Shown here: in pieces, positions 1-51,925 of the stretch
Layout of the letters: each line of letters starts with the position of its first letter
Position numbering within the stretch: position 1 is the stretch's first letter
Origin: Trichosphaerium sp. ATCC 40318
Taxonomy: Eukaryota > Protista > Tubulinea
Direction of reading: 5' to 3'
Assembly: GCA_038496445.1 (NCBI GenBank)
Contig: JALMLS010000331.1
Span: 1 to 51,925, forward strand
Length of the DNA: 51,925 nucleotides
Notes under the pieces: model-generated
Told to the model about the DNA's origin: nothing
What the model saw: only the letters and a program-made list of their open reading frames with translations
Databases searched by the model: none
Made by a program: the position numbers and the translations under genes

Positions 1-509
1 TCTTTTGTGATGGAACACTAAATGTGTCAGCGACTTATTTATGTTCAATACATGTAAAAGTTAACTTAGCTTAAAATAGACACAATGTTACGTACGGCTT
101 TATGTATAGAGTTCTACTGAAACCACCATAAGATTTATTACCTGATAACATACTTACATATTTTCTGTCATGCTGAAACCTGTACAGGACATCAAAAAGC
201 ACCTTCCTAGATGCTAGCTCTTTTGTGATTTGGGTACTTTAAATTGATGTATTGTCAAGAATCAAGCGAAGACTCACCGTAAAAGAGTTATCTAAAAGTT
301 GTTTATTGTGCTTCCCACAAGTTGCCTCTTCACGTTTTCATACTTACTTGAAGGGTATTCCCTACTACTATGAGAGGTCTTTGTCGAAATAGAGCAGTCA
401 ATCTGGGTCGTATTACGTGATAGCTAAAAAACAGGGTAGGATTCGAGCTAAGCTGGTTCTAGCCCTCTCAATATAACTGTATCAAACAGTAAATACTGAA
501 CAAAACTAA

Positions 510-1002
510 ATGAACTCAAACAGCGCATTCTTTGATGAGATACCTATTGAGATTATTGTACACGTGTTACAATTCCCTTCTTATTATTGTATACGTTCAG
601 TAGCCCATACATGCACAAATTTAGCTATTATAACTACACAATACTTTGGATACAGGAGAAAAATCTTCATTAGAAAGAAAAAACAGCTGAAGAAATTATA
701 CAAGAAAGCGCCACATGTTTTTAAGAATTCTTCGAATATCCCATGCGCAGACACTGTTTATGGTGAAAGTACACAAAATTTTTTGACCTATATTTTTCCA
801 TCTCTTCAAGCTAAATAGCACAATATCATACCATTTTATCACCAATATACAATACTATCTATACACAAACCAAAAGTTTATACAATTGATTGGGTGGTGC
901 GGCAGAGCATTGTCAAAAAAGTCAATTTTTACTTTTTGACACAAAATTACTTTTATAGTTCAAAGACGGTATACTCATATTTTTCAAAATCTATTATTGA
1001 CG
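510..1002 (+). pseudogene. F-box-like protein gene, probably decayed
   Basis: The N-terminus FFDEIPIEIIVHVLQF..YYCIRSVAHTC resembles an F-box. There is a TAG at 816-818, but the frame stays open to a GTAAGT donor at ~1002. Sequence after the intron (~1090-1280) has several stops. Confidence 0.5.
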
Positions 1003-1521
1003 TAAGTGCTAAAAGGTTTTAGTGGTACATGTAAAAACTAAACAAAGAGTTTTATTAATATACGTAGCAGCATTTTACAATTATTTTACAGGCCTAAAAG
1101 TGATTTTGACACTCAAATTCCTCCCTTACTCCTACAGTTATTTCAATAATTAAACAACCGCATATAGTACTAACACATCTTAAGAACCTACTATTGGATT
1201 TACACTTTTACACAGTTGAGCAGGCCGGAAAAAATGAACACAAAAGTGGCTTTTTTACCATTTTGAAACAGCCTCGTGAACAGATGATTAATAATTTTTT
1301 TAGTTCTTTAATGTTTAAAGACGGGTGCAAAGGGCTTTTAAATCACATATAGTGTGAAGGGAAAGAGTTATGTTTTAGATGGTCCACAGTGTGCATGCAA
1401 AGTTGACACATCAAAAATTTTAACTTTGCAAAAAAACGCTCTAGCTTGCAACCCACCATTTTGATTACCCCTTAATATTCACACATATAGTAGTATAGAT
1501 GTTATATTTGTAGCTAACTTT

Positions 1522-2333
1522 ATGGCCTGTTTAAGTAAATATGCATGTAAATATGGTGTCCCTTCACCAGAAAAAGTGTGTCCTTCACGGGATATGATAA
1601 TTCTTGGGTTTATGCTGAAACAAAAGCACTTTAAGTATCTAAATGGTGTTCGTTCTTTGAAGATAGAGAACGTAAACAATAAATATTTTGGTAGCGGTTT
1701 GGACAAAAAAGTTAATTTTGAAAAGTTAGAAGGTATTGATACTATTGACTTTACTGATTGTTATTCGGTTACTGATGAACACCTTAAACAACTCGCTGGA
1801 ATACATAAAATCATTTTAAATGGCGCAGCTGTTACAGATGAAGGTATTCAAGCTCTGGCTGGTATTCATACTATCTATTTGAATAGATTGGACATTACAA
1901 ACAAAGGTATTAAGGCGTTGGTTGGCGTTCATGAAATAGATATAAGTCATTGTACATGTATAACGGATGAAGGAATTAAATCATTGGCTAGTGTCCATAC
2001 TATAAGTTAAGCTATTGTAAACATGTTACAGATGAGGGAATTAAAGCATTGTGTGACGTTCACACCATCTGTCTCGATGGATCAGTAGTTACAAATACAG
2101 GCATTAAAGCATTGGCTAGTGTTCATTGGGTTGGACTCAATTTTTGCTTAAGGGTCTCAGATGATGGTATAAAGGCGTTGACAGGAGTTCACACTATTTC
2201 TTTAAGCCGTTGTCACTTTGTTACAGATGAAGCTATTAAAGCGTTAGGTGGTGTTCATACTATTTTGGTAAAACGCTGTGGAGGGATTACAATTGATTAT
2301 ATAAAATCTTTAAACAATGTGGTTGAATTGTAG
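1522..2333 (+). pseudogene. Intronless cysteine-containing LRR (AMN1/FBXL-type) repeat protein with a 1-nt frameshift
   Basis: Tandem repeats of the form VHTIxLxxCxxVTDEGIKALxG occur in both ORFs 1522-2010 and 2049-2333. Restoring one T at ~2007 (agt-tta-agc-tat-tgt) joins them into SLSYCKHVTDEGIKAL. The lesion could be real or a sequencing error. Confidence 0.75.
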
Positions 2334-2350
2334 TGGTGAAAATAACATGG

Positions 2351-3433
2351 TCATTTCTTTACGTAATTTGCTGTTAACAATAACCTGTCAAACCACCTTT
2401 CATGCATGTAAGTTGATTGCTTGTTTTTAATGCTGTCTACTGTCTGGAATTCTGGAACGTTCCAGAAATCTGTGCATCTCCTAGCTGAGATTGATATCCA
2501 ACTATAAAACAAAAAAACAGTAATTTCTCTGGACCCTCCAACCCTTTCTACAATCATTGTTCAAGCACAAACTGACTCTCCAACAAAACCTGTACAACAA
2601 ACATGTAGTCAACTCAGATGCTTCGTACTTTCACAAAACTCATGTATCTTTGCTTTAAATTGTGTTAGCCGTGTTTGCTCAAACTTCTGTTTCAACTCCA
2701 GAATGTTAGTTAGAACCATTATCTGCAGGTTCGTTCTGGGAACAAGTTTAGAACCTGTAATCACTGGAAATAAACCACCTTTATTGATTGCATCATATAC
2801 GCTAAACGTTCTAATAAAGCTGTTCACTCCTCAAGGCTTACGTGTTGTACCTCCAACGAGGATACGTTGTAATTAACTTATTGACATTGCACAAATAAAA
2901 AAAGTAGCCTTCGCGTAATTGTCCTTCTCTGTGTTCTATTCCTCCACTGGTAGCCAGGTCAATGAACTTTTAACGAAGTTATTTATAGATGACAAGTCAT
3001 ATTAGGCTTAAGGTTGATCATAAATAGCAAACTCCTAAGCAAATCGTGTTATCGTAGTGTACCAAACTTTCATTCCATTGACACCGATTGGTTGATAGTA
3101 GAAATACCAGCTAGGGGTAATACTGAATTACCTTTCTCCGGCCCAACTGGTTCGCTCTTAAGTTGTGAATACAATACTAACGTGTAGGTCTTACACTGGT
3201 ACACCTGCTTAAAATACCATTTTTTTCATGCTTTTTTTTAAGGTAGTACCGCTTGAAACCCACGTGATAACGCATCATATTTTCTTACGCTGTTTAAGGA
3301 TACCATGCTTCAACGCATGTCCAAAAAACCTCTTTTTAAGTGATCTTTTTTATGAGATCTCAAGAATTTGTTTATTAGTTGTAACGCACAAAATACCCTC
3401 CTTGACCTCCCTTACTATATATTCTTCTACCAT
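2351..3433 (-). pseudogene. Degraded spliced gene with a possible C2-domain-like segment
   Basis: Exon-like blocks with GT..AG boundaries translate to ...STNRCQWNESL|EFAIYDQP..., like the WNExxxF motif of C2 domains. Several in-frame TAA/TAG codons. Boundaries are approximate. Confidence 0.3.
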
Positions 3434-6401
3434 GGCCTTCAGGGGAACTACCGGCGCAATGTCGGACCCTGAAACGCGAATGGATCGCATGACGAAAACA
3501 CTCAGGCAGAAATTAATTGAAGTAGGGTTTTCTGAGATCGAAGTGCGGAAAGCACTTGTGGTAAGTATATAAAGATGCTCTAGGACAATCTCGGGGTTTT
3601 GGTGAAAAAAAAAACCCAAATTACAAAAACAAGTTGTGCTCAAACACATGAAATTTCAGTACTAAAAACGTGATTAGTCACATGGTGGTGACATAACGAA
3701 AGCTACAAAATTTTTAATGGCACAAAGAACAAGAAGGAACAGCCATAGCACTCCACCAAGGCCTAGACCGCGACCTGGAGTATCTCACCTTGTGAAAGAG
3801 CCAATTAAAACTAATAATCGGCCTGGTACACCAACAGTTGGTGCTCGAAGACCTCCAGCTGTACCACCGCGTAGAATACCTTCGCTTGTACAACAAAGAA
3901 GCGCACCAGTGATTAAAAGAAGCAAACCTGCATTCCAAAGAGAAACCAGGCGTAGTTCACCGCTTAACGATACGCCAATACGAGTGGTAGCATCAAGACC
4001 ACCAAGGACTGCTCCACCACCTCGTATGCCTCCATCCACGGTGGCAGATGATGCTACAACTACACCTGTTGTAAGTAAGCAAGGCAATCCTGGATCTAGC
4101 TGGAAACCAACTCAACAAAGACTTAGACGAGATCCAGAAGCGTCTGAATCTGGTGAAGGAAAGGAGACGTTCTTGCAAAAGCCTGCAGGCACGTGATTTT
4201 TTTTCTTGTTTTTTTTTTCGCTGATTTGTTGTGTTTCTCAGAGCTTCCAGAGCCTCCTTCTAGCCCAGTGGAGGAACGAAAAAATCTACGTAAACAAATT
4301 TTCACTCAAGGATCTGCCAGCGCACCAGAGAAAGTAAGGAGAAGTTCGTCGGCTACTGGAAAACGAAGAAAAAGAAAAGGTTCTCGAAAAGATAAGCGTA
4401 ACTTCTCGCTCTTTACAAAAAAGAAACGAAGTGCTACGAAGCATAGAAAAAGCAGAGCAGCAACAATAGATATAGATGAGGTTTCTCCCCGACAACAGCG
4501 ACCAACGAGGAGTAAGCCAAATGGAAGAAGTTCTGGAGGTACAACTTTTTTCCCAAAATAGATACAACTTATCAATGTGAAGCTGGTATTCATACTGCCC
4601 TTATTAGATACTATGACAAAAGATACTTTACGTTTAGTTACAAAGGGACTCGGTAGAAACCTAAGAGACGCAAATGACAAGATTGCAGAGCTTCGAAGGA
4701 CTGTAAAAGAGATGGAAGACAAAATAAAAACTCTTGAAAAAGAAAACCGAAGTTTGAAGTATCAGGTACGTATAGATTACACCACGTGGATTATCACGTT
4801 ATTTAGCACATATTTGATAATTAATTGTTTCATAATGTAGTTCACTAATCAAAAGCAAAAATCAAAATCAGAGCAACAAATGAAGACATGGTTTCTTGAA
4901 TATAATGAAGTAAAAATAGAGAATATTCTTGGGTCTGGTGGGTATGGTGTTGTTTGTGAAGCTACATGGAGAGGAGCTAAAGTAAGTTTATTTATATTTA
5001 AATTTCAATCGTCACGTGACTTTTTATTTTGATATTTTATATTCAAGGTAGCTATGAAGCAACTTAAACTAGGCGGAATAAACCAAAAAGAGTTATTGGA
5101 ATTTTATGCCGAAGCCAAAAAATTATCTGGAATAAGGCCTCATCCAAATATAACTACTGTGAGTCGATTCTCTTATATTTATACTTGTGTTAAGTTATGT
5201 AGTTTTTGGGTATTACAAAACAACCTCTTTGTGTTGTCATGGAACTTATTCGAGGCGGAGATTTATTTTCAAAACTTCATGATAAAAAATTCACTTTGCA
5301 TCCAAAGATTACGTTAAGGGTACACTTCTAATCACACATTGTATTAATCCCTTCATGTCATTGATGTATTTTTATAGATAATGCGTGGCGCTGCAGCTGG
5401 TTTATTACACTTGCATACTGAAGGTACGTGAGAATTTAATTACTTTTAATTTTCTGACATCGTTTTAGGCGTTGTACACAGAGACGTACTAGTTTGATGT
5501 GATTTATTGTCTTAACCAATTATTATTTAATTAGATTGCTGCAAGGAATATTTTATTGACACGTGATTACCAAGTTAAAATAACAGGTACATGAACTATT
5601 TTTTCAACAAATAAAAAAAAAAAGGCTAAGATTTTTTGCATAGACTTTGGCTATGCACGAATAATAGGCGTGCGGGAGCAGAGTGCTACAAAAGTAAGAG
5701 TTTGTTCAGTTTTTCTCTTGTTCTAAACATGTACTTAGCAATCTGTTGGTCCATGTAGATGGATGGCACCTGAGGTACGCTCAACAGTGTTCAAATATTT
5801 TCTGATTCATTTTTACTAGACAATAATGCCTCAAAAAGATGGCAAGCGTATTTATAGTAGAAAAAGCGACATATGGATGTACGACATCATAAGATCCATA
5901 CGGGCATTTTATTCTTATTTGTACCCTTAGGTTTGGTGTATTATTATGGGAGATGTTCTACCGTCACAAACCTTATTACTGGATAAAAGCGTAAGTATTC
6001 TGTAGTTTGCTACTCTCAAACTGTTGATGTGGGTTGTCTCTTTATTAGTTGAGCCAATAAGAATGCAAAGTCAATATTCTAAGATAGTTATCACGTGCTC
6101 GCTAAGTCTTACAGCTGTTTAGTGAGTCGAGTATTCCTGTTGAAGTATTCCATCGTACCCTACAGTTACCGCTTCCAGGATCTATGCCAGAAGTTTCAAG
6201 GATGCTGTCAGCATGTTTAAACTACAATGCAGAGTATAGGCCAACGATAGAAAACTGTACGACTCATAAACGTTTGTTTTGTATACAAACCTGTTGACAC
6301 GTTTTTTTTTAGTGCTTGAAAATATTTCATGTTTACATGAAGAACACCTTCGTACAATACCTCCAGGAGGCATAGGTCGTATGTTTGAATCTATAGACTA
6401 A
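3432..6401 (+). CDS. Tyrosine-kinase(-like) protein with N-terminal UBA domain, Pro/Arg-rich linker and coiled coil (~15 exons)
   Basis: The spliced product has a UBA-like segment LIEVGFSEIEVRKALV|SHGGDITKATKFL. Kinase motifs: GSGGYGVV, VAMK, HPNI, VVHRD|IAARN, ITDFG, VGPCRWMAPE, SDIWMFGVLLWE, YRPT. Stop TAA at 6399-6401. Confidence 0.9.
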
Positions 6402-7064
6402 ATACTTGTGTTGGCACCAAAAGAGACGATTTTTTTAACCAAGTCTCACGGTCACACATTTTGAGAAAAAAAACAAGAAAAACTTGTGTAAATAGAAAAA
6501 AAAAAAAAAAAATGAACAAAACCATTGCGTTATGTCTCAAATGATTACATTCAAACATATGTACTCACGTAATTTATAAGGTCGATCATCAAATAACCAT
6601 TTGGAGTCAAGAAGAAATCGATAACTACTACTATTTAAGAACAACAAAAAACAAAAACTTCTGAAGAAAGAAAGAAAAAAATAACAGTAAAAAAAGTGTA
6701 CCATATTGTAGATAACAACCAACGACCGTTCTTCTTTTTTTGATTTAAAACACCCACTATACTGATAACGTTGTTTTTACATGTCTAGTTATGGTCTTAT
6801 GACCAATTAACATCCTATTATTAGATGGAAAAAACACTTAAAAAAATCTTACTTACTAGTAACTAGTTAACAATTTATTTACAACTCTATTCCTACGTAC
6901 TAGCACGTTTTTTACATTCACCAAAGATATATTACCCTGAGAACGTGTCAATTATAATAACTAAATCAGTTTCATAAACCTTATTCTTCATTCTGATTTA
7001 ATAATAACAACCTTATCTCTTCTGTAAGCTTTAAATTCTCTTCTTTAATTGCAATATTGTCTTC

Positions 7065-8816
7065 TTATATCTTCTTATAACTTATCTCAACACCATTATC
7101 ATAGCTCTTATATACATCATTCTTAGACATAAAAAACCCATTTACATAACCATTCTTATAAAAACAAGACTTTGCTAACTCGCCAAAATCATCCCAATTT
7201 TAATAATCTCCATCTTTTTTCCCATCTTCATTGTAAAAGCAATCTTTAACTAAAACACCTTTATCATTCCATCTCTGATACTTACCAACATTCATCCCTT
7301 CTTTATAAAAGCAATGTATACTATAAACACCTTTACAATGCCACGCATGATACTCACCATCAAGAGAACCTTCCTTGTAAAAACAAAGCCTAATCAAACA
7401 TCCTTCATCATTCCATCCTTTATACTCCCCTTCCTTAACACCTTCTTTGAAATAAAATTGTTTTTCTTGTTTACCATCATCATAAAATGATTTATACTCT
7501 CCTTCCTCCTTACCACCTTTGATAAAAACTGTAGACTTTAATTGACCATTTCTAAACCACTTTTTGCTTTCACCTTGCTTAACACCATCTTCATAATAAT
7601 GGGAGCTGATTGTGCCATCATACTTATACTTTCTAAACTCTCCATGTTTTACTTCAAATTTTTTACGCCTCCAGTGCTTCTTTATATGCCCATTAGTATT
7701 GTTTTTAATGGCTTCATCATCATCCTTATACTGCTTATAACAAGTAGAGCTTGTCAGAAGGCCAAACCTATACCCATGTACTGTAACTGATACATGCCAG
7801 TACTTGTCTTTCCATACACAATCTTTTCATTAATTTCATTACCATACCATCTTGTATGTTCACCCTGTCCTTCTCCGTCCTTATACCTACCACTGAAATA
7901 TAAACCTTCTATACTCCATTTCTTACACTCTCCATCCTTCTTACCATCCTTGTAATTATAATGCTTAGATAATTGACCATCCTCGTACCATTCTTTACTT
8001 TCGCCATGCTGCTTTCCATTAACCCACATGTCATGCTCCTTTAGTTGTCCGTTATCAAACCATATCTTTCTTTCACCATGTTTTTCACCTTCCTTTACGA
8101 CACAACTCAACATTAACTGTCCGTGTGCAAACCACTCTCTGTACTCTCCTTCAGGTTTTCCGTCCTTGTAATAAGCGCTCTTTTTTGAATTGCCATTAGA
8201 ATACCACACTTCTATCTTTCCCTCTGGCTTTCCATTATCATTGAAAGTGCCAGTGGACATTAATTCACCATTTTTGTGCCACATTTGAAGTAGACCAAAT
8301 GTCTTGTCATTTTTGTTGTGACTTTGCTTCAATTGGCCATTATCGTAAAATGACATAAATGATCCATCTCGTTTACCATCCTTGAAGTAACACGTTTTCT
8401 TTATACGACCACTCTTGTACCAGCTATGCCATAACCCACGTTTGCTCAGGTTCCTTGTTCGACAAACAAAATTAGCACCAGCAAATGTCGGAGTCACGTG
8501 TTGAATGTCAAAAGTGTATAACTACGTACTCCGTAAAGTAAGTGTAAACAGCCGCTCGTTTAGACAGAGAATGGATGGTCGTGAAGGTATGTTTATCGTA
8601 CCTACTGATTTCCACCTATAAGCACGTCAGCAGTGTTTATCATGCGTTTTAAAGCGTTTGAGGTATGCTATGAGAACGTACAAGTATTTCACGTGGTAAA
8701 CCGAGCAAATCAGTATGAGAAGATCTTAGATGCGTACTAAAGAGCGTGAGTATCAAACGGGCATGGAAAAAAATGGTGGGTTGTAACGTTTAAACTTACG
8801 CAATTCTTTTGGTCAT
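7065..8816 (-). pseudogene. F-box + MORN-variant (YwqK-like) repeat protein with a premature stop
   Basis: ATG at 8816. Three 5' introns give MTKRIA|THLRSSHTDLLGLPREIL|VEISRYDKHTF (F-box-like). Many GEYxxWYxNGQLxxxxxYKDGKK repeats follow. There is a frame change or intron near 7745-7800 and an in-frame TAA at 7200-7202, after which the repeat continues (NWDDFGELAKSCFYKNG) to TAA 7065. Confidence 0.75.
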
Positions 8817-9131
8817 GGTGTTGATATTATTATTATAATGGCGCTTGACAGTTGTGCGGGCGTACTTGAAAGCTTGCTTGAGACGTTTGGTTTAAGGTAA
8901 GCACGTGAAGACATTAAGGTAGAATTGCTAAATTAAGTGCTCTTAGTGTTTAGAGCTGCACAAAGGCTAGAGCACTTTTCTTTGACATTCTGCGTCACCC
9001 AGTGTTACTAAAGGTAGTCTGAAGTCACGTGACTAATGATTGAGTGTTTACTGTTTTAGCAAATCAATTGTTGTTTATTAAGTTGGATTTCTCTTTTTGT
9101 TACTTGTACATTTTTTTTAGTTTTTTTTTGG

Positions 9132-12100
9132 CTATGCTTTGCTATCCTTCATTTGTTTGCTATCCTCTTGTGTTGGTGTCATTAGCGTATATTGGCTATC
9201 AGGTGGCTCATCAGTATAGTTGGATGTTGGACTATCAATGGTATCTGTGACTGAAGCTGAGCCAATGGAGGTTGCCAATTGAGCAAAAGTTGGTCTATCT
9301 TTTGCAGTAAATTGCCAACAACTTAACATCAAGTCTGCGTATACTTGTGGAGTTGTGGGGTTAATATCTGGTATCTTACCAGCCTTTATATCATAACATA
9401 GCTCTAATAATGGTGTATCTTTATGAGGTGTAGCACGATGTGTGAGTTCCCATACTACAATACCAAAAGACCATACATCAGATGCTGGCTCATAAACAAA
9501 AGAAAAGTTCTCTGGAGCCATCCATCTATCGACAAAAAGTTAGTTTCTTGTTGGGTTTGTTTTGGATTAACTGATTTCTGTCATACCTCACAGGACCTAC
9601 TTCCATAGCAGTTTGTTGTGCCTTTTCTTCAGTATTATCAAAGTTTCTTGACATACCAAAATCGCTTATCTTGATCGTGTTCTTGTCATCAAGCTATTTT
9701 TAGAACAAAAGTTAGTAAAATGCTCATTTCTTTGTAGGCTTTTTTGATGAGTTGCGTACCAATATCTACAAATAAAGAGTAAGTATATATTATATTTTAA
9801 AAGTACTACAATCAACGTACGTTTCTACAAGAGAGATCACGGTGAACAATATTATGAGAATGAAGAAACATCATTCCTTTAATGATGCCATATGTAAAAT
9901 GTTTTAATTCATTTTCTCCAAGAGCGCTATCCTGGGCAAGGAAGTATTGACGAAGGGTTCCGTTCGTCATAAAGTCCATTACAAGCATCGGACGTCCTTG
10001 GTTCAAGCAGAAACCTTGAGTAATTTAGAAACGATATACAATGAAGCATAGGAGCTGCTAACAAAAAAAGCGTACCAATAATTTGAACAACATTTGGATG
10101 TGTTGGGATATTAGTCATTATTTCGACCTTAAAAATAGATGTATCAACAGAGGTAGTTTTAAAGGATTTGACAAACATTTCATGTACTGACATACTTCTT
10201 GTAAAAACGTGGCAAGATGTTCACCTTGAAGGTTATGATTTACTTTAATTGCAACGCTTCTATTATCCTTCAAATAAATGCCCTTCCATACACTACCAAA
10301 CGATCCCTTGCCTACACAAAGCACAATAAGAACAACAATGGATACTGAGGATAAACAAACATCACGCAACGCACCTATTTCTTTGACCAAGTCAAGCTCT
10401 GCTGCACGAATCAATACACCTGTAGAAAAAAATTAGTTCAAGTTTATTTACATTTAATTTGTGCTTACCTCCACCACCGTCATCTTTGTACCCAAGTTTA
10501 ACTGTAGGTAATTTTTCGTTATCGCCACCAGTTTTTAATCTGGCTCTTCCCATTATTGGAAGATACGTGTCATCAATATCATCGTCATGACTCGTAGTGC
10601 CTTCATTTGATTTAATTGCACCAATATGCTGCTTTTCAGCATATTCATTGTTCTTTCTTTTTACGAAAAGGACTATAGCTACAATTGCAGCTATGATAAT
10701 AATAAGTATCACTGCAACTACAGCAATGATCCACCAATCTGAGACTACAAGACAGTAACTGTCAGCATGAATCCTTACAATTCTTTGAAAAGTAAAAAAA
10801 ACAGTTTTGTAAAAGACGTACACCCACTAGGATTGCCATCTTGTATAACAAGGGCTTGTGTTGGCTCAGGTGTGGGTTCAGGAGTATCGGGTATAATGGT
10901 TATATTAAATGACACTGAAGAAGTCTGCTCGATAGAACGCTTGTTAGCAAAATTAAAGTTGATTGTGACAACATGTTCTCCTTCCACAAACAAATCTCTA
11001 TCAACATTGATACGCATACAAGTATCTATGGAAAGGAGAATCAGTATTAGATACACGCTCGTTTCACTGTACCTTCTGGACATGTTGATATCACTGCAAT
11101 TGCTAGAGGCACAGTAGAAGATCCTTGAGACGCTATAGCGTTAGGTGTTCCAATACAACGCGAGTTGACTTCTAAACAAAAGAAAATATGAGTATTTTGT
11201 TTGACTTTGTGTCGTTACTTACTTAACGTGATAAACATGCTTCCGCCTCGCTCAAAGTCGCTTGTTACATTTTCTCCGCCACATGCTGTACCAACAAGGG
11301 TACGATCACCTTGTGTATCAGGTACTACCTTAGGTTCGGTTGCTGTTGTGTTGTATATCATAATATACCCTGTGAACAAATCAAGTGTAGGTTCAGGCAT
11401 TGTTATGCCACCAAGGGTAAGACCTCTTCCTTTATACTGGCCTCCTATAGTGTATAGTGGTCTATCACTGGAAACAACAAGGCAGTTTGGTAAAATCTCA
11501 GTATTAATGACCAATCCTCTATTCTTTTCTACATAGTAATGTAGCAAGTTTGCAGAACGATCATAATGCGTTATAATCATATCAAAACGTCCTAAGCAAA
11601 GCTAGAGTTAAAGCAAAAAATCAAAGGTCACAATCTTCCACAACACGTGCGATCAACATAAACGATAAAGTTCATGTACCTGTGGCTGATAGCGTTATTG
11701 ATCCAAGAGGATATGTCACTTCTATATCAGTCCCAGAGAAAGCACCAAGGTATATAATACCATTATTGTCACTTGATATTTGCATATCATTGTAAAATAT
11801 ATTTGTTGATGTACCAGCTGTACTATACTCTAAAAAAAAGGAGAGTAAGTTCGGACTGAGGCAGAGGGTTTTTTGTTCTTTTCACGCACGTGTGAATGGC
11901 TTTGACCTTTCTGGTAATCCGACTTCCCATTTAACGTACTGACGGAATCCAGTATCGTCATTCCTAACCTCAGAGAGACCATAGACTGTGTTACCAATGC
12001 TTTGCATTTGAACTAAAAAAATGTTTGCATGATTGAAAACAACGAACATGTGGAGCGTACGGATGCGGTTGAATGATCCAAGATAAGGAGTGAAAGATTG

Positions 12101-13809
12101 CTCTGGATATAGGACATTTACAGTATCAGATAGGGTATAATCTCCAGCAGCTGTAAACGGTAATATTATGGGTTCTGATGATGCATAAATGCGTGTTGGT
12201 CCAGTCACACCGAGAGCCTTTTGTTTCTTTAGTACGCACATATAATCTATGAATAAATACATTTACGTACGCCTTGAAATGGTAAACCCAAGCACGGAGT
12301 TCCCCAGTCCATTCCAAAGAATGCTTTATTCGCTTGAACAGGTATAATAGGAGAAATTGCACTTATCCTATTTTTTGATAATTGTAAGTGACAGTCTTAA
12401 GTCTATTGGACTTACTCAACACCTCCAGGTCCTGGATAACTCGCATTGGTTCCTGTGGTATAAAATGGTGTCTGCCACGTAAAGGTTAAATCATCAAGGT
12501 CAATCCCACCAGCGATTGCGTTCTATAAACAAAGTCACGATTTTTTTCGTAAAATTATTTTATCAGCCACATACAAAAGTAAATTGTGGTGGACTTGTCC
12601 CTTGACATGTACCACTGGTTGCAAATAGATCTAATTTTAGCTTAGGCAATCCCTAAAAATTATAACTTAGAAGTAAGAAACACAACAATAGATACTATAC
12701 GCACAGGCACTGGTAAGTTAAAGAAATATCGCTATAATCAGTAAGAAATCATAAGCACAGCACTTAAAGTATTTACCTGTGTTTTGCCGCCATATAAAAG
12801 AGTGTTATCGTGTACACGAAGTGTCTCAACATCTAGAGTAGCCAAAAAGAGATCCTAAGTCAAAACCAAATGAGTTCAAAGTGCTAACAAATACAAACCG
12901 AGAACAAAAGAAGAAAAAAAAAACATACATCATGTACAGTGCCATTTTCAACATGTATTGCTTGGAAAAACCCGAATCGAACCTCTGTAGACCCTGGAGA
13001 AGGTGATGTGCAACAAGTAATTTGAAGTGCTTTGATTGTTTGACCATTCTGAGTCACAAGACCTTGATTGTCTTAAAACGCTGTTAGCTCGTATTTTTTG
13101 TAAAAAAAACAGAAACAACAGGTTATATTCGCTAACGTACGGTCAAAAACGCCTGTAATTATAACACGGTTTGAGTTACTGTGATATACAAGGTCATTTA
13201 CTGATAATTCACCTTCTGCGGCTGCACTATGGTAGTTCGTAATCCAAGCAACCTGAATAGTGTTAAACCTTTCTAATTGGCTTTGTTTGGCAGATATAAG
13301 ATCATCTCGACTTACTTCGTTTGTTGCTGGATCCACTTTGAATAAGAAATAATGTTTGTACGCTGAATGCACAGTAGAGAATGATTTGAGGTCAGTACAA
13401 AGACCTCCAATACAGTATTTGTTCTGGGAGACTGGCGGCGTATTAACAACTGCTGTACTCTCGCCTAGCATATTATTAGCGAAGAGTAACACTTGAAAGG
13501 TACAATCTTGTCGTTATCGATGGTGTAAATGACGATTCCGGATAAACTATTCCTTGTCGTCCACAATGTAGTACAAGATACATACCTAGTGCTACTATGC
13601 TATTATCTTGAAGTTCCACCACTTTGAGGATGTTTGTATTTGTATTTTCTCCACCAACGATAAAACTCCAGTCAGCGTACAGATCCTCTATTTAAAAGTG
13701 TAAACAACGTACAATGGGTTTTAACGCCAGAATTCAACGGACCTGCTTCTAGCGCTGAAGAGATGATCGCCAAACAAGCTAAAACTGCTAGAACCGCCCA
13801 AGCACGCAT
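9132..13809 (-). CDS. Receptor tyrosine kinase-like protein (signal peptide, large ectodomain, TM helix, kinase domain)
   Basis: Signal peptide MRAWAVLAVLACLAIISSALEA, stalk PDTPEPTPEPT, and TM WWIIAVVAVILIIIIAAIVAIVLFVKRK. Kinase motifs: GKGSFGSVW, VAIK, HPNVV, HRDLSCRN|IL|LDD..KISDFG, WMAPE, SDVWSFGIVVWE, DRPTF. Many introns. Confidence 0.9.
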
Positions 13810-14174
13810 TGTAACCGCGATACTAAATTAACTGCAGCTGCTACGCTACTGCTTTGACAATGTATTAATATTAACCTTTCGGCACTGACGCAGCGATAAT
13901 AAGGCGCAAGATACAAGTGTACGGAATAAACAAATTAAAAAAGAGGAGGCTTAATCAGGGTTTACTAAAACAGGAATACCGCTGAGTTTCGCTCATTGCA
14001 CACCCTAACCATGTCCTTTACATTCTTGAAGACGCTCTGCAACACCTAGATTTTAGACTGTTGTACCGCGTTTACGTTCTCCGTCATGCTATCTAGCGCA
14101 CTGATCGAGTCATGTTAATTAAAACGGCAGTTGCACCCAAAAAAGGCAGAGTGGTTTGGATTAAAAAAACTATC

Positions 14175-16229
14175 TTATGCAGCTCTGAAGAATACATCCG
14201 AGCGTATAGCATATTTGTTTGATGTCTTAACGATTGACCCTTCATGTACTAGTCCATGGTCGAATATGAGCGCCATACCAATCTCTGGTTTTACAGCAAG
14301 CCGAGGTTTGCGCTTTTTTCTGTTTTCCTTCCATGTGCCATTCAGAAACGTTGTCTCTCCTCCTACAGGTGTTCATTAGCATTAAAGAAATAGCTTTAAA
14401 CTAGTCTAACCATCAAAGTCCTCGTTTAAGTATAGCATCAGTGAGTACAGTGTCTTTTCATTTGGCTTATCTGGCTTTGTAAAAACCTATGCAACATTAG
14501 AGAAAATTTTATTAAGCAGTTCAACTTCTTGTATACACGCACACATGCGTGGGGATCATGTTTTAACTGTTTTTATTGTGCTTTTTTGACTTTGAACGTC
14601 AAAAAAAAATCAACTCTGATTCTGCATAAAAAAAATTTATTTTTGCGGAGAAGATTTTAAAATACTATTTTCTCCTCCTGTTATGCCTTTTCAATGTTGA
14701 TACCACTAGCGTATGTCTCACTTGGAATGTTGTGTCTGTTGTGAATACCTAAGGGCTGCTACAGGCTTTTGAGTCACAGTACAATTAAAAAATACCCAAT
14801 AGCACATGGGAAGCTTTCTCTGCTTGTTAGACATGCATGACACGCGGCTAAAAGCATTTGTGTGCAGTCATTGTGTGAATGAAAATGCAGTTGTGTTAAA
14901 GGTACGTTCAAAACCATTAAACGGCAGCCATAATGCGTCAAGTATTATAACACATTAATGACTACCCATTCTGAGAGTATGGCTGCCGTTTTATGGTTTG
15001 TCTTTGAGATTTCGCCTAAATATCCAATCTCAACTATTTTTTTGTACTACAAAAAGTTATTAATACACTTTCTGAGGTATGCAGGGACAAATTCATGCCT
15101 AGTGAACCGTTTATAAACTCAAATTAAAAAATACCAAAAACAGGCCATCAAACCACTCAACAATCATGCCCACACAAGGACAGGCGTTTGGGGTTTGAGT
15201 GCAATGAACCAATTGAAGAAGTTGCCGCAGGTCAGCACAAAAAAAAACAAAACATTGTCAAGAATGTCAAAATACCGTCATATGCACGCTTTCATTCAAA
15301 AATGGTATGTGAGAGGATACAGAGTTAAAGTAACAACGTTTAAAAGTAGTGAACAGCCAAAAAACTTAAAATTTTGGGCAATTGGATAGCGACTTTATTG
15401 CTAGCCAAACTCCTTCCAATGATACTACAGTGTACACGGCAATTGATTGGAGCTTTTTAGATGACTATTATGGAACAGGGGATGAGACTTTTTGCCTATA
15501 ATTTGTAAAAATCACATGTAAAAACTTAAGCAACTCATGGAGATATTGCACAATAATTTTGAACACTCTAATTATAACGGAATATGCCCGACATATAGTA
15601 GATAATGTACAAAAAATAAATTCACGCTTTTGTTTACTGCTAAGGACTTGGCGATTTTTTTTCCAAATGGGAACTACATAATAAAATTCTCTCTAACCGA
15701 TGTCATGTGTCACTTCCAATATGCGTACATAGTCCACGTGCGACTTTATGAATTGCCCTGGTTTATACTCGTAGATACGAAACCTTTCGTTAACCCCAAA
15801 TGGCTATGTTGTTGATAAAGGTAAAGACAGGTATAAGTGACTTTCTTCGTACCTTGTGGTTTTTAAATGTTGGAGGCACATGTTGTTTAATACGCGACCA
15901 AACAACCTCTGCCATATCCATATCGTCGAAAATCACTCTTGAGTTTGTTCTTGACGAGGAATATCTGAATTTGCCCGCTGAGCCTTTAATATAGTTTCCA
16001 GCCCTCTCAAATCCTTGTTTTTCGCCGTGAGATATGAATTGAGCGCATTCTGTTGGTGTAAGAACATTTCGTATTACAATAACCTTATCTCCTTTTAACT
16101 GGTTAGCATACGTTTTCTACGCGCAAATATACCTTCTAAATACTCAGGCGTTGTTTTAGGTGTTATTGTATTGTTTAAGATGCCAATCGAGATTTTAGGG
16201 ACGTCTGTTACTTGTAGAGTTTTGGCCAT
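14175..16229 (-). CDS. 2-oxoglutarate/Fe(II) dioxygenase, prolyl-4-hydroxylase-like
   Basis: Five exons: NVLTPTECAQFI, RTNSRVIFDD, GVNERFRIYEYKPGQFIKSHVD (HxD), YSLMLYLNEDFDGGETTF, GMALIFDHGLVHEG (distal His), KYAIRSDVF. Intron 3 (14487-15728) is 1242 nt. Confidence 0.9.
14683..15500 (+). pseudogene. Decayed nested antisense gene or element cargo inside the long oxygenase intron
   Basis: Plus-strand donors (AAG|GTACGT at 14902, ATG|GTATGT at ~15305) follow exon-like blocks containing CxxC motifs and several stops. Confidence 0.3.
14911..14999. repeat. 22-bp inverted repeat (hairpin with a 45-nt loop)
   Basis: aaaccattaaacggcagccata (14911-14932) and tatggctgccgttttatggttt (14978-14999) are complementary at 21/22 positions. 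Confidence 0.9.
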
Positions 16230-16368
16230 CGCGTTCGTTGCAATTATTATTAGTGCTTACCAAGGTGACAATCAGCTACAGTTCACAGAAAAAGGAAAAA
16301 CAAGAAAATTACGAGAATCTTATTACGTGTACAAACTTATTTACATCTGAAGAAATGATCTTATCCAC

Positions 16369-17286
16369 TCACGTCACTGTAGTGTTTGTGTGAAAAAAAT
16401 TGTGCACTTTATTTGCGTATGCCTTGCTTATCAATGAGACTGAAGAAATCTCCTAATAAAACAAACTTTTAAAATGTTGCACATAATTAGCTTCTTCTTA
16501 CCTCCACTGACGCACTCGAAAGTTTTGCTATACTTGTAAAGTGGTATAATAATGCTCCAGCCTTATCATCCGTCATGCCTGGTATGTGACTGATGACCCT
16601 CTTCATTGTGGTTGTCCTAAAAAAAAATGTTTGAAAAAAAAGTTCAAAAGAATAACGGAAGGTATACCGAAGGCCAGATATCTCAAAGTTCATTGTACGT
16701 CTTCTCGCAGGCCAAGGAGATATATTACTCCTCCTTTTGAAGAGTTGATGAATAAACCCAGCAATAGTGGCCACATCAGTAACTTTTATAACACTGATGC
16801 CCATTCTATCAAAAAAAAAAATGAGTATTTCTTAATTAATTTAGCTTTAATGACGAACGTAGTTGCCCAATAGTGTGCTTGAAGGTACCGCTCGCGTAGG
16901 TCTTCAGTGTAACGTATAAAACACACGGGTTTTTTGTACTAGAACGGTTTTAAAGTTAAAAAAGCTGTTTTGTAGTTTTAGATAACTTTAGAACGTACTG
17001 TGTTAGCGGTATTAATACGTTGTTGAATATAAGTGTCATCACCATTTTCCAACTCAGCGAGGAAAATGTAGTTCATACCAACGTCCTTGTAGCTGAAATC
17101 TACTAACGGGCTCTCTTCAAACTGCACGTCACAGCGTACTTAACGAATTAAAGAATTTTAGCTGCTGTTTTAATTTTTATGGCGTATACACGCTAAAACT
17201 AAGGATACAGAGTCGATGTATGTCACTATCACGCAAATTCTACGAAAATCAGTTGTTTAGAGTGATAAACAACGTACTTGAGCCAT
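16369..17286 (-). CDS. FAAP24: FAAP24-like protein (ERCC4 pseudo-nuclease + tandem HhH)
   Basis: Spliced product includes VQFEESPLVDFSY, MGISVIKVTDVATIAGFIHQL and VISHIPGMTDDKAGALLYHFTSIAKLSSASVE|EISSVSLISKAYANKVHNFF. This follows the FAAP24 pattern QIPGVGKVKAPLLLQKFPSIQQLSNAS..QIHAFF. Confidence 0.75.
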
Positions 17287-17461
17287 TGTCAGCTTGTTAG
17301 ACAAGCCAACGAACTTGTCCATACGCTTTACAATGTAAAAACCGCCAAAAAATACGTAAGTCCTTACAATTCTTTCAAATAGTTTTAAACTGCCGTTTCC
17401 GCGAACTATATGGTAAGAATTCTGCAATAGTTACACCTTAGGCAACAGAAACATTGCAATT

Positions 17462-20400
17462 ATGTGGAATAATACACCAGAGACTGATGTGATTGAACAA
17501 GATAATACACTGGTTGAAGTACGTACAAATGCGTTCATTTACAGTTTAGAAGCGTTACATCTGTCGAAAAAATGTACAAACGTGACTAATGCCAAACGCA
17601 CTACACTGCGACTTCCCAGTGTTTTTTAGCCGCGCAGCTCACATTGTTGTATTAACAAATGCCGTTAATATTACTTCCTGCCCGTACTACCTTTAAGCGT
17701 ACTAACTGGTATAGTCTGAGCGTCATGAATCAGCAACAGAGAAATTTAGCCTGCAGTTCCCTTTTGGCGACTCAGAACCACCAGGTGACGAGCCAATGCG
17801 CCCAAAACCTACAAAAAAGCAAGTGTCAAACGCTACATGGGGTACGCACAAAGAAACTAAGAAACAATCAAAACACTGCTGGAGCAAGCTCCCTACGCGC
17901 AAGCATTGCCTCAAGAGCTGTTTTATTTTTTTTGAACCTCACAAATACTTTTTAGGAGGCGCTTTGTGTACAATAGACGATACGACATACTACAGCAAGT
18001 ACAAAAAGAATAAGGCTTCAAAATACCTATCACTCGAGGATTGCGTTTATTTACAAGGCAAAAATGGACGTAAAAACATTGCGCGTATCGTAGCAATTGG
18101 TAAACCACAACAAGGAAAACCATTCGCTCATTTAAAAAGGATATACAAGTACGTCAATAAAAAGACAGCTTAAAATTATCCAACTTTTTGAGCTTGGAAG
18201 ATTGTTTTATTAGTCTTATTCGAATTTCAGACCTGAAGACACTCCAGCTGGCAGTAAACCTTTCTACGCTCCAACACTAGTTTTCCCTTCAAATGATTTT
18301 GTTGATTTACCTCTAAATCATATAAAATCTAAATGCTACGTGGAAAGTAAGGAAAAATACCAACAAAGGTACGTTAAAGTGATAAACAGACCAAAGCTCT
18401 CAGAGTTACTTTCACTGAAACAACCTAAATAACATGCTTTTTCTTTAGATCAAACTTCCCGGAGAATGTATACCACTACGATACCTATTTCTATGATGTA
18501 ACAACAAAGAAAGTAATACCAATGCCAAAACACAAAAGTCTATCGAAACTACTTTGTAAAATACGAGAAAAGATGAAGACAAGAAGGAGTCCTAACAACG
18601 ATAACATTAATATTGAAGAAACAACCAGTAGTATAGAATTCCCTCCAATACAAAGACATGCATCAAAAAGAACTCCAAGGAAAGTTAAAGTTACAAAACA
18701 ACGAAATAAACCAGTAGTGACGCTGGATAAACAAAATAGTTTAGAAGATTTTCAAGTTACACCACGAAAGGTAGAGGTTTAGTTTGACATACTTTTGAGC
18801 TTACCAAATTTAAAACAGGTCATAACAAAGCGAAAGCAAGGAAAGAAAACTAAATCAACGTCACATCATCGCGAGGAACATCGACCGTTCAGGAGTAAAG
18901 AAAAGGCTAATTTTATTGCAATAGAAAGTGATGATAGTGAAGGAATTGATGCGATGGATGAAGAGGTACAAAGGATTTCATTGAAACACAGGTTGCTTAA
19001 TTGATCAATAGACTGAACTTGAGATTCCAAAGGCTAAAAGCAAGCCAAAGGCTCGTATTGTACAAACGTCAATTACAGCGTCTTCTTTGGACGATTTTGA
19101 CGTAACACTGTCAAGATCTAAGAGAAAAGCTTCTTCAAATCTACAAACCACACCACCGAAGAAAAAGCGCAAAGCATCAGTGCCAGTAAAGAATCCACTG
19201 AAATCTAAACGCGTTCTGGACAAAAGCTTGGAATTCGAAACCAGCGACCTGGACGCTTTTATATTCGATACATCTACAAAGGATAAAGAGGATCTTGAGG
19301 AATCCGAGCCAGATGCTATTGAAATCCAACTTGATGAACCTGAGGATCCTAAACCAAAGAAAAGAAGGCGATTGCGTAAAGCAAAAGAAGTTAAAGAGGT
19401 ATAAAATGTTCGCGTAGTGATTGCCTGTCTACTCACTTTACTTATTTGTAGGAAAGAAGTAGCGATAATGAGATAGTGATAACAGAGTCTTCTGAAGAGA
19501 GTGGGATCGTTCCTATGGAAGTAGAAGATAATAATACTGATTCCTCAGAGGAGGAAGTTATTCCTAATAGCGTTGATGAAGACGATATGGTAGATGTGAA
19601 CGATGGAGACAAAGCACGTCAAAAACGAAGACGTGAGCAAGAAAACATGTTATCGCCACAAAAAACAACAAAAACGAAGACAAGACGTTCTCCTAGAAAG
19701 AGTGCTGGTAATAGAATGAAGAAATCACGGATTGCTAACTTATTGGATAACTACCCATCTACAAAATCTAATGATGACGAGACAAGCGTTGATGATGATT
19801 CATACAACAACTTTAACTCTACATACACAAGAGCACAAAACAGTACGTTTAAATAGCGTTTAATGACCCACGAACTATCATCACCTCATAAGACTCTAGG
19901 CTCGTCACAACATAATGATAATAGCTTGTTTCCAACAGCTAATCGAAATCCATTGTACGTTCAATGAACTTCAAAAAAAAATTTCTTCTTAACTTCTACT
20001 TTAGTGGCTCTTCTTCATCACCACGAAAATCTCGTCTTTCTGTTACAAAGAAACAGAGTCCTTTAATGTTTACAAGAATGGGTAATCTACAAAAGAAATC
20101 AGAAGGAAAAAATAAGAGCAGATATCCAGGTATACCGAGAGCTTATTTGGTTGAAAATGAAGTATTAACTATTTTTTTTCATCAGTTCAAACACGTGTTT
20201 CTTCATTTTTTGAGAAAAAGAGCGACCACCATCGTACACCTCAACAGAAACCTGTAGTAATCTATAATGATGAAGAAGATGATGACATAGATGATGAAAT
20301 TGAGGAAGTTGAAGATGACCTTCAATCTGGACGACTCCTGCTCCCAAAACCTGGCACAAAGAAAAAGGTACCAAAATGATTGACTGTTTAGAAAAAAACC

Positions 20401-21974
20401 GCTAACTTGTTATACAAGAAGAAGAAACGTCGTAGGACTGTTATAAACCCTACAGATATTAATTTGGACGTTGATGATGATGAACTTGATGAGCGCTTGG
20501 ATGCTATTGCAGCTGAACTGGATGTTGATTTCTACTCATCTAGATATACAAGTTCAACACAAAGTAAACCAGGTGTTCTTGATCTTACTGGAGAGCCAAG
20601 TCAGACAAAAAGATCATCAACAAAAAAACGAAAAAAGCAATCATTCTTATCTTCTATCAACATCAAGAAGCCTGATGACTTCACTATCGATAGTGCTGTA
20701 GATATTGGGTAAAAATCACTTGTTTATACACGAAATAATGCTAATAACGGTCTTAACTAGGTCTGATTCTGACTGTGATGGATTTGTTGTACCAGATGAT
20801 AAGCCACTATCTCAACATCGTGGTTATGACTCTTTATCTGATAGTGATGTTGTTCCTATTGATAGTGGTTCTCAAGAAGATGAATTTGAAGAAGACGAAG
20901 AACAAAAAGAATTAAGAGCAATGAGAGATCGTCTAGTATCAGGTGGAGGTGGTACGTTAATAAAACTTGGACTCTTTGAGTTCTTAAAGTCTTATTAATT
21001 GCTTTTCAGCCTATGAGAACTTAGGACCACGTAAGGCATTTGAAGTGTTCTTAGATGATATTATTGGGTATATTATATCTCCTGAGATGATTTCAAGTAG
21101 ATCACGTGATGGTACATCAGGGGTTTTTTATTTGAAATGTTTCGCTTTTTTTTTTGCTTACACTTGCCTTTCTTAGATCGAAAGTTCTTTCAAGTTGCTC
21201 ATAGAAAAATTAATCGGGCATTAATGAGTCGTAAAGATTCCCTTGTTAGTAGTTCAGCCTGGCTCAAGGATACAAGAGTAAGTTTGTTGTGTTGATTGTC
21301 TAAATTGGTTTGGGTTTGTTTTTGACTTTGTACATCTAGGACTTGTTGCTTAAGTTGCCGAGGTTCTCAAGCAGTAAATTTTCTAGAGATATACCTATAG
21401 ATTGCCAAGCATGTAGGCACAAGAACGCTTCGGCATTTAGGATAGATCTAGCAGGGCCATCATATGATTCTAAATCGCTTTGGAATGGAAATAATGAGGT
21501 TCATGATTTGTTACAGCGTTTTGCTAACAGTTTATGTCTAGTGTGCCAAATTGGACTCTGGTCCTGATACCACTGCGATATTACATGTAGGAAAGCATTG
21601 TCATTATAAAATGCGCATGTTCCATCACTTGCAGCATTTTAAGCGTCGTATAATGGAGTGTGTTGAGGTATTTACTTTGTACTTTCTTTGAATTTATTTG
21701 ACTTGTCTTGTGCTTATAATTTTATCTCTTTAGTCTAGAGCTGTAAAGTTACATAATCGTAAGCCTGATCTTACACAAGATAAAGCATACGAAGAGTTAC
21801 GTGAGGATAGAGACTGGAGAAACAGAGTACGTGTTCTTTTGGTTTTTTTGGATGAGCTCAAACTTTAGTTTCTAATTTCTTCATCTTTAGCTGTATAGAT
21901 ACTACAAAGATTTGGTGGATAGACCAGAGGAAGATTTTGCTGTTATTGGATTAACACTTGATAAAGATTTGTAA
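17462..21974 (+). CDS. Nuclear protein with an N-terminal BAH domain, long acidic/basic low-complexity region and C-terminal DUF4211 (CCDC82-like) domain
   Basis: BAH-like LSLEDCVYLQ..NIARIVAI..RIYK|PEDT..LVFPSNDFVDLPLNHIKSKCYV. C-terminal RKDSLVSSSAW..CQACR..RIDLAGPSYDSKSL..VGKHCHYKMRMFHHLQHFK. The start codon is uncertain. Confidence 0.75.
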
Positions 21975-22228
21975 GAAGAAAACAACATTGTACAGTTTGT
22001 AAAAAAAAGCCAAAAACCAAAAAAAAAAACCAAAATGTAGATTAAAAAAACCGTAAGACAACTGCCTCCCATTTCATTCAGCTCATGCAAACTGGTTCGT
22101 AGACACACAGATTTACTATGAACAGGATTATTGCTTAGATCTAAGTTTCTACAGGACTTTTTATGACTGCTATTTAAATCACGTGATTATGCTTCCGATA
22201 CAAAAACAAACATTTACCTTATCACCAA

Positions 22229-23144
22229 ATGCAGGTAGTTTCCCAAATCAAAGCTAAGTACATTACTATTGCTGCTTCTTGTGGCGCTGCGTCTTGTATC
22301 CTTTTGTGTTACGGCATCGCGCTGTACCAAGGTAATAATGAATGTGTGTTAAACCCATATTAACACGTGTAAGGACACGTGAAAGCTTGGTTACCAATGA
22401 TATCTGCTTGTTTTAACATTGCCCCTGAAAGTTATATTTCAAGGTAATTAGAAACCCTTTTCATACGCTTTCCCTCACGTGATACTACTCATAAGGTTCT
22501 TTATGATTTCTTGCGCCGTTTTACTTAATATAAACTCCATCTTGGTACTCTCATTGGTAAACTCTAAAGCAATGTTTGGAGGCAAGCCGCACTAGATTGG
22601 AAATTTCTTTTTTCTGAAAAAACACTATCTGACATAGTTGACGGAAGTTGTAACGTTGTATTTTTAGGCGCTAAGGCGACTGATCGTTTCGCTTATTATT
22701 TGGTTACTATTGGTTGTGTCGGTTTAGCAATGGTTGGAGCGATTAATGATCAAGAAAATAACTTGTTACACTCAAGTACGCTAGCTCGCCTCATCATCTA
22801 AATACATTGTACTTACTCTTTTTTTTTTTCGTTCAGTATCCGCGTTGCTGTTCTTCTTTATGTTCGAAATATACAATATCCTTATTGTCATAAGATTATG
22901 GCCTACATCTGTACCAACCGCATCTAAATATATCAAGGCTGGATTATCTGCCTATGGCGCTGTTGCGCTTGTTCTTTTTGTATACTTTAATCTATCAAGA
23001 ATAGAGAATTTTAAACTCTACGGCGCTATTTGTGAGTGGACTGGTACAATTGCTATACTCGCTTATACGTTATCCTTCATATATGAATTCGGTGACGACT
23101 TGGTAATCGATGCTGTCTACGAAAACAAGCACGTGATAACTTAA
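22229..23144 (+). CDS. Frag1/DRAM/Sfk1 (TMEM150-like) multi-pass membrane protein
   Basis: GHVKAWLPMISACFNIAPESYISR, GLAMVGAIND..LHS and AICEW motifs, with about six hydrophobic helices. Four introns, one of them GC-AG. Confidence 0.85.
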
Positions 23145-24155
23145 CTACAGCTATTTCTGACACTTTTTTGAAATTAGAAAAAGTGACAATAAAGATACAC
23201 TTGTTTATGAATTGTAGGCTACACAATAAACATTCGGTACCCATTACGTACCCCCTTCATTCCAATATGTTTCTATTGTATAAATGTTCTCTTGCAGCTA
23301 ATTTCGAGCCATGCTTAGCGGTAGCGTTCCAACAAGTTCAAAAAAAAAACCTACAAATAACGGTAATATAGTTTCATTATTCTATTGTCGACATGTCTAG
23401 ATAGAATGGTAACATTCAATTGATACTTCAACCAGGACACACAATACCCTTTAGCTGACTGTTGTTAAAAAGAACCAAAAAGGTGATTGAGTCCATGCCG
23501 ACTATTGATTGTGTCGCTGAATAGATTTGAGATACGGCATATTGTTATCATATTATCCGTTCTCAAGTACTATCGCAAGGAAATCTCTATTATATGATAT
23601 ATGAGAGAAGTTCCGGAAGTCGAGTAGTTACGACACATCAATGGTGCCACCCTTACAATATTGCTTATTATGGGCGGCGACCGAGTCAAGAGCATACGAG
23701 GACATTGGAGCACCAACAATGAAGAGATTAAGACACTATGACCTCTTTGTTAAGTCATCCGGTTATAATTAGCGATACTAAAAGAGAGTAGTTGTAAGTA
23801 TGCCGAAACCGATGCTTATGAGGTATGTGCACTGTCTTCAGTGATAATAGAAGACAAAACGCTTTTTGTAGACAGTTTGGCTACGTAAAAAAATATTGTG
23901 GTACAAGGAAGAAGGCTACTAGACGGCCGTCACATGAGTACCGCTTCAAGTGTTTTTGCAGTTCTGAAAAAAAAACACAAAAAAAAGAAAACTAGAGTGG
24001 TTTTTTGACAATGCTTTAGAAAACGACGTAGCACTCTATTTTCTCTTTTCGTGGTTTGATTGTTATTGTATTTAACCAAAAAATGCCAGGTAAATAATAC
24101 ACAACTTTGATTGTAATCAATGAAAATGTCAACACACCAAATTTGTGGGTTATAA

Positions 24156-24646
24156 GGTCGGTAGTCTTTGAGCACTCTAAATACACTTACCGTAATCTAC
24201 GCGCGTATGCATGTACAGCTACGCTATTTAGGTTTCTGTGGGTTCAGCACAAAAATAGTCACCAAAATCACCTAACATTAATCGCACAATCCCGTTTATG
24301 CCTCTTTGCTATAACAACGCGCATTAAAATCGAAACATAGCATTTGCAACGAGTAAGTTTGTCATACAAAAAAGCTTGCGAGAAGCTCCACCAAAACTAC
24401 TTTTAAAGTGTTACAACTGTACTTTCAGCACGATTTATGCGTAACTAGAGCTACATTACTGTAGTTTTGCAATAACTGCTTCGTTGTTGATTAAAATGAC
24501 GCGTTACACTCCAAACCCTAGACCAAGATGCACAGCATCAATATTAAAGATTTGAGCCTGTACATAGAAACCTGAATTAGCATAGCTGTACATGCATACG
24601 CACGTAGATTACGGTAAGTGTATTTAGAGCTCAAAGATTACCGACC
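24156..24646. mobile_element. MITE-like element or inverted duplication with ~85-bp arms
   Basis: 24156-24240 is the reverse complement of 24563-24646 with five substitutions and two small gaps. Weaker similarity extends to ~24083 and ~24705. No coding capacity is evident and no TSD was identified. Confidence 0.6.
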
Positions 24647-24979
24647 ATTCAACACAAAAGATGGTGACGTTCAAAATCCGTAGCAGTCTTTGTTTACCTT
24701 GTCAAGTTCGCAACATTGTATGTCCAAGTTACTGTACATTGCACAATTGTTATGCACTAAATAACATTTGTTTTAACAATACCTAAGCCTCAATAAAAGC
24801 ACAGTACGTAAGTAAATTTATCTTTATTGACATAATCCACATTAAAAAAAAGTGATAGACCATCTCCATCTTCATCCCCATACCCCCCACCAAGCTATAG
24901 CTTGCACCCAGAGGGCCCCATAAACAACCCAACCCAAAATACAACCCAAAAAAAAAACTCATTCGAAAAATACAAGTAT

Positions 24980-27850
24980 TTACAAACTGTTTCGTCGTTG
25001 CAATGAAACTTTGATTCTGGCTGATTTTTCCCTTTTTCCAGCCAAACGCCTACTCCGTGCCTTACTCTTAGCAACCCTTGTCACAGTAGAAAAATAGTCC
25101 TTTCCAAAGCTTCCAAGAGACTTACGAATATCTTGACGGAACCTTACCATGTCACTAACGTCCAATCGTAATTCCTCCAAATATTTCTGTAAAGCGCCAT
25201 TTTGTGCGGCGAGTTTAGCACGTCTATCCATTACTTGCTCGATTTTTGTAATAAGACGTTGTTTCTCTGCTTGTGCTTTATCTTTCTTACGTTCTTCACC
25301 AGACAATCTATCAGAACATCCATTCAGCGTCTTGAGACTCTAATGACAGAATAAAAAATTAGACTTTTTTTCTATTTTCAGACAATGAATGTCGTACACG
25401 TTTTTTCCGTTGTTTCTTTTCTCTGCCAGATGCTAAATGGTTCATTGTAAGTATAAAATATTCATTATATCCACGTACAAGTTTCTTCATCATACGAGCC
25501 TTTGAGAGTGTGACTCCTAATTCTTTTTTTTTTCTTAGTTTTCCTTTTTGGTTGCTCAACTAAAAAAGGAAATACTTAAATCAAACCCTCAACTTCATTA
25601 GTATACCTTCTTCTCCGCCTGATTCACTCTTAACAGAATCTATAGATGACGGTGGTGTCTCAATATTATATTTGGTGATAAAAGGGTGCGTCAGTAGCTG
25701 CCTAAAGGGAACAAAAAATTAATTGATTTTTCATAACCAAAATGATTAATTATCATAAGCATGACTTACTCAGCAGAAGGTCGCTTATGTTCAGCTCTCG
25801 TGAACGTAGCGAGAAGAAAGGATTTACATACAGGTGAAACTATAGCAGGTATCGGAGGATGCTTGTCTTGTACCATGTTAAACAAGGCAGTCATCGTACC
25901 AAGATGGTAGTAAGGAGGAGCTCCCGTAGCCAACTCAATAACAGTGCAACCCAACGCCCTATTAAGTTAAAAATTAACGCCAGCATAACTAACAACGACA
26001 ATAGAGTAAAACAAATCAAGCTACAGCCTTTTCCGGTTGAATCATCTAAAACGTACCAAATATCCGATTTGGGACCACCGCCAACCATCTCTATTACCTC
26101 TGGTGCCACTATACGTATACATTAGAACCTAAAAAAAATATCGCGTAGTGCTTACTCCAGAAAGGTGTGCCAACAACCGTGTATTTTTTATTACGTTCAG
26201 TTTTTGCTGTACCAAAATCAGCTAATTTAACTTGTCCATCTTTTGTAATTAGAATATTAGCGCCTACAACCACGTCAGTATACAGAGCGTTTAAAACAAA
26301 TCAAGTAATAATATTCGTAAAATTGGCTACGCGGAAGTTTAAAAAAACGACATAGTGTTCACAACGCGAAAAGCGTTAGTTGGCGTTAGAGTAGAAAGAA
26401 AACGCTAATTATAGGAATGTGCAAACCCAAAAAAAAATGTGGAGTACCTTTAATGTCGCGATGTACGACGTTTTCGCTGTGCAAGTAAGCAAGCCCTTGC
26501 AATACTTGTTTTGTATATACAGATATAAGGCGCTCTGACAGTTTGCCCATTTTCTTAAGTACTTTAAACAAGGATCCTCCCTCTGCGTACCTTAAACGCT
26601 CAAATAAGCAAAAATGGGTTGGAGAGATTATATTTCAAAGATAGAAAACGATAAAAAACTGTTTTGAGCTAAATTACTGTTATAACAGTACGTACTCTAA
26701 TATAAAATACATAGCCTTGTTGGTTTGCTTGAAACCAACTATTTTTACAATATTTGGATGGTCTAAACGCCGTAGTAACTCCGCTTCGTTCTATTCTTGT
26801 TAGAAAAAAAAAACCTAGGGTCATAATACAATTTTAAAGCCAGAAAATAGACCAACAAAGGCATATTCATAGCCGAAAAACAAAGGGAGAAAATACGAAA
26901 AAAAAAACGTACCATGACACCTTGAAGTTTACTTGGCTCAATTAAACCTTTCTCTATTTGTTTTATAGCTACTAGTCTACCAGTTTGGTTGTCGATAGCT
27001 TTACAAACTACAGCAAAACCACCTTTGCCTATAACTTCGCCAATAACCTATTACAATTAGCACACAAGCTATACAGTAACAATAGCGATTAAATACGTGA
27101 TTAATCGAGTAATTCAATCTTTTTTTGGCAAAGAGCAATTGCAAAAAAAGCGAAAAAAAATCATTTTCAAAAAACCGTACATAAGTATCGAACATGGTCT
27201 GCCCTGCTTTGTCTGCTATTGATATAGCATATGTACTACCACCAGGTGGACCACCAGGTGATGCACTACGCCTATAACGAGCTACAAGCGTAGTTAGTAA
27301 CCAGAATAGAATTTCTTGTGAATTCCGATAAAACAAAAAACAAGTCTGTACAGACGGAGTTACCTTTCGTTCGTTTATGAGCTGGTGATGCACCTATTAA
27401 CGTGCCATGCTACAGTACAATTAAGCTACATTGTGACACTTGGCGTACGACATTCGGATCTGATGTTGACGTCTTAAAGCGCTCGTGGCTGCGTGGTGCA
27501 GCTTCAGGCGTAGGTGCAACCTTGATTTTATCTGTGTTTGCCCTTCGGTGCGGACTTCGGGGTCCTTTTTCAGCCATTTTGTTCTTTTGCTCCTGAAGTA
27601 CCTCCAGGCTCTTAATAAGAGAGGCTTTAGTGGACGCTGATTCGCGCTTTGGCAAAGATTTAATATAAGTCACAACTATCTCGCTTTTGCCAGAAATCAT
27701 CATTTCTGTGAGCTGTCTAGTAGTAAGACGCTGGCCTAAGGATAGCTTAAGCAAATATCACAAAACACTTGTTTGGTGCTATAATTATTTGCACAGTACT
27801 ACGTGCTTCGCATACAAATCACACGAGTAAAATGTACCTCGACTGGCCAT
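24980..27850 (-). CDS. STE-family MAP3K (Cdc15/Cdc7/SepH-like kinase domain) with C-terminal coiled coil
   Basis: [34 protein letters not shown]|[77 protein letters not shown]. Confidence 0.9.
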
Positions 27851-28220
27851 ATTTTTGACCTGTGTGAGCTGATCTGTCCGTTTGTTGCTTCCACCACCCT
27901 TTTTGGGTGTATGACGCTCTGTCATTGCGTGCAGTAATTATAACAATTACTACACGTCAAGAACAAAGTACTGGAGCTACAAGTTTACCAAAATGTTATA
28001 TCTTCCACCAGGGTCACTATACGGTGTCCGTTTACGACATTAAATCACTCCACCGCAATTATTACTCTAAGTCGCGAAAGTTTGATTAAGTGCTAAATCG
28101 ACGGTTTAAAAACGGACAAACTCAATCTCAAGTGGAACTCGCCACTGACAACTCTTATTTTTAAATAAGTAAGCGAATCTACGTAGTTTACAAACCTTCA
28201 TTAACCGTTAAAAAGTTTGA

Positions 28221-31188
28221 ATGGCGTCACCTGAGACTCGAAGCTTCCTTCAGCGCGCTCGCGCCGATATCAAACGATCTCGCGATGAAATAACAAACTC
28301 TGGGCAAACATGGGATCCTGTTCCCATCAACATATTCCAGTCACCCACTAAACCTCGTAAAACAACACCAAGACGCTCTGCTAGCCTTAGGAAGCTAGAA
28401 GAGACACCAAAATATGTTAAAATAGTCTGCGCCGGAGATTTCGAATTTATAGTACCGACAGCTATTGCAAAACATAGTGGGTTCGTTTTTTTAGTATTTT
28501 GAACAGTTTTACATTAAAAAAAAGTGTAAACCTGAATTCGCCGACTAATTTGCCTAGATTTTTAAAACAGATGCTTAAAGGGACTCATACGTACTTGGAG
28601 AATGTTACTAATACTATTAGACTACCTACGATTACAGCTGTAAGTAGAAATTTCTCTATTATTGTAAAACACATAAAGCCGTTAAAAAAAAAAGTCATCA
28701 AAACTGACCGCTTTCGTGTAGGATATTCTTGAAGATGTTATTAGCTATTGTTTTCAAGACTTTGTTATTAATGATGGTGTAAGAAAGTCTCACGTTCGTC
28801 GTGCCCTCTTTACTGATGGTAACGATACTCCTTCTCCTAAAGCAAGAGGTTCTGAAGCGAGAAGAAGTCCTGGTGTTAATGTTAGTAAATCTAAGTACGT
28901 TTTTGGCTGTTTTTTTGAGTATCACGTGCTCTGATAGCGTTGATTTTTTTATGTTTGGTTTGGTGTACAGTTGTTTATTTTATTAGGTCGAGGCTAGTGG
29001 CTGCTGTCGCTATTAAACCTGAGAAAGTAATGGATTTAATCGTTGCCACGCATTTTTTGGACATTCCGGATTTACTCGATATTGCCTGCAAGATGGTTGC
29101 TGATAACATTGAAGGTACATACTCTTACGCGATTTGTGTTGTTGAAATGATTTTCTTGCTGCTCTGTGCCGACCTTGTCGTACAAAGGCCTCTTTTTTTT
29201 GTATTTTCTTATTTTGCTTCTTATCGCTATTTGCAGGTGTTGAATCGCTTAAAGGACTACCTGCTGATGTTCTAGAGATAATTTACGAGCATTTAACACC
29301 AGAGAATTTAGTAAAAGTTGAGGAGAAAGCAGATTCTGATGTAAGCTTTGACTCTATATGGCATAAATTATTAGTTAAGCGTGATTGGATTGACTGCCAA
29401 GCTGCTTATGCCTACTCTTGGGAAGCGCGCATTCGCGTTGCCGAATCACAATATGAACGCCAAGATGATGGATGCAGTACGTGTACAGAGAACCTACGTA
29501 GTGCTTAATGCGGTATAGTTTTCACTATCATAAAGAATCCGAAGAGAAAGTTTTTAGAGCGTGTGTTTCAATCAAAGATAGATGCTGCTGGTTTTGGTCC
29601 AGCTGCAGCTTCAAAAGTATTCTTTTATCACGATTTGTACGGACCACATGTTGGTTCAGTGCGTATCCCGTCAACTATGGCCGATCTACGACGTTTTAAT
29701 CTGATAAAGTTTATAAAAAAGTACGCTTGATTTTTCTTCTTTTTTTCGCGGTTTAATGTTTAACCCTTAATGCTTTAGACTTGTATCTCTTCGCCGACTT
29801 GAAATTGATACTTTTAATCTAACACGGAGTGATATGATGGATATTGTTGGGTTACTGAAGAGCGGCGCTTTACCTCATTTAAAAAAATTAAAATTCCTGA
29901 GATGTGGCTTAACAGATGATTCAGTACAACCTCTCATTGACTACCTGAGTGATGTTCCCATTGCGCGTGACTCAAATGGATGCAATGGAATAACTGTGCT
30001 GGATTTGAGCGGTAATAAATTGAGTATTGCCGTCCTTGGGTACGACTACTATAGTGTTGAACTTGCTAATTTTTTTTCTAACAAAGGCGATTGGCATGGG
30101 CTGTTAAACAAAATAGAACACTAACGCACCTTGGATTAAGTGACTGTAATATAAATTCACCTAGAACTTCGCCTTGGAGTAAAAAAAACACATGTAAGTA
30201 AAACCTATTTCAAAAAGGTATCTTGCTGACATTTATTAATAAAGCAACACAACAAAGACCTCTTTGCGATTTCTTGGCTGCACTTGGGAAAAATAAAACA
30301 ATAAGACTCTTGGACTTATCATATAACTCTATTAACTTCAAATCGTTACCAGATTGGTTATGGGAGGCATTTGGAGAGAACAATGGTACATTCCTTTCTC
30401 AAAACTCGAAAGCGAAACATTCTTATTTTTTTATTCTAATTTTAGCTCTGACGCACATTATTCTTACTGAGAACGCTTTGGTACAAGATGAACATTCTTC
30501 AAAGGCTTTAGAACAGTTCTTCCTTCATTTACCTAAATATACATTGTACCTTGATTTTGCCATGTGCAGGCTGGACCCAGGTATGACGCGGTTCTGTTTT
30601 TTAATAGCAAAGTTTTTGTCTAATTTTTTTTTGTAGAGCACATGCAGCACCTTGCACTTGGTCTACGCCAGTTGAAGCATATCAAGCATGTTGATTTAGC
30701 GTCCAATCTTTTAGGCGTTGAAGCTTCTAATCACTTGAGCGCTTTGCTTCGCATGAATACTCCTTTAAAGAGGTACTAACTAAAAATCAGGAGTTTGGCT
30801 TGATTTTCTTCTGGTTTTTTTTCTCGTTTTCAGACAACAACTTTCTTACATTTGCTTTTTTAGCTTGAACTTGAGTTACAATAACTTATACGATACTGGC
30901 GTACGCGATTTGAGCCGTGCTCTCGTTCAAAATAATGTTCTTGAATACTTGGATCTCTCACGAAACGATTTATCTCTAAGCGCTATAGAGCTTGCTCGTG
31001 CTCTCGCTTCTAATTGGGAGAAGATTGGCCTCAGGTAAAAAACACGAGAAATCAGATTTTTTAGAAGTTATAACGGTTATATTAGGCGTCTAAGGATCAG
31101 TAATAATAGATACTTGACTTCTGATCAAGTAGACACAATGACAAATATTCTTAAAGGAAAGAACGTATTCCTTGTTGCGTATGATTGA
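28221..31188 (+). CDS. Elongin C/Skp1-type BTB fold fused to an Elongin A-like BC/cullin-box region and RNI-like LRRs
   Basis: YVKIVCAGDFEFIVPTAIAKHSG|FLKQML..ENVTNTIRLPTITA|DILEDVISY..IKPEKVMDLIVATHFLD is Elongin C-like. It is followed by IPDLLDIACKMVADNIE|GVESLKGLPADVLEIIYEHLTPENLVKVEE..DSIWHKLLVKRDW, then LRRs (LDLSGNKL, LDLSYNSI, LNLSYNNLYDTG, LDLSRNDL). Confidence 0.8.
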
Positions 31189-32152
31189 TACAAAGACTAG
31201 TTTGTTGGATTGTAGTTTAGTGTAATATAGTAGTAAAAAAAAAAATTTCTTGAAACCTTGTTTAGCACGCAACGGCTAATACTGCACACGGCTTAGTTGT
31301 TGATAGCTTTCGCTACGCTTCTTTGGACAAAAGTTAATTGTCCGCAAGCGGAAATGTGGCGATAGTCGGCTTAATCACTAATAAGCAAGGCTGTATCTAC
31401 GACTATTATACTTGACGCCTCGTTTCTAAGTAAATGAGGAATAATTAAAGCTAATTTCGGTTGGCAAACGTGATCTGAAACGTGATTTACCTAGATCAGT
31501 GTTGCGGCACGGAAAAATTTATTTATTGCCCTTCAGCGCATGTATGGGCGTAGTAGGTTATCGCAGAAGGAGAATAGCGCGATTTTATCACAACGCTCTG
31601 ATTATCTGCCAAACGAGCGCATTTTTCAAGGTAAGATGTAAGGAAGTTGTCTATGATTGAATAGTCGTTGCTAGAGAATCTAGCTTCGAAAACAAGAGAT
31701 CTTGTAGTTTCCTAAAATACATCACTTTCTTTGTGTTTGGAATAGTCATGTATATGCACTGTGTACCATTATAGGACTTGTCGGTTCGTTTAAAGTGCAA
31801 TTGCATTTTTTTTTTGCAACTATTTTTTTGCTTTCGCAAAGTTCATCTGTATGACCTTAGCAACGCTCTAGCGTGCTTTTAGGAAAAATGGATTATGTGC
31901 ATTATCCTTGGATACCATTTTTATTTTGTGGTTATGAAATACGTGCATAAAAGGGAGTTGCAATTACTCAAATATCGATTGGGTATTGGAGCTTATTGGC
32001 TTATTCGTGTTGCTGGTGCTATTAGGGTTTATTGGCTGTATATGTGGTTGCATTGATTTGTACGATTGGCGGGTAAGTTTTTTTGAAACGTACGAACAGT
32101 AATGATGATGCCAGGGCATTGTAAAACCCTCTTGTCTTTTTTTATCTGAATT

Positions 32153-32305
32153 TCAAGTCTTTTTTTTAGTTTTTCTACCATCTACGGAGTCAGTGTTTTC
32201 GTACGTTGTAAAGCGTACTTTAAATTCCCCATCTTCTTGGCTTTTCGCTACAGCATTATCACCCACTTGATAGGAAAGAACTGACCGGAAAAGGAAAGTT
32301 CGATA
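32153..32305 (-). pseudogene. Tudor-domain-like fragment with an internal deletion
   Basis: YQVGDNAVAKSQEDG directly joined to EFKVRFTTYENTDSV. These are the two flanking Tudor motifs, without the middle strand. Confidence 0.35.
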
Positions 32306-32548
32306 CTGCAAAGACGCACGTGTTTCCAAAAAAAACAAAATAAGAGAAAACGTAATAACAATAAAACTATAGTACTGTATTTATAATAATGATCTAGAAC
32401 AATGTTGTTTATGTCACTAATCATTGATGTATACAAAGCAGGTATTATTTACAATTTTTTTTTGTTTTTGAATAAAAAGTCACTCAATTGGCCCTTGTTT
32501 GTCTGCACTCGTATTTGACAGACGCTTTATGAAACGGCGTACTTCCTT

Positions 32549-33340
32549 TAGTAGAAACTCGTTTGAGTTCTGTCGTTCCTCATTTCAGAATCGTCAATCT
32601 CACTTTTCGTGTTTTGTTCATCAAAATTTTCGCGAAAGAATTTTAAGCTTTCTAAGCCTGTTTCTTCTTTTTTAGCAGGTGCAAGGCTGAATACATTATC
32701 CCAACCACGACGAGCAACATCTGTGTACTAAAAATATAGAAATCAGAAAAGGGAGTAAAGAGTAACCCTGAAAACGAAAACATTGTTTTTTTTTTTCGGA
32801 ATTTTCGGGAAAGCTAAAAAATTTCTTTGATTGGTTTCTGTAATGAAGAAAACCCGCTTGAAAATTACGTGATATCAATCATGCGCGTGCGATGGCGTAA
32901 AGTCAGAAAAAAAATAAAAAAGGCCTAGTTGTTTGCCCGTTGTCCGGATACGTACCACGCCTGTGGCGACAAGTGCTACAGCGCCAAGGAATTGTATGCG
33001 AGGACGCCAGCTCAATACGTAGTTACTTCTAGCTTCGTTATGGCCAATTGAGGCTATCATACCCCATAAAATAGTGCCAGCTAACGCAGGTACAACTAGG
33101 ATGAATTTAGTTTTATATTGCGCCATTTCTTGCGTACGGATAAACCCAATGGTCGTTGTTTGAAATACCTTGTTGAATGCTTTTTGTAGACGGGTTTCAC
33201 TTGTTTTTTCATGCCTGATTGTGTTAGTGACATTCTTATCGCTTATTACGTTACCTATCTTGCTCCCAGTTCATCCTACGAAAAGCCATGCGCTCTTCCT
33301 CTGAAAAACCATCACTTCCTTCTGTATTACCGTTTTGCAT
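32549..33340 (-). CDS. HIG1-domain (Rcf1/HIGD-like) small twin-TM protein
   Basis: Spliced MQNGNTEG..MNWEQDR|YFKQRPL|VVPALAGTILWGMIASIGHNEARSNYVLSWRPRIQFLGAVALVATGV|YTDVARRGW.. fits the HIG1 pattern (PLVP..GL..S..MMR.R..Q). 5' splicing is inferred. Confidence 0.6.
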
Positions 33341-35335
33341 GATTTCTGTATCCTTGTAGTGCGTTGTAGGCAGTATTTATAAGATTATGACGAGTTTAAG
33401 CAGTGTAATCATTCATTTTAAGCGAAAGCTTTCTTACACGCCTCCCAATAATAAAATCATTAATTAGGCAATTCTTCCGCGGATAGCCAGTGGTAATCCA
33501 CTACATGAGCACCCTATTTTTGTAATGTGGCGGATAACATGTTATGACACGCGCTTCGAAAGTCACGAATTCGTTATACGAGGTGTAATACAGTTGGTGA
33601 TCAGTAGTCAGACGAACCAGATGTCGTATTTATGGTGTAGTTCAGAAAATGATGAGTTCAACTTAGCTATTTACAAAAAGTTTGCACCTCTTATAAAGGT
33701 ACAGTAAACATCCGAATACTTTCGTATTAACATCTTGTATCAAACTCAGCGAATTATGTTATCAGTGTACATGATTGTCGCGGTACAAGCGTGAATTACG
33801 TTTTTTTGATGCAGTTGCTCTTGTTCTGTAGCAAGTGCTCCTGTGTCACAGGGCCGTTGTACCTGCCTTCAATATACCCTTGCGCGGAATTCCTGTAGGT
33901 ATGAGCGTTTAACTTTGTAACGGCGGACTACAAATGACTGATTGTTAAGTTTTTACTAAACAAAGGGACAAAATGTTCCCCACTTAAGTCAACGCTCAAA
34001 CTTTTTAACGGACTATTTAGCGACGTAAAGTATTCATGTATTGGGGTGCGTCGCCCGAAATTAGACGAAACAATAGAAATGATTGGGTGTTTGCCCCAAA
34101 ACGTGTTCTTTTTCTGTGTACAAACAAGTAATTTAAAATACTGCTATCGTGTTTCACAGGCACCTGTACTTCTAACTTTAAAGGTTTTTTTCATCTTTAT
34201 TTTCAGTTTTTAAGCCAAAAATCTTTTTCAGCCTGTCATTAAATTTCCTCGTACGCGTTAAAAGCCCCAACTTAGTATGATTTAAACGACATTCGTGTGC
34301 ACATTTTTATAAAGTAAGAGCAACGGAGGTTAGACTTGGGTCGAGAATGAAGGTTAAATAATAAAAAACTACAAAGTATCGTAAAAAAAACCGTCCCTAC
34401 TTCAGGAGTTTGCTTGCCGGTTTTTGCAGCGTTAAAATTATTGAGGCGATAAAAACGAAAAACCAGCATCTCGTACTCTGTTATGAGTTTTTCTTGCGCA
34501 ACCGACGGACACCTTTAAGTCAAGGTTAGCCACAAGCCTAGCACTTGCCGGAGCAGAGAATCATCTCGACTGAAAAACGTACGTAACCAAATCTGCCACC
34601 TACTATCCTGGATAGCTTTATAAATTGCTCCAACGTTGTTTTATGCTGCTTTCAACAGTAATAAGGCAATTGTTTGCGTGTTGTGTTGAGTTATGCTTAA
34701 AAACCGCGTTTCACATTTGAGGGTAGGGCTGTAATGCTCAACTACGGTTAGTTGCACCCTTACTAACCCCCACCTGTAGGCATTGGAATTAGATCAAAGC
34801 TTAAACCAACCACGAACGTGCAAGTACTAGTAAGCACCTTTGAACCGAAATATCGTCGTTTAGAAAAAAATTATGTACATCACTTCTTGTGTTGCCCCAT
34901 ATTTTACGCATCGTCGAGATATATCTCTTAGTTGCTCTACGAGGCCATCGCAAACGTTTTTTGACTATTTCTGCTTCTTCGTTTAGAACACGAAAGTAAT
35001 ACTTCCTATTAGGTACAATTACAGAGTAATAGAAGCACCTCTAAAGCATAGTAACCCAAGCACTAAAGTAAGCAATCATACTACTAAACATGAGACTCTG
35101 AAAAAACAAATCACTTTTTATTGCTTTTTCCCGAATTTATCACCAAACGATTACTTGTTTTTGTTATTTTTCTTCGCGACTTTCTCCAAGAAATTCATTT
35201 GTGAAGTTTGCTTATTGTTCACCTGAAGCACACCTTTTTTTTTGCAAAAAATCCGAACGGAAGTAAAAGATTCAAAGATTGTCTAATTGAAAAAGTCTAG
35301 AGTAAGAAGGATTATTTTCCAAAAACAAAAAAAAA

Positions 35336-38300
35336 ATGTCGAGTGAAATAAAACCAAAAGACGAAATTGATGACACCTTACCCAAGAGTACTCCTGAAAC
35401 AATGGAAACGGAGAAGAACGTTGATACAATCATAGAGAATAAGAAAGTACGGTTAATTTTTTTGTGTACACGTGTTAGATAACACAAACAATCAGTCTGC
35501 ATTTTTCTTTTTAGCAAGTATCGAAAACAGCGTTTTCCAAAAACTCTTTTCATTCCAACAACGCCTTTTTTATTTTTGGACGGAGACAGTGTTTGCATTT
35601 TCTCGTTCCACATTCTATTCAATTTTGGGTTGTTGCAAAACACGTGTTAATAAGAATTATGTTGACTTGCTGTTTTGGCCGTTTTTTTGATTTTTTTTTC
35701 GGTTCCCTACAAAAACCCACAAAGTGCAAAACAGCTGTTTGGTATCATCTACAATTACTTTATCCCTCAATGATTATAACCAATACTATAGAGCGTCGAA
35801 AACGAGCCTGAAGCGTCTTTACCAAACAATAACGCTCAAATCGAGGAAATTGATGCAATGCAAGTCGATTCAGCTATGGAGAGTAAGCAATCAGACGTAC
35901 AAGCCGAAACAGGCAGTGAAGACAAGACTTCAACTGAGAACGATGGTAAAAAAGCGAATAAGCCTAAATCTCCCAAAGACGTTGCTGAACCTGATAAAGA
36001 TGTAGCGGAGGTACTAAAACCTTGTTTTATTGAAAACGTGCTAATACGAACACATTTACCAAAAAGGTTTTGGTTTTTGTTTTATCCTTTTTTTGTATCT
36101 TTGGATCTTTTTCTGAAAGTACTGGTTTAGGAGGAAAGTGCGAACACGGAGAGCTCTCAAAAGAAGACAACACCTCAAGAAACTAATGATAATGAAATGG
36201 ACACAAGTAAAGGTGTTGGTGATGCTGATGTATCAATGGCGGAAGCCAAGGATAAAGAAACAGCTTCGGATCTTGGTACTTTTTTATTGGACAACAAACG
36301 CGTTTCTTTGTACTGACTGTTTTTTTTTCAGAGAGTCAAGACGATGATAAAAAGGAAACCACAGATGAATCTTCATCAACTACGTTAGGTAAGAGAAAAA
36401 GAGATGGCGAAGAAGAGCCAAAAAAGAAGCGACATAAGAGAGCACCAAAACCTTATATTGCTACCACGAATATGAATCCGGAAGAGCTTGAGTCTACACA
36501 AAAGGTACTTCTTTAACGTCATTACCTTATCTATCTGTTATTCTAACATAATTGGAAGGACGCTGAGAGAAGAGAGATTGCTGAAGACGATATCTCTAAA
36601 ACGCTAATCATTAAAGGTAAATTTTATCCCAAAAGTTTTTGAGATCATAAGTTTGACTTCGAAGATCATCATGCTTATCTTCCTGACTGCTTAATCGTTT
36701 TGAATTACCTTCAATCCGTTAATTTCGATTCAAGGATTGTACAGAGAGCTCGGAGAAACAAGACCAAATCGTGAGCTTATGAAGTTGCTAAACGACAAAT
36801 TTCATATTTTACCAGCTATTTTACAACGTTTCCATAAACGGTGCGTATCTCTAATTATGCTTCACTAAACTCACATAATTTTAAGTGATGATTTATGGCG
36901 AATCACTCTAAGGTCGGATGATGACTTGGCGAAACTTGTTGGAAAAACCGTTGACCTTAACTTGAAGGCTAAAAAGAAGAATTCTACAGACAAGAGCGTT
37001 GTAATAGACTTTGATGTTCCACTTACACAAAGAAAAGCACATGCTAAGATCTACAAACGAAGTACTTCAATAACACGCAATTTATTGCTTCTTCTTACGT
37101 GCTTCTGTAGACTTAAGTACTGGTGGTAACAATTCAATGGATGATGCAGAACCGCCATCTAATTATGCTTGTTATTGTAACTCAACTGAAGAAACACCTC
37201 TAACGAGTCCATCAGATCTACGATCTGTAGATTTACGTTGTGGTGGTTGCAAAAAGTTCTTTCATCAGAAGTACGTGTACCTATTAATATTAATTTATTT
37301 TTTGCACGTGGATTTTTTTTTAATCACGTGTTTTAGATGCTTGAAAATAAAAATCAAAAATCCGCCATTACCTGGTGATTGGAACTACTTGTTCTATTGT
37401 AGAAGATGTCATAAGGTAGGGTCTACAGAGGAGAGCTTCCAATTTCAAGGAAAAGATAACTCAGATGTGTACATTATTGTGCTATATAACCTATACCTCT
37501 TGTCAAAGATGCAAGGTACTGTCATAGTAAACGTGTTGCGAATTCGTATTTAACTTCTGACAGGTTGTCAAAAGACTCTCTTTCATATCTGTGCAATGAA
37601 CCAGTTTATTGATAAGTATTGGAATCAATTACACTCATGGAAAGTGAGCCAAAAAGATATGCATAAAGTGAGTCTTACAGATTTACGACGATTCCCAGAA
37701 GTACGTATTATTTTTATCGATAAAACCGAAAAAAGTGAGCTCACAGATCAACTAAAGGTCTTTACAAACGGACACTCACGAGATGACTGTGATGATTGGT
37801 GGGGACTTCGTGATTACTCAAATCCTCTGATTGATAACTTTCCAATCATTAGAAGTCGAAGAAGGTAACTAACTTACTACGTCCAATCACATCTTTCTTG
37901 TTTTGATTTTTGCTCTTTTGGTTGAAGAAGAATCATCCTATAATTAGTTCCTCAAAAACACAAGCTAATCTCGGTTGTGGAGGACTTTTTATTTGATAAT
38001 TTACAAACATGATAAAAAACGTTGACGGCTTTGAATTTTTGCGAGATTTCCAGGGTTTTATTTCATTTCTAATCAACCTTGTTGTAATGGAAGACCCTTT
38101 TTATTTATCATTTTCGTATTCGAACGTACCTGACTATGTTCGTAGCCGTCGTAAGCGTAAACCAAGTACAGATACATATACAAATAGTCCAGCGCTTCAA
38201 CGTAAGAAGAAACTATCCAAGTCAGACTTAGCAGCGCAGTACGTTAAGAATTCACGTTTTTGATGCGGTTTTACTTCAAAAACTGTTTTTTGTGCACGTA

Positions 38301-40107
38301 ATCGATTGTTATGCGGTTTTACAGTATACTTCGAATATTCTTTTTAGTATTATCGAAGAGTACATTTTTTAACACATCAACCTTGATTGACGTCATTTGA
38401 CCTTCCCTTTTTCGTTCGCTCCTTTTTTTTGCTAAAGGTTTTTGTAGAGTACAAAGTGCGCCTATTATAACAATACAAGACCCTCCTGAAGAGCTTAAAG
38501 CGAACGCGCCACTTTCTAAGCCAGTTGTAGTTGAACCGTCTTCAGAGTCCGAAAAGCGCTCGCAGAAAGCGCACTCCGATGACGAAGTAGCAATGGATAT
38601 TGATGAAGACACTGATCACGGCCGTGATGATAGTTCAATAGTCGACGACGATGATGATTATGACGGTGTAGATGGCACCTTTAGACCTCATGACGAAGAT
38701 GGATGGGAATCTAGCTCAAAGAATGAAATTCCAACACGACGGAAGAACAAAAACAAAAACAGAGACGGTACGTTTACATGTTAGATTAAAACGATTCTAA
38801 ATGAGTAACTTTGCAAACACGTTTACGCGTGATTGATTTTGAACCAAAACGAGTGTTAATTATGTTCTAAGGTTCCTGGGAAGCAAACTACGGTACCAAC
38901 GAGCTCGCAGAAATTGTTGGTACGCAATAGAGCGAAGAATAAAGCAAATCTATCAATTTTGTTTTTTAACTCAGTATTCCAGGCGCAAAACGCTCTGAAG
39001 GTCAACTCCTCATGTATATACGTTTCGAAGGTTTTCCGAACTACAGTTTTGGTAAGTAAACTCTAAAATTCAAAAAAGAAAAAAATGTTTGTTTCGAAAA
39101 AAAAAAACGTGAAGATCACGTGTTGATGTTTTGACAAAATAATTTTAAAGATCTTTCAAAAAAGAAAGTTATTTAGATAGTTTAATTTGTTATCTTATTT
39201 GGTTTTTTTAGTACCTGCAGAAAAAGTTAAGGCTACATACCCGAGGAAAGTAATGGAGTTTTATGAGAGGTACAGAATTCGTCTTTTTTTTTTTTGTTTT
39301 TTTTTGTGGTTATTCTTCTCACTATCATTAGTCGCTTAATATTCAGTAATACCACAAATAATCCGCCGGAGAATGATGAAAAAGTGGAAAACAAGCCACC
39401 ACAAAGCGATGCAATTAAAAATCTGCTTTCCGTATGACTTTTTTTCTTGTATCATAATTTGTTCTTTTTTTTTGATAAGAAAATTGGCTTACCTTATTCT
39501 AGTCCGAACAAATACTTCTTATTCAAGATAGACAAACAAAAGAGCTTCAAGAACACTTTAAAAACCTAGTAGAAACTGCTAAAGCAAGCACTAAAAAGAA
39601 GAAAACACCGTAAGTACATTTCGCTTTTTTTTCCCAATTGTATGTGCACGGATTTTATTCCATAGCATTATTTCATTGTGTTGTTGTTAATTTTTTTTCC
39701 GTAGGAGGAAAAAGAAGCGTGTTGTTTCACAACAAGAATTGAAACGAACACAACAGCAACAAATTGCTCCTTTACAGCACATGATGCATCAAATGCCGCA
39801 ACAACTTGTACAACCACCTATGCAGCAACGTATACCTAGTATGAACCAATTACATGCGATGCAACACCAACAGAATATCCCACAACAACACATAAATCCT
39901 GGCATGCAGGTACGAGCAAGAAATCTACAAAACATTTGTTGTATTTTATAAATCAATTCTCACTTTTTTCACGTTTAGAGGGCTAATAGTAACAACAACA
40001 CAATTAAAACACAAAACTGTTCTCGATGTAATGTAATGCTTCAGTTTCCTGGTTCTGCAAGTCAGATTCAGTGCCCAAAATGCCGACACGTGATGATCAC
40101 AACGTAA
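35336..40107 (+). CDS. Chromatin protein: acidic N-terminus, RRM-like region, ASH2L/PHF1-type PHD + winged helix, chromo-shadow domain, Q-rich tract, LSD1-type zinc finger
   Basis: YACYC..LRCGGCKKFFHQK|CL..PLPGDWNYLFYCRRC..IIVLYNL..FIDKYWNQL (PHD + winged helix). LAEIV|GAKRSEGQLLMYIRFEG..VPAEKVKATYPRKVMEFYESRL (chromo shadow). CSRCNVMLQFPGSASQIQCPKC (zf-LSD1). Confidence 0.8.
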
Positions 40108-40619
40108 TCCATAAAAATGAAAAAAAAAAAACTGAAAAAAAAAAAAGATTTCGTAAATATTTTGGTAAACAATCGATCTTAAACAAAAACCAGTGGTGGA
40201 ATTCTCTATGTATCAGTATACGCTTTTTCAATAAACGTGGTTTGTATAAATTTTCGTCCAGTTCACATAATACAAAACAAGTAGGGTGTAAACAAAAGTC
40301 AGTTTGCTTTTTTATTAAGACACGACTATCTGTTATGTTGGTATTTTTTTTTCTAAAGTCAAGTTGATCCCATAGTTGCTAACATCTTCTCCAATGGAGT
40401 ATCAGTTTACATTTAGTTTTTTGATTGTGATGATGAGTACATTTGTTTCAAGTTTATTGATTGCGACACTCAAACATGTACTCAACCATTAGAGTATCAC
40501 CAATTAATTTTAGAAGTTCTGTATCTTCTGGTGTATATTCCTCGATAGTTTCTTGCTGGTAGGCTGCTAAGCTGTTACGTGATGTAGAACAGAGATATTC
40601 CATGGTATAGTACATCAAG

Positions 40620-40850
40620 AAACTACAATGGTGCACCTTAATACCCTCATCTGTAATTTGGATACAATTTGTAAGGTCGTGGTGCAGCATCTGTAATATG
40701 GCTACACCCATATAAGTTAATGAAGTGTACCCTTCAACGCTTTGATTCCCTCATCTGTGATAGGAACGCGCCGTCGAGTGCTTTAATTCCTTCATCCGTT
40801 ATGGCGACAATAAGCAAGGGTTATACTGTGAACACCACTCAGTGCTTGTA
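40620..40850 (-). pseudogene. Remnant of the same LRR family as 1522-2333
   Basis: Fragments LQALSGVHSITLAYC, ITDEGIKALDG, ITDEGIKALKG, INLYGCSHITDA and DLTNCIQITDEGIK are joined by frameshifts and deletions. Confidence 0.75.
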
Positions 40851-40978
40851 ATATGTATATAGCCTAAGATAAATTTATGTCAATAACAAAGGATCAACTT
40901 GTCTCGTAGTAGACTTTATTCTAAACCATATATTTTATTAAAGGCATTTTTCTAAAGTACATAGGGCGCCTTAATCTT

Positions 40979-42949
40979 TTATTGATTAGCCTTATCGTGA
41001 TATGCAGCTTTTCTGGAGATAGCATAACCACCTCTTCCATGTTTATCACCGCATCCACGTTCTCTACTATGCTTCATACCCTTCATTAGCATCTTTTTAG
41101 TTGCTTTATCTCTATAAGTTGCTTTGTCTTTCATGTCACCACGAATCTCTTCAAGATCTTCTATCATTTCAACACATAATGCATCAGAAGCAGAAATCGA
41201 TTCTTTGACATCTATAAATAAACTAGTAAGTACAAGATTTTCAGCTAAAGGAAACTAGTTTTTTTCAATTTTTCTTAGAAGTGATGAAGATGATACTTAC
41301 GTTTGATTGCTGCATCTACTATGCCTTGTGCTTTCTTTAGGTCGGATTTACCAACGACTTGAGCTTCTGCCATGGCATTAGATGATACGATTCTAAAAGG
41401 GTAAGCGAGAGTTAAACACAAGAGAAAAAAAAAGCGAACCTGTTGATTTGAACATCCATGAAGTAATCTCTTGTTTGTTCCTTTGGTAACTCAGATTTAC
41501 GCTTGACAACAACTTTCTTTTCAATAACAGCATTTACACAAGACATAACGTTAAAGAACTCGGTTTTGTATGTGGCTACAACAAACTCCTCTACAAAACG
41601 GTCAGTTGATGAATTGAAAAAAAAGATCTAATTGATTGATTAAATTGTGTTTTCGTACCTGATTCACCACAAGCAGGAAGCTCAAATTGAGCTACTATAT
41701 TCCTTCGCTCTTCGCTGTACATATCTCCCAAGTCAAGAATGTGTACACCGTCTTTGACTTCAGTCTAAAAGACGAACGTAAGAACAAAGAAAAACATGTT
41801 GTTTCAGCGAAATAACTTTGACTTCCTTGGCCACTCACAGCGAGCAAAAAAAAATATCATTTCGTACCTTGATTTTACCCATTATTTTCTTGACTTTACA
41901 GCCATTCTCAGGTACGATAGACATTTTAATATTCTGTGCGCAGACAGATAATAAACCGCCCAAACAGTCAGCAAAACTTGATGCGATATCATCTGGATTC
42001 TCGACATAGTAGTACATTCCATTTGCAGCTTGTGCGAGTTCCCTATTTTGAAAGAAAAGTCAGAAATCAAGAAGATATTTTCAGTGAAACTACTTTCATA
42101 CCTCAACATTTTTTCGTCGTGGTCATCACCGTAACCAAACGTGAATACTTGAGCATTCATTTGCTCTTCGAGCTTTGTTTTAAGTGCTTTTACAAGTGCA
42201 GGTGATTTAGAGATACCGTGGTTTGCAAGACCATCAGTTAGAAGCCAAACACTTCGTACTTTGTTTTGAACTTTTGTTACTAAAAAAAGACGAAATAAAT
42301 AAACCGTTGGGGCGTCAAGATCTTTTCCTATGGCTGTAGGAGTTTAAAATACGTACCTTTTAGTTCTTCTAAGCCTTTAAAAAGGCCACCGCTTAAATTT
42401 GTACTAGATCCTGCCTTTATTTGGCTGACTTTACGTTTGAGCGTTGTCTAAAGGAACGAGTTGGTTGTGATGTATTTTGTGTTTATTTGAAAGTTAACTC
42501 TAGCGTTAACGGCTGGGGCGATAGCTATAGCTGTGATAATGCGTACCTTGTTGCTTGGAGTCATTTTCGTAAGCTCCATGTCTGTTCTGACGCCAGTGTC
42601 GAAACTAACGACGCCAAACGAATCAGCCTTCGTTAGTTGCGTAGAAACGAAGTTTAACGTTTCTTTAACTAACTTCATTTTCTTTGTGCCCATAGAACCG
42701 CTTCTATCTACTACAGCGCAGATATCCACGTCAGCTCTGGTGTCTTCGGCAAATGTTGGAGCATGTAGAGAGGAGCAAAAATGAGCAGTTGGCACTTCCG
42801 CTGTTGGGAATACATCGTATTCTTTGTGTGTGGCAAGTAAAAAGTCTTTTAGCTCTTCTATTATGATTTTAGATTAAAACAGCTCGTACTTGATTAAACG
42901 TACCAGTAGGTGTCTGATCTTGTTGTTGGATTGATTGTGGTTCAGCCAT
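40979..42949 (-). CDS. von Willebrand factor A domain protein (with Vwaint-like helical C-terminus)
   Basis: MIDAS motif DICAVVDRSGSM, then GSSTNLSGGL, WLLTDGLANHG, VFTFGYGDDHD, GMYYYVE..FADCLGGLLS and LGDMYSEERR. Confidence 0.9.
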
Positions 42950-43580
42950 GGTTGTGTTTGTGTTGTTAGTACGTTTTATGGTTAGTGTCAGCTTATTTTT
43001 TCTGTTTTACTTTCTTTGAAAAAAAAAAGACAGTGCAAACAATTTTCATGTTTTTCTTTTTTTTTGTGCAAGGGTTACAACCGCTATTAGGGAGGGCCGC
43101 CAATCAGAACTTGTGTCTTTCGAGAATCTAGTTTTTGATGGCTTACAGCAGTGGACTCTATTGTTAACAGTCTTTCTCTGAAACAACTTTAACGATCTGA
43201 AGATTGTTCAAACCCATAATACACAATGATGTTCAAATCCTTAATACCAAGTTGAATCTCAACCGAGAGGTATAATAGTTGGCAATCATTGTTAGTAGAT
43301 GGTTCATTTCATGAGTCATAGAGGATACCATTGGGTTTTGTGAGCATCTGAATAAGCAGAACAGCTCATGCAAATAACTTTCCATGTGGCTTACCAATAT
43401 ACTTTTCATTTGTTTCTTGTCCTAATACAAATGACATAGAAGTCTTTAAGTACAAGATAAAACGAACAAACACCTTTACAATAATAGCACGTGATCAAGT
43501 TGCAAACACCGTTGCCTGGCAACTACTGCTCGTCCGTACTGCTAAAGCTCCTTCAGCACTTTGGCGTGCGAGGTCGACCT

Positions 43581-45555
43581 ATCAGGTCTAAAATTCTCGA
43601 GCTGTTTTTATGGTAGATACCATGAATTTGTGGTATAATTATACCATTGATTCCAATTTTATACCACAAATTCCAGTATAATATACCATAAATCAAAGGA
43701 TTTATACCATGAAACAGCCAAATTATACCATAAATATACAGTAGAAAGTGCGAATTTATACCATATTTTTTCACCTGAAAAAATGCATTATATGGTATAA
43801 TTCTACCATAAAACATGGTATAAAACACAGTATAATACCATAAAGCCTGGTATATTATACCTTAAAACTTGGTAGATTATACCACAAAACCAGGTGTATT
43901 ATACTGTGTAAAAACTGTTCTAAAAATAAAAACACATTTATTAATACATCTTTTTTTTGTTTACATCTGTGACTTTTAGTTTTGCCCATGTCCTTTTTTG
44001 CAGTGATCAAATAACCTTAAAAGAACAGATCGTACTTGCTGTAAGTGCATTGAATGGATATAGCATGAAACCTAAAAGAAGAGTTAGCGCCGGCTTGGTT
44101 TCTTGTACACAAAATAAATAGTCGTACAAAAATTGTTGTTTTATGGCAGCGCTGAGAGTAACAAATGACCTGCACGGTGAAGCCAAACCAAAACTAAAAC
44201 AAAGAAATGAAAATAGCTACCAACCTCATCGGAAACGAGTTCTAGCGGAATAGTACCTGGTTGGGCGGCTAACACGTTTTGTTTTTTTTATATCACCTAT
44301 TAAGCCTGTAAAACCTATGGCAAACAGCTTTAAAACAACTACTTTCTAGCGTACCTTGTGTTGTGTGGGCAATAAACTGGTCAAAACTTAGTTTTATGCC
44401 CTGGCTTAGCCAATTAGTTTACAATATCACTCGTAAGGTCAACGCATGGGTGCAGAGCCTAAATGCTATCTGTTCCGGCAAATGCGGGCGTTTGGTAGGA
44501 AAAAAACCAAAAAAATCAAAAAAAATCCAAAAAAAACCAAAAAACTCGAAAAATGGGTAGGCTCTGAAACAACTTTGCCTTATATCACTAATCGCGTGGT
44601 TTAACACACATTGGGGCATATATCAAGAATGTCAAAAAAAAATAAATAATTTTGCTCTTGATTTGGTAAATGAGGCTGTATGGCGTTGATTGAGTGTAAA
44701 AATGCGTATGGAGGGGAGAAAAAAATGAGAGCCGGAGAAAAAAACCTCCAATTGGAGGTTTTTTGCGAATGGGCATTTTTCGAGCGCTAAACGCGTTTTT
44801 GGTGTGTATACCACTGTAGCGTTCTAACATGGGGTACGTGGAGTGGTTTCTTCCTCAAATACCATTAATCGGAGAAAGTTGGCCAATTTATCCCTAAAAC
44901 GCCCGTAATTGGGGCGCATTACCAGATTTCTCTCTTAAAACTGTTTTTCACACATTTATATGCCAATTATGTTCAATAACGGCTACTGTCAAAGCATTGT
45001 GTGGTATGGCGTTTGTGTAGGTCCATATGCTATTAAATCAAGTGCAGACCAAGTGAGCTTTGACTAACTTATACTTATACAGTATAATACCATGGTATAA
45101 TACCACATTTTATGGTATAATTATATGGTATAATGCATGGTATACAATACTGTAAAATACAGTATAATACCATGGTATAATACTGTGTTTTATGGTATAA
45201 TTATATGGTATAATGCATGGTATAATATACTGTAAAATGTGGTATAATACCATGGTATAATACTGTGTTTTATGGTATAATTATATGGTATAATGTGTGG
45301 TATAATATACTTTAAAATGCAGTATAATACCATGGTATAGTACCATGTTTTATGGTATAATTATATTCTATAAATTGAGATATGGTATAAACATGGTATA
45401 ATGGCTGTTATACCATTTGTCCAAAAAACATGGTATTATACCATATTTTATGGTATAATTATATGGTATAATTATGGATTATACTGAGCTTGTACCATAA
45501 AAGGTGATTATACCATAAAATATGGTATTATACCATGATAATTTTCAGACCTGAT
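43581..45555. mobile_element. Non-autonomous foldback-like DNA transposon with terminal inverted repeats and modular subterminal arrays
   Basis: Ends atcaggtct-aaaatt (43581-43595) and aattttcagacctgat (45540-45555) are inverted. The arms (~43608-43910 and ~45080-45540) are built from TGGTATA/TATACCA modules in mirror orientation. Confidence 0.75.
45080..45365. repeat. 80-bp tandem repeat (~3.5 copies) with internal palindromes
   Basis: Units start at 45080, 45160, 45240 and 45320: (c/t)(a/g)gtataataccatggtataatac....ttttatggtataattatatggtataatg.... Confidence 0.9.
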
Positions 45556-45643
45556 GATTGCTACTGTTGGCACTTATCTTTGCGTAGCTTAGCCTAGTTT
45601 AAGTGAATAACAGTCAAGCCACCTGTCGACGTGTTCCACAGCA

Positions 45644-48300
45644 ATGGACTTACAAGCTTCCTATGACTTTGGTAATACTGAAGCTAGTAAACTACAGTGT
45701 TTTCAACGCCTTGTGGATCTGTTTACTAATCTACAATATGATTCCTACGAGACAAAGTATAAATACTCTTTTAAGATAAAACTAACGTAGAATAGTGCAT
45801 CAGAAGAACAAAAGGAGTATTGGATTAACGAAGCCACCAATTTGGCTTTAAAGCACCACAAGGAAGTTATATTGGTATCTAATGAACTACTGGAACGCAG
45901 AAAAACGCTACTGGTCGCCTACTTGCACTGTACGGATAACTGTCAATTTTTCTAAGCTTAACAGCATTAATACCATTTATAGTTAGCGTAAGTTACCTCC
46001 TATGTAAACCGTTAATGGAGGACACTACACTAGACAACTCTATTTTTAAAACCTACGTCGTCAGGTATGTTTCTTTTCAACGAAAAACACAGAACACATG
46101 GTGGATTTACTACTTTCGCTCAGCTGAGCGATGTATTGTATTGACAAACTCATGTGTTTTGGCATGTTTTTGTACAACGGTTTTACATAGATTACGTTGT
46201 AGTCTGTTTTCAATTTTTTGCTTTGCAAACCATTTCAACTTGTTAACTTCTTCGTTTTGTTGATCTGGTTAGGACTCTCCCGTTATTGGAACTGGCACTT
46301 GAGATTGAAGGCTCTTCTATGATAGTAGATGAATACTCTAATGGTGGAAAAGCGATATCAGTTATAATGAGTTGGATTCACAGTATCACGTGGGGTAAAG
46401 ATGTGGCGAATATTATAGCAGAGACAACAATAATGAAGGGTATTTACCCCTATTTATCGTGTACGTCTGAGACAATAAGGCAGTCAGCTTTGAGTGTTTG
46501 TGTATGGCTTTTAGACGGCGATGGGAACGCTGTTATATTCCAAGAGCTAGGAGGAATGGACTTGATTCTTTCATGTGTATCAAACAACACAATAGCAAAA
46601 ACGAATGCCACTGTACGTTGTATAAACGAATCTAATGCTTCCCCGTCATGTGGAGTTAATAATCATGTTCTTAGAGTATAGCGTGGAAGCTTACAATGGT
46701 AGAATTATCGTCTCTAAAGTTGATAAAACACGAGTTATTCTCTAAAACCATCGAATGGATACCTTCAGCAGATACAACCGATGATATTTCCTTTAAAATA
46801 ATCTGTTGTTGCTATCTATCTTGTTTATTGGCGCATGGTGAGACAGATCCAGCCTGTAATGATATACTAAAGAGCAAGGGCGTGGAGGAAAAGTGTTTTG
46901 CACTTGCAAAGAACATTAAGCCTTACTTGAGTCAAAACCATAATATTCTTATTGATTTTTGGGATTTTGCAATTCCTTCTTTGAGGAGCAAGTCTTCAGA
47001 AGCTAATTGTGGTATGTTATCAGTTGTATATTATTGCCTTCAAGATTCATCGCATTCGCATGTTGACTACCCCAAGGTATGTAGCAATACTTGTTTGAAA
47101 ACTGACTTGGTTTTCGGAATTGTTTTTTTATTTGCAGTGTCACGTGCTGTTGGTTAATTACGGTTTCTTTAATCATTATTATTAAATTGATTTGGGGTTT
47201 TTCTTCAAGGCGTATTGTAAGATAATATCACTGACGCTTACCAATCTGTAGATGCTTGAAAGAGATGGAGCTACAGTTCATATAATTAATATTTTGAACA
47301 AAAAACTTCCTTTGAATGATGCAGATGTTTTTGCTGTAGATATGGTTCTTGACATACTACTACTGTATTCAAAATCTAAAAATGTGAGGCATTTTTTGGT
47401 TCAACATGGCATCTTACGGTATGTAATGATCAATTGATAAATCCTTTTGGAAACAAGGTTTTTTCTTACGCGTGTCTGTCTGTTTAACTAAACTACTTCT
47501 TTTTTGTAGGGCTTTAAGCAATTGTACTAGGAAGATTAATATACGTGATTCTATTTTGTGTAATATTATGGAAGATCCTAGTATCTACATACATAGTATG
47601 TTTTCTCACGTGTTCTTTTTTCTTTTTCATTTGCAATGCTGTTTTTTGGCTTTCAAATCAAATTACTGCCTACGGCTGATTTTTGGTTTCCTTGGTTTTT
47701 GTTTTGATTGTGTTCGTTTAGAGGCACCCAAAGGATCTGTTTTGACATTGCTACATACTTGTCAGAACTTTCTAATGAAGAACGCTGATGATGTTCTTGA
47801 CCTTGCAACTTTTAGTCATCATCATAATATGGATATTATGGAAGCTTTCTTTACTGCATCCGCACTTAAGGATGGTTTATCTTCGGATTCAGATGTACTT
47901 AATCAGTCTATAGAATTTAAAAATAGGTTCAAACATCTCAAAGAGATAACGACTAAATCAAACAGTAATTGATTTATTGTTTTTTATGTACAAGTTACAA
48001 TACAAAATATTAATTCATTGTCTCTATTTTATATTAAGAGTGTGTTTTACCCTCTAGTACATACCAATCATCTATTGCCTGTGACAATTACACCTCAGGT
48101 TACAAACTTGTGAGGTGTGGTTCTCCAAAATGAGTGATAGATGGTTTTTTTTCTTGTATTCGTATCTTGTGGTGAATACAACACAATGGTTGTTTGGGAC
48201 CTAGCTTCCGCAGTGAAGAGGTTTACTTATTCCAATGCGGATAGCAGATGCTGGTGGGTTCCGTACAATAGCTCTAAGAACATGATTGCAGCATCACATG
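45644..48300 (+). pseudogene. Helical (ARM/HEAT-like) repeat gene with a WD40-like 3' remnant, damaged at both ends
   Basis: Middle exons splice cleanly (GIYPYLSCTSETIRQSALSVCVWLL..FQELGGMDLILS; FLVQHGILR). The 5' exons join only through an in-frame TAA (45849-45851). The 3' part is FVSCGEYNTMVVWDL (WD40-like), preceded by stops. Confidence 0.45.
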
Positions 48301-48715
48301 ATAAGGGTCTTGTACTTTCATCCTCAAAACTCTAAAAAAACTCCCCAACAAGTTTCTTCATTTCCACAATTTGTTTCTTTTTTTGTAGGGTATGGCTGAC
48401 CATTTGTGCGTGCACATTACACAAAATTAGTAATACAACCAAAAGGTTAATAGCCTACTCATTGGCATCCATTTACAACGCATGCCAAGAACTTGAGTCA
48501 CCTTATACTCGCAAACGCTTAGTACAAATTCAAGATGTTTGACTTGTCGAAGTAACAAAACAGCGTCGCCTTATTAACAGCAACTTAAGATATGTATTAC
48601 TTGTAATCAATGCGATCTTCAATGCATTATGCTGACACCATGCATGTGCCACCATTGAAGACAGTTTACTCCTCAACAATAGTATAAGTAATTGCTTACT
48701 GGAAGCAACATCAAA

Positions 48716-48789
48716 GCCTATGTAGCTCAGTTAGGTAGAGCGTTAGCCTTTTAAGCTAATGGCCGCGGGTTCGAGCCCCGTCATAGGCT
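48716..48789 (+). tRNA. tRNA-Lys(UUU), intronless
   Basis: Cloverleaf: acceptor gcctatg/cataggc, D arm gctc/gagc, anticodon arm ttagc-ctTTTaa-gctaa, T arm gcggg-ttcgagc-cccgt. Confidence 0.92.
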
Positions 48790-49691
48790 TTAACTTTATT
48801 ATTACACCCGTCTTAGCAAGAGTTCCGAATAAAATTCATAAATATGATAAGAATTCTCAGAATATTAGAATGTAGAACTTATTTGATACTCAATTGCTCA
48901 CTTCCAGACGCCGTGCTATTAAACATTTAAATGTTCAAAAACGGATCAAGAATAAACGTTACTTACTGCATCCACTAGCAAATCGTACCTTTGAGGAGAA
49001 ACAACATTTAAGAGATCTCCGCTTAACAGCACGAGTACGCTTCTTTTTCATTAAGCAGTTTTTTCAAAACCAGCATATCACCAGCACTTTTTGTCATCCC
49101 TGGGTCCCTCAAGGCACACACTTTTGGGCACGTGGCTCTTAAAGCAATAAAGGCGACCTCATGGGTTAATACGGCGGTTTGCAACTTGTCAAAATGTCAA
49201 ATGAGCTCCACTTTACTAACGTTAAGTGAAAGCCCAATTTAGTACCAAAAAACAATTTTAAAAGTCATGCTGATGTTGAGTCATTGTGAAACAAAGTAAT
49301 AATAACATTTTGTAATTCTCAGACTAGTACTCGACCATAAAGTGTAGAGAGATACACCTCTGTTTGAAGGGTGGTAGTTACACTTGCATTATTCATTTTG
49401 TTACCGTGGTATCTTGTTTTAAACTCTTCTAACTCGTGCTACATACTCACATCTTAATCATAAACCTTTTTACAATGATTCTTTTGATAGTGATTTGTGG
49501 CACAATAAATACTTGGCAAGGTGAGTACTTGATCGATGCAGCAGTTGTAGCAATATGTACAGTTGTAGACCCAGTGTTGGTTAAAAAAGTGTGGAAACCA
49601 CAAGTCTATTGACACCATGTTCTTATCATCTTAACTTTCACCAGCAAGCTTCATGGTCCGTGTAACCATTGTATTTAGTATTCTATCCTAC

Positions 49692-51925
49692 TCAATTACA
49701 TTCGAGGGTTTGGACTTGCATCATTCCTTGTCGAGGAATAACTAAGCGAGGGTGAGTTGAAATAGTCCAAAAAAAAAAACCAACTAGGCACCTCCATCCT
49801 GATGATTTTCAGGCGGATTTATCAATGGTTTTGCTCCTGGCTTGACTTTAATAGGTGTGTCTGGATGATAAAAACTTATTGTGGCTGCTAAACTATCAAG
49901 ATCGCCTTCCCACCAATATGGTACATGTACCAAATAAACACCTGAAAGTAATAACAATAAGTCATTGTGTACAAATACCTCAAAAATGTTTTTACCATAT
50001 TGCTTGCATCTTCGTGACTTCTCTACATCTCTCCATGCAAATACATTAGTTGGCTGTTCGTGTTTGAATAGATCGTAGTAATGGTGTTCACCTTAAGTGA
50101 GGGTAAGGAGAATGATAAAGTTGAGGAAAACTTGAACACAATTAAAAAAAAAGTTTACCTTGGTATTCAATCGCCAGGTTGTATTTAGGCACGAATATAT
50201 CAAAGCTTAATAAAATACCAGAGTTTCTATACCCTAACATATGTTCCTCTTCAATGCGTTCTCCAGGGAACAACATTTTTACACTGTAGACTAGAAGTCT
50301 AATAGTAAAGAATTAACAACAAGAGAAACGAAGAAACAAAGTAAACCAAAAAAACAAAGCACCTCTGAGCAGCTTTTTTAGAACGATAAGAAAAGTTCCT
50401 CCATTTCCAATTAACACCAGGATATATTGTTTGAAGAACTTGAGGGAAGTAAGGTAAAATACCTTTACCGTTCAAGCTGGAAAATTGCTTAGCAGAGATA
50501 CGATACCTTAAAGGGAAATCAGGTGTTACAAAGAAAGAAGTTTTTCGGACCATTTACTAGGCTCGCTAATGTTATACACACGCTCCATATTTGTCAGGAA
50601 GCCTTTGACATTTATTCCATCCTGCCAATAACCCCTTGGTACTGTAAGACGACGTCTAGAGAAAGAATTAAAAAGACATTTTATAAAAATAAAAAAAGTT
50701 GCGATGTTTGATGTTTAACATACTTAAACATGGTTTCTCGCCAGTTATACGATGGATACAATGTCTTCAAGGTATCGAAGTAGGAGTTCTTATATCTAAA
50801 GGATCCTTAGACCAATACTTGTTACGATAAAGCAAAAATAAAGAACATACTTTGATTTAACCAGATAAGAAATACCAAGAGAGACACTCTGTTCTGCACT
50901 TATATCACACCAAGCATCGAATGTTTTGATACCAATATTCTGACCAACTTCATCAAGCATATCACGTTGATTTAATTGATTATCCCAATGATGAGAAGGT
51001 GCACGTCTGTTTGGAAACAAGAAATTAGGCAAAACAATTAACCAAAAAAAACTCAAACAACGCACAAGAAATTGCCTGGCACCCAAGCATGCTCAGGATA
51101 TAGCGCATTTAGCATCTCTACAACACCTCCTCTATATCTATAGACAATATATTTTAAAAATACACTTTAAAGAATGCTATAATGCCGTACTTGCGAAGAA
51201 TACTTGCTAGACCTGCTTTCTGAAAATGTGGTACACCAGTACCATGCCAATCATCAAGAGTTTTAATATTCAGCTTCCACGCTGCCTTGTTCAGGAGTTT
51301 CCGTTGAGCTTGTATAAAATAATCGGGAGCACTCTTAAGCTTAAATGATTGCCATCGTACTGAAGGGTATACAGCATTAAACAGAGATACCATTGAACGA
51401 TTATGCCTAACGATCGTTGAAGTGTTAGTTTTCGCGTTTTTTTCTCACTTAGAAAACACGTGGTAGAACAATAAAATATTAAGAATATATACTTACTTTG
51501 CTAGTATTGCTGTACCATTTGGTTGCTGCAAAATATCCTTTTTATCAACGAGATACCAATCACTAAGAATCTTAATATTCAAAGTCATACCAATTTCATC
51601 CAGTCTCATGCGTAAATTATCAACCGACTCCCAATGACCCATCGGTGCACACCTATCAATACTTAAGCTCAAGAGCTTCTAAACTCATTAGTGTACCTAA
51701 ATCGCCATACTTCCCATGGATAATCAGGAAAGAGCGAAGAGAGCATACGAGAGAGCGAATTATCATATCTAATTCGAACAATTAGTTGCATGAAAAAAAA
51801 TCATCTGTTGACAAAGAACTCGTACCTGTACACTAAAATCGAACCAAACCCGAACTCATGTAATCAAACAAAACAATAAAGAAAAAAAGACAGAAATTAT
51901 TTTAGTTTAATTGTTTAACATGTTT
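49692..51925 (-). CDS. Tandem ~70-aa repeat protein with C-terminal PD-(D/E)XK-like (RAP/DUF559/Vsr-like) nuclease-fold domain; 5' end lies outside the window
   Basis: Repeats of the form HWxxxxNxRxxLDEIGxxLNIKxLxDWYxVxxxD..G..SLxxxLxxxYPxxxW. C-terminal LSFDIFVPKYNLAIEYQ|GEHHYY..RDVEKSRRCKQY|GVYLVHVPYWW. The last exon is uncertain. Confidence 0.75.

Follow-up and report, generated by a model that had tools for sequence, protein, structure and literature searches.

We describe a gene of the amoeba Trichosphaerium sp. ATCC 40318 whose product, judged from its sequence, very probably carries an adaptor fold of Skp1/Elongin C type, a bundle of helices that is F-box-like (Elongin A-type) and a leucine-rich repeat (LRR) arm on one protein. 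The gene occupies positions 28221-31188 on the + strand of the stretch of DNA that was analysed (51,925 nucleotides of contig JALMLS010000331.1, assembly GCA_038496445.1; hereafter the window), has 13 exons and encodes a product of about 705-721 aa (~710). The order of its parts is well supported: a basic head that is probably disordered, a BTB fold ending in helices H5-H6, a linker of six residues from H6 to an LP motif, an F-box-superfamily bundle, a further linker and the LRRs. We consider the locus to be a real gene whose function is inferred only, and we tentatively read the whole as a self-contained single-chain adaptor and receptor of a cullin-RING ligase, a reading to which we give nearly an even chance.

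A first-pass annotation of this DNA had proposed such a fusion of adaptor and receptor in cis. One gene does hold both kinds of module, the adaptor fold first, then the F-box-like bundle and the LRR, with an exon 5 that has no start of its own, but the principle was already known: adaptor and receptor on a single chain is the rule for BTB-Cul3 ligases, which have been termed "single chain analogs of Skp1/F-box" (Canning 2013, PMC3597819). We found no single chain combining Skp1/Elongin C, F-box and LRR parts described in the literature.

Gene model and exon structure

The peptide strings cited in the first-pass annotation were found in the window on the + strand, but the gene start is an ATG at 28221, immediately preceded by an in-frame TGA, and not at 28410 as had been supposed. 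The 12 introns all have GT..AG borders and consistent phases, the summed length is a multiple of three, all 13 exons are open and free of frameshifts, and branch-like CTAAT/CTTAT motifs lie close to most acceptors (Table 1).

Exon 4 holds PEKVMDLIVATHFLD and then IPDLLDIACKMVADNIEG, the end of the BTB-like fold, while the stretch beginning VESLKGLPADVLE makes up exon 5. The two are contiguous only once the intron between them (122 nt, GT..AG, phases in agreement, strong pyrimidine tract) has been removed; when this intron 4 is kept, the reading frame of exon 4 continues into hydrophobic junk. Exon 5 has no Met, and upstream of it there is an in-frame stop with no ATG between, so that it must be spliced onto some upstream exon. 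The intron before exon 6 measures 42 nt; its donor is GTACGT, its phase fits, and it contains CTTAAT as a branch-like motif. At the 3' end of exon 8 three phase-compatible donors leave the border ambiguous, the 24-nt intron of the first model being too short. The gene is single-copy: paralogue searches with exons 4, 5, 7 and 12 returned only the gene itself or noise.

Table 1. Features of the gene, in positions of the window
Feature	Position	Strand	Basis
Exon 1, first part: start codon; ~62 basic, Ser/Pro-rich residues, probably disordered	28221..28406	+	Translation; unmatched in Pfam and PDB
Exon 1, last part: opening strands of Skp1/Elongin C-like BTB fold and start of a helix	28407..28480	+	Donor GTTCGT, phase 2; alignment with own Elongin C
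Exon 2: more of the BTB fold, with MLxG motif and Elongin C-like T..EN..N.I stretch	28558..28639	+	Acceptor TAG, donor GTAAGT
Exon 3: helix with ILExVIxYC motif (common to Skp1 and Elongin C), then start of basic S/P-rich insert	28722..28894	+	
Exon 4: insert end, helix A4 (Skp1 H5), terminal helix A5 (Skp1 H6)	28987..29114	+	
Exon 5: three helices, F-box-like and of Elongin A type, with LP motif, TP..L..VEE and W....RDW	29237..29476	+	
Exon 6: linker from F-box-like region to LRRs	29519..29720	+	No family match (Pfam)
Exons 7-13: about eleven RNI-type leucine-rich repeats	29779..31185	+	LRR profile matches; repeats counted by eye
Exon 7	29779-30039	+	
Exon 8 (alternative 3' ends)	30087-30145/30178/30193	+	
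Exon 9	30218-30385	+	
Exon 10	30446-30580	+	
Exon 11	30637-30772	+	
Exon 12	30864-31034	+	
Exon 13	31086-31185	+	
Stop codon TGA	31186-31188	+	

Resemblance to Skp1, Elongin C and Elongin A

Exon 4 places the N-terminal fold in the Skp1/Elongin C family. Its only matches in the PDB are Skp1 chains (E=0.001); it is identical to the organism's own Skp1 at 12/23 positions and to the end of its own Elongin C at 8/17, and by Smith-Waterman comparison with shuffles this similarity reaches z=8.6-10.4. When the whole 52-kb window was searched by tblastn, exon 4 was the best match of both the own Skp1 exon (E=1e-5) and the own Elongin C (E=0.016). The Skp1 H5-H6 pattern (..A.N/H.LDI..LLD..CK.VA..I.G) is present, and the Pfam Skp1 model PF01466 is matched with 17.2 bits over positions 2-15 (2-17 at most) of 48, a score which, like every exon-level Pfam domain score in this gene except that of LRR_6 in exon 12, is below the gathering score.

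Taken singly, exons 1-3 show weak matches to Skp1/Elongin C (tblastn E 0.5-7), and it is only as a collinear sum that they reach z ~5. The last part of exon 1 is identical to the first exon of the own Elongin C at 6/16 positions in a local alignment (tblastn alone E=0.56), exon 2 gives collinear local matches to exons a and b of the same gene, and exon 3, compared with the organism's Elongin C and with its Skp1, scores z=3.2-3.7. The collinear exon-wise sum gives z=7.2 against Elongin C and 6.3-9.2 against Skp1, a sum reached by 0/2000 shuffles. Against the PDB exons 1, 2 and 3 singly returned only noise, the pieces being too short, and BLASTP of exon 2 with the own Elongin C exon returned nothing, Smith-Waterman alignment with shuffles being used in its place. 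The Skp1_POZ model PF03931 matched no exon in the exon-level Pfam search, and the locus is absent from the PF03931 matches of the genome.

With Skp1 (the PF03931 + PF01466 family) the gene shares a probable BTB-type fold, helices H5-H6 and a long A3/A4 insert, here basic, S/P-rich and ~45 residues long, running from exon 3 into exon 4, at a position where Skp1 has a disordered segment (Stogios 2005, PMC1257465). Skp1, however, is a free protein of ~160 residues and not the head of a ~710-residue chain, and it ends in helices H7-H8, which clasp the F-box (PMC1257465) and bear the glycosylated proline. These helices were not found here, PF01466 being matched no further than position 17 and the own Skp1 tail exon having no tblastn match inside the gene, and the N-terminal fold also has no counterpart of the proline that is targeted by oxygen-dependent Skp1 glycosylation in amoebae. 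The B3 motif PxPN, a Cul1 contact of Skp1, is half kept as RLPT. To Elongin C there is a weak collinear similarity that covers the strands and the first helices, besides the identities in its last helix, and H7-H8 are absent from both; yet the core BTB fold of Elongin C stops before helix A5 and its A3/A4 loop, a partner-binding segment, is short (Stogios 2005, PMC1257465), whereas the present gene has a terminal A5 helix and a long loop. The Elongin C-like fold of the first-pass annotation thus holds at the level of the Skp1/Elongin C family but is not specifically Elongin C. Its BC-box helix is by sequence Skp1 helix H6 (BTB A5), in keeping with PDB matches to Skp1 chains only, and the LxxxCxxxA pattern occurs in the organism's own Skp1 too and is therefore no marker of a BC box.

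It is well supported by sequence that, within the F-box superfamily, the bundle of exon 5 most resembles the Elongin A homology domain. The sole Pfam match of exon 5 is Elongin_A (PF06881; 15.1 bits, E=0.035, profile positions 2-53 of 105), which amounts to half of the gathering cut-off of 29.8 bits and half of the profile, and in the PDB it matches Elongin A 4HFX (E=0.06) over 67 residues that take in the ..SW.. position. Its neighbours in the ESM Atlas, by language-model feature, are F-box clusters (score 0.88-0.95), and a low-confidence AF2 prediction from the single sequence (pLDDT 55) puts helices at 9-18, 21-30 and 37-76, while the F-box profiles PF00646 and PF12937 gave no match to exon 5 at E<=10. 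Across the genome a PF06881 search found no canonical Elongin A and only a weak match to one ordinary F-box-SPRY gene, so the model is unspecific at such a score. The Elongin A pattern that had been proposed earlier is the only one matched in either database, but both matches are weak.

The likeness to Elongin A and the F-box superfamily lies in the LP-led helix, TP..L...EE and W....RD(F/W) followed by SW, all with matching spacing, and in a helix ahead of the bundle, as the BC-box helix stands in Elongin A. Unlike Elongin A, the gene has no TFIIS N-terminal domain (no Pfam match to such a domain in exon 1) and no latch sequence ahead of that helix, which is Skp1 H6 by sequence, and it carries LRRs in place of the polymerase-binding tail. 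The RNI-like LRRs that had been read after the bundle were recovered: LRR_6, LRR_4 and LRR_1 matches are spread over exons 7, 8 and 12, with LRR_6 above the cut-off in exon 12 (24.3 bits) and scoring lower in exon 7 (18.2 bits) and exon 8 (17.6 bits). F-box-like bundle, linker and LRR solenoid together resemble the SCF receptor layout of FBXL-type F-box/LRR proteins (e.g., Skp2), except that here one chain also bears the adaptor fold, that no Pfam F-box model is matched and that the repeats are of RNI (LRR_6) type.

A putative single-chain ligase arm and its alternatives

Elsewhere in the genome there are at least seven cullin loci, several of them of Cul1 type, at least four canonical Skp1 genes separate from the fusion, and a separate canonical Elongin C gene. 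Cul2/Cul5-Elongin ligases have been reported to be animal-specific (Marin 2009, PMC2785787), and a ligase of the Elongin BC type is therefore unlikely in an amoeba; the ancestral Cul-alpha ligases are those of Skp1 plus F-box (PMC2785787).

By analogy with the F-box on Skp1, or with the post-BC-box helices on Elongin C, we infer that the F-box-like bundle may fold back onto helices H5-H6 of the same chain. This would unite adaptor and receptor in one self-contained arm of a cullin-RING ligase, in which the BTB-fold face and the LP motif would together contact a Cul1-type cullin at its N-terminal domain and the LRR arm would offer substrate for ubiquitylation. The N-terminal fold would presumably serve neither free F-box nor BC-box proteins, because H7-H8 are missing and a terminal helix is in place. 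We further speculate, while regarding this as doubtful, that the protein is a natural single-chain SCF arm, in which a Skp1-derived fold traded its F-box-clasping helices for an attached F-box-like bundle and LRR receptor and needs no free Skp1 to bind a Cul1-type cullin; this would make it a living intermediate from two-chain systems (Skp1/F-box, Elongin C/BC-box) to one-chain systems (BTB-3-box). If this was true, having no need of free Skp1 would insulate the arm from the F-box proteins of viral and bacterial invaders and from the oxygen-dependent glycosylation of Skp1. Giant viruses and intracellular bacteria carry F-box proteins into amoebae.

Several other readings must be set beside the self-contained arm. 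For instance, the modules might act in trans, with the bundle binding free Skp1 or the fold of another copy, and the N-terminal fold being a dimeriser, decoy or trap, in the service of regulation, sequestration or head-to-tail oligomers. The canonical Skp1 genes retained by the genome would fit this, and the linker, at six residues, may not be long enough to allow packing in cis; however, the Elongin A loop between the Elongin C-bound helix and the next is similarly short (PMC10716050), and a fold that lacks H7-H8, with which Skp1 clasps F-boxes (PMC1257465), would for that reason trap ordinary F-box proteins poorly. We judge action in trans to be unlikely. Alternatively, the gene might encode an ordinary Cul3-type BTB adaptor, whose fold binds Cul3, whose exon 5 helices are a 3-box and whose LRRs are the substrate domain. 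As in the BTB-3-box/BACK adaptors (BTB-Kelch, SPOP), a cullin-docking BTB fold, a helix motif and a substrate domain stand on one chain, and the topology (BTB fold with A5, helix pair, repeat domain) is theirs (PMC3597819). Both halves of the gene nevertheless resemble parts of two-chain systems and not BTB/BACK, and no dimerisation elements were seen; the significant matches are to Skp1/Elongin C only, which are partners of Cul1, Cul2 or Cul5 and not Cul3, and exon 5 carries the F-box-type LP motif and no 3-box signature. The Pfam BTB (PF00651) and BACK/3-box models are unmatched in every exon at E<=1 in the exon-level search. This reading, too, strikes us as improbable.

The protein might also have no ligase role and be a scaffold that reuses these folds, e.g., in an Elongin-like complex for transcription elongation or in the regulation of a kinase. 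In non-animals the main role proposed for Elongin C is with RNA polymerase II (bioRxiv 10.1101/2023.07.24.550360), the PF06881 search left the genome without a canonical Elongin A, and an Elongin C-like protein of Toxoplasma is reported to be a kinase partner. We consider a scaffold very unlikely, given the absence of a TFIIS-type N-terminal domain and of a pre-helix latch, an Elongin_A match limited to the first half of the profile, and the classic receptor layout of an F-box-like bundle followed by an LRR arm. Lastly, the gene model might be wrong, the locus being two genes, a gene whose product is truncated at a TAA at 29506 by retention of the 42-nt intron, or an unexpressed decaying gene. 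A HMMER search with exon 5 had no match among 1.84 billion protein representatives, a result that speaks only to close relatives and transcript-derived proteins in that library, an exact-match DNA search for the exon 4/5 junction had none in metagenome contigs, two introns are very short (42 nt; 24-72 nt) and the exon 8 donor is ambiguous. Against this stand 13 open exons with agreeing phases and no frameshift, an exon 5 devoid of its own start, an intron 4 that at 122 nt is too short for a terminator and promoter, and similarity to Skp1 and then Elongin A that continues over the exon 4/5 junction, and we see little chance of such an error.

Implications for cullin-RING ligases

Cullin-RING ligases are taught as two designs, one with adaptor and receptor on separate chains (Skp1 + F-box, Elongin C + BC-box) and one in which a BTB protein does both. 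If the protein described here folds as proposed, the one-chain design would have been reached with sequence parts of the two-chain design, and this would provide direct material for the equivalence of F-box, SOCS box and 3-box that was proposed long ago. It might likewise offer a compact natural template for engineered degraders. The amoeba shares its habitat with giant viruses that bear many F-box genes, and this leads us to speculate that a receptor free of the shared Skp1 could hold one degradation route beyond the reach of hijackers.

Exon structure and splicing of the candidate gene

We note that the window is eukaryotic DNA with many introns and a GC content of ~37%; the genome assembly to which it belongs has 642 contigs and 70.3 Mb, and the published Trichosphaerium draft has 70.87 Mb and a GC content of 37.69% (PMC10521059). 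Reading window 28100-31400 gave a gene model of 13 exons. Its introns are GT..AG throughout, usually opening with GTAC and with a CTAAT/CTTAT-like motif close to the acceptor; their phases agree, and the coding length is divisible by three, giving 721 aa in the first model. With 24 nt, one intron of that model is too short, and the exon 8/9 junction is therefore ambiguous: donors at 30146, 30179 and 30194 (window 30087-30217) are all phase-compatible, for an intron of 72, 39 or 24 nt; the two alternatives yield a product of 716 or 705 aa. The stretch between the alternative donors, NINSPRTSPWSKKNT, does not resemble LRR sequence.

Exons of the candidate gene, in window coordinates
Exon	Position	Strand	Source	Remark
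E1	28221-28480	+	gene model	
E2	28558-28639	+	gene model	
E3	28722-28894	+	gene model	
E4	28987-29114	+	gene model	
E5	29237-29476	+	gene model	
E6	29519-29720	+	gene model	linker without matches
E7	29779-30039	+	gene model	
E8	30087 to 30145, 30178 or 30193	+	gene model	3' end ambiguous
E9	30218-30385	+	gene model	
E10	30446-30580	+	gene model	
E11	30637-30772	+	gene model	
E12	30864-31034	+	gene model	
E13	31086-31188	+	gene model	

Whether this is one gene or two turns on exon 5, which has no methionine and whose frame meets a stop upstream with no ATG after it; intron 4 (122 nt) has a long pyrimidine tract and, if retained, takes the exon 4 frame into hydrophobic junk. Given these features, expression of the F-box-like part requires splicing to an exon further upstream, for which E1-E4 alone are available. 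The E4/E5 junction was not found in metagenome contigs, exon 5 had no match among 1.84 billion protein representatives, transcript-derived copies included, and a search of the genome with exons 4, 5 and 7 detected no paralogue.

Elsewhere in the window we observed a 162-aa open frame of short Cys-containing LRRs (..ITDEGI..LAG.H.I..) of AMN1/FBXL type (1522-2010, +), a 247-aa open frame with MORN-like repeats (YxDGxxxGxxxxW..) throughout (7754-8497, -), and exon-sized open frames resembling a protein kinase C-lobe (9132-9521, -) and a vWA domain (42448-42795, -).

The N-terminal fold and the exon 4 helix

The spliced model was compared exon by exon, all domain evidence being at exon level and from one genome. 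Pfam searches located the organism's own canonical Elongin C on contig C91 and several Skp1 genes of its own on C137, C88/C430, C57 and C51. We regard exon 4 as the firm part of the predicted N-terminal fold: in the PDB it matches 33 Skp1 sequences and nothing else, over helices H5-H6 and with a best E of 0.001, it matches Pfam Skp1 (PF01466, positions 2-15, 17.2 bits), and in the entire 52-kb window it is the top tblastn match for both own Skp1 (E=1e-5) and own Elongin C (E=0.016). It shares 12/23 identical residues with H5-H6 of own Skp1 (z 8.6-10.4) and 8/17 with the final helix of own Elongin C (z 7.3). Exons 1-3 match, in the same order, the regions of Elongin C and Skp1 that precede these helices, each weakly when taken singly (E 0.5-7); their collinear sum reaches z about 5, or 6.3-9.2 with exon 4, and none of 2000 shuffles attained the full sum.

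The first-pass annotation described this fold as Elongin C-like, and exon 4 with the collinear exons 1-3 upholds the family but not the Elongin C branch specifically. A basic, S/P-rich insert of about 45 residues lies exactly at the position of the Skp1 disordered segment (PMC1257465), and the terminal A5 helix (H6 in Skp1), which Elongin C lacks (PMC1257465), is present. Skp1 helices H7-H8 were not found in the gene, the PF01466 match ending at position 17, and the own Skp1 tail exon had no match to it. Since the long loop and H6 are shared with Skp1, whereas some early motifs and the lack of H7-H8 recall Elongin C, we infer a Skp1/Elongin C-family fold with a BTB core that is assignable to neither branch.

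The ..LLDIACKMVA.. helix of exon 4 fits LxxxCxxxA and had been read as an Elongin A-type BC box, a reading we rejected: H6 of own Skp1 proteins fits likewise, and the PDB matches of exon 4 include only Skp1 chains and none of Elongin A, so the pattern is inherited from Skp1 H6 and is no BC-box marker. The wider point, that this helix would be placed like a BC-box helix adjoining Elongin C's last helix, agrees with the literature, in which the BC-box helix of Elongin A packs mainly against that helix (PMC1257465; PMC10716050).

With regard to the separate Skp1 genes, C88:17040-17795 and C430:17197-17952 have the same scores, open-frame lengths and offsets, and are probably haplotigs or a very recent duplicate. 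A divergent paralogue (L017, C51:262914-263076) has altered H6-H8, and its N-terminus is extended by an acidic stretch of about 40 residues rich in Ser. An entry in the supplement to the published annotation (PMC10521059) lists a Skp1 hydroxyproline GlcNAc-transferase, and the oxygen-dependent Skp1 glycosylation pathway is probably present in Trichosphaerium; the ..DFTPEEE.. site is carried by own Skp1 genes and absent from the fused protein.

The F-box-like exon and the LRR arm

Exon 5 had been considered Elongin A-like, and the resemblance found here is weak. Its sole Pfam match at E<=10 is Elongin_A (PF06881; E=0.035, profile positions 2-53/105), at 15.1 bits against a cut-off of 29.8, and in the PDB it matches only 4HFX, an Elongin A homology domain (67 residues, E=0.06), in an alignment that takes in the LP/VP-led helix, TP..L...EE, W....RD(F/W) and SW. 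Every ESM Atlas neighbour that has a family assignment is an F-box cluster, and PF06881 also weakly matches an ordinary F-box-SPRY gene of the same genome. On these grounds we call exon 5 a putative F-box-superfamily bundle of Elongin A flavour and not a member of the Elongin A family. A single-sequence AlphaFold2 model places three helices where expected, though with a pLDDT of 55. No canonical Elongin A was found with PF06881 over the whole genome at exon level; the gene may be absent, or intron-split beyond detection. The RNI-like LRRs reported downstream were borne out: about eleven repeats of RNI type lie in exons 7-13, and exons 7, 8 and 12 match LRR_6.

A proposed single-chain adaptor and receptor

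BTB-Cul3 ligases are the textbook case of adaptor and receptor on one chain, and the gene would share this principle. BTB-Kelch proteins have been described as single-chain analogues of Skp1/F-box (Canning 2013; PMC3597819), and Skp1 and Elongin C proteins as having almost nothing beyond the BTB core (Stogios 2005; PMC1257465). Our literature search found no paper on a protein that joins a fold of the Skp1/Elongin C family with an F-box-like bundle and LRRs.

Several other readings are possible. The protein might be a Cul3-type adaptor in function, which we consider unlikely, and we give similarly little weight to a trap or oligomer acting in trans. That it is a scaffold with no ligase role seems improbable, and so does an error in the gene model. 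Cul2/Cul5-Elongin ligases are reported to be animal-specific and Cul-alpha/Skp1/F-box ancestral (Marin 2009; PMC2785787); at least seven cullin loci are present in the genome.

We tentatively favour, short of real confidence, a single-chain adaptor and receptor, whose order would be adaptor fold, six-residue linker, F-box-like bundle, linker and LRR, a layout equivalent to a Skp1 and FBXL receptor pair on one chain. The Skp1 part that clasps a foreign F-box would have been swapped for a covalently attached F-box-like bundle packing in cis on H5-H6, and the adaptor fold and LP motif would dock a Cul1-type cullin, with the LRR arm presenting the substrate.
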